Shown: piece after piece, positions 1 through 46,483 of the stretch | Layout: the number at the start of each line of letters is the position of its first letter | Position numbering within the stretch: the first letter of the stretch is position 1 | Source of the DNA: Chiloscyllium plagiosum | Lineage: Eukaryota | Assembly: GCF_004010195.1 (NCBI RefSeq) | Contig: NC_057749.1 | Coordinates: 12,739,180 to 12,785,662 of the forward strand | Direction: 5' to 3' | DNA: 46,483 bases | Program-made: the position numbers and the translations under genes | The notes under the pieces: model-generated | Told to the model about the DNA's origin: nothing | The model's input: only the letters and a program-made list of their open reading frames with translations | Database searches by the model: none

Positions 1-384
1 CTCCACCAACTTCACTATCTTCTGAGATATCTTTCTCTAATTCAGGCCTTTTGAGCTTCTCTGATTTTAAATGCTCCACCATTGGTTATTGTCCCTTCAG
101 CAGCTCAAGTCCTAATGTCTAGAATTAGTTTTCTATACCCCTCTGTCCCCCAACCTCTGTTTTCTAGTTATTACTTAAAATCTACCTGTTTAACCAAGAT
201 ATTGTCCTAATAACTCCATATGTGGATCAATGGCAATTTTTGTTTGATAATATTTCTACTAAGTACCTATAGAAGTTTAACTATGTTATAGATGCCATTC
301 AATATAAATTAATTTACCTAAAGTATAACTAGTCCAGAAAGAAATAGTTTTTGAAATGCAACTCGCAAATATTTTAAAATCAAA

Positions 385-595
385 AATAGAGTCCTGGAAA
401 GATGCAGCACTGGAGAGAGAAAATCAGGGTTAATGTTTCAGGTCAGTGGTTTTTCTTCAGAACAGTCTGGTGAAGGGTCATCAATCTGAATTGTTAACTC
501 TAATTCTCTTCATCAGAGATACTGCATGACTTGCTGAAATGCTTCCAGCTTTTTTTAGGTTTTATTTCACATTTTGAGCATCGACAGTACTTTGC
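385..595. mobile_element. Old palindromic Penelope-derived element (degenerate)
   Basis: Imperfect inverted arms (gagagagaaaatcagggttaatgtttcagg / ctgaattgttaactctaattctct) around ttcttcagaacagtctggtgaaggg, the same layout as the younger palindromic copies at 10059, 19144 and 30648. Confidence 0.6.
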
Positions 596-2271
596 TTAAA
601 CTTTTGGATTTGAGATGTGAGTTAGTAATTTAATTGAACTTTCTTAGGAATAAAGTTGGGGATTTTAGTATAGTACACATCAGAAGTAGAGCCACCATTC
701 TCTCAGCTTGAAACTAAAGCAGCATGAACTCAAAAGAATAATATGCAAGTCAATTTGTACTGCAGGTACATGTTCCACTTAATTAAAATTTAAAAGTGGC
801 CATCTTCTATGAGAAAAACAGCCAGTTTATTATCGTGAGTTTAAAAAAAAGTTGGGTAATCCAGAGATATATTACATAAGGTTTTTCAAACAACTCATCA
901 GTAATGCCAGAACGTACAGCATCATCTAGCAGTACTATTTAAATTGTGAAGATGACGCATGCGTGTGCTAGTTTACGCAAAATGGACAAGTCAAATATGT
1001 GTTTTACATCAGAGCACTATGTTCAGAAGTAGATCATTTTGAAGATAGAACTGTGATATAGTGGGGCAATGCTCATGAATTCCAGAAGTAACAAGCCTCA
1101 CTTTCCATTGGATCTCTGGAAGCAGTGTGGCATTTTTCACTTTCCACTCCCACAATCCACTTTCCTGCCCTTTCCTTGTAACCCTTGATTCCCTAAATGA
1201 TCAAGAATTTATCTATTTAAGTTTTAACTGTACACAAGGACACTGCCTCCATAGCTGTCTGTGGCAAAGAGTTCCAAAGAAATTCATTTTTATCTAAGGA
1301 GTCTTAAATTGATGGCTCTTTATTCTGAGACTATGTCCTCTGGTCCAAGACTCTCTCATGAAGAGGAGCATCCTCTCAGCATTTACCTTGTCAAGCCCCT
1401 GAAGAATTCTATATGTTTCAACGAGATTACCACTCATTCTTCTGAACTCCATTGAGTAGAGTCTTAACCTGTTCAGCCTTTGCCCTTAGGACAAGCTCTC
1501 CATACCAGGCATCATTACAGTCAACCTTCTCTGATCTGCCTCCAACGAAATGATGTATTTCCTTAAATAAGGAGACCAAAACTGCTCATGGTACTCCAGA
1601 TGTGGGCTGACCAGTGTCTTGTACAGTTGCAGTAAGGCTTCTCTACTATGATACACTGCAACATTCCATTAGCCTTCCTGATTACCTGCTGCACATCTGT
1701 GTGCTAGCTTTGTGTTTTGTGACAAATACCCTAAATCCCTTCGTGTTGAAGCTTTCTGTAGTTTTTCTCCATTTAAATTATATTTTGATCTTTTGTCCTC
1801 CCTTCCAAAATGAACAATTACACATTTTCCCACATTATGGTTCATTTGCCAACTCTTTGCCCATTTACTGAACCTATCAATATTTCTCTGTAAACTGTTT
1901 GTATCCTTCTTGCAACCTGCCTAGTTTTGTGTCATCTGCAAATTTGGATGTAGTATATTTGCTTCCTTCCTCCATGTCATTAATATATATTGAAAACGGT
2001 TGCGGTCTGAATGCTGATCCCTGTGGAACTCTACTGGTTATAGTCCACCAACCTGAAAATGAATGCCTTATCTTATTTGGTGTTTCCTGTCCATTAACCA
2101 ATTCCCTATCTATGCCAATATACTATCTCCAGCACTGTTGCCTCTTATCTTATGAATTAACTTTTGTAAGGTACCGTGTTGAACACCTTCTCGAAGCCCA
2201 AATACAATACATCGACAGGTTCCCTTCTATCCACTCTAGTTGAAACCTCCTCGAAAGATTCTAATAAATTA

Positions 2272-2968
2272 TGTGGAGGTAATGGTGTTGGACTAGGGTG
2301 GACAAAGTTAAAAATCACACATAACCAGGTTATAGTCCAACAAATGTATTTGGAAGTACAAGCTTTCGAAGCGCTGTTCCTTCGTCAGGTAGCTCGTGGA
2401 GTAGGATCATAGGACACAGAAATTGCGATATATTAAACAAACCTATATTGCTGTTAAGTCTTTCATCTTTTAGAATGGGTTTCAGCTTTCAATTCATTAT
2501 TATGTAAATCCCAGAACTTCTTTCAAGTCACATTCCCGAGATAACTTTAAGGTTTTACAAAAAGGTGTTGATATCTCAGCTCAGACAATGCACTCAAGGT
2601 GTGAAGTTATAGTCTAAATGTATTCCAGTCTTGAGTCAGACTGGTTCTATTTCCAAAGTAGGAATTTATAAAATGTCACATGGATTATAAAAATATTGAC
2701 TGCCTACAGATTGTGTGCTTTTTGAATAAAATAGAATGCATCTGCAAATATAATTCTGCAAATTCATCACCCCATAGACTTAGGGGTATATGCTTCCATG
2801 CAAGGGGGAGAGAGAGAGAGTGTGTGTGTGTATGTGTGTGTGAGAGAGAGAGAGAATGAGAGCATGAGTGTGATGGAGTGTATGCCTGTGAGATGGTGTG
2901 AGCATGGGTGAGTGTGTGGAGGGTGTGTGTGTGTCTGAGAGAGCACATGTGTATGAGATATAAAGAGA
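2272..2968 (-). mobile_element. Penelope-like element 3' end with hammerhead-like core and microsatellite
   Basis: 11-bp TSD ctaataaatta (2261-2271, 2969-2979). Minus-strand CTGACGA-aggaacagcgcttc-GAAAgct at 2361-2388. Terminus shared with 28053-28225. Confidence 0.75.
2807..2960. repeat. Compound (GA)n/(GT)n microsatellite
   Basis: Directly visible dinucleotide runs. Confidence 0.9.
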
Positions 2969-3075
2969 CTAATAAATTAGTCAGACATCATTTCCCTTTT
3001 ATGAAACCACGTTGACTCTGCTTGATTAGATTATGATTTTCCAAATGTTCTGCTCTTCCTTCCTTATTAATTGAG

Positions 3076-4310
3076 GCCTATTATCCTAAATCCAGAGGAC
3101 TCTTGGCTTCTTTGGGACCAAATGAACACTGACACATTTGATCCTCAGGTAGGAATCCTGTTCTGTAAATGTTGTTGCTGAAGTCCATCAGTATCTCAAT
3201 GAACATCATTTGCAACTTTCAGGCATCCTGTCATTAACTCATTGATTCCAGGTGCTTTTCTTATTTCATCTTTTGGATCCCAGCTCAGCTGCTGTTAGCT
3301 TTGATCCTTCTCTTTCCTCTGATAGCACCAATTCACTTATGTCTTCATCATCATATAGCTGTCTGGTCTACTCCACTCGTTTTTCTGTATTCTTTTCGAA
3401 ACAAAGTACACTACCTTTGCTACATATACAGCCATTCTTTTAGTTATTCTCTTCCTGTTTGTCAGTGCTTTAACTTTCTCATGTGATACTGTAATGTTTT
3501 GCCTTTTCTCCCGTTTTTCTGTGTTTGTGCAAGCTATATGTTGTTTTTTTTGCCACTTAACATGTTTTTTAAATGCTTTTTATCTGCTTTTCTATTTCAT
3601 CCTATTATTAATTGGATGATTGCCTTTCTGCCACGTTTGGGCTGTACCCATCAATCACATGGCTGTTCTTACTTCTTAGTAAGTCCTCTTAATCTCTGTT
3701 CTTATTTACAGTCAAGATCTCCACAGCGGACCCAGCTGTTCCTACATCATTACTCCTATTTATTAGATTCCATAGCTGGTGAGTTTCCTACTCTTCCAAG
3801 GTGATTTGTTCATAAGAGGTATGGTTCTACCCTGGCTGTGCTACACATTTGCAGTGACATTGACTCTGTGTTGTGAGATCTTCTATCTTGACTACTGGTC
3901 CAGCTTTTATACAGGATAACATCCCTTGTATCCGTATTTGTGAGTTTGCTTTTCCCTCTCATTTAGTCTACACACAAGTTGTGGTCCCAGGGATTGCGCA
4001 ACATACTTCCAGCTCCTTGGAGGTACAAACAAGAGGTTCATTGCAATAGAGACCTGACATCCTTGATCATTCCTATGCTAATAGAGTATAAGGGGATTAG
4101 TCCTAATACTAGACCATACATATCCAAAGTTGGACATGTACTTGAAGATGAATTTGCAGGATAATTGGGCAAAATGTAGACTAGATTTGACAGATTTTTC
4201 AAAGAGCCAGCATGGCAGACAGGAGAAATGGCTTTCTTTGTACTGTAAAGTTTTAATTCAGAGTCCAGGTGTGAGAGAAAATAGTTCTGAGGGATTGTCA
4301 CTAATGTTAT
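3076..4310 (-). mobile_element. Possible highly decayed LTR/ERV-like remnant
   Basis: Strong purine skew on the minus strand, TATAAAAG at 3904-3911, and a downstream MG-start (MGTAQTWQKG, 3651) reminiscent of myristoylated Gag. No diagnostic domain seen. Confidence 0.25.
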
Positions 4311-4715
4311 TACTATAGAATGTCAGTCTGCAAGTTGTGCCATATCAGCAAAAATACAAAGAGTTAATATAAAAATAATAGTGACAAAACGTTTGTCGAA
4401 ACATATCTTTCTTCTTTTTATCTCCTTAAAAATGCTGGTGCAGAAGAAATATTTAAATTACTGGATACACTTCTTTCCATTTGATGTCTGTTTCCGGTGG
4501 GAAAACTAGAGTGTTCAACTAAGATGAGTAACAATATGAGCACAGGAAAGAAATATCTTTTTGGAGATTAGTAATAAACAAAGGAGGTTTTCCATAAACT
4601 AATTGAATAATGCACGTCAATCGAAATGAATCTCTACAAACTCACTGAAATGCAGACTCTCTTCAATCAGGTGGAAGTGTTGCTGAGCACACCAAAGAAT
4701 ATTTTTGAGGAGCTA

Positions 4716-4730
4716 CTGCCCTCCAGTGGA
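4716..4730 (-). promoter_or_regulatory. Candidate CTCF motif
   Basis: Minus strand CCACTGGAGGGCAG, one mismatch to CCACYAGRKGGCAG, in unique sequence. Confidence 0.3.
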
Positions 4731-4869
4731 ATTGCTGAATAATGTTTCAAACAAGGTCTGATTTCCATTCCACACAGTCTAAATTAATACAAGAATTACA
4801 ACTCTTTTGGAGAGAATAATCATTTGAATCAAAACTAAATTGAAAATCTAAACTAAAGCAGCCAATACA

Positions 4870-5078
4870 TGATACTCATCTACAAGATGCACTGCAGAAA
4901 TTTGCTAAGGCTCCTTAGATAGCATCGTCCAAACCCATAATCACTACCATTTAGAAGGACAAGGGCAGATGATATATGGGAACATTTGCAAGTTCCCCTC
5001 CAAGCCACTCATCATCCTGACTTGGAAACATATCACTGTTCTGTCAATGTCACCGGATCATAATCCTGGAATTCCCTC
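4870..5078 (+). mobile_element. 3' end of CR1/L2-group LINE (family of 27030-29926), left part
   Basis: Matches 29610-29810 (agaaggacaagggcag...ctgacttggaaa.atatcac). Continues at 12692 after the Gypsy insertion. Confidence 0.8.
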
Positions 5079-5204
5079 TGAAATAACTCCACAGAGGCCA
5101 GTGTCCTGTCATCAAGTCGCACTTTGTTTACAAATGGAGAGTTCTTGATACTGATCCAACTCCCTGAGCCACCTCTCAGAGTGAACAGGATGTCTGAGAC
5201 TCCT

Positions 5205-7986
5205 TTATTTTTCTTTTATTACCCCCACACTACCACCTAACTGTGATAGTGCTTATATTTTCCCACTCACCCATGTTGTGTGTGTGCAGGAGTGAGACAC
5301 AGTGAAAGACGCAAAGTGTACAAATCTTTATTCAATTTCCACCACCAAGAAGAAAGGAAACACCCAAGTGGCCAGTAACAAGCAGTGCACTTCTCATCAA
5401 AGGGCAATGCTGTGTGGTCAAACAGTGATGGGGATGCCAGGGATTAAATCAAAATAGAATTGGAGGGGGAAATAATACACTCCACTCCCTTAGGTGCCCA
5501 CCTCTCCCTGAACTGCTCAAGGGTGGATACCACGTGCTCCCTCTCTGAAGACACCTGGGCTCTAACATAACTGCCGAAGGAGGGCAGGCAATCGGCACTA
5601 ATGACCCCCTCCACGGCCCGTTGCCTGGACCTGTTTATGGCCAGTTTGGCCAGGTCCAGGGGTAGACTCACGCGGAGGTCCTCTGACCTGCCCTCCCCCT
5701 CTGCACCGGGTGCATCCAGAAGCAGAGAAGGTTTTTAAGAAAATCAAAAAGGGAGTGCAAGAACCCACATCCAATATATATATGGCTAACAGACTCCACA
5801 GCACCACAGAACAAGCAGTTGGGCTGGGAGTCTGTGAACCACCGCAATCTGCATCCTGAACCCGATGCCTGCAGAGTCCCGAGCAGATATTCGTGACCGA
5901 CTGTGTCGAACGCCTTCTCCTGGTTGAGAGGCAGGGAGGCGCTTGGCAGACCAGCCCGTCAACAGAAATGGATCAGGTCCCGGACCAGGTGGACGTTATC
6001 ATATATCCTCTGGCCCGCGACCGTGTAGGATGGGTCTGGGTGAATCATGTGGGCCAGCACAGAAGCCAGGCGAGAAGACAACACCCTGGCAAAGATTTTG
6101 CAGTCCGTGCTGAGGAGGGAGTCCAGGCGGAGACTCCAATTCTTTTTCCCTTTTTTCCCATTACCCCCACACTACTGCCTAACTGCGGTAGTGCCTTTTT
6201 AACCCCGCACCATGTTGTGTGTGTGCAGGTGTGGGACACAGTGAAAGACGCAAGGTGCATAAATCTTTATTCAGTTTCCACCACCAGGAAGAAAGGAAAC
6301 ACCCGAGTGGCCAGTGACAAGCAGTGCCCTTCTCATCAAAGGGCAATGCTGCGAGATCAAACAGTGAACAGGGGTTAAATCAAAATAGAATTGGACGGGA
6401 AAATAATGCACTCCATTCCCTGCGGCGCCCATCTCTCCCTGAACTACTCCAGGGTGTTGGTGGACACTGCGTGCTCCTTTTCCAGAGGCACCCGGGCTCT
6501 AACGTAACCGCGGAAGAAGGGCAGGCAGTCGGCCCTATTGACCCCCTCCATGGCCCGCTGCCTGGACCTGTTTATGGCCAGTTTGGCCAGGCCCAGGAGC
6601 AGAGAGACTCCTATTCTTTTTTTTTCTTGGGCAATGCTGTGTGATCACACTCCCCTTTTTTTTTAAACCCCCACACTACCACCTAACTGCGGTAGTGCTT
6701 ATTTTTTCCCCAAGGCTCCTGTTTATTTTTTTCTCTCCTTTCTTTATTTAACCCCCACACTACCGCCTAACCGCAGTAGTGCTTATTTTTTTTCCCAGCA
6801 CCCATGGTGTGTGTGTGCAGGTGTGAGACACAGCGAAAGACACAAAGTGCACGAATCTTTATTGAATTTCCACCACCAGGAAGATAGGAAAACACCCGGG
6901 TGGCCAGTGACAAACACTGCCCTTCACATCAAAGGGCAGTGCTGTGTGATCAAAACAGTGAGGGGGGAGGGTAGGGACTAAATCAAAATAGAGTAGGAGG
7001 GAGAAATGATGCACTCCACTCCCTGCGGCACCCACCTCTCCCTGAACAACTCCAGGGTGTTGGTCGACACCGCGTGCTCCTTCTCCAAGGACACCCGGGC
7101 TCTAACGTAACCGCGGAAGAGGGGCAGGCAGTCGGCCCTAATGACCCCCTCCACGGCCCGCTGCCTGGACCTGTTTATGGCCAGTTTAGCCAGACTCCTA
7201 TTCTTTTTTTTCTTCTTGCTTTTTATTTATTTATTTTTTTCTTTTTTTAAATTTTAACCCCACACTACCACCTAAGTGCGGTAGTGCTTATTTTTTTCCC
7301 CCAGCACCCATGGTGTGTGTGTGCAGGGGTGAGACACACCCTCACAATAGGCAAACACCCGGGTGGCCAGTGACAAACACTGCCCTTCACATGAAAGGGC
7401 AGTGCTGTATGATCAAAACAGTGAAGGGGAGGGGAGGGACTAAATCAGAATAGAGTTGGAGGGAGCAGACTCCTATTCTTTTTTTTCTCATTTTTTTCTT
7501 TTTTACATGGTCCACGGACTCCACAGCGCCACAAAACAAGCAGTTGGGCTGGGAGTCCATGAACCACCGCAACACTCCTGTTTATTTTTTCTTTTTTTTT
7601 CAGCACCCATGGTGTGTGTGTGCAGGTGTGAGACACAGTGAAAGACACAAAGTGCACCAATCTTTATTCAAATTCCACCACCAGGAAGATAGGAAAACAC
7701 CCGGGTGGAAGACTCCTATTCTTTTTTTTTTGCGTGTTAAAGTAGAATTGAACCCCAGTCCCTGGTGCTGTGAGGTAGCATTGCTAACTACTGACCCACT
7801 GTGCCATCCCGACATGGTGGTTTTTTTTTTCTTTTAAAACCCCCACACTACCACCTAAGTGCGGTAGTGCTTATTTTTTTTCCCCAGCACCCATGGTGTG
7901 TATGTGAATCTCCTGTTTATTTATTTATTTATTTATTTTTTCCTTTTTTTCTTCTTTTTTATCCCCAGCACCCATGGTGTGTGTGA
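5205..7986 (-). mobile_element. Tandem array of about 11 5'-truncated Tx1-clade (L1 group) non-LTR pieces inside the Gypsy LTR
   Basis: RT motifs on the minus strand at 5880-6120 (LLSTDCKIFARVLSSRL..IHPD..QEKAFD), zinc-knuckle CLFCGAVESVDHV, C-terminus FRERWAPKGVECIISPSNSILI*, repeated 3' UTR and poly(A) tails, and a recurring junction AGACTCCTATTC. Confidence 0.88.
7745..7810 (-). mobile_element. Isolated tRNA-derived head of HE1-type SINE with poly(A), within the Tx1 array
   Basis: Minus strand gggatggcacagtgggtcagtagttagcaatgctacctcacagcaccagggactggggttcaattc has A and B boxes and matches the SINE head at 19749. Confidence 0.8.
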
Positions 7987-9454
7987 AGACTCCTATTCTT
8001 ATCTGTCAGCTGGGGCTCCCTGATTGGGCCAGATTAACAGCCCCATTCAGGGACCTCCTATTCTATCAGGTCCACCTGACTAGACTCAGAGTGGGAGAGA
8101 TGTAAGTAGTGACTGAAACGAGATCAAAGACGTAGGCCGTTTTTGGTTGTTGCAGCTCCTTCTGTTGCATTTTTGTACCAGGTCAGGTCCCTTCAACTCT
8201 ACCTCTGATATGGGCAGCATTTAGTGCACAGTAACTCCCCTCTTGTGCCCAGAGCTTCTCGGAACACATTCAGTTTCCTCTTCAGGCAGAGATAGCAACA
8301 TCTACCATGTCCATCTTAGGTTCCATGGTAATTTCAAGGCTTGATGAAGAGAGAAAATCCAAGGGTTCCGGAACAGTGTGAGTTTGCAGCGTTCATATGA
8401 TCCACGTTTTGTTCAGGACTGTCTCAGCTAATTGAACTGTATACATCACTGGACCTGACCTCAAGTTGGCCATGCCCCTTACTTACCCATGCAGGGTCAT
8501 TTCCATAGTTTCTACACCAAACCTCAGCCCCTGAAGTAAAGTGTCTCTCTTGCTTAGCGGAGTCATGTGTATGGCATCAGTGTTCCTGATGCTGTTTCAC
8601 CTCCCCCCCACCCCCACCCCCCACCACACGTTAGGGAAGATCAGATTTAACCTTGTGCGAAGTCTTCTTCCCCTTATCAACTCTGCTGGAACTATCTGTG
8701 TCGGTGTATGAGTGGTGGTTCTACAATCAAATAGGCATCAGGACAAAAACAGAAATTATTGGAAAAGCTCAGAACATTTGGCAGCATTTATGGAGAGAAA
8801 TCAGTTAATTTTTAGGTCGAGTGACCCTTCCTCATAAGCCAGTTGTTTTGGTTTTTATATAGGAACTGGGCCAGTATGGTATCTAATGAAATTGTAGGCT
8901 TTTTTATAAGCCTTCAAAGTTTGCACTAATCTTTCTGCCATGTCATTGGATGATGGATGGTATGGTGCTGTTCTGAAATATCATTCAACTTTAGGATATA
9001 CAGAAATTCCCTGCTGGTAAACAGTCACCCATTATCTGTGGCCAACACTTCTGGGAGTGTTGAAAAAGATGTATGCAGTTTTTCTATCATCGTCCCCATG
9101 TTTGACAAATGAACGCCAGCATGACTATGCACGTCCAGCCACCTTGAGTGGGCATCCACAATGACTGAGAACATTGAGTGCATGGAAGGACCAGCATAGT
9201 CAAATGTGTAATGGAGTCTAGGGTTTACCCAGCCATGAATGTGGGGGAGCTGTTGGCAGTAATTTTTGTCCTTGTTGACACTCTGTGCACTGCTCCACCA
9301 GCATAGCCATGTCTACATACAATCCTGACTACCAGACATAACATATTGCCAAGTTATTCATTTTGGAAACATCTGAATGACCCTGATAGAGTTCAGTCCG
9401 TATCTGGCAGTGACCTTTGCTTGGTACAATCATTCTTGCTTCCCAAAATATCAG

Positions 9455-9790
9455 AGAGAATCCCTATAGTGTGGAAGTAGGCCAATCCACCCACCGAGTC
9501 CCTCTGACCCTCTGAAGAGCATCCAAACCAGACTCACCCCCTCTAAACCTGTAACTGTTCATTTCCCATGGTTAATCCACCTAACCTACATATCCTTGTA
9601 CAAAATGGGCAATTTAGCATGGACAATCCACCTAAACACATCTTTAGACTGTGGGAGAAAACCAGACCAACTGGAGGAAACCTATGCAGACACATGCAGA
9701 ATGTGCAAACTCCACAGAGACAGTCAACCAAAGGTGGAATCAAGCCTAGGTCCCTGGAACTATGAGCCATCACGTCATTCCTGCTGTCCT
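9455..9790 (-). mobile_element. HE1-type tRNA-derived SINE
   Basis: gggcaatttagcatgg...agaatgtgcaaactccacagagacagtc core shared with the other copies. Confidence 0.85.
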
Positions 9791-10058
9791 TACTGTGATC
9801 TGGTCTCTCCAAGTCTGAAAAGGGTTCATTTCTGGTTGGGGCGTTCCTTTGGTTTCCCCATCACCACCAGCTGTTTTAGTTTTGTCAGGAACAGATCTTT
9901 CTGCATCCAAAGTCTGATATTGTCAGCTGTGACTGTAAGTGGTCCAGAAAATTTATAACTATTTCGGACTCTTCCAGTGGTTATAATACTGCTGGTGTTT
10001 CTGCAGGCAGGAGGCAGCTCAATGCATCGTATTTGCTACTTGGCCTCCCAGACAGTGT

Positions 10059-10304
10059 GGAGAAAGTGAGGACTGCAGATGCTGGAGATCAGAGCTGAAA
10101 ATGTGTTGCTAGAAAAGCACAGCAGGTCAGGCAGCATCCAAGGAGCAGAAGAATCGATGTTTCGGGCATGAACCCTTCTTCAGCAGAGAAGCTTTTGAAG
10201 AAGCTCTCTTCCTCCCTGAAGAAGGGCTCATGCCCGAAACGTCGATTCTCCTGCTCCTTGGATGTTGCCGGACCTGCTGTGTTTTTTCAGCAACACATTT
10301 TCAG
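10059..10304. mobile_element. Palindromic Penelope-derived element with hammerhead cores
   Basis: 14-bp TSD ctcccagacagtgt (10045-10058, 10305-10318). Inverted arms. CTGAAGAAGGGCTCATGCCCGAAACGTC. Confidence 0.85.
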
Positions 10305-11322
10305 CTCCCAGACAGTGTTCCAACTTGTAATTATATGTATTAGTATTACAGCCCACCAGTGAATTTGGACCGAAGCTATGGAAGGCACTGTCTTGTCCTC
10401 TTTAAATAGACCGAGTAGGAGGTTGTGGTCCGTTATTATTAAAAAATTTATATCTGTAAAAGTTATTGGTGGAATTTCCTGCCTCCAAATATGAGTGACA
10501 AATCATCCTTCTCTTTCTGGGTGTGTTTACACTCTGCATTAGCTGAAGTCCTGGGTGTATGTGCTATTCCGCATTCATCTCCACAAAGATGAACTGACCC
10601 ATCGGGTTTCACAATCAGTACAACTGGTGCTGCCCATTCCACAAACTGGGCTGGTTTGATGATTCCTTAGCTTTCCAGCCTTCTGATTTCTACCTCAACT
10701 TTTGCCCTTGAGGCAAACAGCACTTGGCAGGCCTTGCAAAGTCAAAGAATTGCTTCCTGGTCAATATGCAAGGTGGCCTTGGCTCATTCAATAGTCCCTA
10801 GACCTTCTTGAAAATCTTCCAGGTATTTAATTAGAACTTCACTCAAGCAGCCATATTCTAATTTAAAATATTGAGCTAGTCTAAGTGAATCTTTCTCAGC
10901 CATTTTTGCCCCATCAAGCTTCTTACTACACTCAGTGGTAACTGAACCAACTGCTTCTCATAAGAGACTGATACTGAAGATGTACCCTTAATCTATAAAG
11001 GTTCCCAGGTGTAGGTTGTCAGTCTAGCCAAGGTCTTGCACAAAATTAAGAGTTGGAGTCCAGAGCAAATTTTGTTACAGACTGATTCTGCAAACACTGA
11101 AACTATTGCGCTGGCATCGACCTCTATTTGAACCAGGTGACCATTTAGCCAGATCTTGGTCCTGAATTGGATGTTGCTAAGCAATTTAACTGTTCCAAAC
11201 CAGATGCAGGTGGACTTTCCAGAATGTGCCCTCTCCTTGATACTGACCTATGAGTTCTCTTACTCAGTTTAGGTCGAGTGGGACTCTTCTGCTGTCTTGA
11301 GTCGACCCAACAGCAGCAATTA

Positions 11323-11409
11323 GGTAAAAACAATGACTGCAGATGCTGGAAACCAGAGTCTAGATTAGAGTGGTGCTGGAAAAGCACAGCAGTTCAGGCA
11401 GCATCCAAG
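11323..11409. mobile_element. Short terminal fragment of Penelope-derived element
   Basis: 12-bp TSD cagcagcaatta (11311-11322, 11410-11421). Sequence ctgcagatgctgga...gctggaaaagcacagcag. Confidence 0.8.
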
Positions 11410-12282
11410 CAGCAGCAATTACAATGGCTTGCCAGCCTGGATCCTGAAGACACCATTAATCATTTGGCTGAGGCTTGGCTTTGTTTTGGGGTTTTGCTGT
11501 GGGCTGACCGAGTCCCTTTGTTCAAGATATGTTCTGAGTGAGGCTGTGCAATTTCCTTCACGCAGCTGGTGTTCCCCAAGCTCCATTGGACCTGCGAGGG
11601 TGTCCACTTCCATCGAAATACACTGCAACTCATATGGCCCACTTGCCGCATTTTCCCAATGATAAAACCAGTTGTAGTGCTTGCTTGAAGTCCAGTTGGT
11701 CTTCGGCTAGTGGGCACTTTTGCATGCTTACCTCATTAATCCCACATACCAAACAGTTTCTCAGCATCTCACTAAGGGTTAAACCAAAGTCACATGCCTC
11801 TGCCAGTCATCATAACCTAGTCAAAAGTCTGATATAGATTCCCCTGGTTCTCAAATTGCCGAGTAAAACTGATAGCATTTCAGAATTAGAAGAGGCTTCG
11901 GATCCTAATACTCCTGAACTAAATCCATCAACATTTGAAAAGTTTTAATATCTTGTGCCTCAGAGAAAGTTAGGCTCCTAATAACCAAAAAAGCTGTGAG
12001 GAGAATTACTTGTTGCTTTTCATCTACCCCAATGTTATTTGCCTCGAATAATATAACACATCCTTTCCACATACTGGGCCCAGTCTTCAACAGCTGGATT
12101 GAAAACATCAAGCTTCCCAAACAATGACATGATGCCAGAAGTGCTTACCCCAACTCAAAGGCAACTGTTACAAGCAAATTTCCAGCTCTGAGAGAGAGAA
12201 CAGGATGTCTGTCACTGTTGTTCCTGTCTATCAGCCAGGGCTCCCTAAGTGGACCAGATTAACAGCCCCAGTCAGGGAACTC

Positions 12283-12650
12283 ATAGAGTCATAGAGATGT
12301 ACTGCACAGAAACAGACCCTTCGGTCCAACTTGTCCATTCTGACCAGATATTCCAACCCAATCTATTCCCTCCTGCCAGCACCTGGCCCATATCCCTCCA
12401 AATCCTTCCTATTCAGATAAACATCCAGATGCCTTTTAAATGTTGTAATTGTACCAGCCTCCACCACTTCCTATGGCAGCTCAATCCATACACGTACCAC
12501 ACTCTGAATGAAAGAGTTGCCTCTTTTATATCTTTCCCCTCTCACCTTAAACCTATGCCCTCTAGTTCTGGACTCCCTCACCCCAGGGAAAAGACTTTGT
12601 CTATTTATCCTATCTATGCCCCTCATAATTTTATAAACCTCTATAAGGTC
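12283..12650 (-). mobile_element. CR1/HER1-type LINE 3' end inserted in the Gypsy 5' LTR
   Basis: Tail catagagtcatagag. Reverse complement of 39530-39910. Confidence 0.9.
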
Positions 12651-12691
12651 ATATTCTAGTTAACCTAGGTAACCTTGTTACAATCACGACA

Positions 12692-12840
12692 AGCTCCCTG
12701 ACAGCATTGTGAGTCTATCTATAGCAAATAAATGGCAGCAGCTCAAGAAGATAGCTCAGTACCAATTTCTCAGAGCTATCTAGGGATAGGCAATAAATGT
12801 TGGTCCAGCCAATGGTGCCCACATCCTATGAATGAATATT
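12692..12840 (+). mobile_element. 3' end of CR1/L2-group LINE, right part
   Basis: cctgacagcattgtg...gggataggcaataaatg...gaatgaat, continuing 4870-5078. Confidence 0.8.
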
Positions 12841-13374
12841 TTAAAAACTGTTCTTTCAATGGAATAAGTGAATGAATTATTGAATCACTTGTTACAATGT
12901 TTGTGAGAAAAGGACTGGATGGGGATGAAGATGCAGACAATCTTCTTGCTACTGTTGTATTCATGTTATTGTTCAACTCTTGTTCCATGATACAATTGAA
13001 AAAGAACAGAATCAGAAAGTGACTAAAGTAACTGTAGAAAGGGGAAACAGATTTAACTAACAAGTACAAAGAAAATTGACAGATTCAATTCATTAGCCAC
13101 TATGTGGAGAGCAGTCTAAAGATATAAGGACAGAAACATTATCAAAAAATACTCACTTATTGTGATTTCTGTATTGCCTCAGTTCAGCGAAAATAAGTCT
13201 GTTCTTTTTCATACACCCAGTCCTAATGAAAGTTTAATTAATATGAAATATTAACTTTGTTACTTTTTCAACAGATTTTGTCAGATCAGTTAACTATTCT
13301 GAGAATTTTCTGTGTTCATTTCAGTATCAACAGTGTTTCCTTTCTTTTTCCTGCTTAATGTTGGTGCGACTGTC

Positions 13375-14952
13375 TGATAGTTTGCTAGGTTTCTTTTGTG
13401 AATTCGTCATATTTCAGTATTGTTTCTAATGCTGCTAAGAAATCTTTCTTGTCCACATCCTGGAAGTTGTAATTTAATCCTCTTACTAAGATGGCCTTTT
13501 CAGTGTCTGTTAAGGGTCAGTCAGATAAGTTTTTTTTATTCCATGCTTCGAGGTTGTCTGTGCTATTATTTTCTGTGAGTTTGTCAAGTTTTTTCTACAG
13601 GTCAAGTTTTTTCATTTTCTGTATTTGTCGCTGCCTAATATCTATGGCTCGTTCTACTGTGTCCATCCATCCATGGTCTGTCACATTAGTGAGTAACGGT
13701 TTTTGGCACAAATTTCCCGGTTTTCTTTATGGATTCTGCTGTGGGCATCGTTAATCATTACTCTAAGCATTCTGTGGCTGCATTGCTCTGCTATTCTTTT
13801 GGCTAGTGGGGTGTTAGGGGAAGGTTTGTATTTAAGTCACTAAATCACCCACTTCACTTTCAATACAAAACCTACAGACAAATCAACGGAACAATCACGG
13901 GATCTCCGATATCAGGGTTCTTAGCAGAGGCAGTAATGCAGAGACTTGAACAAACAGCTCTGCCAACCATCCAACCGTAACTTTGGATCCGCTACGTGGA
14001 TGACACGTTTGCCATCACTAAATGAAACAAATTAGAGGAAACCTTCAAGACCATCAATAATATCCTTCTGGCATAAAATTCATAAAAGAGGAGGAAAACA
14101 ACAACAAACTGCCATTCCTAGATGTCACAGTAGAGCGAAGAGCCAATGGGGAACTTCAAACCAGCATCTACAGGAAAACAACACATACGGACCAAATACC
14201 CAGCTACGGAAGGAATGGTCCCAACACCCACAAACGAAGCTGAATTAGAACATTATTTCAATGAGCCACCACACACTGCAGCACAGAGGAATTATGCAGA
14301 GCAGAGGAAAATCACCTATACAGCGTATTCAAAAGAAATGGGTACCCCAATGAACACAGTCCACTGATTTCTCAGCAACAAACCTAAACAAGCAGACAAA
14401 ACACGTTCAGAAACCCTAGCCACTCTCCCCTATATCAGAAACATCTCAGAAATGACTGTCAGACGACTCAGACCTCTTGGCATCATGGTAGACCACAAAC
14501 CCACCAACACACTAAAAGAGCAGCGAATGAACTTAAGGGATCTTATAAAGACAACAAACAAAATAAATATCATTGACAAAATACTTTGCAAGAACTGTAA
14601 CAAACACTACATTGGACAAACAGGCAGAAAACTTGGCAGCTGGGACAAGACATCCATCCACCCAAGGACAAGCCAAACAGATACACACATGAGAATTCCT
14701 AGAAGCATGGCATTCCAACCAGAACTCTATCAATAAACACATTGACTTGGATTCCATTTCCCACCTTCTGAGAAAAAGAACAGGAAATGACATCACCACA
14801 TGAAATGACATTCCAAGGAAATCTAAACATATAAATAGAAAACAGGTCGTAACACCAGTATTTCACCAGAGGCTCACTGATGACATTACCTTGTATGATG
14901 ACGAAATGTCTGAAAATGAACCTTCTAGCTCAGCGAGCAAACTTACATCCTG
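13375..14952 (+). mobile_element. Penelope-like element (RT + GIY-YIG), 5' part apparently inverted
   Basis: GSPISGFLAEAVMQRLEQ..WIRYVDDTF (about 13900-14010), LPFLDVTV, and CKNCNKHYIGQTGRKL. Hammerhead-like core at the 3' end. Confidence 0.9.
14870..14915 (+). ncRNA. Degenerate type I hammerhead ribozyme motif in PLE terminal repeat
   Basis: CTGATGA (14877-14883), imperfect stem II, GAAA (14903-14906), TGTC. Confidence 0.55.
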
Positions 14953-14969
14953 AATTTTTAACATATCAA

Positions 14970-17005
14970 ATGATCAGTGGAGCTAATGGTGATGGCTTCA
15001 CAAAGGGGAAATCATGCCTGACAAATTTATTCAAATTCTTTGAGGAGATAACAAGATGACAAAGAAGAAACAGTCAATGTATATATTTTGATTCCAAACG
15101 GTGTTCAATAATGTACAGCACATAACACTACTTAATAATATAGGGCCCAGGGTGTTGAGGGTAATATATTGGCACAGATAAGGGAACAAATAACTAATAG
15201 AAGGTGAAGAGTTAGGATTATAGGGACATTTTCATATGGACAGCCACGGGCATCAGTGCTAGGATGACTTGGGTAATGAATATAAATTTACTATCACCAG
15301 GTGTGCAGGTGACACAAAAATAAATAGGGATTCAAGTAGTGATGATGATTCAAAGAGTCTGCAGAGGGATGTAGGCAGGTTAAATGAGTGGGCAAAATCT
15401 TGGCAGTTGGAAAATAGTCTGGGTATATGTACGGTTATGCACTTTGACAGGAAGCATAGAAGAGCTGAGTGGGAAAGACTGCAGACAGGTACAGCATAGA
15501 ACAATACAGCGCAGTACAGGCCCTTCAGTCCTCAATGTTGCGCCGACCTGTGAAAGCGATCTGAAGCCCATCTAAACTGTACTATTCCATTATCATCCAT
15601 ATATTTATCCAATGACCATTTAAATGCCTTTAAAGTTGGTGAGTCTTCTATTGTTGCAGGCAGGGAGTTCCATGCCCTTCCTACACTTTGAGTAAAGAAC
15701 CTACCTCTGACATCTGTCCTATATCCACCACAACTCAGTTTAAAGCTATGTACCCTCATGCTAACTATCACCATCTAAGGAAAAAGGCTCTCTCTGTCCA
15801 CCCCATCTAATTCTCTGATCATCTTGTATTCCTCTGTTAAGTCACTTCTTAACCTTCTCTCTAATGAAAACAGCCTTAAGTTCCTCAGCCTTTCCTTATA
15901 AGACCTTCCCTCCATACCAGGCACCAGGCAACATCCTGGTAAATCTCCTCTGCACCCTCTCCAATGCTTCCATGTTTTTCCTATAATGCAGTGACTAGAA
16001 CTGTACGCAATACTCCAATTGCGGTGGCACCAGAGTTTTGTACAGCTGCAAAATGACCTCAGAGGTCTGAAACTCAATGCTTGTACCAATAAAAACTGTG
16101 CGCCTTCTTAACAACCCTATCAACCTGGATGGCACCTTTCAGGGATCAATGCACATTGACACAGATCACTCTGCTCATCCGCACTACTAAGAATCTTACC
16201 ATTAGCCCAGTGTTCTGTATTCCTGTTACTCCTTCGAAAGTGAATCACCTCACATTTTTCTGCATTAAATGCATTTGCCACCTCTCAGCCCAGCTCTGCA
16301 GCTTATCTATGCAGAGATAAGTAGAATGATTTGGGAGTCTACATACATAGTCAGAAAAAGCTAGCATTCAAGTTCAACGGGTTATAGGAAAGGCAAACGA
16401 GCTTTTATATGAAAGAGAATGGAGTCTAAAAAGAGAGAGATCCAGCTAGAACTATACAAGGTGTTAAGTCAGATTGCACCTGGAATATTGTGGATGGTTT
16501 TGGTCCCCTTATCAAAGGAGAGATATTTAGGTATAGGTGGCAGTCCAGTGAAGGTTTATTAGGCTGATTCCAGGTATATGTGGAATGTCTGACAAGGAGG
16601 GGTTGAGTAGGTTGTACTTGTATTCATTGGAGTTTAGAAAAATGAGAGGATATCTTACAGACATGGTGAAGATATTTAGGATACTTCAGAGAGTTGTTTC
16701 CCCTTGGGAGAGAATCTAGGATAAGAGGGTAATATCTCAGATTGCCCATTTAAGACCGATGCAGAAGAATCTCTTTCCTCAGAGGGTCATGAATCTGTGA
16801 AATTCTTCACCATAGATGGCTGCCAAGGTCTCCATCATTGAGTCTATTTAAGGAAGAATTATGAATTTTTAATCAGTAAGGGTATCAAGGATTATGAGGT
16901 AAAGGCAGAAAGGTGGAGTTTAGGATTATTTTATCAGCCATGCTTTTATTGAAGACAGAGCAGACTAATGGGTGGCATGACCTATTTCTGGTCCTACTTG
17001 TATGG
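14970..17005 (+). mobile_element. CR1 LINE, degenerate, interrupted by an opposite-strand CR1
   Basis: GFTKGKSCLTNL, RCAGDTKI..LQRDVGRLNEWAKSWQ, and CR1-type 3' UTR. Confidence 0.88.
15495..16310 (-). mobile_element. CR1 LINE 3' portion
   Basis: YKERLRNLRLFSLERRLRSDL and GRFFTQ..RAWNSLP. Tail catagaacaatacag. Confidence 0.9.
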
Positions 17006-17069
17006 CCCTAGGTGCAGAAATTGAATACAGTTGTCAGGGTGAACAAGTGCTCAGACTTGAAGGATGTGA

Positions 17070-18630
17070 AGCTCCTCGAGTGTTATGGCTACATCCATCC
17101 GGGCGAATATTACTTTCAGTTAAATAAGAACTATATGACACACATACATAAAGATTCATGTAATCCTGAAATCATTAAGCAGTGAAGACACTAACTTGTC
17201 CCGGCACACTTCGGCTGCTGAGTAGGGAACCAGCATGGTTCCAGCAGCTAACAAAATCCAGTGAGCCTGCTACCACGTGTATTTGTGTGGACTGAATCTA
17301 ATAGTCACTAACACCTTTCAGTGATAAAACCTTATAATGTTTGACAAGGTGGGTGAGGCGGTGCCCGTGGAACCGTGTCCCAGAAATAAGGCAGCAATTT
17401 TAGGAAAGGAATGTTAAAACTTGGAGGGAAAATTTGGAAAATAGTCCTTCGGTTCAGTTTAGTCAGATCTGCATCTTATTTCTTGCTTTAGTCATTCTAC
17501 ACCATTTGGCAATTACGCGGACCTTGATGCAAAGTGGAAAATGTGAATTTTGGGGGTAATCACATCAAAAGCGGGATTTCCACCAAAACAAATACTCTGG
17601 GTAACCAAGGCAGTAACTCCACCCGAGGCTGTGGCTCGAGAGTTCGTTATCTTCACATATTTTAAACATGGAATTAAACCACGCAGAGAACGGTTGGATT
17701 GACTCATCTCCTGATGAATGAAGCTGTGTTGAGCCCCCGTAGATGTAACGCTTTTTTGAAATATCCTGGGACTGTAATGTGAGAGAGCCTCTGTGTGAGA
17801 GGTTGGTCTCTGGAACAGCGGGTTAGTCACTCCCACTATATACATAGACTGCTGTTGGAAAAAATACTTTTCGAACTGAGTTGGAAAGTGCATAAGAGAG
17901 ACAGATGGCTCCGAAGAGGGATTTCGTTGTGCTGGTTACATCTCCAATACTCCATCTCTTAACTGTTCTACTTTCAGACATTGCATTAACCACTGGAGGT
18001 GGGTGTTGAAATTCACAATTTTTTTGCAGTTTTGCAGCTGTTTGAGACGCTGGGATTTTTTAGAACGATTTTTTGAGATGGAATCGGTCATGTAGCAGTA
18101 GTGAAGTCTGAAGTTCGGTTGCTGACACTTAGGTACAATGTATTTTTCTCCTTTCGGGCCCTGTGTCTGATTTTACTTGTTAAAATGGCTCGCGTTCCCC
18201 ATAAGACCAAGTCTGTCTCTGATATCTGCTACTAATTCAGAATAACGGCTGTCATCTGTCACTCGCCAGCAGCGTTCGTTGACTATTTTAGAGGGATAGT
18301 GCTATTTGGAAACGTCACTTCTTCTATAAGTAGTAGTTCCTTCTGGTGCAAACCCGCGCTATAAGAGAATCGTGCAACAGCAGCACAATTTAAACTAATC
18401 GGACTAGCACCGCGTTATAACCAACACAACGTTTTAACAGTTTGCGTTATAGCAATACACATCACATTATTATATCGTGTTATAATGGATTTGCATTCTG
18501 AAACGTACGTTATAGCAGAACCACCTGTAATTTATTAAAGTTAAGTAGATTTGCGGGTCCTTTTAATATACTGTTAATAAAGTTAATTTAGTTCAACTAC
18601 ATAAAAATCTTGAGAAAGACGGTCATCTGG
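17070..18630. promoter_or_regulatory. CpG-retaining island, candidate promoter or enhancer
   Basis: Dozens of CpGs in mostly unique, moderately AT-rich sequence versus strong CpG depletion in other non-repeat parts. YY1-like AAAATGGC at 18182. Confidence 0.5.
18311..18529. mobile_element. Tc1/mariner (Tigger-like) MITE
   Basis: Right end cgttatagcagaaccacctg-TA, degenerate left end ttcttctataa, and an internal repeated cg(t/c)tata motif. Confidence 0.6.
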
Positions 18631-19029
18631 AGTTAATTCATACTATGCTTCCAGAATCTGATGTACTTTGGAGTTGCAATTATATATATGATACTACTTG
18701 TGTTTAGTACAGTTCAGTTTATAGCTATATAACAAATAAAGCCCAGACATTTGAAGTATAGAAAGAGACCATTACATCCACAGAATTCGGTATCGTTGTT
18801 ACAGAGATTGCTGGTACAAATCTATTGGATATATTACAACACAGGATTTACAATCAGTTAAAAAACTTTAACTTCAATAAGCCAGATACCCAGTAAGAAA
18901 GGCTAGATTCTCTGACATAATGTGATTTGAGTGGACAAGGAGGATTGTGCATTTTGAATTCACTTGCTCTGGATAATTGGGATTTGAACATTGTCACTGA
19001 GTGTAGACTTAGATTACTGTAGGCTACAC

Positions 19030-19720
19030 AATGGCATAGTAATTATGTTACTGAATTAGTAATCCATGGGTAAAATCAGAAAATGCTGATCAGGTCAGGT
19101 AGCATCTGTGGAGGGAGAAACAGTAAACATTTCAGATTGATTAGAGCTGAAAAATGTGTTGCTGGAAAAGCGCAGCAGGTCAGGCAGCATCCAAGGAGCA
19201 GGAGAATTGACGTTTCGGGCATGATCCCTTCTTCAGGAAGGACTTCTGTTTCCTGAAGAAGGGATCATGCCCGAAACGTTGATTCTCCTGCTCCTTGGAT
19301 GCTGCCTGACCTGCTGCGCTTTTCCAGCAACACATTTTTCAGCTCTGACCTCCAGCATCTGCAGTCCTTACTTTCTCCCATTTCAGATTGATTACCCTTT
19401 CTAGTCCAAATGCCTGGATTAGAGATCCCAAGACATTCAAATTTCACCACAGCTGCTGAGGAATTTGTATAAATCGGTTTGAAAAGTTAGTACCCCTAAT
19501 GATGACTATGTAACTACCGGATTGTCTTAATAACCTTTCTGATTGACACATGACCTTTAATTAAGGAAGTTTACTGTCTTTACCTAATCTGGCCTATAGC
19601 CTTAACTCTTAGCTGCTCTCTGAAATGGTGCATCAAGCCATAGGGCTGTGAAGAGCGAACTCTCCAATTGTACTAGGAACAATTGGGAAAAGTAACTACT
19701 AACCCCCTGCCTCCCTGCTC
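19030..19720 (+). mobile_element. tRNA-derived SINE (family of 44255-44585), decayed, with nested PLE-derived elements
   Basis: cttacctaatctggccta...actcttagctgctctctg matches 44461-44530. Confidence 0.6.
19144..19378. mobile_element. Palindromic Penelope-derived element with hammerhead cores
   Basis: 16-bp TSD catttcagattgatta (19128-19143, 19379-19394). Near-perfect inverted arms. Confidence 0.88.
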
Positions 19721-19748
19721 TATGGATGGATAAAAACAAACATATTTG

Positions 19749-20062
19749 GATGGCACAGTAGCTGAGTAGTTAGCACTGCTGCCTCACAGTGTCAGGGACC
19801 CAGGTTCGAGTCCAGCCTCAGGCTACTATCTGTGTGGAGTTTGCACATTCTCCCCATGTCTGCGTGGGTTTTCTTTGGGTGTTCCGGTTTCCTCCCACGT
19901 GATAAATTGCCTCATGTTGTTCAGGAATGTGAAGGTCAGGGGTATTAATCAGGGGTAAATGTAGAATAATAGGGCAGGAGAATGGGTTTTGGTGAGATAC
20001 TCTTCAGAGGGTCAGTGTGGACCTATTGGGCTGAATGGCCTGTTTCCACACTGTAGGGATTC
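19749..20062 (+). mobile_element. HE1-type SINE
   Basis: A box tggcacagtagc, B box ggttcgagtcc, core gtggagtttgcacattctcccc, and CR1-like tail cctgtttccacactgtagggattct. Confidence 0.9.
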
Positions 20063-21444
20063 TCTGGATTATTGAGGAAATTTATTCCACTACAGTGGTA
20101 TAATTGATCACTGTTACAAACAATAACAAGTGGGAACTTTATGCCACTCAAAGAATCAACTAACCACAAACTAACATGAAGAAATCAGTTCATTAAGAAT
20201 TACAGATAGTAAGGATTAGTCTAGGCGTGGTAGCTTAGCTATCCATTGAAATTGCTCTTGTGCTGGGTGTGCAAGATCTGCAGGTGGTGACTCATGAGTG
20301 CTGCTGGTGTGAAGGCGATTCATTGATCCAACATGTGTTTCAGAATCAGAGATCCATTAAGAATGTGACGTGAATATATTAAATTACTAAAAAAAAGCAC
20401 TGTTTTAATTTTACAAGTTGCAGTTTTCTAATATTTTCTTAATTTATTCTCTGGATGCCAGTTCACTTCAGATCCTATCCCGAGGTTGGATTTGAAACTT
20501 ACATCCTAGATGTATTATCTAAAGCCGCATATTGTTGAGACTCGGCAAAGTTGCTCATTATTTTTGAATTTGAATACTCCTGCTAACTGCCTTGCCATAA
20601 ATGGAGCTGATTCTGTGAGCGATGCAAAAATCCAAATCACTCAGAATTGTTGCTATTAACTGACATCAGAAATAATGTTTAATATAACTGAAGTAATTAC
20701 ATGTAAATAGATGTACAATAACACGCCTAGATGTTAAGCAGTGGAGCCACTAGGCAGTCTTCAAACTCTTCACTTCATTCTTTATGGCTTTGAAACCATA
20801 TAAAGTAGAAAGTCAACCCAGATGTTGGCTCCAGCTTTAGCAATAATAACTTTAATGGAGGCAAACATTTAGAGAAATTGGCTGTTAACCAAGAGAAACA
20901 CTAGTCTATTTACCATTCTAACTGAAAGTTACAAAATCTCTAAAAATACCCTGTAAACTGTTATTATGGACACAGTCTTTTTTGTGCTTTCTTAAAAAAA
21001 AGAGACCAGGGATGTGTAGACTGGGTACACACCCAAAGGGTAATCTGTAACGGTAGAGAACAGTACGTTCAAGTGGAATATATCTGCAGTATAAGAATAA
21101 TCAACAGAGACACCTGGGGAATCATAGCTAAACATTAGATAATATAGCACCTGATTATGAGGCAATCAAAGCAAGGACTAAAGGGTCCAGTGTGACATCC
21201 TCATACACATTGTAAGAGCTACATGTATTTGTTTGGAAATACCAACTAGAAAGTAAAGTTTTAATTACTAGTTTTTGCAACGCAAAGGTAAAATGGAACT
21301 GTGTGGTTAGTTATTGGTTAGGCAAGAGCATGTAACTGTTTGGAGAAGCTAGATTTGACACTTTAGTGAGTCAGATTGGCACTGGGTGTCTTCGTGCTGG
21401 AAGAAAAAAAATGCTCAGCAACAGTTTTTGGATTTTTTTTAAAA

Positions 21445-21725
21445 AGATTAGATTCCCTACAGTGTGGAAATAGGCTCTTCAGCCCAAACTGATCCACCAA
21501 AGAGTAACCCACCCAGACCCATTTCCCTCTGACTAATGCACCTAACACTATTGGCAATTTAGCATGGCCAATTCACCTGGCCTTTGCATCTTTGGACTAT
21601 GGGAGGAAACCCATGCAGACACAGGAAGAATGTGCAAACTCCACACAGATAGTTCCCCAAGGCTGGAATCGAACCTGGGACCCTGGTGCAGTGAGGCAGT
21701 AGTATTAACCACTGAGTCACCATGC
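21445..21725 (-). mobile_element. HE1-type SINE
   Basis: Reverse complement of the 19749 copy. Confidence 0.9.
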
Positions 21726-22419
21726 TGTTTTAATTCATAGCTTGTCACAAATCAGAGAAGATAGATAGTAATTTGGCAATCAGACCTCCAAAAGTTTGCA
21801 ACAAGCCAGCTCGTTCTCTCTTTCCTCCTCTATGAGTGAAAAGAAATAATACTCAAAGAATCTGCACAGAAAGATAACTTCAAACTCCATCAAAGACCTA
21901 GGTTCAACTGACCAGCTGCAGAATTGAGGATCACTGTGCTCAGCAACAACAATAAGATCTGAGAGAAATTCACTAAATTCTCTATTGTGGTTTTGGCTCT
22001 TGGTCCGCAAACTTTATTCCTCTTTGCCTATTTTTCTACCCAGAATATTCCAGAAAATTTGTCACATCAGTCATGTCTTACCTGTCCTATTTATGAATGA
22101 ATCTGAGAGTGTTTGGATTTAGATGAAGTATAGTTTAATTTTCATATTAGTCATTAATAATCCATTTTGTCACATATTAGAGGTTAAAACCTGATGTGAG
22201 ACTTTATGTTCAATGGTAGTCACAACAAGCAATACATATCTTACTGATTAAATTAGTCATTTAATACTGACTCATGGACTAGAGAGGCTTGATTTCCAGT
22301 GCACTCTTGTGACATACTCTGTGCCAACAGATGCAACATGCTAAGTTGTTTAGGCTGCCTATAGTTGCCAACGGGTGTCCACCTGAAACAGCTATTAAGC
22401 TCAGTAACTATTTGGGGTC

Positions 22420-22830
22420 CTTTTGAAAAATGTATTATTTGCTGGCATGTGGGAGTCACTGTCAAGATCACCATTCCAAATTTCTTTTCAACTTACTATA
22501 CCATTTCTTTTAGTAACTTAATACCTTCACATCGCACTATTAATGGATCTCTGATTTTAGACCATTTCAGTGGGCAGTTAAGAGTCAACCACATTGTTGT
22601 TACGTGGAGGCCAGACTTTGTAAGGACAGTATATTTTGTCGCCTAAAGACCATCAGTGAACCAGATGGGTTTTTATGACTATCAGTGGTAACATTATGGT
22701 CATCATTACTGACTCCACTGTTATAATTTTAGGTTTACTAATTCAATTAAAATTTTATCTGCCACGAAAGGATTTAATCCTGTGTCCTTAGAACATTAAT
22801 TGAATTAGCATTTCATCACCATCTTCCACT
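22420..22830 (-). mobile_element. tRNA-derived SINE (family of 44255-44585)
   Basis: gggcagttaagagtcaaccacattg...cagtgaaccagatgggttttt. Confidence 0.75.
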
Positions 22831-23179
22831 ATGCCCCTTCCTGGCCGCTTTCTGAAGTTGTTTCACATGTGATTGCAGAGTGGACTTTTATGCTTTGCTC
22901 TATTTTGTTAGTTCCACAGCAATCAAGCCAATGATTGTTAAAATTGTTTACTGAGCACTGTGTGGAACAAGGAGTCCCTGCAATGTTTCCTCTGGCTACA
23001 GGTTAAGACATCAAATGGTTGCTGGGCTTTGCTCACTCTATATTGCCACCACTTCCAACTCCCGTCTCCTACGTCCACACTTACAGTAGTGCTAGTATCC
23101 CTATCCGCTGTCTTTCATTTTCTTCATTATCACACTGGGGAATTCAATTGAGTCATCAGAGAGCTCAGAAAATTTTTAG

Positions 23180-23348
23180 CAAGACCACAAGATATAGGAG
23201 CAGAAATTAGGTTATTATCCCATCGAATCTGCTCTGCCATTCAATCATGGATGATAGGTTTCCCAATCTCATTCTCCCGCTTTCACCCTGTAACTCTTGA
23301 TCCCCTTGACAATCAAGAACCTATCTATTTCTGTCTTAAATATACTCA
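23180..23348 (-). mobile_element. CR1 LINE 3' UTR fragment
   Basis: accacaagatataggagcagaa...tcaagaacctatctatttctgtcttaaa, similar to 33870-33950. Confidence 0.8.
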
Positions 23349-23350
23349 CT

Positions 23351-23875
23351 ATTTCCAATGGGATGAAGCTTATGCCAATTCTGATATTCAAAAGGAAAAC
23401 CATTACAAATAAGCAATCCCCAAACAAAGTAGTCATTTATGTTCACAATAAAGGATGGATTAATGAAGTGGTCTTGTAAGAATGGCTCAGCAAAGTCTGG
23501 AGCTTCTGACCAGCAGAACTATGGAAAGAAGAAAATTCTTCTCATCTGGTACATGTTCAGATCACAACATATTGGTGATGCTGTTGCTGAAGTTAGATTG
23601 TGAAACAATAACATTGCAATACTTCTAACCACAGTTAGCAGTCCTGTGCTAGGATATTGTGGAGGCCTGCGATGAAATCAAAATGGAGAGTGTTGTCAAA
23701 TCATTGGATATCTTGAATTTCATCAATGCACTTGATTACACAAAACTTATTGTGAAATTATATAGTCAATGGCTATTGCTAATGAAGATGATGTTAAACC
23801 ATTCAAGAGGCTGATTGGGATAAGTTAATTGGTTCTAAAGACAAAGAGGAGGAGGAGGATTTTTTAAAAGGTTGT
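23351..23875 (+). mobile_element. pogo/Tigger DDE_1 transposase fossil
   Basis: NGMKLMPILIFKRKT..VVIYVHNKGWINE..*EWLSKVW..ILLIWYMFRS and IVEACDEIKMESVVKSL..INALD, matching the POGK/pogo DDE_1 pattern. Contains stops and frameshifts. Confidence 0.85.
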
Positions 23876-24006
23876 ACCTCAATAATTTGGTAGTTTGGGA
23901 CCAGGCCTTTGTTGGACAAGAGAATTTACTGGACCACAGGAAGGCATATGCCTAAAACCAGACACCTGGCCTGCACCGACCCCTCACACTCAGAACAAAA
24001 CCCAGC

Positions 24007-24135
24007 ATGTGGCCTGCTGTCTTTGCTGCCTTCGCTGCTAACTTTGCAAAGGCACGTGAGGTGTTGGTATTGAAGAAAGACAACTTTGAGGAGGTGCTTC
24101 AGAATACCAACACCACCTAGTAGAGCTCTGTAAGT
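24007..24135 (+). pseudogene. P4HB: Orphan frameshifted exon 1 of a protein disulfide-isomerase (P4HB-like)
   Basis: MWPAVFAAFAANFAKAREVLVLKKDNFEEVLQ then, after a 1-nt shift, YQHHLVEL + T|gtaagt. Aligns to P4HB [24 protein letters not shown] with a phase-1 donor at the expected place. Confidence 0.72.
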
Positions 24136-24779
24136 GACAGGGAGAGGGGATCTAACCAGGAGATAAACTAGCAAACCCAATTATAACATGGAGTAAACCA
24201 GTCTCCAATTAGGAACGGTTTCCTCTATAACTAGCAATAAGCCATATTTTACCAAATGCTGACTTTTCAGAATGAACTTCAAAGTTGTGTAAGAGATAAG
24301 ACAGGAAGGGGTGGCACTGGATGATGAAGGGAGGGTGGTTTGTGTCTTAAACCACAAGTACTGTGGGTGCTGCACCACACAGATTGCTGGTCTATAGAGT
24401 GCAGGATAGGGAGGCACAACGTCTATAAATTTAGTGTCTCCTCTGCTTTTGAGTGATATTCCTCCTTGCGCTGTGAAAACCTGAATGAAATTGTTTAAAG
24501 TTTTATGTGTGTCTTTTGGTTTCCATGAATTTGATAATTTTGGTGTACATAAATTAATATCCGCCTCCTTAGAAACTATTTATTTGTGAATAAAAAAAGA
24601 AATACTTTTGGCTCCATTTGCAGTATTTTTGAGTGTGAAGCTTGCTACAACCGTCTCTGATATAATAGCTGCGACAGGGAAACAATGGGAGAGAAGGATT
24701 TTAATATCTCCAGAAATATTATTGGCGTAAAAGTTGACCTTTACTTTTTGACACAAAGCTTAGTCTTAGAAATTCAACC

Positions 24780-24921
24780 TTGTTAAGACAGGACAGGAGG
24801 AACTTGGAAAATAATAAATATGAAAAACAATATAAATTTAGTATTCTTGAAGGTTAATTTTTAATTAAAATTCCATATGTACATGAATATTTTCCAAGTT
24901 CCTTGTGTCCTGTCTTGACAA
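24780..24921. repeat. 34-bp inverted repeat (hairpin or MITE-like)
   Basis: ttgttaagacaggacaggaggaacttggaaaata (24780-24813) versus reverse complement of 24888-24921, 3 mismatches, AT-rich spacer. Confidence 0.85.
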
Positions 24922-26629
24922 TGTTCAGATAACCCTAGGTTGAGTCTATGAGCAAACAGTGATAATAGTATTGTATTTGCTTTCTTTGTTTCTTTTTTTG
25001 TACTTGATTGCAGTGCATTGCCCCTTTTGCATCAGTAAGATCTTGAACTAGGGCTAATACAATAGACATCATTCAATTAATGATTACTTTTGTTGAAATT
25101 AATCTTTTACGAAAGGATTCCCAGAGATGTGTTTATGTTAAAATGTGTTTTTAAGAAATCTGTGTGTGTTTTATGAAGAACAGATTGAGAACATGAGGTT
25201 TTTTTTATAAGATCCATTTATTGGATTTGATCTTACTCAATGTGCTATTAGCCACAATTTAGGCACAATATACTTCAAGTTCAACTCACTTCCCATAACT
25301 GAATTGATTCAAGTCTCTTGTGAACTGCACAAATTCTTATGATAGCTATAATCTTCCTCCCATCGTAATTTTTGAACATATATGATGTTGGTAAGATCAA
25401 TATTGCATTAGAGATTGATACTCCACGAGTTTGGCATCATTGTTCTGGCAAAATGCCTAGCACAAAACGTTCTGAGCTCCAATAATTTCTCAAGTGACTT
25501 TTTAAAATACTGAAGGGAAACTCTGCTAGTGAGGGGTCTCCACTCGGCAGGATGAGAATTTCTAGTGATGGTTTATTTTGAATCATTGGCTGCTGCTGGT
25601 GAAAGAACAGAAAGTATTCTAATTTAAAATCAAGAGGGTCCAATGTTTAACTTCTCAAAATACAAAGTTTTAATTTAATATGGTCAATTTTGATTGATAA
25701 TCCAAACTGAGTAGGACAGGATGATTTCTGAGCTACTGGATCCATGATGTTGCCAAGTTGAGAATGAATAATATAGGATTTGAGATTGCACCCCAGAGAG
25801 CAGCAATGAGGAATTTTGCCAAATTTTTCTTTGGTAGATTAATGGTTTATGCTTTGTGTAGAAAATGTAAGAAGTCTGATTATAAATGATCTGTAGAAAG
25901 TACAGGTTTAATTGAAAGGCAGATTGACACTCCATGCCATCTTATATCCTTGGAGGACCAAGACCATGAAAACACATCCCATTACAAAAAGTTAATGTTT
26001 TCTTAAATGTTGAATGATAGAATTTCTGACTATCGTACCTGTAGGACTGGAAATTGGATTTTTATTTGTTTCGAATTTGTCCAGATGAAAGCAGTTGCCT
26101 TCTGTTATATGTAAAATGGCAAGCAGTGGCAATTTCTTTTCAACTTGAGTCAAATATCCACATTTCTGCATTTGGAATTCTGCCTTCAATTTGAATCCTC
26201 TTGCCAGATTGGCTGCATATTCCTAATACACATTTTGGCTTCAGCTGGACTCAATTATGTCAAATGTTAACTCTTTGTGATCATTGTTCCAGCGTGCCAT
26301 CTGCAAAGTGCAGCTTTACTTAGCTTCTTAAACACTTAATTTCTTTGGTCGCACATGTACATTTTTCATTCTATTTTAAAATTGAATGAGTCAAATGTAG
26401 GCTAATTTCCATTTTTTTGTGGTTTTCCTGACAGCAGAACAGAAATGTTTAAGAATGGGTGAAGAGTTCAGTTCTAACATAGAACCTTTTGCTATGCTTT
26501 AGTGTCAGTCATAATTGAACACTGGGTTATACTGATGAATGCTATTGTTTCTGTTCTTCACCACTTGCAGAACATGAATGGATAAGGAAAGGAAAGATAG
26601 TCATGGTATTTCTCTCCCTCTTTACATGC

Positions 26630-26990
26630 ATGTTCAGAGATGTAGGCATTACTGACTAATAAATGCCTGTGCCCATGCCCAATAACCCAGATGGCAGTTG
26701 AGGGTCAACCATATTCCTGTATATCTGGAGTCACATGTAGACCAAATCAGGTCAGGATGGAGTGTTTCCTTTCGTAAAGACCATTAGTGAACTTGATGGA
26801 TTTTTACAATAATCAGTTGTGGTTACATGGTTGCCATTAGGCCAGCTTTTAATTTCAGATTTTTATTACATTCAAATTTTACCATTTGTCATAGTGCCGT
26901 GGGATTCAAACCCATGCCTTCAGAACATTAGCCTGGTGTTCTGGATTATTAATCTCATGACATTTCCACTATGTCACCATCTCCCTCATG
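26630..26990 (-). mobile_element. tRNA-derived SINE (family of 44255-44585)
   Basis: ggcagttgagggtcaacc...ctggagtcacatgtagacc...gggattcaaaccc. Confidence 0.75.
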
Positions 26991-27029
26991 ACGTGTTTTA
27001 TATAATCAAATTTGTAAAGTTCTAGTGGC

Positions 27030-29926
27030 TTCTGCCAAAATTGGGGAGCTATCTCAGAAACTGGTCAAACAACAGTCTGACATAATGTTACTCATGGAAT
27101 CATACCTTACAGATAAGGTTCTAGATACCACCCTTGCATCCCAGGGTATGTCCTGTCTATCAACAGAACAGATATACAAGTAGTTGCAGCACAATGGTAT
27201 ACAGCTCAGAAGCAATTGCACTGTATGGTCTTCAATATTGACTCTGAACCCCATGAAGTCTTATGGCATCAGGTCAAATATGGGCAGGAAAACTTCCTGC
27301 TGATTATCTGCCCCTCCTTGGCTGCTAAATTAGTACTTCCCAACGTTGAACAGCATGTTGAGGAAGAACCAATGATAACATAGGCACAGAATGTACTCTG
27401 GGTGGGGTCTTCAACATACATCATCAAATTGGGCTTGATAGTGCCACCACTGACCCAGCTGGTCAATCTCTAAAAGATATGGCTGCGAGATTGCAAGTCT
27501 GGCACATGGTGAGTGAACCAAAAAAGGAGGAAATATCTATTTGATGTCATGTTCATCAGCCTACCCATTGCAGATGTATTTGTCCATGACAGTATCAGTA
27601 GGAGTGACCAAAACACATCTTTCTGAAGACAAAGTCCTGTCTTTGCATTGAGGATACCCTCCATCATGTTGTGTGACATTACCTCCATTCTAAATGGAAT
27701 AGATAGACTTCAAATAGATCAAACAACTCAAAACAATCCATGAGGCATGTGGCCCATCAGCAGCAGTAAAATTGTTTTCAACCACAATATATAACCTCAC
27801 AGCCTGGCATATCCCCTACTACATTAACATTATCATCAGGTTGGGAGGTCAACCCTGTTCAAAGAAGAGTACAGGAAGGCATGCTGAGAGTAGCACCAGG
27901 CAAGCCTAAAAATAAGTGTCAACCTGGTGAAACTACAACACAGAACTACTTGCATCCAAACAACTAAAGCAGAATGCAGTGGGCAGAACTAAGCAATCCT
28001 ACAGTAGTTCAGGTGTAAGCTCCGCAGTCCTGACACATCCAGTTGTGAAAGACAAAGTCAGAAGTCACACAATACCAGGTAATAGTCCATCAGTGACTTC
28101 ACCTGATGAAGGAGCAGCACTCCAAATGCTTGAGATTTCAAATAAACCTGTTGGGACTATAGCCTGGCGTCATGTGACTTCTGACTTTCTTCATCCTAGT
28201 CCAACACCAGCACCTCCATAATCAAAGTTGTGAAAGAAGATTTGTAATTAAACAACTCCAAGAAGTAAGGTCTACAAATATCCCCAACCTCAATAATGGT
28301 AAAGCCCAGCACATGTGCAAAAGACAAGGCTGAAATATTGGCATCCATCTTGAGCCAGAAGTACCAAGTGGCTGAACTATCTCAGCCTCTTCCTGAGGTC
28401 TCCAGTACCACTGATTCTAGTCTTTAAGAAGCTGCTGAAGGCACTGTATATAACAAGGCTACATTCTAACAATAGTACTGAAGACCTGTGCTCCAGAGCT
28501 AGCCACACCAGTAAGTCAACCTGTCTCAGTATTGTTACAATGCTGGCATCAAACTGACAGAGTGGAAAATTGTCTAGGTATATGCTGTAGACAAAAGGCA
28601 AGACAAATCAAACCCAGACAATTACTGCTCCACAATCTATTTTTCATAATCAGCATAGTAAGGGAAAAGAAGATCGATAGTGTTATCAAATGGCAATTGC
28701 AAATGAATAACCTGCTCATTGATATTCAGTTTGGGTTCTGCCAGGGCCATTCAGCCCATGGCTCCATTACAGCCTTGACCCAAAAATAGAAAAAAAAGCT
28801 AAATTCCACAAGAGAGGTGAGAATGACTGCCTTTAATATTAAGGCACTGTTCAATGGAATGTGTCATCAAGGATCCCTAAAAGAATTAGAGTCAATGGGA
28901 ATCATAGGGAAAACTATCCTCAGGTTGGAGTCATACCTGTCACAAGGGAAGATGGTTTTGAGTTTTGGATGTCAATCATTTCAGTCCCTGGACACCACAG
29001 CAGGAATTCATTAAGGTTGTGTCCTAGGCCAAATCATCTTCAGCTTCTTCAATGATCGTCTCTTCATCATAAAGAGAGAAGTTGGGATGTTTGTTGATGA
29101 TTGCACAATATTCAGCACCATTTATGACCCATAAGGTACTGAAGCAGCTTGTGTCCATATGCAGCAAGATCTAGACAACATCCAGGCTTGGGCTCAGAAG
29201 TAGCAAGTAACATTCTTGCCACACATGTATCAGGCAATGGCTGTCTGCAATAAGAATGAATCTAACCATTATCTCTTGACATTCAATGGCATTACCACAA
29301 CTGAATCCACTGCTCACAACATCCTGAGGGTTACCATTGACCAGAAACTGAACTGGACCAGCCATATAAATACTGTGACTACAAGATCAGATCAGAGGCT
29401 AGACATTTGATGGTGTCCATCTCAACTCCTGTTCACGATTTCCAAGTCAGTAGTGCAATGCAATACTCTCCACTATCCTCAATAAGTGCAGCTTCAACAA
29501 CAAGAAGCTCAATACCATCCAGAACAAAATTGTCTGTTTGATTGACATGCCATCTACACCTTCAACATTCACTCTCTTCACTATCGATGTACTGTGGCAG
29601 CAGCATGTACTATTTACAAGATGCAATGCAATGCAACAACTCACCATGATTCCTTCAGCAGCACCTTCCAAATCCTTTCCTCTGCCACTGAGAAGGACAA
29701 GGGCAGCAGAACCTGCCTACAAGTTCCTTTCTAAGTCACAGATCATCCTGACTTGGAAATATATCACCATTCCTTTAGTGTTGCTGGTTCAAGTGCCTGG
29801 AACTCTCTGGTTAACAGCATTGTGGTTATTCCTACATGCCAAAGAAGGCAGCTGACCACCACTTTCTCCAAGGCATTCAGGGATTGGCAGTAAATGCTGG
29901 CCCAGTCAGCAATGTCCACATTTCAC
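27030..29926 (+). mobile_element. CR1/L2-group non-LTR retrotransposon ORF2, decayed (distinct from the HER1-type CR1s)
   Basis: NNLLIDIQFGFCQGHSA, TAFNIKALFNGMCHQG..LESYLSQGKMV, GMFVDD, and ILRVTIDQKLNWTSHIN. Tail resumes at about 30244-30265 after the SINE. Confidence 0.88.
28053..28225 (+). mobile_element. Short Penelope-derived element with inverted arms and decayed hammerhead core
   Basis: 12-bp TSD agttgtgaaaga (28041-28052, 28226-28237). Arms aaagtcagaagtcaca / tgtgacttctgacttt. CTGATGAAGGAGCAGCACTCC. Confidence 0.8.
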
Positions 29927-30243
29927 ATTAGATTAGATTACTTACAGTGTGGAAACAGGCCCTTTGGCCCAACAAGTCCACACCGACCCGCCGAAGCACA
30001 ACCCACCCAGACCCCATTCTCCTACATTTACCCCTACATCTAACACTACGGGCAATTTAGCATGGCCAATTCACCTGACCTGCACATCTTTGGACTGTGG
30101 GAGAAAATCAGAGCACCCGGAGGAAACCCACGCAGACACAGGGAGAATGTGCAAACTCCACACAATCGCCTGAGGCGGGAATTGAACCCAGGTCTCTGGC
30201 GCTGTGAGGCAGCAGTGCTAATCACTGTGCCACGGTGCCGCCC
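29927..30243 (-). mobile_element. HE1-type SINE, young
   Basis: (attag)n tail, intact core, CpGs retained. Confidence 0.92.
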
Positions 30244-30647
30244 ACATTCATTTCCTTGAATGAATAAGGAATAAAGTTGGCATCTCTCCTGGTTTTATTG
30301 ACTTCAAAATGGGCTGTTGACGAATTGCACAGACAACACCCATCTTATTTCTTTCCAGATAAAATACCATAAAATGAACTTTGTGTATCCCCTGCAGAAG
30401 AATGACCACAATATAATTAAACTCATAATTGTGGATAACTTCACTCTATTTCCAGGGCAATTATTTTTGCTAATTGATGCTGAAGTATGAGTCATGTTAC
30501 AATAGTGTAGTTTTTCTGTTTTATCCCATCTCTTCTGAATATGTTATATTTAGCTTGGGCACAGTTTCACAACATTCAGTGCCTGTCCAGTGACCGTTAT
30601 TCACATCTGAAAATACATTGAGCATTTGTAGGTTGGTTGACAGTCAA

Positions 30648-31091
30648 GGAGAAAGTGAGGTCTGCAGATGCTGGAGATCAAAGTTGAAACTTTATTGCTG
30701 GAACAGCACAGCAGGTCAGGCAGCATCCAGGGAACAGGAGATTCGACGTTTCGGGCACAGGCCCTTCTTCAGGAATGAGCAGAGAGTGTTCAGCAGGAGA
30801 AGATAAAAGGTAGGGAGGAGGGACTTGGAGGAGGGGAGTTGGAAATGTCTTCTTCTTGACCTCTCCGCCTCCACCCTACTCCGACCTATCACCCTCACCT
30901 TGACCTCTTTCCACCTATCACATTTCCAACGCCCCTCCTCCAAGTCCCTCCTCCCTACCTTTTATCTTCTCCTGCTGAACACTCTCTGCTCATTCCTGAA
31001 GAAGGGCCTGTGCCCGAAACGTCGAATCTCCTGTTCCCTGGATGCTGCCTGACCTGCTGTGCTGTTCCAGCAATAAAGTTTCAACTTTGAT
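30648..31091. mobile_element. Young palindromic Penelope-derived element, 172-bp arms
   Basis: 30677-30848 is the reverse complement of 30920-31091 with one mismatch. Confidence 0.9.
30992..31027 (+). ncRNA. Minimal type I hammerhead ribozyme (mirror copy on minus strand at 30741-30776)
   Basis: AUUC-CUGAAGA-A-GGGC-CUGU-GCCC-GAAA-C-GUC-GAAU: core boxes, stem II GGGC/GCCC, stem I AUUC/GAAU, and palindromic ACGU in place of stem III. Confidence 0.75.
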
Positions 31092-31590
31092 ATCCAAATG
31101 AATCCAACAAGAACTGGACCAAGCATATGTGGTACTCATAATCTTCTTCATCCTAAGTATACGCATGATTTTACTACAACTGCTAAGTATTTCATCAGTA
31201 ATATTTTCAGCAACATAACACAAAACATCGCAGATAAGAAAAACTGCAGCATATTAACATGCCAAATTTCCCCTAAAGTAAATGCATTAAAATTCCATCA
31301 AATTTGACAATATTGTTATGTATTTGGCTTTAAGGGGTTAACACGTAGGGGGTTCCATACAACAGCCAAGCAGGGTGAGATCAATAGTTGTGATGTTGAG
31401 AAGATATGCTCTTCTTCATTAGGGTAAATAAAACCACAGAAAGTAGACAAAATCAAACACAAAATATTGCTGAGGAAAGGAGTGAACAAAGACAGAAATG
31501 GGAACTATTTAAATGTAAATCTATGATTCGCTCCAGTAATAATATCTAACAATATTCAATATCTAGGATCATACCAAAAGAGTACTTTGA

Positions 31591-31662
31591 CTCCGCAAGT
31601 AGGCGGCCTGTCTCCCCAATATAGAGGAGGCCACACCGGCTGCAGCGGATGCAGTAGATGAC
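31591..31662 (-). mobile_element. 72-bp Penelope GIY-YIG fragment
   Basis: Translates VIYCIRCSRCGLLYIGETGRLLAE. Homologous to 46143-46200. Confidence 0.85.
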
Positions 31663-33009
31663 AGTCAAGACCAATCTCCCTACACCCTCTGTTTGCGAAA
31701 CCCAAGTGCTTCACCAGAAGTGATGTGAATTATTTCAAAGGAAGGAACTGAGACCAGTATTTAGGATCAGGAATTTAGCCATGAAAAGAAACTTGCAGAA
31801 TTAATTATCTGCTAAAGTGGATCATGACAAGGCTAGCAATTGGAACTTGTGAACTCTTCAATGACTATTTACCCACTCTTGCCAACAAAAAGACAGATGT
31901 GATAAACAATAGCAAGTAATATTAAGCTTGTATACATGAAAGGATAACACAAACTGTGCAGTATTTTTCTAAGTAAAAGTACATGTACTAATGAATAGTT
32001 TAAGTTAGTGTTGGATGGTAAGACAACCCCTTGTTTTCTAGTGAACTTTAATCTATGGTAAATGTGCAGCATCTATAAAACAAAAAGGAGTAACTTATGT
32101 CCTTGAAACATCTCGAAGTACTTCACAATCAATTTACAGAAGTACTACAAGCGGTAAGCGGAATGAATGATCAGCTATCCAATGTTTGGTGATGTTGGTT
32201 CAATAGGAGCACTCTTTGCTCTTCTTTTAGTATTGTAATTTGATCGAACTTATGTTCACTTGAACCACCAGAACAGCTTGCCTCATCGAAAGCTATAACC
32301 ATTTAATTTGCAAGACTCTCTCTGTCAAATATATCTTCCTTAATTGACATTTATCTCTAAACCAATAACTTCAAAGAAATAATTTATTTTGTTATTATCA
32401 GATTTCTGTCTGTGGGAGCTTATTATGCACAGAGGTGACTGCACTTTCAAAAATACTTCATTGATTGTAAAGCACTCTGGAAATGATATGAGGATGTGAA
32501 ATATTCTTTTCAAATGAGTCTTTTTCCCTTTCTGCATTGTACTATAGTGTCAGCTTTGATTGCATGCTATGTCCTTCAGTATATTTAATATATATTGGCA
32601 TCATTGACCCCAGTAGTCCAAAACTATACATAACTTTTATATATGGCTTTTACATATATTTCAATTGTTCTGTCTGAATTATAATACCCGAGCATGGAAG
32701 AACACAATGAAAAACAAGCTCAACTTTCAACCAAAAAAAAACCTGTTTTGGTGGTTCTACAGCAAACTACTCTCCCCAAGTGCTGACACAAATTCTACCC
32801 TTTCAAGACACTGTAGACTGAGGTACGCTGTTATACTGCTGTAAAACTGCAGCTATTTTCTAACAGCTAAGTATAAGTATAATGTTACACAACAGACAGT
32901 TAGGCTGGTGCTGGTAAAATCAGTTCCCTGTGAAAGCTGCAGAGTAATTTTTAAAGGACAAACTTTTAAAAGTAGAACTGGATATTTTCTACTTCTGTTA
33001 CAATAGCAG

Positions 33010-33760
33010 CTGTGGTATAGGAACAGAGGAGGAGTAGGCTATTCAGTCCCTCGATTCTGCTTTGCTAATCCAGATCATGACTGATCGGCTCCCTTAATGC
33101 ATTTTCCTGTGCTGTGCTATCTTCTATCCATTGATGTCACCAGTATATAGAAAGCTATTGATCTCTGCCTAGAACGGAGCTCCAGAGCTCTCTGGGATAG
33201 ACATTTCCAAACACTCACCAGGTTCTGATCGAAGAAATTCCACTGATCTCAAACCTATGTGGACTGGCCCTTATTCTGATACAGGGTCTCCTGTATAGAC
33301 ACTCCAGGCTGGAAATACCCTTTCTTTCTCCAACTTCTTAACTATTCAAGATTTTTATAAGCTTTAATTAGATCTTCTCTCATTTCTCCAAACTTTAGAG
33401 AGTAAGGGCCCCAATCTCGTTAACCTTACCTCATAGGACAGTCTGCTGTCCCAGGAATTAGTCTAGCGAATCTCCATTGCATTCCCTCAGTTGCAAATAT
33501 ATCTTTCCTTTGGTAAGGGGACGAAAATTACAGATACAATCTAACCAAGATTCTTTACAATTGGAGCATGACACCTTTTCTCCTTTTCTCAAATTCTCTT
33601 GTGATAAAAGCAACTGTACCATTTGCCTTCAGAATTGTTTGCTGCACCTACATGTTTGTACTTGAACAGGATAACTGTCTGCTCTGCTTTTAGTATTGTA
33701 ATGTTATGAAACACCTGTTTCCTCAGTGACTTATGAACAAGGAAACCTAGGTTAGTTTGA
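33010..33760 (-). mobile_element. Old CR1 LINE 3' part
   Basis: taggaacagaggaggagtaggctattcagtccctcga tail and CR1-like ORF2 remnants. Confidence 0.75.
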
Positions 33761-33868
33761 CATGTCACCTAGGCAGGGGACAAAACGTCTGCAACACAAA
33801 TTCCCAGCTCGGCGAACAGAACCACAACAATGAGCACCCGAGCTACGAATCTTCTTACAAACTTTGAT
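33760..33868 (+). mobile_element. Penelope-like terminal fragment
   Basis: aaaacgtctgcaac...cagctcggcgaaca resembles 14900-14945. Confidence 0.7.
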
Positions 33869-33869
33869 A

Positions 33870-34850
33870 CATTTCTCAATCCCATTCACCCGCATTCTCC
33901 CTGTAATCTTTGATATTCAAGAATCTATCTATTTCAGTCTTAAATCTTCTCAAGGACTTGGCCTTCACAGCCTTTTGTGGCAATGAATTCCGTAGATTCA
34001 CTGCTCTCTGGCTGAAGAAGTTTCTCTTTATTTCCATTCTCAAAGGTCTTCCATTTACTCTAAGGCTGTTCCCACCCCAGGTCCTAGTCTCTCCTATTAA
34101 TGGAATCACCTTCCCAATGGCTACTCTGTTCAGGCCATTCACTATTCTATATGTTTCAATTAAATCTCCCCTCATCCTTCTAAACTCCATCAAGTAGAAC
34201 ACCAGAGTCTTCAAACATTCTTCAAATGTTAAGCTTTTCATTCCAGGACCATTTTCATGAACCTTCTCTGAACAAGCTCCACGGCTAGTACATCCTTACT
34301 GAGATATGGGGCCCAAATCTGCGCACAATACTCCAAATGTGGTCTGACCAGAGCCTTATCTAGCCTGAGCGGTACCCCCTTGCTGTTCCAACAAAAGTGA
34401 ATAACCTCATGCTTATCAGCATTATATACTGTCTGACATATCCTTGCACACTCACCAAATTGTCTTTGGGCCAAGATTAGAGTAATGCTGGAAAAGCATA
34501 GCAGGTCAGGCAGCATCCAAGGAGCAGGAAAATCGACATTTCGGGCAGAAGCCCTTTATCAGGAATTCCTGGTGAAGGACTTCTGCCCAAAATGTCGATT
34601 TTCCTGTTCCTTTGATTCTGCCTGACCTGCTGTGCTTTTCCAGCACTAAAATCTTGACTCAAATCTCCAGCATCTGCAGTACCCACTTTCGCCAAATTGC
34701 CTTTGGGCCTCTATCCTCGCAGCACATGTTCCAAATTAGTTTTATATCACCCGCAAACTTGGAAATCATCACAACTGGTCCCCACATCTGAATCATTGAT
34801 AGAAATTGTGACCGCTTGGGGCCCAGACACTGAACCTTGAGGTATTAGTT
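33870..34850 (-). mobile_element. CR1 LINE 3' half
   Basis: ALVRPHLEYCAQIWAPYL and RRMRGDLIETYRI..NFFSQRAVNL. Confidence 0.92.
34473..34691. mobile_element. Palindromic Penelope-derived element
   Basis: 18-bp TSD ccaaattg(t/c)ctttgggcc (34455-34472, 34692-34709). Arms centred on caggaattcctg. Confidence 0.85.
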
Positions 34851-34859
34851 ACATCCAAC

Positions 34860-35835
34860 TGCTTTTCATTATGTATATAGGTGATTTGGGTATGCCTATC
34901 AGAGATATGGTTAGGAGGTTTGCAGATGATACTAAAATAGGTGGTGTAGTGGGCAGTGAAGAAGATTATCCCAGACTATAACAGGGTCTTGATCAGATGT
35001 ACCAATGGGTTGAGGGGTGGCAGATAGAGTTGAATTTAGATAAATGTGAGGTGTTTCATTTGGTAAGGCAAACCAGGGTAGAACTTGTACTTTTAATGGT
35101 GGAGCCCTGGGGAGTGTTGCGGAACAGAGAGACCTAGGGCTATGCAGATGCATAATTCCTTGAAAGTGGAGTCACAGGTAGACTGGATGGTGAAAAGGCA
35201 TTTGGCATGCTTGTCTTCGTTGGTCAGAACATTAAGTATAGAAATGAGGACTTCATGCTGCTACTGTACAGGAATTTAATAAGGCCACTTTTAGATACTG
35301 TATACAATTCTGGTCACCGTTCTATAAGAATGATGTTGTTAAACTTGAGACAGTGCAGAAAAGAATTATAAGGATGTCGCCAGGACTAGAGAGTTTGAGT
35401 TATAGGGAGAGGCTGAATAGGTTGGGTCTTTCTTTCACTGTACTGTCAGAAGCTGCGGGGTGACCTGATCAAGATTTATAAAATGATGACCTGCATGGAT
35501 AGGGTGAAGAGCCAAGATCTTTCCTTGGGTGGGGAGTTCAAAACTTGAGGACATAGATTTATGTTGAGAGGAGAAAGATTTGTAAAGGACCTGAGGGGTA
35601 AGCCTTTTCACACAGAGGGTGGTTTGTGTTTGGAACGAGCTGCCAGAGGAAGTGGTGGAGGATGGTATAATTACAACATTTAAAAAGCACCTGGATAGGT
35701 ATATGAATAGGAAGGATTTAGAGGGATAAGAGTCAAATGCTGGCAAATAGGACCAGGTCAGATTGGGATGTCTGGTCAGCATGCATCAGGTGCACCAAAG
35801 GGTCTGTTTCTGTGCTGTATGATTCTATGACTCTA
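34860..35835 (+). mobile_element. CR1/HER1-type LINE 3' part
   Basis: RFADDTKIGGVV motif and tail gattctatgactctat. Confidence 0.92.
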
Positions 35836-37579
35836 TTTATTCATATTCTGTTTTCTCTCTGTTAACCAATTCTCAATTTCCCTAAGTAACTTCTTTATTA
35901 GCAGCTTCTCGAAATCCAAGTAAGCCACACCCATTAATGTAGAGGAAATACTTCAAGAGCATAAAAATATTTCTAGTCTTGCTTCTATGGTTTCCCAGTT
36001 GCTACCTCAGACAGACACTGGATTCTTCCAACATTTCTATTTCTGATGGTATTTATCTTTCTGGATCTTTGGAAGAAATTACCAGTATCTGAGAAATTTT
36101 GTGTCCCAAATCCAAAAGGAAGTGGACTGAGACTACACAAACTTGCCTAGGAAATTTGCTGTCAAAAGGCAGGAGAAATTTCCATGCTATCAGTCTGAGC
36201 TGGAATTGAACATGGATTCCAGGCACAAAAAGACAGTCAATCGTCCAGTCCTTCCATTGTGCTGAATGTAAGTTTTAGCATTGGATGATCCATTGGTTAA
36301 TATTTACATCTTTACTCTGAGACTTGATTTAGTTTTAACTCAGAACACAGCTCAAATATCACTACAATAATTACTTGTAAGTTTGAAATGTACTATCTTT
36401 ACAAAAAGGCAAATTATAAATCTATCCTCAGAGGAACAAGGAGTAAGACTGATTTTGTATCTTAAGGGAAGTAACTCAATGTCTTCCAGTAGCAATTAGA
36501 GGTGACCTATCAATAGTATTTATTAGTCTGACCTTTAGGAATCTGTGCCTCACAATGGCCAAGCCCAGTTAGCTTGAAATTTTCTCTTTGCATCTTTTGA
36601 CAGAAACATATTTTCAGCATACATTGTAAAACCAAATCCTGTTTGAGGATACTCATGGAAACCAAATGATCTGTTAGTCATCCTTTCCAATTTTCAATGA
36701 AAGGCCAAAGTTGTTTCAGGCTATGTCACAAGCACCCAGCCAGATTATTCCTGAGTTCACTATCCAGAGCTAAAAATACATGGGAAAGAATAAACTTTCC
36801 ACAAAGATCTTGAAAGCTCACATTACACTAAATATACTGGTTTTGCTAGTCTGTATAATTACAGAATACATTAGGATTGTCTAGCGGTAAAAATCCATGA
36901 GAAAGACTGGGATTGTTTCACTGTGGTTACAATACAACAATGTTTTTTAGTATAAAATAGATACCATGTGTCGATGTCACTAATTGACAGTCTGATTCAG
37001 GGCAGAAACATGGTGCCTGCCTTTAATTGTAATTAAGAATAAATTAATCTGTGAATCTAAGTATGTCAGACTGAGCATGAATGTTTTGCTGTTACAGATG
37101 TAATTGTTCACATGTGAGACTATGACCTTGCTTAATTGGAACTGAGACGGAATTCATGCACAAATGATTAGGATAGTGTATGAGTGAGGTGTCAGTGATA
37201 CGGGTGCATTCATCAGTGTGAGATTAAGTATCTGCATCGTTGATTGCGAGATCTTGGGGGAGTTTTAACTTTCAAGGATGGGTGAGTTAGGAGTAGGAGA
37301 GAATGTAAAAATTGTCTAATTCATGAACCAAACCCCAGTCCACCTCCAACTTGCCCACAAACAATTTTAGCAGGAAGGTCAATGATGGGCAAACACCACT
37401 TCCAAAAGTAAATTTGCTCCCTCAAGTCTTTTGAAATTTATTTTTTTAAAAATTCCTTTTGACTAGAAACCAGAGCCTTGAGAATCTGGGCAGGTGAAAG
37501 GAGATGCCAAGAGCAAATAAAAACCTTTTCCAATATTGCTACTTACACACAAATTCTGCAAGTTTAAACTTTGAAAAAT

Positions 37580-38075
37580 TCATTCATGAGATGTTGGTGT
37601 CATTGATTTTATTTCCCTTCTCTGACTGCTGTTGAGAAGGTGGAGGTGAGCTGCCTTCTTGAACTGCTGCAACTCATTGAATATAGATAAACTTACAATG
37701 CTGTCAGAAAGGGAGTTACAGGATTTTAACCTAGTGACACTGAAGGAATGGCAATATCGTTTCAACTCAAGATGGTGAGGAAACTTGTTGATGTACCCAT
37801 TCATCTGCTGCTCTTTTCCTTCTATGATAGAGATTACGGTTCAGAAGGTGCTGTCAAAAGACCCTTGGTGAATGGTGACAGTGCTGCATTTAGTAGACAG
37901 TACACACTGTTGCCATTGTTTGTAGATGGTGGAGTGAGTGAGTATTGAAGATGTTTGGTGTGTCAAGCAGGCTGCTCTGTCCTGGATGCTGTCAAGCTTC
38001 TTGAGTGTTGTTCAAACTGTATACACCCAGGCAAGTGTAAAATCTTCCATCACAATCCTGACCTGTTCCTTGAGG
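37580..38075 (-). mobile_element. 3' end of CR1/L2-group LINE
   Basis: Reverse complement of 29450-29920 (gagctgccttcttgaac...). Confidence 0.8.
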
Positions 38076-38119
38076 ATGCATGATCATGAACATTGGCTGA
38101 AGTTGGCTCACGGTATTAA

Positions 38120-39910
38120 GCAAGAACTTTCGAAAGCTGATTGGGGGCAGATGATCACAGGTAAAGGGATGGCTGGAAAATGGGAAGCCTTCAGAAATGA
38201 GATAACGAGAATCCAGAGAAAGTATATTCCTGTCAGGGTGAAAGGGAAGGCTGGTATGTATAGGGAATGCTGATGACTAAAGAAATTGAGGGTTTGGTTA
38301 AGAAAAAGAAGGGAGCATATGTAAGGTATAGACAGGATAGATCGAGTGAATCCTTAGAAGAATATAAAGGCAGTAGGAGTATACTGAAGAGGGAAATCAG
38401 GAGGGCAAAAAGGGGATGTGAGATAATTTTGGCAAATAAAATTAAGGAGAATCCAAAGGGTTTTTATAAATACGTTAAGGACAAAAGGGTAACTAGGGAG
38501 AAAATAGGGCCCCTTGAAGATCAGCAAAGTGGCCTTTGTGTGGAGCTGCTGAAAATGGGGGAGATACTAAATGAATATTTTGCATCAGTATTTACTGTGG
38601 TAAAGGATATGGAAGACATAGACTGTAGGGAAATAGATGGTGACATCTTGAAAAATGTCTTGCTGAGATATTTGTATAATCGATAGTCACAGGTGAGGTG
38701 CCGGAAGACCAGAGGTTGGCAAACGTGGTGCCACTGTTTAAGAAGGTGGTAAAGACAAGCCAGGGAACTGTAGACCAGTGAGCACGACGAGTTGTTGGAG
38801 GGAATCCTGAGGGACAGGATGTACTTGTATTTGGAAAGGCAAGGACTGATTAGGGATAGTCAACATGGTTTTGTGCATGGGAAATCATGTCTCACAAACT
38901 TAATTGAGTTTTTTGAGGAAATAACAAAGAAGATTGATGAGGACAGAGCAATAGATGTGATCTATATGGACTTCAGTAAGGCATTCGACAAGGTTCCCCA
39001 TGGGAGACTGATTAGCAAGGTTAGATCTCATGGAATACAGGGAGAACAAGCCATTTGGATACAGAACTGGCTCAAAGGTAGAAGACAGAGGGTGGTGGNN
39101 NNNNNNNNNNNNNNNNNNNNNNNNNNNNNNNNNNNNNNNNNNNNNNNNNNNNNNNNNNNNNNNNNNNNNNNNNNNNNNNNNNNNNNNNNNNNNNNNNNNN
39201 NNNNNNNNNNNNNNNNNNNNNNNNNNNNNNNNNNNNNNNNNNNNNNNNNNNNNNNNNNNNNNNNNNNNNNNNNNNNNNNNNNNNNNNNNNNNNNNNNNNN
39301 NNNNNNNNNNNNNNNNNNNNNNNNNNNNNNNNNNNNNNNNNNNNNNNNNNNNNNNNNNNNNNNNNNNNNNNNNNNNNNNNNNNNNNTCCTTCCTATCGGA
39401 AAGATGTTGTGAAACTTGAAAGGGTTCAGAAAAGATTTATGAGGATATTGCCAGGGTTGGAGGATTTGAGCTATAGGGAGAGGCTGAACAGGCTGGGGCT
39501 GTGCTACCTGGAGCATCGGAGGCTGAGGGGTGACCTTATAGAGGTTTACAAAATTATGAGGGGCATGGATAGGGTAAATAGGCAAAGTCGGACTCCCTTG
39601 GGGTCGGGGAGTCCAGAACTAGAGGGCATAGGTTTAGGGTGAGAGGGGAAAGATATAAAAGAGACCTACAGGGCAACCTTTTCACACAGAGTGTGGTACG
39701 TGGAATGAGCTGCCAGGGGAAGTGGTGGAGGCTGGTACAATTGCAACATTTAAGAGGCATCTGGATGGGTGTATGAATAGGAAGGGTTTGGAGAGATATG
39801 GGCCGCGTGCTGGCAGGTGAGACTAGATTGGGTTGGGATATCTGGTCAGCATGGACGAGTTGGACTGAAGGGTCTGTTTCCATGCTATACATCTCTATGA
39901 CTCTATGACT
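38120..39910 (+). mobile_element. CR1/HER1-type LINE ORF2, with assembly gap
   Basis: SQHGFVHGKSCLTNLIEFFEE..DVIYMDFSKAFDKVPH. Tail ctctatgactctatgactc. Confidence 0.95.
39099..39386. other. Assembly gap (N run); second gap at 40976-41006
   Basis: Runs of n. Confidence 1.
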
Positions 39911-40794
39911 CATTGCATGCAATCTTTTAGCCACAGTGCTTCACAATAAACCGAGTAGGGTTATGATGGTCTGTGTTTGGCAAATTAGGTTGAAAATTGG
40001 TTGACAAACACTTTATCCATCTTAATGATTGTACTTTCTTCTAAGCACCCTGCTTTTCCTTTATTATATCCATCTGTGGTCAAGATGCTGTATGTTCAGG
40101 GACTCCAGTCCCCGTGCTACCGTAAAATAAGTGCGAGGATGGCATGATGCACACTTTCCTTGCATCTGGTACGAATTAGTTTAGCTTTCCAGTAGTGACA
40201 GTTAATAACCTTAACTAGTGGGAGGAAAGATTTCCTCATGTCTTATCTGACAAAATTGGAAATCTGTTACAAAGAGGCAGTCTATAGTTTGGTTGAATAT
40301 ATCATGGAAAATAAATCTACCCATAAGAAACATCTCAAGCAATGTTTTTCCTGTTATGTTCCTCCAGAGCTAATTTTCAGTTTTATTCTTGAAATAAACA
40401 TGCTTCATTTAAAAAATACAGTTTCCTATGTAATTTTAGCAGTAATAACATTATGAGAACAGAATAACCCACCAACTCATAAAATTGTTACAAGTAGCAG
40501 CTATTTGACACATTGTGTTTGCACTGGTTCTCCAAGTGAGCATTTCATTTAGTGCCACTCTCTTGCTTTTCCTCATAACCCTGTAATTGTTCCTTTTTCC
40601 GATAGCAATCTAGTTCCCTTTTTAAAGCCTCAATTGAAGTTGCCTCCACACACTCACAAGTAATAAATTGTAGGCCTTATTTGCTATGTGATAAAAGTTT
40701 TTCTAATGTCATTTTTGCTTTTTTTTTTAACCAATTATTTTAAATCTCTGCCATCCCTGATCCCTCACGAATTTGAATACTTATATATGGACTT

Positions 40795-42070
40795 AACAAA
40801 ATAGGAACAGTTCGCCCCTCAGCCATTTCCGCCATTCAATGTGATGATTAGATTAGATTCAATTCCCTACAGTATGGAAACAGGCCTTTCAGCCCAACAA
40901 GTCCACACCGACCCTTTGAGGAGAAAGTGAGGTCTGCAGATGCTGGAGATCAGAGCTGAAAATGTGTTGCTGGAANNNNNNNNNNNNNNNNNNNNNNNNN
41001 NNNNNNCCTCCCCCAAGTCCCTCCTCCCTACCTTTTATCTTTGCCTGCTGGACACACTTTCCTCGTTCCTGAAGAAGGGCTTATGCCCGAAACGTCGATT
41101 CTCCTGTTCCCTGGATGCTGCATGACCTGCTGCGCTTTTCCAGCAACACATTTTCACACCGACCCTTTGAAGAGTAAGCCACCCAGACCCATTCCCCCCT
41201 GACTAATGCACCTCGCACTACGAGCAATTTAGCATGGCCAATTCACCTGACCTACACATCTTTGGATTGTGGGAGGAAATCCACACAGAGGGTCACCTGA
41301 GGCTGGAATCGGACCTGGGTCCCTGTCGCTGTGAGGCAGCTGTGCTAACCACTGAGCTACTGATCTTTTTCTATGTTGGCTGATCGGTTTCTGTTTTGAA
41401 TTCTACATTATTAATTACCTCCAAAAGCTTTTCATTCCCTTGTCTGATAAGAATCTACTTCACTTTGACTTAAGTATGTTCAACCCCATTTCCATAACCA
41501 CCTGAGGCAATGACTTCCAAAATCATACAATCCTCCAAGAGAAAATCTTCCTCCTCATCTCTGTCCTAAAACAGTGAGTCCTAATTTTACACAGTACCCT
41601 GTAGTCTGAACTAACCCATAGAATAAATATCCTTTCCGTGTCCAAGGCTGTCCAGGATATTATACACTTCAGTCAAGTCAGCCCTTACTCTAAATTTCAG
41701 TGAAAACAAGCCCAATCTGTCCAACCTTTCCTCATTAGACAACCAACTCATTCCAGGTGTCAGTCTAGTAAAACTCCCGTGAACCATCTCCAATGCATTT
41801 ACATCCCTCTTTAAATAAAAAAGATCTAAATTGCACACACAGTGTTCAAGGTGTGGTCTCAGGAATGGTTGTACAACTGAAGCAAAACATTCTTACCACC
41901 CCAATGGTTCAACTCTTTTCCTAGTAAAAGGATGGCATGTCATTAGCCTTCTTAATTATTTGCAGCACCTACTTAACTTTCTGCAACTCACGCACAGAAT
42001 ATCTAGATCTGTCATCACCTCGGAATTCTACAACAGCTCTCCAGTAAAGGAACACCCTGCTTTTTCATGC
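40795..42070 (-). mobile_element. CR1 LINE 3' part, interrupted by a SINE
   Basis: LKRDVNALEMVHGSFTRLTPGM..EERLDRLGLFSL. Confidence 0.85.
40847..41362 (-). mobile_element. HE1-type SINE carrying a palindromic PLE-derived insertion (40920-41154)
   Basis: SINE core. 16-bp TSD cacaccgaccctttga (40904-40919, 41155-41170). Confidence 0.88.
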
Positions 42071-42074
42071 TTGT

Positions 42075-42340
42075 TAGAAAGAATGGTCAAGGCAACTGTA
42101 GGAATTAGTGGATTCGGAGTGGACATTGGTAGACATGGAAATAGAGAAGTCAAGAATACAGAAGGGAAAAGTCAGAGCTACATGAGGTGAAGGTGACAGA
42201 CGAATGGAAATTAGAAGCAGAATTGATTAATTTTTCCAACTTCGGTTGAGAGCAGAAAATAGTGCTGACATCTTTGATCAACCAGAAGGAGGATTGTGGG
42301 AAAGGGCCAATTAGGATTGGAACTGGAACAACATGTTTAA
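42075..42340 (-). mobile_element. Penelope RT fragment, old
   Basis: Minus strand LEKLINSASNFHSSVTFT, typical of the PLE RT C-terminal region. Confidence 0.6.
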
Positions 42341-43629
42341 AGTTCCATAGGTTTGTAAACTGTGATGGAAACTATCAGGAAAAGGAAGGAATCCAGTACT
42401 GACCTCTCAGGGACTCCACTACATACCTGTTAGAATTATGAAAAAAATCCATTTACCCTATTACTCAGTTTCCTCTCACTCAGCCAATTCTGTATTCAGG
42501 TTGCTCCTGTCCTTTTATTTCATCTACTATAATTTTGCTTGCAAATCTGTCATGAGACACTATTAAATGTCTTTTGGAAGTCCATGTACAAGATAGCATG
42601 TCCTCATTAACCCTCTTGGTTAATCTTCAGAAAACTCCAGCAAGTTAGTTCGACATGTTTTTCGTTTAATGTAACAATGCTGGCCTCCCATAGTTAATCT
42701 CCATTTGTCCACATGACTATTAATTTTGTCTTGAATTATTGTTTTTACTTGAATGCACGAATATTAACTTCAAAGAAGGAAAGAGCACACATTAAGCCAG
42801 ATGAGTAACTAACAAACTGATTAAAGAAAATCCTAATCATTGGTTTTGAATGGGAAAGATCAATTCCTATTCTATAATCATAGACTTTTTCTAAATGTGT
42901 GGAAGTCGTAAGACGTACCTCTGCGGCCGTCATATCCTGAGGTTGGAGTTGAACTCAGACCTTCTGACCAAGAATTAGGGACACTATCATTGTAACTCAA
43001 GACCCTCACCAGCTATCTCTGAAGATTGTCCAACAACAAAATTTGCTGATTATTTTTTCTTATATTTTCTAAATTCACCTCCATTTTTGATTAAGTAACT
43101 TAAGTTCTGCATGATATCTAAAATCTAGTAATCCTAGTTTTATATTTACTGGTGGTCCATTTTATATTGAAAATCAGAAGTGAGGCTTTTATTATCAATA
43201 TAGAAAGTCTCTTCACCACACACACACCAAGGATGTTTCAAAGTGGATGATTTACAAACAGGATGTAATGTCCACTTGCTTTGTTTTTCTGAAGTCTTGT
43301 AATCTAATTTGAGTCAGTAACTCTCTAACCAACAGATGGATTTAAAAGGCAATTTTATTATTCTTGGAACAGAAGAGAGTGGTGCATTTCTTCATTCAGA
43401 AATATGAGGTTGGGGGAGCATTCCCATGGGTGAATGACAAACTAACTTCCCACGTTCAGGATTAAGTAGGCAGCCATTAAGGGAATGATGATAATGATTG
43501 AGGACTACATTAGAACTCCACAGAGGCTGGTCTCCTGTCAATAAGTCACCTTTTATTTACATATGATAGTACTTGATACTGGTCTGGCTTCCTCAGAGCC
43601 AGCTCTCAGAATAAGCAGAACCTCTGACT

Positions 43630-43642
43630 CTCCTGTTTATAT
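43630..43642 (-). promoter_or_regulatory. TATA box of Gypsy LTR (ATATAAACAGGAG); AATAAA about 80 nt downstream
   Basis: Minus-strand TATAAA followed by AATAAA near 43552-43557, the usual LTR order. Confidence 0.6.
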
Positions 43643-44254
43643 CCGTCAGCTAGGGTTCCCTGACTGGACCAGGTTAACAGCCCCAATCAGGGAACTTATA
43701 TGCTATGAGGTCCACCAGGCTGACCTTGTTTCAATCACCAGATCCCTCCCCCAACAAGTCTAGGGACGTGGGCCTATTCTTTTTCTTGTAGCATCTCCTG
43801 GGTATTTTTGCACTGGATCTGGTCCCTCCAAATAAGCCTTGGATGTGGGCAATGTGTACTGGACTGTAGCCTGCCTGTTGTACCTGGAGCATCTCGGAAG
43901 AAATTCATCCTCTTCTTCAGGTGGTAAAGGCATCAAGGCTGCAATATCCACTGTGTTTATCTCAGACTCAAGCTTCTTCGACACTCGGAGGGGGCGAACT
44001 CACGGGTTCTGACAGCCTTTCCAGCTGTTCCGAGGGGCCGGGTACATTTTGCTCCTCCCCAATTTGAGAGTTGTGGTGCACGTACTTATTCAGGACCGCC
44101 TCACCTACCAGAACTTTGTACATCATGGGACCTGACCACATGTCGACCATGCAGGGCCATTTCCATGGTTTCAGCATCAATCTCTAACTCACTTAGAGGG
44201 GTCTTGTGTCAGCATTGGTGTTCCCATTGCCGTCTCAGCTGTCCCCCCAGCCAT

Positions 44255-44585
44255 TAGGGGTGATGATGCCCTAGTGGAATTATTGCTGGACTGTTAATCC
44301 AGAGATCCAATTAAGTTTCAGATCCCACCATGGCAAATGGTGGAATTTGAATTCAATTTAAAAATAATCTGGAATTGAGAGTCTAATGTTGCATCCATTG
44401 TCAATTGTCAGAAAAACCCATTTGGGTCACTAACATCCTTTAGGGAAGGAAACTGCCATCCTTACCTGCTCTGGCCTACACGTGACTCCAGACCCTCAGC
44501 AATGTGGTTGACTCTTAACTACCCTCTGGGCAATTAGGGATAAGCAATAAATGCTGGCCTAGCCAGCGACATCCTGAACCTGTGA
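44255..44585 (+). mobile_element. tRNA-derived SINE whose tail matches the CR1/L2-group LINE
   Basis: Tail gggataagcaataaatgctggcctagccagc matches the LINE 3' end at 29880-29910. Confidence 0.8.
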
Positions 44586-45976
44586 ATATGTGGGAGCTCC
44601 TGGCAATAGCTTTTGCCCTGTTGGCACTCTGGGCATTGCCCTATCAACACAGCTATATCTGCATTCAATCCTGGCCACCAGGCATAATGTCTCACCAACA
44701 TCTTTATTTTGGACACCCCAGGATGACCCTAGTGGAGTTCAGACAGTATTTGGCAGCAACCTTTGCTCAGGACAATCACTCTTGCTGCCTAGATTAAAAT
44801 GCCATCCTCTGTGGTGATCTGGTCTTACCAGGTCCAGGAAAGATTTTAATTTCTGGTTATGATGCACTTTTATTTCCCCAACACCACCAGCTGTTTTAGT
44901 TTTGCCAGGACCGGAACTTTTTGTCCCCAGTTTGATATTGTCAGCAGTCACCTGGAAGATTAAAACCAGAATGGATTGTTCCAGTGGCAGCACTACCAGT
45001 GATGTATCTGTCAGTGGGAGGCGGCTCAAAGCACTTGCTATTTGGCTTCCCAGGTAGTGTTCCAACTTGTACACCCTTAGGATGAGAGCCCACCGCTGAA
45101 CTAGACCTGAAGCTAAGGGCAACACATCCTTGTCTACTGTGAGTAGCCCTAGCAGGGGTTTTGGTCTGTTATTATTACAGTATTGATGGAATTTTGTCAC
45201 ACCAAAGATGAATGCCAAACCTTTCTTCTCTATCTGGGTGTATTTGTGCTCTGCATCAGACAAAGACCAGAAAGCATACACGGCTGGTTGTTCCTCTCCA
45301 TTGGGCCATTGCTCCAATACCATGCAGAGAGAGACACACCGCATGTCAGCCCAGATCTCGCTTGGGATCATAGTGAGTCACCACTTTATTGATTGACTTG
45401 TTGTTGTCACATGTACAGAAACACTGTGAAAAGTATTGTTTTGCATGCTATTTGGCAGATTGTACCATACAAAGTGCTTCAAGGTAGCAGAACAAAATGT
45501 AGGGATACAGTGTTACAGCCACTGAGAAGGTGCAGAGCGAGAGATTAGAATTAACATTTGAGAGGTACATTCAAAAGTCTGATAACAGCGAGGAACAAGC
45601 TATTCTTAAATTGATGATGGCTGCTTTTTCACTTCCTTAAAGGCTACATCTTGGCTATGAGACCATTTCCAAGGCTGACCCATTTTCAATTGCAGTTGTA
45701 AGGGTGTCAAGATGGAGCTCAGGTTACATATTAACTTTCTATTATAATTCACCAATCCACGAAAAGTACCTAGGCTCCGGTACAGATGTGGGAGCCAGGG
45801 CACCTTTGATTGCCTCACTTTATCTTCCTAGGGGTGTAACCCAGTCTTGTTGATTCTGTAGTCCAAGTAGGTTACTTGGGGTGTGTGGAACACAATTTGT
45901 TCCCTTCTAAGGCATATGCCCATCATGGAGAAATGTCAAGTTCTCCAAGTGCTCTTTATTGGTCTTCCCTGTAATT

Positions 45977-46483
45977 AGGAGAAGGTGAGGACTGGAGCGC
46001 CCCCCCCACCCCCAGCCCACACTCAGCACCTTCTCTGCCACTGCAGGAAGTCCACAACCTGTGCCCACACCATTCCCCTCACCTCCAGCCAAGGCCCCAA
46101 AGGATCTTTCCACATCTGACAGAAATTTACCTGTACCTCCACCAATGTCATCTACTGTATCCATTGCACCCAATGTGGTCTCCTCTTCATCGGGAGACAG
46201 GAAGCTCACTTGTGGATTGTTTCAAAGAACATCTGAGACACTCGCACCAACCAACTCCACTGCCCTATAGCTGAACATGCAGGCCCTGGGCCTCCTCCAT
46301 CGCCAAACCATTACCCACCCGACGCCTGGAGGCATAATGCCTCATATACCGCCTTGGGACCCTACACCCACATGGGATCAATATGGATTTCACCAGTTTC
46401 CTCATTTCTCCTCCCACCACATTATCTCAGTCTCAAGCCTCCAACTCGGCTCCATCCTCCTGACCGATCACCCTTCCCATCTA
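45977..46483 (+). mobile_element. Penelope-like element GIY-YIG/3' region (runs off window)
   Basis: NVIYCIHCTQCGLLFIG, and RLGTL.PHGINMDFTSF-like C-terminus. Confidence 0.85.

Follow-up and report, generated by a model that had tools for sequence, protein, structure and literature searches.

Stacked insertions of a probably Tx1-like LINE at one site in a probable Ty3/Gypsy-like LTR

Anatomy of the array and its host element

The window analysed here, a stretch of 46,483 bases, holds an array of co-oriented, A-tailed and 5'-truncated pieces on the minus strand, set between two parts of a Ty3/Gypsy-like element. We counted 11 pieces in six units, with copies of the 12-mer AGACTCCTATTC as boundaries, which agrees with the approximate numbers of the initial annotation. 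That annotation took the pieces to be one retrotransposon; this holds for the LINE pieces, all on the minus strand, but not for 7732-7820, which is the head of a SINE. There are no LINE copies beyond 5196-7998 in the remaining ~43.7 kb of the window. The features are as follows:

5085..5196, minus strand: terminal (putative LTR) region of the host element, left portion ending at the target (76.2% match to 43514-43634)
5197..5208, no strand: leftmost copy of the target-site duplication (TSD), decayed, AGACTCCTTTAT (direct reading; continues the left flank)
5209..6130, minus strand: unit U1 (translation, RVT_1 match, phmmer relatives)
6131..6142, no strand: TSD copy with one mismatch, AGACTCCAATTC (mismatch-tolerant pattern count)
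6143..6604, minus strand: unit U2, 440 nt of LINE 3' end plus tail (82.6% match to U1)
6605..7191, minus strand: unit U3, beginning with an exact 12-mer (unit comparison and reading)
7192..7466, minus strand: unit U4, beginning with an exact 12-mer (unit comparison, alignment and reading)
7467..7709, minus strand: unit U5, beginning with an exact 12-mer (unit comparison and reading)
7710..7986, minus strand: unit U6, beginning with an exact 12-mer (unit comparison and reading)
7987..7998, no strand: rightmost TSD copy, exact (count and reading)
7999..10542, minus strand: remainder of the terminal region on the right (as far as ~8076), followed by decayed remains of Gypsy-like integrase and RNase H
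12182..12285, minus strand: third copy, incomplete and unoccupied, of the region with the target, which has diverged to TCACTGTTGTTC
43514..43740, minus strand: uninterrupted copy of the terminal region (flank homology)
44537..45377, minus strand: Ty3/Gypsy-type pol remnants (Pfam)

In sense order, U1 comprises RT motifs 1-3 (readable in the translation at 6129-5868), a C-terminal CCHC knuckle joined directly to them through an internal deletion, the end of ORF2 at ~5444, a 3' UTR of ~235 nt and an A-rich tail. The alignment of U2 reveals AGACTC microhomology at its 5' junction. U3 contains piece 3a (6628-6656), piece 3b (6668-6711), the filler AAGG, a foreign 11-mer (6716-6726) to which we return below, and piece 3c (6750-7191). 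U4 has a T-rich tail of 52 nt and a LINE 3' end carrying an internal deletion. Piece 5a (7505-7572, from the knuckle region of ORF2), the foreign 11-mer (7575-7585) and piece 5b (7602-7709) make up U5, while U6 is composed of a T10 run, the SINE head, in which ARAGORN found no tRNA, piece 6b (7839-7906), the 11-mer again (7910-7920) and piece 6c (7963-7986). Five junctions, all within units, lack the 12-mer.

The left flank of the array (5085-5204) matches 43514-43634 (76.2% over 122 positions) and the right flank (7990-8076) matches 43630-43716 (82.8% over 87). The two matches share 5 bases on the uninterrupted copy, as expected from a TSD. Hence, the two halves rejoin on 43514-43716, as had been proposed from a first reading of the locus. 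The uninterrupted copy carries an empty target, CTCCTGTTTAT^ATCCGTCAG, at 43630-43649. Further colinear matches link 7999..10542 to 43630-45259. In the pol remnants, Pfam identified RT_RNaseH (44742-45377, E 1.3e-9) and Integrase_H2C2 (44537-44728, E 1.5e-11). On the minus strand the former precedes the latter, and both have colinear counterparts in the interrupted copy. Pfam detected no integrase core in these remnants, and the RNase H piece gave 0 matches as a query in a PDB search.

The target lies within the last ~230 bp of the Ty3/Gypsy-like element, downstream of the RNase H and integrase remnants, and the homology of the terminal region stops at the same left boundary in the interrupted and uninterrupted copies. 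The latter has an AATAAA on the minus strand (~43552-43558) and a G-rich tract just upstream (~43745). This tract and the sense-strand AATAAA are compatible with an LTR; the 5' ends of the elements are decayed or outside the window. The sequence bearing the target is probably the LTR of this element. The earlier label of 'Gypsy LTR' is plausible.

The target site and the order of the insertions

Exact copies of the 12-mer start at 6605, 7192, 7467, 7710 and 7987; the rest of the window has none. These five copies compare with an expectation of 0.01, and none of 100 shuffled sequences contained at least five. Allowing up to two mismatches added only the copy at 6131 (one mismatch), for a total of six, a count that is not significant alone (at least six in 26 of 100 shuffles). 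The copy at 5197, found by direct reading, differs from the 12-mer at three positions and is continuous with the left flank. The whole-window count thus confirmed the positions initially listed, including the two decayed ones. A run of T8-T10 follows each of the five internal copies, as had been noted, but the rightmost copy of the array (7987) is instead followed by TTATCTGTCAG, which is host sequence. It is the sole copy with the host ATCTGTCAG still behind it and thus the sole complete target, exactly as the initial annotation had it for the right-hand junction.

The duplication starts at the same A of AGAC at six of the six unit 5' junctions, and the truncation points are all different. 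Repeated insertion at the same site, with a fixed TSD of 12-14 bp, is well supported. We rejected two other accounts, both foreseen by the initial annotation as fatal to its reading. The 12-mer is not a part of the LINE, since it is continuous with the host and abuts variable truncation points as well as a SINE piece. Simple tandem duplication was rejected since no two units agree in length or in breakpoints. In U6, the SINE-head RNA with its A10 directly adjoins a 12-mer; since this RNA does not come from the LINE, targeting would reside in the machinery and not in the LINE RNA.

The 11-mer CTCCTGTTTAT is found exactly three times in the array, at internal junctions, where it is preceded by AGG, ACA or AAT. 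A single further copy lies outside the array, at the corresponding site (43630) of the uninterrupted copy. Its three identical copies have the version of another LTR copy, which led us to reject random decay of the 12-mer as their origin. At all these junctions the T-tail begins where the host ATC would come, which points to the same cut position. This site version suggests that the donor LINE copies also reside in the same LTR family. The LINE itself contains CCTGTTTAT, identical to 9 of the 11 foreign bases, and this slightly weakens the argument.

L1-type elements tend to insert into existing A-tails, which speaks for an alternative without a specific target: the first insertion of a non-specific L1-like element would have been random, later ones would have nicked the T-tract/A junctions of earlier tails, and the 12-mer would have been copied along within long TSDs. 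The cut site is T-rich and followed by A, and each inner 12-mer has its T8-T10 run, in line with this scenario. However, the TSDs of non-specific L1 vary in length, whereas all six junctions here share one left edge of the duplication. The scenario also leaves unexplained the three junctions with the site version of another LTR copy and the same cut position, fits poorly with the lack of scattered LINE copies over the remaining 43.7 kb, and predicts younger units on the left, opposite to the decay pattern described below. We therefore regard it as quite improbable.

An assembly artefact, in which a false array arose by the collapse or chaining of reads that come from LTR-LINE junctions all over the genome, might be suspected in a repetitive region with foreign site versions inside the array. 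Yet lengths and breakpoints vary among the units, whose similarity is 78-96%, unlike the near-identical repeats that are prone to collapse, and the two outer flanks follow one decayed Gypsy-like element in colinear order. An artefact is thus very improbable. The runs of each of two studies of one organism contained 0.46-0.50 of the words sampled from 4300-8900, a figure that bears on the presence of the words and not on structure.

The only decayed 12-mers are the two leftmost (5197 and 6131). CpG retention is 5/12 in U1, 11/12 in U2 and 10/12 in U3c. The identity between U1 and U2 is 86.3%, and the right-hand units are 89.5-95.6% alike. One set of subfamily characters is common to U1 and U2, and another to U3c, U4, U5b and U6b. 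Private differences are nearly equal (30 in U1, 24 in U2 and 27 in U3c, of 416), so that the age gradient rests on the CpG decay of U1, the shared subfamily characters and the decay of the 12-mers. By these sequence characters, U1 is clearly the oldest unit, in agreement with the earlier remark that the left unit and its junctions are the most decayed. Growth of the array from left to right, also proposed initially, is partly supported: it fits the age of U1 and the decay of the two left 12-mers, but the order of U2 and U3c is not resolvable.

Some units may have been ready-made composites on arrival, and the 'about six successive events' of the initial annotation thus correspond to six units but to an upper bound on the local events. 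In the extreme, one or two long read-through composites from other arrays would have brought in most units and 12-mers, and the array would not be a local chronological record. Composite templates did exist, given that three inner junctions have a non-local TSD version and two have none. On the other hand, the inner 12-mers differ from the foreign junctions in having the local version of both outer flanks, CpG decay marks U1 as much older than U2 and U3c, and subfamily characters split U1 and U2 from U3c, U4, U5b and U6b. Taken together, these three observations speak for a minimum of two separate events, probably for more, and make so small a number of local events unlikely.

Identity of the LINE

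The array shows an A-rich tail, variable 5' truncation and TSDs by direct reading. The RT fragment had 3300 phmmer matches at E<=0.001, of which 280 at E<=1e-10, and the Pfam profile RVT_1 matched U1 with an E of 0.0059 and 16.8 bits, under its cut-off of 29.6. A Cys-His knuckle, CLFCGAVESVSHIYIGC (C-x2-C-x7-H-x4-C), is present in U1 and again in piece 5a, even if Pfam gave no match on the window's own knuckle piece. Among seven relatives that we scanned, six have an APE endonuclease (Exo_endo_phos) and RVT_1, and four have zf-RVT. A word-index protein search retrieved one chimeric gene model (P0001) with the C-terminal piece and no match with the RT piece, and two metagenome scans with patterns of the LINE 3' end gave 0 matches each. 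Neither the source and cluster names of the matches, nor the Atlas, nor a search with P0003 of whale shark yielded clade labels.

The RT fragment is 59% identical (54/92) to P0152 of sturgeon and reaches only ~21 bits with human L1 ORF2p. Because every LINE copy is 5'-truncated, the window retains no endonuclease. In P0152, the nearest relative bearing one, the endonuclease scores 81.1 bits against PDB 2v0r ('LTX') and 59.0 against native L1-EN, and that of P0007 scores 65.4 and 54.2, respectively. LTX is described in parts of PMC1950540 as L1-EN with the hairpin loop of Tx1L grafted. The loop of P0152, TRVREGRVSQS, compares with VRVRDGHVSQS in the graft and is of the Tx1L specificity type. 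The LINE pieces of the array derive from an L1-superfamily non-LTR retrotransposon with a poly(A) tail, most likely a Tx1-like one. The assignment to the Tx1 clade made at first sight is thus favoured only indirectly, through P0152, but when the loop was extracted from 17 long relatives, P0152 alone had the Tx1L-like form, which counts against the assignment.

Proposed mechanism and relation to known systems

We consider it likely that the endonuclease of a Tx1-like, L1-superfamily LINE cleaves a single, defined position of the ~230-bp Gypsy-like terminal region, and that insertions stack rightward. On the + strand of the window the cut would be ...CTCCT(A/G)TT(C/T)(T/A)T^ATC(T/C)GTCAG. The initial annotation placed a nick after ...CCTATTC; we keep the fixed site but move its position: ...CCTATTCTT more likely precedes the cut, and ATC directly follows it. 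The T-ending 3' OH would prime reverse transcription on the poly(A) tail, and the second strand would be cut a fixed 12-14 bp upstream, giving an insertion flanked by AGACTCCTATTC(TT). With ATCTGTCAG retained only behind the copy on the element's 5' side (the window's right), the next insertion would take place there and the array would grow rightward, by up to six stacked events.

Several of the inserted RNAs were composites. They would have come about either by template switching of the RT (SINE-head RNA, 3'-shortened LINE fragments) or by insertion here of a read-through transcript from an array of this kind that sits in a different LTR copy. The latter would account for the TSD version of another copy at three inner junctions. 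If composites carry TSDs, some inner 12-mers could also be imported. Several facts count against a specific, fixed site: TTCTT^AT is similar to the T-rich/A sequences that L1-type endonucleases generally prefer, the evidence comes from one occupied locus, and both the uninterrupted copy (43630), which has the version of the foreign junctions, and the third partial copy (12182-12285) are empty.

More tentatively, arrays in different LTR copies might be co-transcribed and re-inserted as composites, with the TSD version of the donor as a barcode of origin, a possibility that we hold to be rather doubtful. The LTR's own promoter could perhaps drive such transcripts. LTR-driven co-transcription would fit the co-orientation of LINE and LTR and the position of the site, ~75 nt upstream of the LTR's AATAAA. 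If foreign TSD versions are such barcodes, source copies would be traceable, the traffic from donor to recipient LTR copies would become readable, and the order of units would give relative time.

Chimeric retrocopies of L1 and template jumping by R2 join different RNAs head-to-tail in a single insertion and leave 2-4 extra bases where they meet; the R2 process was reportedly described by Bibillo and Eickbush in 2004 (cited in PMC4494074). The array has joins of this kind, extra bases included, but its chains lie at a fixed target and three templates have 11 target-derived bases beyond the A-tail. R1 and R2 are site-specific LINEs of rDNA, and several such elements lack poly(A) tails. Utopia and Keno are, as parts of PMC4640811 describe, site-specific LINEs in U2 genes, with occasional tandem insertion of Utopia-1_NVit in the same target. 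All these resemble our LINE in using a multicopy target; unlike here, their targets are host RNA genes, and R2 and Utopia use a restriction-like endonuclease.

Closer parallels use another transposon as target. Tx1L inserts in Tx1D of Xenopus laevis with a sequence-specific endonuclease of the APE type (parts of PMC1950540 and PMC4494074); its target is a piggyBac-type DNA transposon and not, as here, a probable LTR, and the Tx1L-like loop is known here only from the relative P0152. In crocodilians, parts of Kojima 2015 (PMC4494074) report that the Tx1-clade LINEs Tx1-8_Crp and Tx1-4_AMi prefer specific LTR retrotransposons, that the Tx1-Mar/SINEU-3 system prefers one Mariner family, that the same target also receives other RNAs by mobilisation in trans, and that tandem copies 'sandwiching a TSD' reflect sequential insertion. 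Therefore, although the initial annotation knew of no Tx1 family in a Gypsy LTR, Tx1 families targeting LTR retrotransposons are already published, the behaviour is already described for site-specific Tx1 elements, and this locus is a further example. It shares with the crocodilian families, as far as those passages describe them, the transposon target, the trans-mobilised RNA and the tandem copies sandwiching a TSD. It differs from them in its shark-like host repeats, in its target, a ~230-bp Gypsy-like terminal region, in its deeper stack (six units, 11 pieces) and in inner junctions with the TSD version of another copy.

A defined 20-bp target together with its endonuclease would be of practical interest for programmable insertion, as argued for L1-EN and Tx1L-EN in parts of PMC1950540. 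The locus is unusually clear for the rules of targeting: a fixed two-strand cut, one-sided restoration of the target and passengers mobilised in trans. Few APE-type LINEs are listed as choosing another transposon for a safe landing, and this one would make a cartilaginous-fish-like addition to them.

Structure of the array and of its target

By mapping each stretch onto the longest unit and reading the junctions, we found that the array consists of six units bounded by the 12-mer AGACTCCTATTC. These units comprise 11 minus-strand pieces, in line with the approximately 11 co-oriented pieces of the initial annotation.

Units of the array, from mapping and junctions
U1: 5209-6130, minus strand
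U2: 6143-6604, minus strand
U3: pieces 3a, 3b and 3c, minus strand
U4: 7204-7466, minus strand
U5: pieces 5a and 5b, minus strand
U6: SINE head, pieces 6b and 6c, minus strand

The flanks rejoin in the uninterrupted copy of the terminal region, as had been proposed. In the self-comparison of the window, 5085-5204 matches 43514-43634 (76.2%) and 7990-8076 matches 43630-43716 (82.8%). The two matches share 5 bases on the uninterrupted copy, which is what a target-site duplication (TSD) predicts. The same comparison revealed no copy of the inserted LINE outside 5196-7998. Exact copies of AGACTCCTATTC lie at the annotated positions (6605, 7192, 7467, 7710, and 7987) and nowhere else in the window: five against 0.01 expected, with at least five in 0 of 100 shuffles. 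The copies annotated as decayed have one mismatch (6131) and three mismatches (5197, into which the left flank runs on). The tally at up to two mismatches is not significant alone, as 26 of 100 shuffles reach six.

On the plus strand, the 12-mer and a T-rich run open every unit, and a truncation point of its own, directly abutting the next 12-mer, closes it. Truncation points differ among units, and at each of the six junctions the duplication opens on one and the same A of AGAC. As all unit lengths and breakpoints are distinct, simple tandem duplication is excluded. The 12-mer belongs to the host and not to the LINE, judging from its continuity with both flanks, its homologue in the uninterrupted copy, and its position next to the poly(A) of the SINE head as well. 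Hence, neither of the two alternatives named at the outset, duplication with identical breakpoints and a 12-mer belonging to the element, agrees with the junctions. Some 5' joins lie on short microhomologies, e.g., the LINE's own AGACTC at the U2 join. The tail of 3c (6727-6749) includes a second target-like stretch, CTCTCCTTTCTTTAT, which may be left over from an insertion of poly(A) alone.

The piece at 7732-7820, in U6, corresponds to the tRNA-like heads that SINE copies carry in other parts of the window. It is the head alone, followed by CTACTTTAACACGC and ten A, with the body absent, and ARAGORN called no tRNA in it. Copies of a long-bodied, tRNA-headed SINE lie at 19732-19807 (plus), 21666-21715, 30179-30239, and 41306-41362 (the last three minus). 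The window is eukaryotic, and we take its SINE and LINE repeats to be of the kind known from sharks.

The host element

Pfam domains of the host element
44742-45377, minus strand: RT_RNaseH
44537-44728, minus strand: Integrase_H2C2

The order of these domains is that expected of a Ty3/Gypsy-type pol. The interrupted copy is colinear with this Gypsy-like element across 7990-10542, and homology ends at an equivalent left boundary in both copies (5085 and 43514). This boundary and the colinearity put the target about 120 bp short of the element's 3' end. A G-rich tract adjoining 43740 and a sense-strand AATAAA about 75 nt downstream of the target site are compatible with a putative LTR. The earlier designation of the host sequence as a Gypsy LTR is thus plausible, its LTR part being putative.

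A third, partial copy of the region (12182-12285) has a diverged target: in 12200-12230, the 20 bases at the target differ from the interrupted copy far more than their surroundings do (about 83% alike). It adjoins, at 12285, a repeat with two copies (12285-12656, plus; 39557-39940, minus), whose open frames read ...VIEMY..ETDPSVQLVH.... Another non-LTR RT, unrelated to the array LINE, lies at 38264-39409 (plus; RVT_1, E 1.7e-9) and is broken by an N run (39099-39386); a further N run spans 40976-41006.

Affinities of the inserted LINE

In sense order, U1 contains RT motifs 1-3, directly followed by a C-x2-C-x7-H-x4-C knuckle, the ORF2 end near 5444, and about 235 nt of 3' UTR; the direct RT-to-knuckle join is an internal deletion. 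Pfam matched the U1 RT only below threshold (RVT_1, E 0.0059). An exhaustive phmmer search with the RT fragment (one stop translated as X) gave 3300 proteins at E<=0.001, the top named relatives being from whale shark (70%) and sea turtle (57%). Six of the seven relatives scanned have Exo_endo_phos and RVT_1, and four have zf-RVT. One related protein, P0007, aligns colinearly with human L1 ORF2p across 865 residues (E 2e-76). From these domains and this colinearity, we assign the array element to the L1 superfamily.

The RT fragment is 59% identical (54/92) to a sturgeon protein, P0152; its score against human L1 ORF2p is about 21 bits. In a PDB search, the P0152 endonuclease best matched 2v0r (81.1 bits, versus 59.0 for native L1-EN). 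This structure, 'LTX', is described as an L1-EN bearing a grafted Tx1L hairpin loop (PMC1950540). The loops read TRVREGRVSQS in P0152 and VRVRDGHVSQS in the graft, but among 17 long relatives with an extractable loop, only P0152 has a Tx1L-like one. The Tx1 affinity initially proposed is likely, on the indirect evidence of this relative's endonuclease loop.

The 3' end of the LINE has a stem of 10 bp with a loop of 6 nt, a few bases ahead of the A-tail.

Copies of the 3' stem-loop, from folding
5228-5256, minus strand
6166-6194, minus strand
6754-6782, minus strand
7259-7287, minus strand
7842-7870, minus strand

Four of the five copies have z between -3.9 and -4.7, with 0 of 200 shuffles folding as well; the U2 copy is weaker (z -1.3). 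Between copies, both sides of the stem change at one position. Pieces without the stem were also inserted.

Site versions and growth of the array

Five joins, inside U3, U5, and U6, lack the 12-mer. Three of them (6716, 7575, and 7910) show the 11-mer CTCCTGTTTAT followed by a T-rich tail. Elsewhere in the window this 11-mer occurs exactly only once, at 43630, which is the homologous position in the uninterrupted LTR copy; there ATCCGTCAG follows it. The motif CTCCTRTTYWT occurs 10 times in the window (0.37 expected): nine are the five right-hand TSD copies (6608, 7195, 7470, 7713, and 7990), the foreign 11-mers at the three joins, and the unoccupied site of the uninterrupted copy. The remaining one is an unoccupied CTCCTATTTAT at 3753, within a possible further LTR-region copy, very decayed and internally deleted (3718-3790). 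In both site versions the T-tail begins exactly where ATC would come next, which makes ...T^ATC the most likely cut and shifts its exact position from the nick after ...CCTATTC that was initially proposed.

The 11-mer being the version of the uninterrupted copy, with the same tail onset, suggests that these junctions arose at other LTR copies and were later carried to the array, although the LINE itself has CCTGTTTAT, which shares 9 of the 11 bases. Transcripts that read through such arrays in other LTR copies would bring ready-made junctions, and would explain the exactly TSD-length piece between two joined pieces. We prefer this route to template jumping. In sense orientation, pieces 5b (7602) and 6c (7963), each coming after a foreign 11-mer, stop at the A-run inside the element that precedes the 3' stem-loop, a pattern that priming or polyadenylation at this run would give.

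Several observations are compatible with left-to-right growth. Mutated 12-mers are confined to the two leftmost positions. CG is retained at 5 (U1), 11 (U2), and 10 (U3c) of the 12 columns with CG in at least two units. One set of subfamily characters is common to U1 and U2, and another to U3c, U4, U5b, and U6b. Identity is 86.3% between U1 and U2 and 89.5-95.6% among right-hand units. However, the nearly equal private differences of U1 (30), U2 (24), and U3c (27), of 416, count against it, and these data do not separate the order of U2 and U3c. The polar growth originally proposed thus fits in part. Its 'about six successive events' correspond to the six units, six being an upper bound on local insertions if composites can import TSDs.

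Many Tx1-clade elements are described as target-specific, and some families use LTR retrotransposons as their target (Kojima 2015, PMC4494074). The same source attributes tandem SINEU-3 copies sandwiching a TSD to sequential insertion, and reports SINEU RNAs mobilised in trans to the same target. A literature search on Tx1 with sharks, Gypsy, and target specificity found no description of this LINE family, and two metagenome scans for 3' patterns of the LINE gave no matches. The array is a genuine, well-preserved case of a kind of system already known. It has a stack of unusual depth, in which the donor versions of the TSD are a detail of interest.

Follow-up and report, generated by a model that had tools for sequence, protein, structure and literature searches.

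Two parts of an LTR, both on the minus strand, lie in the left-hand portion of the window (the whole 46.5-kb stretch of DNA analysed) and are separated by six units, A to F, that are bounded by copies of a target-site duplication (TSD) and contain 11 tailed pieces between them (Table 1). The left part of the LTR ends at 5196-5208 and the right part begins at 7987. As the original prediction had it, the two halves rejoin: alignment and blastn both give a continuous match to an intact copy at about 43510-43740. Very probably, the locus represents a ~230-bp LTR of an old Ty3/Gypsy-type retrotransposon that was repeatedly invaded by a Tx1-clade non-LTR retrotransposon, with each Tx1 insertion falling at the identical spot and in the LTR's own orientation.

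Table 1. Features of the interrupted LTR, the insertion array and the related LTR element in the window.
Feature	Positions	Strand	Basis or content
R/U5-side (downstream) part of interrupted Gypsy-type LTR	5079..5196	-	alignment; blastn to natural LTR copies covers 5085-5204
Outermost, oldest TSD copy, decayed	5197..5208	-	direct reading; none at <=2 mismatches
Unit A, oldest	5209..6130	-	tail, 3' region 5224-5712, further segment 5710-5852, RT-region segment 5849-6124
TSD copy with 1 mismatch	6131..6142	-	mismatch search
Unit B	6143..6604	-	tail and 3'-terminal ~440 bp of element (6166-6603)
Exact TSD copy	6605..6616	-	exact search
Unit C, three-piece composite	6617..7191	-	reading and blastn
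Exact TSD copy	7192..7203	-	exact search
Unit D	7204..7466	-	long heterogeneous A-rich tail and 3' region with internal deletion (7241-7338, 7347-7465)
Exact TSD copy	7467..7478	-	exact search
Unit E, composite	7479..7709	-	reading and blastn
Exact TSD copy	7710..7721	-	exact search
Unit F, composite	7722..7986	-	reading, blastn
Exact TSD copy adjoining native upstream LTR flank	7987..7998	-	alignment and exact search
U3-side (upstream) part of interrupted LTR	7999..8086	-	alignment; blastn covers 7989-8086; 5' boundary approximate
Intact unoccupied LTR, same family	43510..43740	-	alignment, solo-copy termini
Degraded pol ORF of LTR element, upstream of intact LTR	44739..45377	-	Pfam RT_RNaseH 1.3e-9, RT_RNaseH_2 1.7e-7

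The termini of the LTR were taken from six solo copies (L041, L045, L047, L056, L058 and L059), which have TG...CA ends, unrelated flanks and a common minus-strand end, ...GGAGTTATTTCA. The intact LTR starts with TGGTGATTG at 43740; the sequence TATAAACAGGAG runs from 43641, that is, 100 nt into the LTR, and an AATAAA motif from 43557. Just upstream of this LTR, a polypurine tract, GGGGGAGGGA, was read at 43743-43752, in this one copy only. Among 24 listed homologues of the pol ORF, all carry RT_RNaseH and Integrase_H2C2, while RVT_1 and rve are each present in 23. Integrase_H2C2 (7.7e-14 in L035) and a weak match to rve (2e-4 in L049) lie between the RNase H region and the LTR, in the LTR's orientation, which gives the pol succession RT - RNase H - integrase ahead of the LTR, as in Ty3/Gypsy. 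A PDB search with the RNase H ORF gave no match. From the LTR ends, the polypurine tract and the pol domains and their order, the target element is predicted to be of the Ty3/Gypsy type, the copies in the window being degraded.

All 12 pieces of the inserted element found by blastn in the window fall within 5224-7985, on the minus strand. Its assignment to the Tx1 clade, proposed from the outset, is borne out by the similarity of both its RT and its endonuclease to ORF2 of Xenopus Tx1. The RT is identical to that of YTX2_XENLA at 201 of 340 positions (59%), with no gaps and a score of 422 bits; the APE endonuclease region is collinear with its Tx1 ORF2 counterpart and identical at 119 of 301 positions (40%). 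The founding Tx1 protein (YTX2_XENLA, P0027) is matched at E 1e-120. Comparison RTs score 138 bits (human L1 ORF2p) and at most 65 bits (R2). Long genomic copies carry the Pfam domains Exo_endo_phos and RVT_1, the former at the N-terminal side of ORF2 (2.2e-5; 24.7 bits for a cut-off of 24.5 bits). A weak zf-RVT match (25.2 bits, under the 27.5-bit cut-off) comes from a partial copy (L073:2141-2893), and none of the open frames upstream of the APE region in L073 (3518-5581) has a Pfam match. By these similarities, the insert is a predicted Tx1-clade LINE (L1 group).

The sequence separating the units had been described as a 12-mer, AGACTCCTATTC, occurring exactly at 6605, 7192, 7467, 7710 and 7987 and in decayed form at 5197 and 6131, nearly always followed by poly-T. 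Each of these positions was recovered. Five exact matches compare with 0.01 expected, and none of 100 shuffles gave five. The copy at 6131 has a single mismatch; that at 5197-5208, AGACTCCTTTAT, has three differences by direct reading and for that reason was missed by a search allowing two mismatches. The T-rich run that follows each copy on the plus strand corresponds to the A-rich tail of a minus-strand element. Alignment confirms that the right-hand junction (7987..7998) is the one keeping the full original target context. Altogether, the 12-mer is the LTR's own sequence, copied as a target-site duplication of about 13 bp. That it could be part of the element was ruled out: it runs on without a break into the adjoining LTR, and several other arrays (L003, L007, L013, L014, L022 and L026) each repeat a local variant of their own.

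The 11 tailed pieces, a number that agrees with the first estimate, are distributed as one each in units A, B and D, two in E and three each in C and F; one of them is SINE-derived and not Tx1, and a short piece in unit C (~6630-6655) was recognised by eye only. Truncation is variable, as noted before, with six different 5' truncation points in the six units, and different tails. Unit A is internally deleted or composite, since its RT-region segment is joined directly. Unit C comprises a hairpin-region piece (~6630-6655) and a 43-bp 3' end (6670-6712), each of them tailed, and a 3' region of 440 bp (6754-7193) whose tail terminates in a non-local ...ATAAACAGGAGCCTT (6713-6726). In unit E, an internal 65-bp piece with an A-rich end (7504-7572) is preceded by a non-local 13-bp sequence (7573-7585), TAAACAGGAGTGT, the TSD that is standard in the main LTR family; then come a tail and a 108-bp piece (7601-7708). 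Unit F has two A10 tails, one on either side of an 84-nt SINE-derived module (7732-7815), then a 65-bp 3' end (7842-7906), a non-local ...ATAAACAGGAGATT (7907-7920) bearing a tail, and a 32-bp piece (7954-7985). Composite units C, E and F carry, between their pieces, TSDs of other LTR loci. We take these units to have been copied from read-through or array transcripts, or to have arisen by template switching, rather than to be separate insertions; their composite nature means that not every piece stands for an insertion of its own.

Target choice was assessed at 29 other loci sampled with the 3' UTR of the element, 24 of which were resolvable and five not. At 15 of the 24 (15 of the 29 sampled), the LTR flank is broken at the same position, in the same LTR family and orientation; the other nine insertions lie at unrelated TA^TAAA-type sites and have clear TSDs of 12-16 bp. 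An LTR flank in the opposite orientation was seen at none of the arrays examined. A sample drawn with the older unit B had only two of nine insertions at the LTR site. The preferred site is a TATA-box-like sequence in the LTR, GATA^TAAACAGGAGTGT^CAGAGG, which in the present copy reads GATA^AGAATAGGAGTCT^CAGACA, and each insertion produces a TSD of ~13 bp. Extrapolated from the window, the genome has about 3e6 TATAAA-type sites, as against 4366 first-look candidates for the LTR family; hence the LTR share of insertions is far above chance. It also exceeds the level that PMC4494074 takes to define target preference (one sequence type in >20% of flanks), with 15 of 29 insertions at one LTR position. 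Thus, the claim that a single LTR site is repeatedly targeted stands as a strong preference (15 of 24) but not as strict specificity, nine of the 24 insertions being elsewhere: the element is target-preferring, not strictly site-specific. A scattering of copies at unrelated sequences throughout the genome was rejected on the same count, 15 of the 24 sharing the LTR position.

The junctions suggest how an insertion may proceed. At the upstream edge of the TSD, the APE endonuclease would nick the bottom strand and so provide the primer for reverse transcription (TPRT); the top strand would be cut ~13 bp downstream, and the 5' end of the truncated cDNA would be joined to the TSD via microhomology. 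Nick positions deduced in this way are ambiguous by one A. As each insertion makes a ~13-bp TSD, two copies of the site remain, one retaining the native upstream flank and the other following an A-rich tail. If the copy with the native flank were preferentially re-used, new units would arise mostly on the U3 side (to the right on the plus strand), leaving the oldest beside R/U5.

It is possible, though somewhat unlikely, that the return to the LTR is guided mainly by RNA and not by the endonuclease. In the manner proposed for R1 and R2, whose read-through transcripts carry target sequence (PMC4494074), element copies residing in LTRs would yield read-through transcripts with the target copy at their end, this end would anneal to the nicked LTR, and the endonuclease would need only TA^TAAA. 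Indeed, the nine non-LTR insertions share little beyond TA^TAAA at the nick, TSD-plus-LTR segments have been transduced and followed by a new tail in L009, L010, L011, L018, L078 and L083, and the units of the window contain non-local TSDs; PMC4494074, for its part, discusses how being transcribed together with the target could help specificity. However, most tails adjoin the local TSD directly, with no second copy, and the non-LTR targets still resemble a longer motif (for example ATAACCAATGG and TTAAAGATGAG), which fits an extended preference of the protein. A decidedly unlikely elaboration is that the landing site is more than a safe haven, and that thousands of dead Gypsy LTRs lend the Tx1 family their promoter and poly(A) signals. 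Insertion 13 bp downstream of the TATA box, before the AATAAA and in the same orientation as the LTR, would permit such borrowing, and read-through RNAs, ending in a copy of the target, may then guide return to other LTRs. If so, the homing cycle would be self-reinforcing, with entire arrays transcribed and re-copied as units, and its footprints would be the non-local TSDs in units C, E and F and the LTR segments transduced at other loci.

Repeated invasion of one LTR site has left units of different ages. The leftmost unit and its junctions are the most decayed, as first noted: the best genomic relatives are 85-87% identical for unit A, 88-90% for unit B and 95-96% for a 250-nt stretch of unit C (6741-6990). 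Distances to the nearest subfamily majority follow the same order, with 48 of 442 sites differing in A (10.9%), 28 of 436 in B (6.4%) and nine of 353 in the 440-bp piece of C (2.5%); because A and B derive from an older subfamily, part of their distance reflects subfamily rather than decay, and the comparison panels, chosen by similarity to C and to B, flatter these two units. In unit E, two of 108 sites differ from the majority in the 108-bp piece. Unit D, with 12 of 208 (5.8%), sits on the "young" side of unit C (Fisher p = 0.065). Its internal deletion may inflate the count of differences. At least three rounds of insertion, separated in time, are recorded in the six units: first A, next B and last the group C-F. 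About six successive events growing the array from one end had been envisaged; the six TSD-bounded units and the succession from A to B to the rest agree with this, and within C-F unit D is out of order. In other arrays, the median distance is 5.2% for units lying downstream of the sampled one (n=23) and 3.05% for those upstream (n=18; one-sided Mann-Whitney p = 0.006, an optimistic value since units within one array are not independent), and five arrays (L003, L010, L013, L021 and L030) show no age trend. Polarity is therefore a tendency, not a rule, in the window array as in the others.

It is very unlikely that the whole array, or at least its C-F portion, was produced in one complex integration during which, after each template, the cDNA copied the single-stranded top-strand TSD and re-primed on another RNA. 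Template switching is clear from the SINE-derived module, the short internal tailed pieces and the composite units found at many loci; the five exact TSD copies are without any mutation, and the distances of C, E and F are not significantly different. Yet A and B are much older than C by the identities given above, and their TSD copies have decayed. Moreover, pieces within units are joined without a local TSD, showing that template switching alone does not regenerate one, and zero mutations over 60 bp of TSD would be expected, by our estimate, about 1 in 5 times at 2.5% divergence. Growth by tandem duplication, through unequal crossing-over or slippage between TSD or tail copies, is exceedingly improbable: blocks repeated with the same junction and tail do exist in L005, L021 and L030, but the six units of the window differ in 5' breakpoint, length and tail and belong to subfamilies of different age. 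Duplication with identical breakpoints is contradicted at this locus by the breakpoints and tails. Just as hard to credit is an assembly artefact of collapsed or chimeric repeats, for although the region is composed of high-copy repeats and the array was read from the assembled sequence, arrays of the same build occur on other contigs at many independent loci (L003, L010, L013, L014, L018, L021 and L030), the junctions between units are particular to the locus, and the two halves of the LTR fit together cleanly.

The repeatedly invaded LTR has parallels among known elements. Tx1L of Xenopus laevis, the nearest relative found at the protein level (identity 59% in the RT and 40% in the APE region), inserts at one site of the DNA transposon Tx1D; like the present element, it is an APE-type LINE whose landing site belongs to another transposon family (PMC4494074). 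They differ in that the target is a Gypsy-type LTR in one case and a piggyBac-type DNA transposon in the other, and in that nine of 24 insertions of the present element lie elsewhere, unlike the one-site insertion of Tx1L. The crocodilian families Tx1-8_Crp and Tx1-4_AMi, of a different host lineage, share the kind of target, inserting preferentially into LTR retrotransposons; the main text of PMC4494074 gives neither the LTR superfamily nor the site. The same paper describes SINEU-3 / Tx1-Mar tandem insertions in Mariner-N4_AMi, "sandwiching a TSD", as sequential insertions into a regenerated target, with the Tx1 machinery adding foreign RNA pieces by template switching. Their TSD of 16 bp is near the size seen here; the cases described there are of two SINE copies, as opposed to the present six units, with 11 pieces of the LINE itself and an order in age that can be measured. 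With LTR-preferring Tx1 families and TSD-sandwiching tandems both published (PMC4494074), the original suggestion of novelty, that no described Tx1 family was known to target a Gypsy LTR, was overstated. The array is a clear new example of an already known kind of site-specific retrotransposon; its novelty is modest, and no new class of system is opened.

R1 and R2 of the rDNA insert by site-specific TPRT, the mode predicted for the present element, into a target that is likewise multicopy, and are likewise variably 5' truncated, their target being a host gene instead of a dead transposon. The endonuclease of R2 is restriction-like, and R1 falls in another APE clade. Human L1, whose RT is related at 138 bits, is known for TPRT and TSDs, for 5' truncation and 3' transduction, and for chimeras formed with small RNAs, features that are either seen in the present element or predicted for it, but L1 has only a loose TTTT/AA preference and is not known to form single-site arrays. 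In CRISPR arrays, too, a short repeat separates acquired inserts and additions tend to one end. Here, polarity is only statistical and the "repeat" is a by-product of staggered nicking; of the suggested repeat-spacer-like chronological record, the order A, B, rest survives, while the likeness, known from sequence, is an analogy only.

What the locus offers is a well-documented LINE that uses a short site in a dead retrotransposon as a reusable docking point. It defines a ~13-bp target, TA^TAAACAGGAG..., for putative nicking by a Tx1-type APE endonuclease, which can be compared with that of Tx1L; the in vitro specificity of the Tx1L endonuclease was reportedly the subject of Christensen et al. 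2000. Arrays of dated units reveal which regenerated copy of the target gets re-used, and composite units offer natural examples that point to a Tx1 enzyme able to transduce 3' sequence, switch templates and join 5' ends with the guidance of microhomology. For annotation, such arrays are to be treated as nested insertions, not as satellite DNA or a new long repeat. On other contigs, the distances between paired junctions, as judged from coordinates only, are 5.5 kb, 7.2 kb, 64 bp and 240 bp.

The original prediction was that a Tx1-clade retrotransposon had inserted repeatedly at one site of a Gypsy long terminal repeat (LTR), splitting it into halves that rejoin into an intact repeat. The two halves indeed form one continuous alignment to the intact copy of the LTR elsewhere in the window (coordinates are collected in the table). 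The five exact copies of the 12-mer AGACTCCTATTC were recovered as claimed, against 0.01 expected, and none of 100 shuffles contained five or more. Two decayed copies, one with a single mismatch and one, read directly, with three, likewise lie where predicted. The valid test of enrichment is the exact search, as a search allowing two mismatches was uninformative (6 found vs 4.3 expected).

Coordinates of features in the window (strand in parentheses where assigned) and in sampled loci
Feature	Position	Remark
LTR, R/U5-side half	5079-5208	aligned to intact copy
LTR, U3-side half	7987-~8086	aligned to intact copy
Intact LTR	~43510-43740	perfect site at 43641
Third, partial LTR-family copy	12182-12285 (-)	diverged site (...GACAGGAACAACAGTGAC, sense strand)
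Exact 12-mer copies	6605, 7192, 7467, 7710, 7987
12-mer, one mismatch	6131
12-mer, three mismatches	5197
blastn pieces of the element	within 5224-7985 (-)	12 pieces
84-nt module of unit F	7732-7815 (-)
Examples of mixed tails	7204-7240, 7907-7953	G, (AAAT)n and (TA)n runs
First 3' UTR hairpin	6913-6943 (-)	13-bp stem
Terminal 3' UTR hairpin	6757-6782 (-)	10-bp stem directly before tail
Internal target mimic CCATAAACAGGTCCAGGCAGC	7178, 6575, 5638 (-)
Joined 3' fragment and 5' UTR, L073	2244-3640	locus coordinates
Joined 3' fragment and 5' UTR, L074	1809-3620	locus coordinates
Tail-only unit, L024	q1414-1485	locus coordinates
Inverted repeat, 99%	30672-30848 / 30920-31096
Inverted repeat, 98%	19143-19239 / 19250-19346
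Further inverted-repeat copies	10.1, 34.5, 41.0 kb
ORF with RVT_1 match	38774-39412 (+)	7.4e-9

Across the 46.5-kb window, all pieces of the inserted element lie between the LTR halves and on the minus strand. They make up six units, A to F, bounded by copies of a target-site duplication (TSD), the sense-strand order being LTR U3 part-TSD-F-TSD-E-TSD-D-TSD-C-TSD-B-TSD-A-TSD-LTR R/U5 part. Every unit consists of a 3' portion of the element that is truncated at its 5' end and closes with a heterogeneous A-rich tail, and all six 5' breakpoints are different. Unit A is internally deleted or composite; units C, E and F each combine two or three tailed pieces, with junctions (...ATAAACAGGAGCCTT, TAAACAGGAGTGT and ...ATAAACAGGAGATT) that are not the local 12-mer. 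Unit F also contains an 84-nt module of SINE origin, which has an A10 tail to itself. Tails in general are of mixed composition rather than pure poly(A) and vary between units sharing the same body; mixed tailing, slippage and decay are candidate origins. A scan of positions 5000-8300 against Rfam gave three matches, all with E >0.3 and far under the gathering score.

The 12-mer is a TSD and not part of the element consensus: it is contiguous LTR sequence, differing from the TAAACAGGAGTGT usual in the LTR family, and in other arrays a variant particular to the locus recurs from unit to unit (e.g. L003, L007, L013, L014, L022 and L026). Alignment with intact LTRs gives a duplication of 13 bp, the first A being ambiguous with the tail. 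At one locus (L024) a "unit" consists of an A-rich tail alone between two TSD copies, and at another (L014) of just ~10 nt of element; abortive insertions thus regenerate the site too.

The repeat that the array interrupts is ~230 bp long, has TG...CA ends and is also present in solo form between unrelated flanks (6 examples). In the intact window copy a polypurine tract adjoins the LTR start. The internal region upstream of the LTR is common to copies and carries co-oriented domains: RT_RNaseH in the window, Integrase_H2C2 in L035 and a weak rve match in L049. Because of these ends, solo copies, tract and upstream pol domain order, we accept the repeat as a Gypsy-type LTR, the assignment made in the original prediction. 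Among the homologues listed for the RNase H ORF, RT_RNaseH and Integrase_H2C2 were present in 24/24, RVT_1 in 23/24 and rve in 23/24; a comparison of this ORF with PDB gave no match. The intact window LTR has TATAAAC 100 nt from its start and AATAAA another 84 nt on, and the family numbers 4366 first-look candidates in the genome. We rejected the idea that the repeat represents another LINE's 3' end: the RVT_1/zf-RVT ORFs found upstream in L042, L050 and L053 belong to neighbouring elements, homology to the LTR element ends before them, and the L053 RT shares just 24% identity with that of Tx1. Derivation of the Tx1 3' UTR from the LTR was also rejected, local alignments being no better than shuffles for 7/7 LTR copies (z -1.6 to 0.6). 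Both the intact LTR and the third, partial copy in the window are unoccupied.

Long genomic copies of the inserted element (L073 and L074) encode Exo_endo_phos and RVT_1, together with a zf-RVT match below threshold. Their RT ORF matches the founding Xenopus Tx1 protein, YTX2_XENLA, with E 1e-120 (201/340 identities, no gaps), and 119/301 residues of the APE region are identical; human L1 ORF2p scores 138 bits against the element. Judged by this similarity, the element is a member of the Tx1 clade, as had been proposed. Its 3' UTR has two strong hairpins. Copies of the terminal stem differ solely by G-U-compatible changes (by eye), and many very short array pieces begin or end at the first hairpin. 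L073 and L074, which come from different contigs, are built alike: a partial 3' element fragment is joined directly to a short-tandem-repeat 5' UTR before the first ATG, which suggests retro-copying of a unit that was already composite.

A genome search with the 3' UTR yielded 2046 first-look candidates, and the 40 scored were 92-100% identical over the full query; for the 3' ends of the whole family such candidates number 2,000-5,000. For 29 other loci fetched with the 3' UTR the target was tabulated. In 15 of them the insertion is co-oriented with the LTR and interrupts it at the position seen in the window (L003, L005, L007, L009, L010, L011, L014, L015, L018, L019, L022, L024, L025, L026, L028). 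Nine lie outside LTRs, with clear 12-16-bp TSDs (L002, L004, L006, L012, L016, L020, L023, L027, L029), and five were left out of the share, as the array extends past the end of the locus or a TSD was not seen (L008, L013, L017, L021, L030). Targeting of one site therefore stands as a preference (15/24 resolvable loci) but not as a rule, 9/24 being elsewhere. A second LTR subfamily, which reads ...GGAGATT/CAGAGAGTCTCC and so explains the frequent ...GGAGATT motif, is absent from the LTR panel, so that the LTR share may be an undercount. This subfamily (...AAACAGGAGATT/CAGAGAGTCTCCTCA...) is often targeted (L010, L011, L014, L018, L005, L026, L028, L081). Among loci sampled with the older unit B, 2/9 are at the LTR site, 6/9 elsewhere and 1/9 unclear.

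The non-LTR TSDs mostly start with TAA(A) and are preceded by TA; the nick, read from junctions, is therefore TA^TAAA. Likeness of these targets to TAAACAGGAG fades with distance from the nick. Since TATAAA should occur ~3e6 times per genome (extrapolated from the window), an LTR share of 62% requires recognition beyond the hexamer. This could be endonuclease specificity, RNA-guided homing being a live alternative. The upstream flank plus TSD, GACAGATATAAACAGGAGTGT, has 1094 exact occurrences, of which 670 continue into the LTR (CAG next), and CAG follows in 12/14 intact LTR copies. These pattern counts suggest, indirectly and with poor constraint, that no more than 39% of such sites are occupied, the point estimate being ~29%. 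From coordinates alone, four junction pairs lie 64 bp to 7.2 kb apart.

Unit ages were gauged by identity to the best genomic relatives and by distance to the nearest subfamily majority. The former is 85-87% for A, 88-90% for B and 95-96% for C; the latter is 48/442 for A, 28/436 for B, 9/353 for C, 12/208 for D, 2/108 for E and 2/64 for F. On these divergences, an order of A, then B, then C to F together is well supported; the decayed TSD copies sit with units A and B. A single event of reiterated priming might have built part of the C to F stretch, but it cannot account for A, B and C differing in age. Across other arrays, R/U5-side units are older (median 5.2%, n=23, vs 3.05%, n=18, on the U3 side; p = 0.006, with sides taken relative to the sampled unit and units of one array not independent). 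The proposed growth from one end is seen as a tendency in this asymmetry and in the A, B, then remainder order; against it, unit D looks older than C (p = 0.065) and the age trend is absent in five other arrays. Together, the older R/U5 side and the trendless arrays fit a re-use that favours, without being confined to, the site copy with the native upstream flank. An assembly artefact is unlikely, as the same kind of arrays is found at many loci. Tandem duplication does occur in some other arrays but is excluded here, where the units' breakpoints and tails are distinct.

TSD-plus-LTR segments followed by a fresh tail were found at six loci (L009, L010, L011, L018, L078, L083). Together with the non-local TSDs within units, they imply that read-through RNAs were copied, and point to RNAs of donor copies that had run on into the donor's LTR or through a whole donor array. 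With identical ends, the 84-nt module of unit F is also present on two other contigs (100% on C27, 98% on C6), in each case joined directly onto a Tx1 copy's 5' end and preceded by TAAACCACC; its source, a full SINE with the same head, is on C11. The loci concerned are L086, L087 and L088. Fusion to Tx1 of a module whose source SINE lies elsewhere indicates template switching, either with one discrete RNA reused as partner or through one chimera that was re-copied. Independent units within one array often share a 5' breakpoint and differ in their tails (L010, three units; L014, four; L018, three). Such breakpoints coincide with stretches of the element that are similar to the local TSD, e.g. 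an internal CCATAAACAGGTyrAGGCAGC, which would fit microhomology-guided 5' joining. The element contains an internal mimic of its target, CCATAAACAGGTCCAGGCAGC, and in L010 three units that differ in their tails all start exactly after it.

Target preference is a known trait of the Tx1 clade: Tx1L inserts into Tx1D, and Keno, Kibi and Koshi each have their own targets. The array described here is an unusually well-resolved case of a mechanism that is not new. Kojima 2015 (PMC4494074) describes two crocodilian Tx1 families preferentially inserted into LTR retrotransposons, a preference like that of the Chiloscyllium plagiosum element, and tandem copies of SINEU-3 with a TSD between them, attributed to successive insertions. 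Given these LTR-preferring families, the novelty suggested in the original prediction is overstated; in literature of limited coverage, no description was found of the present family, of its site or of a cartilaginous-fish Tx1 aimed at an LTR.

Two pairs of near-perfect inverted repeats in the window belong to a high-copy element with further copies there; they look like a hairpin-forming SINE or MITE-like element unrelated to the Tx1 array. The ORF with an RVT_1 match is a remnant of a further, unrelated retroelement.

What the first reader, a model, noticed from the sequence alone, without database searches (positions are those of the whole stretch)
6716..7920. A second, non-local target variant inside the array suggests pieces were copied from other arrays
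Seen: three internal junctions read CTCCTGTTTAT (6716, 7575, 7910) rather than the local GACTCCTATTC. That variant is the sequence of the intact LTR at 43630-43640 (12-nt match for 7909-7920). Each sits inside a block bounded by local-type TSDs (6617-7191, 7479-7709, 7722-7986). Inference: these blocks are read-through transcripts of arrays in other LTR copies, retrotransposed as composites by 3' transduction, so arrays would pass content between loci.
Basis: partly seen in the sequence, partly recalled or inferred. Interest (0 to 1): 0.75.

Follow-up and report, generated by a model that had tools for sequence, protein, structure and literature searches.

The report
Borrowed junctions inside a LINE stack
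A stack of jumping-gene copies piled at one spot of an old LTR contains three joints carrying the address tag of other LTR copies, so pieces of such stacks are copied from one stack to another, most likely through RNA.

Summary
CTCCTGTTTAT ("V") lies at 6716, 7575, 7910 and 43630. GACTCCTATTC ("L") lies at five junctions.

The array (5209-7987) is a stack of minus-strand, 5'-truncated copies of a very abundant Tx1-clade LINE. They sit at one site of a ~720-bp LTR, inside what reads as its TATA box.

V is the commonest form of this target in the genome; L is this LTR copy's own variant. The interleaved order of L and V rules out local drift.

Junction 3 (7910) has the same breakpoint in 25 other matches at about 22 other places. 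Two of those are off-target arrays with quite different target duplications, so V travels with the inserted piece. One contig (L081) shares sequence on both sides of V with the window.

Other loci show 3'-transduced LTR pieces and composites of several units shared between loci. Junctions 1 and 2 have no counterpart in this assembly.

RNA-mediated import is well supported. Whether each whole block arrived as one read-through RNA is shown only weakly (block 3) or not at all (blocks 1, 2). No RNA or read-level check was possible.

This is a new variant of known things: Tx1 target-specific stacking plus LINE transduction. The scan's earlier notes hold nothing on it.

The parts
5085..5208 (-). LTR copy A, downstream (R/U5-side) part. 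It ends in the leftmost target copy, GAGACTCCTTTAT, at 5196-5208.
   Evidence: 76% identical to 43514-43634; sequence read.
5209..6129 (-). Unit U0: the oldest and longest LINE copy. It reaches the RT motifs and is internally deleted (RT motif joined straight to the C-terminal zinc knuckle).
   Evidence: Translation. Weak RVT_1 and zf-RVT hits below cut-off. Median identity to its 20 best relatives 88.7%.
6130..6142 (.). Junction J1, GAGACTCCAATTC (local type with one change).
6143..6603 (-). Unit U1, a 5'-truncated LINE copy.
   Evidence: Median identity to its 20 best relatives 87.8%.
6604..6616 (.). Junction J2, local type (GAGACTCCTATTC).
6617..6715 (-). x1: poly-T, a 30-nt internal LINE fragment, poly-T, then about 51 nt of LINE tail with the stem-loop. 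There is no target copy between the two pieces.
   Evidence: The chimeric join is unique in the genome.
6716..6726 (.). Junction J3, non-local type V (CTCCTGTTTAT, preceded by g).
   Evidence: Unique in context.
6727..7192 (-). y1: 466-nt 5'-truncated LINE copy with a full tail.
   Evidence: Median identity to its 20 best relatives 95.7%.
7193..7203 (.). Junction J4, local type L.
7204..7467 (-). Unit U4: a LINE copy of a variant subfamily with a replaced internal segment.
   Evidence: The same variant segment is seen in L080.
7468..7478 (.). Junction J5, local type L.
7479..7574 (-). x2: poly-T followed by a fragment of the LINE ORF2 C-terminal (zinc-knuckle) region that lacks the LINE 3' end.
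   Evidence: 91.5% identical to 5789-5847. Its poly-A break is unique.
7575..7585 (.). Junction J6, non-local type V (preceded by aca).
   Evidence: Unique in context.
7586..7710 (-). y2: 125-nt LINE copy whose tail lacks the stem-loop module.
   Evidence: 95-98% identical to many genomic copies. Median identity to its 20 best relatives 98.1%.
7711..7721 (.). Junction J7, local type L.
7722..7909 (-). x3: poly-T, a fragment of a dispersed short repeat (about 7731-7815), poly-T, then the LINE tail unit (about 7826-7909) ending at the breakpoint GTATGTGAAT.
   Evidence: The tail unit with its V junction is shared by 25 other matches.
7910..7920 (.). Junction J8, non-local type V (preceded by gaat).
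7921..7987 (-). y3: an AT-rich tail followed by a LINE tail piece lacking the stem-loop module (67 nt in all). The AT-rich tail is also found behind V in L081.
7988..8596 (-). Junction J9 (local type L, 7988-7998, continuing TTATCTGTCAGC) and the upstream (U3-side) part of LTR copy A, up to a purine tract and a TG start near 8596.
   Evidence: A weak integrase-core hit lies at 9028-9312(-), E 0.0049, below cut-off.
43514..44233 (-). Uninterrupted LTR copy B. Its target GACTCTCCTGTTTAT|ATCC lies at 43626-43644.
   Evidence: Integrase_H2C2 at 44537-44728(-) and RT_RNaseH at 44742-45377(-) lie just upstream in sense.

Best explanation
The array is a stack of retrotransposition products of a Tx1-clade, APE-type, target-specific LINE. 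In the + strand the enzyme nicks after ...TTTAT in the LTR. On the sense (minus) strand this reads GAT|ATAAACAGGAG, which I read as the LTR's TATA box. Each event leaves an 11-15-nt copy of the target on both sides, so a stack keeps the spelling of its own LTR copy as a tag.

The three V junctions carry the tag of other LTR copies. They entered on RNA made from other arrays. Transcription ran through a unit's poly-A and the target copy behind it into the next unit. Such RNA was then reverse-transcribed at the local L target.

Shown: V is foreign to this locus. The junction-3 piece exists with the same breakpoint at many other loci, including off-target sites. Read-through past the target copy and shared composites of several units occur in this genome.

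Inferred: RNA is the vehicle for blocks 1 and 2. Each whole block (x-V-y) is one event rather than a V-headed piece joined to a neighbour. The LTR promoter drives array transcription.
For: (1) Tx1 identity. An RT piece (P0003, from L099) is 65% identical over 99% of its length to the Xenopus 'Transposon TX1 149 kDa protein'. RVT_1 is found, and Exo_endo_phos plus RVT_1 in L094.

(2) V is the commonest target form. It is exact in 4 of 16 right-flank junctions of an unbiased sample and within 1 mismatch in 12 of 16. Copy B reads V. The exact L 18-mer occurs only in the window, 4 of 4 exact hits. The LTR's left flank carries the same local prefix GAGACTCC.

(3) Order of junctions. They read C, L', L, V, L, L, V, L, V, L. 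Insertion duplicates a junction in place, so one mutation gives contiguous runs of a type, not interleaving.

(4) Junction 3. There are 28 matches with up to 3 mismatches, control 0. Of these, 26 including the window have the same breakpoint. Two of the arrays have no LTR similarity (L064, L075), and their own target duplications are GCCTCAGTAGTTTTAT and CCCCTCTTGTTTTAT. V is therefore carried by the inserted piece.

(5) L071 (C29). At least 6 junctions there carry the GAAT prefix, and the unit abuts the LTR flank. This makes it a candidate birthplace of the tag.

(6) Both sides shared. L076 and L077 share 61 nt beyond V, with the far unit truncated at different points. The window and L081 share V plus about 36-44 nt of a distinctive AT-rich tail, and then the same LINE sequence after a 19-nt gap. 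L069, L074 and L075 share 155-169 nt holding two junctions.

(7) Transduced LTR pieces. Pieces of 14-26 nt behind a foreign junction, followed by poly-A, occur in L009, L017 and L023. The script gave 5 hits, of which I judge 4 real, in 3 places among 92 locus records.
Against: Junctions 1 and 2, their x pieces and the tails on the y side have no second copy in the assembly, even with up to 3 mismatches. No source is known for two of the three junctions.

Among the 25 other same-breakpoint matches of junction 3, the sequence beyond V differs in nearly all. Informative likeness is limited to L076/L077, to L082/L083 (probably one locus assembled twice) and to L081/window. A single master composite is therefore excluded.

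Joins without a target copy inside x1 and x3 show that the enzyme also strings RNAs together. The shared y-side sequence with L081 is mostly low-complexity.

There is no RNA evidence, no read-level check of the assembly and no orthologue. The leftmost junction (GAGACTCCTTTAT) ends like V, so the ancestral local target may have been nearer to V than L is.
Confidence: 0.65

Rival explanations
1. Only the V-headed piece is imported. The RNA would be target copy plus x plus poly-A, made at another array. The unit on the other side of V (y) is then either a resident local unit or a second RNA. The two are joined without a new target duplication, by template switching onto a poly-A tail, by poly-T microhomology, or by pairing of the carried target copy with the resident one.
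For: In nearly all of the 25 other same-breakpoint matches the sequence beyond V differs, while V plus x is constant. Joins lacking a target copy exist inside x1 (near 6660) and x3 (near 7815). In V-type arrays no double V is seen next to the unit. Homology-aided 5' joining is cited for R2 in Kojima 2015 (PMC4494074, section 20).
Against: L076/L077 and window/L081 share sequence on the far side of V, and L069/L074/L075 share two junctions. In L064 the block x-V-y sits between two copies of an unrelated local duplication, with none between V and y. An RNA 5' end exactly at the edge of a target copy has no obvious cause.
Confidence: 0.2
2. The transfer happened at the DNA level. Ectopic gene conversion or unequal recombination between arrays at different loci pasted V-bearing segments into this array.
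For: There are thousands of similar arrays. Tandem DNA duplications inside arrays exist: C4 at 109.17 Mb repeats the LTR flank plus a unit, and L071 repeats a 330-bp block.
Against: Each V block starts with poly-T directly after a local junction and ends at a fresh 5' truncation next to a local junction. That is the signature of retrotransposition. Truncation points are unique, so homology for conversion is missing on one side. V-bearing units also occur in arrays at non-LTR sites.
Confidence: 0.07
3. The V junctions are relics of the ancestral local target, which later mutated to L.
For: The leftmost junction (5196-5208) ends TTTAT like V. LTR fragment C (12182-12285) also has G at the position where V has G and L has A.
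Against: The interleaved order would need at least 3 independent identical triple changes. Junction 3 is shared with 25 matches elsewhere. The bases before V (g, aca, gaat) differ from the local GAGA prefix.
Confidence: 0.03
4. The mixed junctions are an assembly artefact: reads from different arrays were joined.
For: The family is very repetitive. The assembly has 101,977 contigs and redundant contigs, for example L082/L083.
Against: The same architecture (a foreign junction inside a block bounded by local junctions) recurs at many independent loci. The array is only about 2.8 kb. No read-level check could be made.
Confidence: 0.03

Closest known systems
Tx1L inserted in Tx1D (Xenopus laevis), the founding Tx1-clade case
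   Same: The protein is close: 65% identity in the RT region to the TX1 149 kDa protein. The domains are APE-type endonuclease plus RT. Both insert at one defined site of another transposable element (Tx1 into Tx1D as stated in PMC4494074, Introduction).
   Different: The host here is an LTR, not a piggyBac-type DNA transposon. Here there are long stacks of truncated copies, and foreign target tags inside them. No tree was made, so the placement inside the clade is untested.
Crocodilian Tx1-Mar / SINEU, and Tx1-8_Crp and Tx1-4_AMi which prefer LTR retrotransposons (Kojima 2015, PMC4494074; abstract, passages and sections 17 and 20 read)
   Same: Tx1 families that target transposons, LTR retrotransposons among them. 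Tandem insertions sandwiching a target duplication. A subfamily (SINEU-2B_Crp) whose 5' extension comes from the target Mariner, read there as a master copy transcribed from flanking target sequence.
   Different: That paper treats tandem copies as sequential insertions and does not report foreign target copies inside tandems. Here the target copy itself travels, together with neighbouring units. The short travelling unit here has no snRNA head.
L1-type 3' transduction, also reported for R1Bm and R7Ag in assays (PMC7265360, Discussion passages; the original L1 papers are recalled, not read)
   Same: Transcription reads through the element's own poly-A into downstream DNA. A second poly-A follows, and the whole is flanked by one target duplication. 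This is seen here at L009, L017 and L023 with LTR pieces.
   Different: In a stack the downstream DNA is another copy of the target plus another unit. The 'flank' is therefore itself mobile-element sequence and can seed further rounds.
R2/R1 co-transcription with the target, and template-jump chimeras (cited in PMC4494074, sections 17 and 20; otherwise recalled)
   Same: Target sequence carried on the element RNA. RNAs joined without a target copy, as at the joins near 6660 and 7815.
   Different: No ribozyme and no rDNA are involved (0 Rfam matches). The carried target copy here serves as a readable tag of origin.

Membership tests
Tx1-clade target-specific LINE | APE-type endonuclease followed by reverse transcriptase in one ORF | tested here: met
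   L094 has Exo_endo_phos (E 7e-8) and RVT_1 (E 1.6e-15) in one frame. RVT_1 has E 8.7e-31 in P0003. These come from genomic relatives; the window's own copies are truncated.
Tx1-clade target-specific LINE | Closest protein relatives are Tx1 elements | tested here: met
   P0035, 'Transposon TX1 uncharacterized 149 kDa protein' of Xenopus laevis: 65% identity, 99% coverage, E 3.6e-119. No phylogeny was made.
Tx1-clade target-specific LINE | C-terminal zinc knuckle after the RT | tested here: inconclusive
   A CLFCGAVESVSH motif is read in U0. zf-RVT gives E 0.044, below cut-off.
Tx1-clade target-specific LINE | Insertion at one defined sequence, in one orientation, with a target duplication | tested here: met
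   The same site of the LTR is followed by poly-T and LINE sequence in 18 of the 26 matches by my reading. Right-flank junctions were found at 16 of 29 unbiased loci. Duplications are 11-15 nt. Off-target sites also end in TTTAT.
LTR of an LTR retrotransposon (the host repeat) | Lies directly downstream of pol (integrase) remnants in the same orientation, after a purine tract | tested here: met
   Copy B: Integrase_H2C2 at 44537-44728(-), E 1.5e-11, and RT_RNaseH at 44742-45377(-), E 1.3e-9. Copy A: weak rve hit at 9028-9312(-), E 0.0049, below cut-off. G-rich purine tracts precede a TG start near 8596 and 44233 (read).
LTR of an LTR retrotransposon (the host repeat) | Two copies flank one internal region; the ends read TG...CA | tested here: inconclusive
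   No pair was found in the window; copy C (12182-12285) is a fragment. The start reads TG, but the shared end reads ...GGAGTT, not CA. Only 40 of 4260 candidate copies were scored.
3' transduction by read-through | Unit, poly-A, downstream DNA of the source, second poly-A, all inside one target duplication | tested here: met
   The structure holds for all three blocks and for the LTR-piece cases at L009, L017 and L023.
3' transduction by read-through | A source locus holds the same unit and flank side by side | tested here: inconclusive
   Block 3: L081 shares both sides of V, and L071 is a candidate origin of the GAAT tag. Blocks 1 and 2: no match.
Template-switch chimera | Two retro-copied RNAs joined head to poly-A tail with no target copy between them | tested here: met
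   The joins near 6660 and near 7815 have no L or V between the pieces. This does not apply to the V junctions themselves, which do contain a target copy.

The most novel reading that the evidence does not exclude
The LINE aims at the TATA box of the LTR. The upstream target copy then keeps the promoter in front of the newest unit, and poly-A plus ATAAAC forms an AATAAA signal behind each unit. Stacks would thus act as promoter-fed, leaky, multi-unit source loci that trade segments genome-wide. One junction born in a single stack (candidate: C29 at 44.478 Mb) has become a tiny non-autonomous element: a LINE tail of roughly 70-85 nt with a target copy as its head. It now sits at about 22 other places, off-target sites among them. 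It may integrate by pairing its carried target copy with the resident one.
Probability: 0.3. Interest if true: 0.65.

Novelty: new variant of a known kind. Interest (0 to 1): 0.5.

Why it matters
Target duplications of a site-specific LINE act as natural tags of the locus where a unit was born. Here they show that stacks of dead, truncated copies are still transcribed across their joints. They also show that segments, and not only single elements, are re-copied to other stacks and to off-target sites.

This gives a tractable way to trace source-to-sink traffic of retrotransposition in a 3.56-Gb genome. It also shows how short non-autonomous elements can be born from junctions.

The placement of the target inside a promoter motif of the LTR suggests a test: does a Tx1-type LINE live off the host element's promoter, as R2 lives off rDNA transcription?

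Tried and rejected
Source loci for blocks 1 and 2. I searched exact 25-mers and 31-32-mers with up to 3 mismatches. I also searched the poly-A break of x2 (only ordinary LINE copies besides the window), the x1 chimera and the V-plus-tail strings on the y side. Nothing was found beyond the window, apart from one unrelated 3-mismatch hit (C6:73113414).

The join between the short repeat and the tail in x3 gave two hits that look like the repeat's own continuation, not the chimera.

Export of the local tag. The exact L 18-mer is found only in the window. A one-mismatch variant, ACACTCCTATTC plus T6, lies at 22 places elsewhere. The backwards-read control gave 21 hits against 44 for this T-rich pattern, so I draw no conclusion beyond 'L-like cores exist elsewhere'.

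Sister-LTR test of the ancestral target. Copy C (12182-12285) is a diverged fragment and not a sister of copy A.

Sequencing runs. No RNA holder is listed.

L099's long 'ORF' was a run of withheld N.

Rfam gave no match in 4800-8800. Pfam gave nothing for 24 of the 26 ORFs tested next to LTR copy A or for the LTR-internal frames.

My automatic census of junction types found both local-type and 2-or-more-mismatch junctions in 9 of 12 arrays. It is noisy, because it calls some T-runs as junctions, so I use it only as a rough guide. Left-side gapped alignments among junction-3 copies mostly reflect ordinary LINE homology, not shared composites.

Earlier notes of the scan held nothing near or like this.

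Literature. I found no paper describing foreign target copies inside Tx1 stacks. The search listings were read as listings only. PMC4494074 and PMC7265360 were read in part.
Full report
WHAT IS THERE. The window is part of a 3.56-Gb, 101,977-contig eukaryotic assembly (C40:12,739,180-12,785,662). Between 5209 and 7987 the + strand carries the reverse complement of a series of LINE fragments. Each begins with poly-T (the poly-A tail read backwards) and ends at a different 5' truncation point. A short repeated word separates each fragment from the next.

CTCCTGTTTAT (V) lies at 6716, 7575, 7910 and 43630: 4 matches against 0.06 expected. GACTCCTATTC (L) lies at 6606, 7193, 7468, 7711 and 7988: 5 matches against 0 expected. 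The stack begins further left than the finding says. A 921-nt copy (5209-6129) reaches the reverse-transcriptase motifs. It is bounded by GAGACTCCTTTAT (5196-5208) and GAGACTCCAATTC (6130-6142).

THE ELEMENT. A less decayed genomic relative gives RVT_1 at E 8.7e-31. It is 65% identical over 99% of a 302-aa RT piece to the Xenopus 'Transposon TX1 149 kDa protein'. Another relative has Exo_endo_phos plus RVT_1 in one frame. The element is therefore a Tx1-clade, APE-type LINE.

The family is very abundant. There were 4271 first-look candidates for a 59-aa RT piece, 1649 for a 231-nt tail piece, and 506 matches with up to 3 mismatches for one internal 31-mer. The tail holds a 10-bp stem-loop (-20.6 kcal/mol, z -3.1), which some units lack.

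THE HOST. The flanks 5085-5204 and 7990-8076 match 43514-43634 and 43630-43716. Weaker likeness continues to about 8520 and 44180. The repeat starts sharply at 43514 in many loci and has more than 4260 candidate copies.

Read on the minus strand, both copies follow a G-rich purine tract and start with TG. Both lie just downstream of pol remnants in the same orientation. For copy B these are Integrase_H2C2 (E 1.5e-11) and RT_RNaseH (E 1.3e-9). For copy A there is a weak integrase-core hit, below cut-off. I accept 'LTR' as likely. I did not see a pair of copies flanking one element, and the shared end does not read CA.

On the sense strand the target reads ...CCAATCAGGGAGCC...GCTGACAGAT|ATAAACAGGAG... 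in most copies. So the cut falls inside a TATAAA about 27 nt after a CCAAT word. An AATAAA lies 81 nt further on. The motif names come from general knowledge. No function was tested.

V IS THE COMMON TARGET, L THE LOCAL ONE. GACTCTCCTGTTTAT followed by TTTT occurs 26 times, control 0. By my reading, 18 of the 26 are followed by LINE sequence or a transduced LTR piece, and 8 are unclear or not insertions. Several lie in stacks (C4, C5, C30).

In a sample chosen by LINE sequence rather than by junction (29 loci), 16 show a junction against the LTR's right flank. Its core is V exactly in 4 of them, within one mismatch in 12, and 2-3 mismatches away in 4. L is 3 mismatches from V.

L's exact 18-mer occurs only in the window (4 of 4 exact hits). 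A one-mismatch relative, ACACTCCTATTC plus T6, lies at 22 places elsewhere (noisy control). The LTR's own left flank here reads GAGACTCC, the prefix shared by the L junctions.

WHY V CANNOT BE LOCAL. Every insertion duplicates the junction it hits. Descendants of one junction type therefore sit next to each other. The order here is C, L', L, V, L, L, V, L, V, L. Local drift would need at least three independent, identical triple changes. The bases before the three V copies also differ (g, aca, gaat), as expected for tags from three different LTR copies. Stacks with aca/gaca-V and gaat-V tags exist elsewhere.

Junctions 1 and 2 are unique. This holds for exact 25-mers and for 31-32-mers with up to 3 mismatches. 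It also holds for the strings on the other side of V and for the odd 3' ends of x1 and x2.

Junction 3 is different. Its 31-mer is found 13 times exactly and 28 times with up to 3 mismatches, control 0. Two of the 28 have other breakpoints by my reading. That leaves 26 including the window. Two of these (L082, L083) share both flanks fully and are probably one locus assembled twice. So there are about 24 other copies at about 22 places.

What they share is the LINE tail broken at GTATGTGAAT plus V (about 84 nt with its leading A's in the window copy; its 3' extent varies between copies).

Three loci decide the matter, because their own target duplication is not V. These are the window (L), L064 (GCCTCAGTAGTTTTAT) and L075 (CCCCTCTTGTTTTAT). 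The last two have no LTR similarity within 3 kb. In all three, V still sits at the end of the tail unit, so V travels with it.

L071 (C29:44.478 Mb) has at least six junctions with the GAAT prefix, and the unit lies directly against the LTR's right flank. It is a candidate birthplace. I could not fetch its left flank.

ONE RNA OR SEVERAL? Beyond V, the sequence differs in nearly all copies, so there is no single master composite. Three sets do share more.

L076 and L077 share 61 nt beyond V, including an identical interrupted poly-T. The far unit is truncated at different points, and the outer junctions differ.

L069, L074 and L075 share 155-169 nt that hold a second junction (CCTCTTGTTTAT) besides V. 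Their outer flanks differ.

The window and L081 share V plus a distinctive tail, (TTTA)n...TTTCC...CTTCTTT. After a 19-nt gap in L081, the same LINE sequence follows. It runs on for more than 200 nt in L081 but is cut after 67 nt in the window.

These cases are what a read-through composite with variable 5' truncation predicts. The last case rests largely on low-complexity sequence.

Independently, three places show an unambiguous 3' transduction (L009, L017, L023). There a foreign junction is followed by 14-26 nt of LTR sequence from downstream of the target and then poly-A (5 hits, 4 judged real, among 92 locus records).

Against a pure read-through picture, x1 and x3 each contain a join of two retro-copied pieces with no target copy between them (near 6660 and 7815). 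This points to template switching or insertion without a duplication. The blocks could therefore be a V-headed RNA joined to another RNA or to a resident unit.

Mixed tags inside stacks are common in the unbiased sample, for example L032, L036, L055 and L058. My automatic count (9 of 12) is noisy.

AGE. The two leftmost units are about 88% identical to their best relatives. Those to the right are at 93-98%. U4 is of a variant subfamily and not comparable. This fits growth at the LTR-promoter side, but it is not a test.

MOST LIKELY MECHANISM. The endonuclease nicks after TTTAT, and target-primed reverse transcription of a poly-A RNA follows. A second cut 11-15 nt away duplicates the target.

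Because the cut lies in the TATA box, the upstream copy keeps TATAAA in front of the unit next to the LTR's upstream part. Each downstream joint reads (A)nATAAAC. Both points are inferred.

Transcripts that pass a joint carry the source's target copy and the next unit. They are polyadenylated further on and re-inserted elsewhere. This is shown at other loci for LTR pieces and for several composites. It is inferred for blocks 1 and 2 here.

COMPARISON WITH WHAT IS KNOWN. Several parts of this are already in print.
- Tx1 elements are target-specific, and Tx1 itself sits in the Tx1D transposon.
- Some crocodilian Tx1 families prefer LTR retrotransposons.
- Tandem insertions sandwiching a duplication occur.
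- A SINEU subfamily carries a 5' extension taken from its target Mariner.

All of these come from Kojima 2015, PMC4494074 (abstract, passages, sections 17 and 20). 3' transduction is known for L1 and was seen with R1Bm and R7Ag (PMC7265360, Discussion passages).

I found no description of foreign target copies inside Tx1 stacks, or of their use as tags of origin (listings only). I rate this a new variant of a known kind.

LIMITS. There is one assembly only. Some stretches are withheld as N. No reads could be laid, no RNA holder is listed, and no relatives are held. The scan's earlier notes hold nothing on this.

Noticed in passing
window 43626-43700 (minus strand); right flanks of V in L005, L007, L009, L012, L021, L071, L086: On the LTR's sense strand the LINE target lies inside a TATAAA word about 27 nt after a CCAAT word that is kept in most copies. 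Poly-A plus the target copy (ATAAAC) spells AATAAA at every downstream joint. This suggests promoter capture and leaky polyadenylation. It is untested.
   Followed up: partly
window 6739-6815 (minus strand), also 5220-5260, 6656-6710, 7828-7886: The LINE tail holds a 10-bp stem-loop (CACUAC..GC / GC..GUAGUG) before its final A-run (-20.6 kcal/mol, z -3.1). Some units (y2, y3) end before it. There are thus two kinds of 3' end.
   Followed up: partly
window 7731-7815; also 30179-30239 (+) and 19732-19807 (-): A fragment of a dispersed short repeat with its own poly-A is joined to a LINE tail inside the stack, with no target copy between them. The LINE machinery seems to copy other poly-A RNAs too.
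   Followed up: partly
L071 (C29:44,477,312-44,480,342): This stack holds a non-LINE retro-copied segment of about 330 bp, with its flanking junctions, repeated twice in tandem. That is DNA-level duplication inside a stack. L008-L011 (C4 at 109.17 Mb) likewise repeat the LTR's left flank plus a unit.
   Followed up: no
window 5196-5208: The leftmost target copy reads GAGACTCCTTTAT, neither L nor V. It has the local prefix but a V-like end, so the ancestral local target is uncertain.
   Followed up: partly
window 12182-12285: A third, fragmentary LTR copy has an empty, diverged target (…TTCCTGTCTATCAGCC). It is cut at 12286 by another repeat.
   Followed up: partly
window 7204-7467 and L080: A LINE subfamily in which about 60 nt of the 3' region are replaced by a short different segment (…ctcacaataggcaaacacccgg…).
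   Followed up: no
window 39099-39386 and 40976-41006; L063, L065, L066, L080, L092, L099: Runs of N (gaps or withheld stretches). The long 'open frames' that the genome search reported for some LINE copies are partly such runs.
   Followed up: yes
genome-wide, e.g. C1:93,445,348-93,446,557: A junction type ACACTCCTATTC plus poly-T recurs at 22 places, up to four per stack. It is either an LTR subfamily with an L-like target or another travelling tag.
   Followed up: no

What the first reader, a model, noticed from the sequence alone, without database searches (positions are those of the whole stretch)
43600..43660. The targeted site is the LTR's TATA box and insertions are co-oriented with the LTR promoter
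Seen: in the empty LTR the site reads ATATAAACAGGAG on the element strand, upstream of AATAAA and flanked by a short inverted pair ctgac/gtcag. All Tx1 pieces in the other LTR lie in the same orientation immediately downstream of the homologous position. Inference: even 5'-truncated copies would land under a ready Pol II promoter while disabling the host LTR, a form of promoter parasitism between retroelements. This would also explain the composite transcripts.
Basis: inference. Interest (0 to 1): 0.7.

Follow-up and report, generated by a model that had tools for sequence, protein, structure and literature searches.

The report
LINE that cuts an LTR's TATA
In a shark-like genome, one jumping gene keeps landing inside what looks like the TATA box of another, very common repeat; the aim is real and of a known kind, but its fixed direction follows from how the enzyme cuts, and nothing here shows that it borrows the promoter.

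Summary
The motifs are as described. The site is probably the promoter TATA of a short, high-copy Gypsy LTR: CCAAT boxes, TATA at -31/-29, an initiator and AATAAA fall in register, at no other of 509 TATA-like positions in the window. A Tx1-type LINE hit the homologous site of another copy six times; all 10 pieces are co-oriented, none clearly lies elsewhere, and a second organism's contig shows an insertion at the same site.

Promoter parasitism is not shown. Co-orientation is forced: the nick is on the T-rich strand that primes on poly(A). The occupied LTR has a damaged TATA (6/8), and the intact copy is empty. Three of six events are composites carrying target copies from other LTRs, which ordinary 3' read-through explains. 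RNA from one sample appears to follow the element strand but shows no start near +1. Most targets look like solo LTRs, so little is disabled.

Best reading: sequence-specific safe-haven targeting (0.6); promoter capture 0.25. Tx1 families preferring LTR retrotransposons, and transcription from the target, are already in print (PMC4494074). The scan noted this targeting before at about six other places in this genome.

The parts
43508..43742 (-). LTR-E: empty 3' LTR (about 235 bp) of a decayed Gypsy-type element; member of a high-copy family
   Evidence: Depth confined to 43512-43751, loose ends at 43514 and 43738, 9700 and 9116 contigs laid; RT-RNaseH frame to its right
43743..43752 (-). Polypurine-tract-like run just upstream of LTR-E; sets the element strand
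   Evidence: GGGGGAGGG at 43752-43744; coding frames on the same strand
43683..43690 (-). Distal CCAAT box, reverse orientation (CTGATTGG), intact
   Evidence: motif identity recalled
43660..43667 (-). Proximal CCAAT box: one mismatch in this copy, CCAAT in most family copies and in LTR-A
   Evidence: 43664 C>T in 73348 of 85711 depth in X1
43636..43643 (-). TATA box GATATAAA (7/8 to TATAWAWR), -31 to -24 from the predicted start; the LINE nick falls inside it, about 43640/43641
   Evidence: junction sequences
43627..43640 (-). Empty target site: the 13-14 bp duplicated on insertion
   Evidence: Same sequence type between array pieces; 13-nt duplication 43630-43642 around a 39-nt insert in an organism B contig (table 5c)
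43608..43614 (-). Initiator-like YYANWYY, predicted +1 at 43612; also at the homologous place of LTR-A (5182)
   Evidence: predicted, not mapped
43552..43557 (-). AATAAA poly(A) signal
43624..43649 (.). Short inverted pair CTGAC/GTCAG around the TATA and target; probably incidental
   Evidence: chance rate 2-9%
7987..8080 (-). LTR-A upstream half (U3, one intact CCAAT, damaged TATA GATAAGAA, first target copy)
   Evidence: 74 of 92 columns identical to LTR-E
5209..7986 (-). Array of 10 A-tailed, 5'-truncated Tx1-type LINE pieces plus one SINE fragment; 6 insertion events, 3 of them composites with target copies of another LTR type (7920, 7585, 6726, partial 6655)
   Evidence: RT match PF00078 E 4.7e-6, below the gathering score
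5079..5208 (-). LTR-A downstream half (last target copy, initiator, R/U5; AATAAA position reads AACAAA)
   Evidence: 88 of 117 columns identical to LTR-E
8130..12130 (-). Decayed Gypsy-type gag-pol region, many stops and frameshifts
   Evidence: three-frame translation; family label recalled
12182..12692 (-). LTR-B: probable 5' LTR, no TATA (at most 5/8), no LINE insert at the site, R/U5 missing, split by another repeat at about 12284-12649

Best explanation
A Tx1-type LINE has a sequence-specific endonuclease that reads about 20 bp of this LTR family. It nicks the pyrimidine-rich strand at a T/A step that lies inside the LTR's TATA box, and the freed T-rich end primes reverse transcription on the RNA's poly(A), so every insert faces the same way as the LTR. 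A 13-14 bp duplication leaves an intact TATA upstream and rebuilds most of the site downstream. New copies seem to enter mostly at the promoter-side site, the only one that keeps the bases 3' of the nick. Transcripts from such arrays often run on through neighbours, so composites travel with their target copies. The main gain is a harmless landing pad present in thousands of mostly solo copies. Shown: site, duplication, orientation, imported target copies, promoter-like motif order. Inferred: enzyme specificity, order of growth, read-through, safe-haven value.
For: Specificity: 10 of 10 LINE pieces sit at one site, while the window holds 212 TTTTA sites on both strands. Near-copies of the site are unused: a 13-mer 60 bp upstream in LTR-A and ATAAACAGG inside three LINE pieces. 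The nick maps to the same T/A step in both site variants. The pieces have different 5' ends and differ by up to about 20%, so they are not tandem duplications. The two most downstream pieces are the most distant from the rest, and the last has 6 CpG against 15 and 15 over 420 columns. Inner target copies are of the TATA type (one of three, plus the partial copy, ends GGAGTGT, the family's majority form at 43629: A in 35309 of 40097 depth), while both outer copies end GGAGTCT, so the inner ones came from other loci. One organism B contig has an independent T-tailed insert at the site. A sturgeon relative, 61% identical over the RT piece, has an endonuclease loop two residues longer than L1's and scores 77 bits against the L1/Tx1L-loop chimera versus 55 against L1-EN. 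Tx1L-EN is sequence-specific (PMC1950540, passages).
Against: No genome is held, so the share of this LINE's copies that sit in the LTR is unknown. One piece runs straight into a SINE fragment with no target copy, which hints at off-target copies. No loose-end pile at the site is among the 12 DNA rows shown (718 rows hidden), so occupancy may be low. The element's own endonuclease is not in the window. That the site coincides with the one TATA of the LTR is explained only as T/A chemistry plus chance. The last target copy (5208) starts ATAAA like the TATA type, so LTR-A may have had a good TATA at its first insertion.
Confidence: 0.6

Rival explanations
1. Promoter parasitism. The site was selected because cutting inside the TATA leaves CCAAT-CCAAT-TATA intact upstream, so Pol II starts about 15 nt inside the newest insert. 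Even truncated copies are then transcribed and moved in trans, giving the composites.
For: The promoter motif order is unique in the window: 2 of 509 TATA-like positions, both this site. The upstream copy keeps the full TATA while the initiator is displaced. The newest pieces appear to sit next to the promoter. Donors of 3 of 6 events were LTR arrays with TATA-type sites. Transcription from the target is known for R2 and proposed for SINEU (PMC4494074 section 20).
Against: Orientation is forced by chemistry. LTR-A's damaged TATA took repeated hits while LTR-E is empty. RNA depth follows DNA depth (Spearman 0.87; R/U5 to U3 ratio 0.176 against 0.154) with no start pile, though this is one sample and a library poorly suited to 5' ends. 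A full-length element would lose about 15 nt of its 5' end each cycle (inference). Read-through from a full-length head copy explains the composites equally well.
Confidence: 0.25
2. Protein- or chromatin-guided targeting: a loosely specific endonuclease is drawn to the TBP-bent or nucleosome-free LTR promoter, so position matters more than sequence.
For: Two site variants differing at 3 of 11 bases are both used, and a near-identical 13-mer 60 bp upstream is not.
Against: A 6/8 TATA is used repeatedly. No LINE piece lies at any other TATA-like position of the window. The decoy also differs in sequence on both sides.
Confidence: 0.1
3. Generic hot spot: an abundant, L1-like LINE without a dedicated target; arrays grow because A-tails recreate T-rich sites, and composites come from template jumps.
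For: L1-like T/A nick; a SINE fragment and short internal pieces are captured; no visible pile of junctions.
Against: Target copies from other LTRs inside composites, the same site used in a second organism, and no clear piece elsewhere in about 43 kb.
Confidence: 0.05

Closest known systems
Tx1-8_Crp and Tx1-4_AMi (crocodilian Tx1-Mar group; Kojima 2015, PMC4494074)
   Same: Tx1-clade LINEs that prefer specific groups of LTR retrotransposons
   Different: The sections I read do not give the position in the target. Supplementary figures S3 and S4 could not be read, so a TATA position may or may not be recorded there.
Tx1L of Xenopus laevis in Tx1D
   Same: Sequence-specific APE endonuclease aimed at one site of another transposon (PMC1950540 passages; PMC4494074)
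   Different: The target there is a DNA transposon; here it is an LTR core promoter, with stacked arrays and transduced target copies.
R2 in 28S rDNA; SINEU and Tx1-Mar in Mariner-N4_AMi
   Same: Transcription from the target sequence is shown (R2) or proposed (SINEU)
   Different: Those are co-transcribed from upstream. Here a start would fall inside the insert, and none was observed.
Human L1 3' transduction
   Same: Read-through past the tail carries flanking DNA to new sites (recalled); nick at a T/A step (TTTT/AA)
   Different: L1 is dispersed; here the flank is a neighbour in the array.

Membership tests
Tx1 clade non-LTR retrotransposon | L1-group reverse transcriptase | tested here: met
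   PF00078 E 4.7e-6, 26.9 bits, below the gathering score of 29.6; 52-71% identical to four RT proteins; a relative's best solved match is L1 ORF2p
Tx1 clade non-LTR retrotransposon | Groups with named Tx1 elements in an RT tree | not testable with these tools
   No named Tx1 reference was returned; the label rests on vertebrate relatives, the endonuclease loop of one relative, and recall
Tx1 clade non-LTR retrotransposon | APE endonuclease with a Tx1L-type hairpin loop | tested here: inconclusive
   Seen only in the sturgeon relative P0008; the window's pieces lack the domain
Tx1 clade non-LTR retrotransposon | Poly(A) tail, 5' truncation, target-site duplication | tested here: met
   10 of 10 segments end in an A-rich tail; duplication 13-14 bp
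Target-specific LINE (criterion of PMC4494074) | More than 20% of flanks in one repeat type | tested here: inconclusive
   10 of 10 pieces in this window and one contig of organism B; no genome-wide count
Pol II TATA core promoter | TATA 29-32 nt before an initiator, upstream activator motifs | tested here: met
   -31/-29 to an initiator at 43612, with CCAAT upstream; spacing window from the PMC1779604 abstract, a mouse study
Pol II TATA core promoter | Mapped transcription start | tested here: inconclusive
   187 RNA reads, no start pile; the second RNA run laid 0 reads
Promoter-dependent insert (R2-like or Keno-like) | Element lacks its own promoter and is transcribed from the target | not testable with these tools
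   No full-length copy or 5' end is available
Gypsy LTR retrotransposon | LTRs, polypurine tract, RT-RNaseH, gag-pol order | tested here: met
   PF17917 E 1.3e-9; no phylogeny run

The most novel reading that the evidence does not exclude
A shark LINE lineage is aimed at the middle of an LTR TATA box so that one staggered cut keeps a working promoter upstream of the newest insert and, with the poly(A) tail, builds an AATAAA downstream (3 of 3 imported TATA-type junctions contain AATAAA, against 1 of 7 LTR-A-type copies, the ambiguous last one). Thousands of solo LTRs would then act as ready-made expression cassettes, and the arrays would spread as promoter-less passenger RNAs.
Probability: 0.2. 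Interest if true: 0.7.

Novelty: new member of a known kind. Interest (0 to 1): 0.36.

Why it matters
As it stands, it is a clean new example of one transposon using another as a landing pad, with a defined site of about 14 bp and arrays that record the order of insertion and read-through. If promoter capture were shown, it would be a case of a LINE aimed at a Pol II core promoter of another retroelement, which my searches did not find in print. It would also make testable how target-specific LINEs are transcribed and why they choose their targets.

Tried and rejected
No genome for this window. Pattern scans for the LINE tail or the LTR found nothing in metagenome, viral or prokaryote genome contigs. 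No RNA holder listed by index; RNA run X22 laid 0 reads, which is no test. The ESM Atlas gave only generic RT/endonuclease clusters. Earlier-finding look-ups by relatives, by sequence and one by words were blank. Tandem duplication as the origin of the array is rejected: 5' ends differ and pieces diverge up to about 20%. The inverted pair as a targeting hairpin is not supported (chance 2-9%, degraded in the occupied LTR). A second TATA-like 8-mer in LTR-E at 43702 is private to this copy (43697 and 43702 differ in over 90% of depth). Five more 7/8 matches lie at 43557-43563 around the AATAAA and did not pass the three-feature test. Literature searches showed no paper on a Tx1 aimed at an LTR TATA box; two searches returned 0, and only titles and abstract starts were seen for the rest. 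PMC4640811 passages hold no mention of a promoter. Repbase reports and most subscription papers are not searched.

Full report
Setting. The window looks like shark DNA (repeat types recalled; earlier scan notes say the same). No genome is held. BLAST finds three copies of one short LTR, all on the minus strand: LTR-E (43742-43508, empty), LTR-A (split at 8000/5208) and LTR-B (partial). A purine run precedes LTR-E, and decayed gag-pol frames with an RT-RNaseH match lie on the same strand. Laying two DNA runs on 43400-43850 gave 9700 and 9116 contigs from two organisms. Depth is confined to the LTR and flanks disagree at both ends (agreement 0.40-0.45), so the family is high-copy and looks mostly solo.

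Observation. Every motif is at the stated place. BLAST finds 10 LINE pieces, all in the array and all on the element strand; one 21-nt hit outside (E 0.035) was treated as chance. The inverted pair occurs by chance at 2-9% of positions.

Is it the TATA? Probably (about 0.8). LTR-E reads CCAAT (reverse), CCAAT-like, GATATAAA (7/8), an initiator with +1 at 43612, then AATAAA. The 8-mer starts at -31 and the TATAAA at -29, inside the -32 to -29 window of PMC1779604 (abstract only, mouse). Of 509 positions with at least 7/8 TATA match, 48 have an initiator in range, 53 a CCAAT and 22 an AATAAA; 2 have all three and both are this site. The distance windows were chosen after seeing the site, so this is descriptive. 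No variant inside 43630-43643 is among the rows shown, though 175 rows are hidden, and most copies have CCAAT at 43664. RNA run X21 (187 reads, 2% of the run) has 3.65 times more depth with the first mate on the plus strand. That means element-strand RNA if the library follows the usual rule, which is not on record. But RNA depth tracks DNA depth (Spearman 0.87), peaks upstream of the TATA, shows no R-region excess (0.176 against 0.154) and no start or end pile. Two loose-end groups of 20 and 26 reads look like single loci. This supports the orientation, not promoter activity.

The array. Splitting at target-like motifs gives 11 copies and 10 A-tailed segments. Seven copies are of LTR-A's own type, bounding six events. 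Four inner copies differ: three ATAAACAGGAG and one partial. One of the three and the partial copy end GGAGTGT, which matches the family majority at 43629 (35309 of 40097 depth); both outer copies end GGAGTCT. The inner copies therefore came from other LTRs, inside three composite RNAs. Two composites end with poly(A) at an internal LINE position, about 65 and 21 nt after an imported site; the third ends after a SINE fragment. This is the pattern of 3' read-through. The two downstream pieces are 12-21% from the rest in most comparisons, while upstream pieces are mostly 0-12% apart, and the last is CpG-poor. That suggests growth at the promoter side, though subfamily differences could mimic it. 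In organism B one contig shows a 13-nt duplication of 43630-43642 around 39 letters that start T-rich; by eye they do not match the LINE's 3' end. Another shows the LTR's own downstream stretch, ending at 43592 with a T-run, repeated at the site (table 5c).

The LINE. The RT piece matches PF00078 below its gathering score and proteins from a eukaryote set, turtles and a sturgeon. The sturgeon protein has an APE endonuclease whose hairpin loop resembles Tx1L's more than L1's (Tx1L loop described in PMC1950540, passages). Clade membership by tree was not tested.

Mechanism. In both site variants the downstream copies break at the same step, CTCCTGTTTAT/ATC or CTCCTATTCTT/ATC on the plus strand, uncertain by about 2 nt because tails are A-rich. 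That is a T/A step in the TATA. Priming on poly(A) from that strand fixes the orientation (established mechanism), so co-orientation does not count for parasitism. Specificity exceeds L1's: 212 TTTTA sites, a near-identical 13-mer 60 bp upstream and three ATAAACAGG inside the LINE are unused. A good TATA is not needed: LTR-A reads 6/8 and was hit repeatedly, while LTR-E is empty, perhaps because it departs from the majority at 43629 and 43644. The last target copy starts ATAAA, so LTR-A may have had a good TATA at its first hit. After insertion the upstream copy keeps CCAAT and TATA but loses the initiator, so a start would fall about 15 nt inside the insert. That could yield passenger RNAs from truncated copies but would erode a full-length element (inference). 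Tail plus TATA-type site creates AATAAA at 3 of 3 imported junctions, a side effect that may be useful.

Against my reading. The share of LINE copies in the LTR is unknown. One piece abuts a SINE fragment without a target copy. No junction pile is among the 12 DNA loose-end rows shown, with 718 rows hidden. The RNA test is one sample of unknown tissue in a library unsuited to 5' ends, so it cannot exclude germ-line promoter activity.

Known context. PMC4494074 (passages, second part of Results, section 20; supplements unreadable) reports Tx1 families that prefer LTR retrotransposons and proposes transcription from the target, citing R2. My searches (listings only) found nothing on a TATA-centred site, but the unread supplements may bear on that. 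Earlier scan notes describe the same targeting at about six other places in this genome; these are unchecked leads, not support.

Verdict. The TATA identity is likely; promoter parasitism is unproven (0.25). New member of a known kind, interest 0.36.

Noticed in passing
window 8081-8127: About 46 bp spanning the start of LTR-A and its polypurine tract appear inverted relative to LTR-E (local score 54 against a maximum of 40 in 1000 shuffles).
   Followed up: partly
window 5209-6130: The longest LINE piece joins RT motifs directly to the C-terminal zinc-knuckle region, i.e. an internal deletion.
   Followed up: no
window 5215-5258, 6746-6790, 7250-7295: The LINE ends in a conserved 10-bp stem with a 6-nt loop just before the tail (-13.6 to -16.3 kcal/mol), possibly its recognition signal.
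   Followed up: partly
window 7724-7822: A SINE 5' fragment (76-82% identical to four other copies in the window) with short unique flanks and a poly(A) tail sits inside a composite unit, with no target copy before it.
   Followed up: partly
window 12284-12649: LTR-B is split by another repeat (CR1-like, label recalled) at a different site in U3; the LTR resumes at about 12650.
   Followed up: no
   Followed up: no
window 43592-43642 (run X11): A contig repeats the LTR's own stretch downstream of the TATA, with a T-run, at the target site: possibly an LTR-derived or read-through RNA reinserted there.
   Followed up: no
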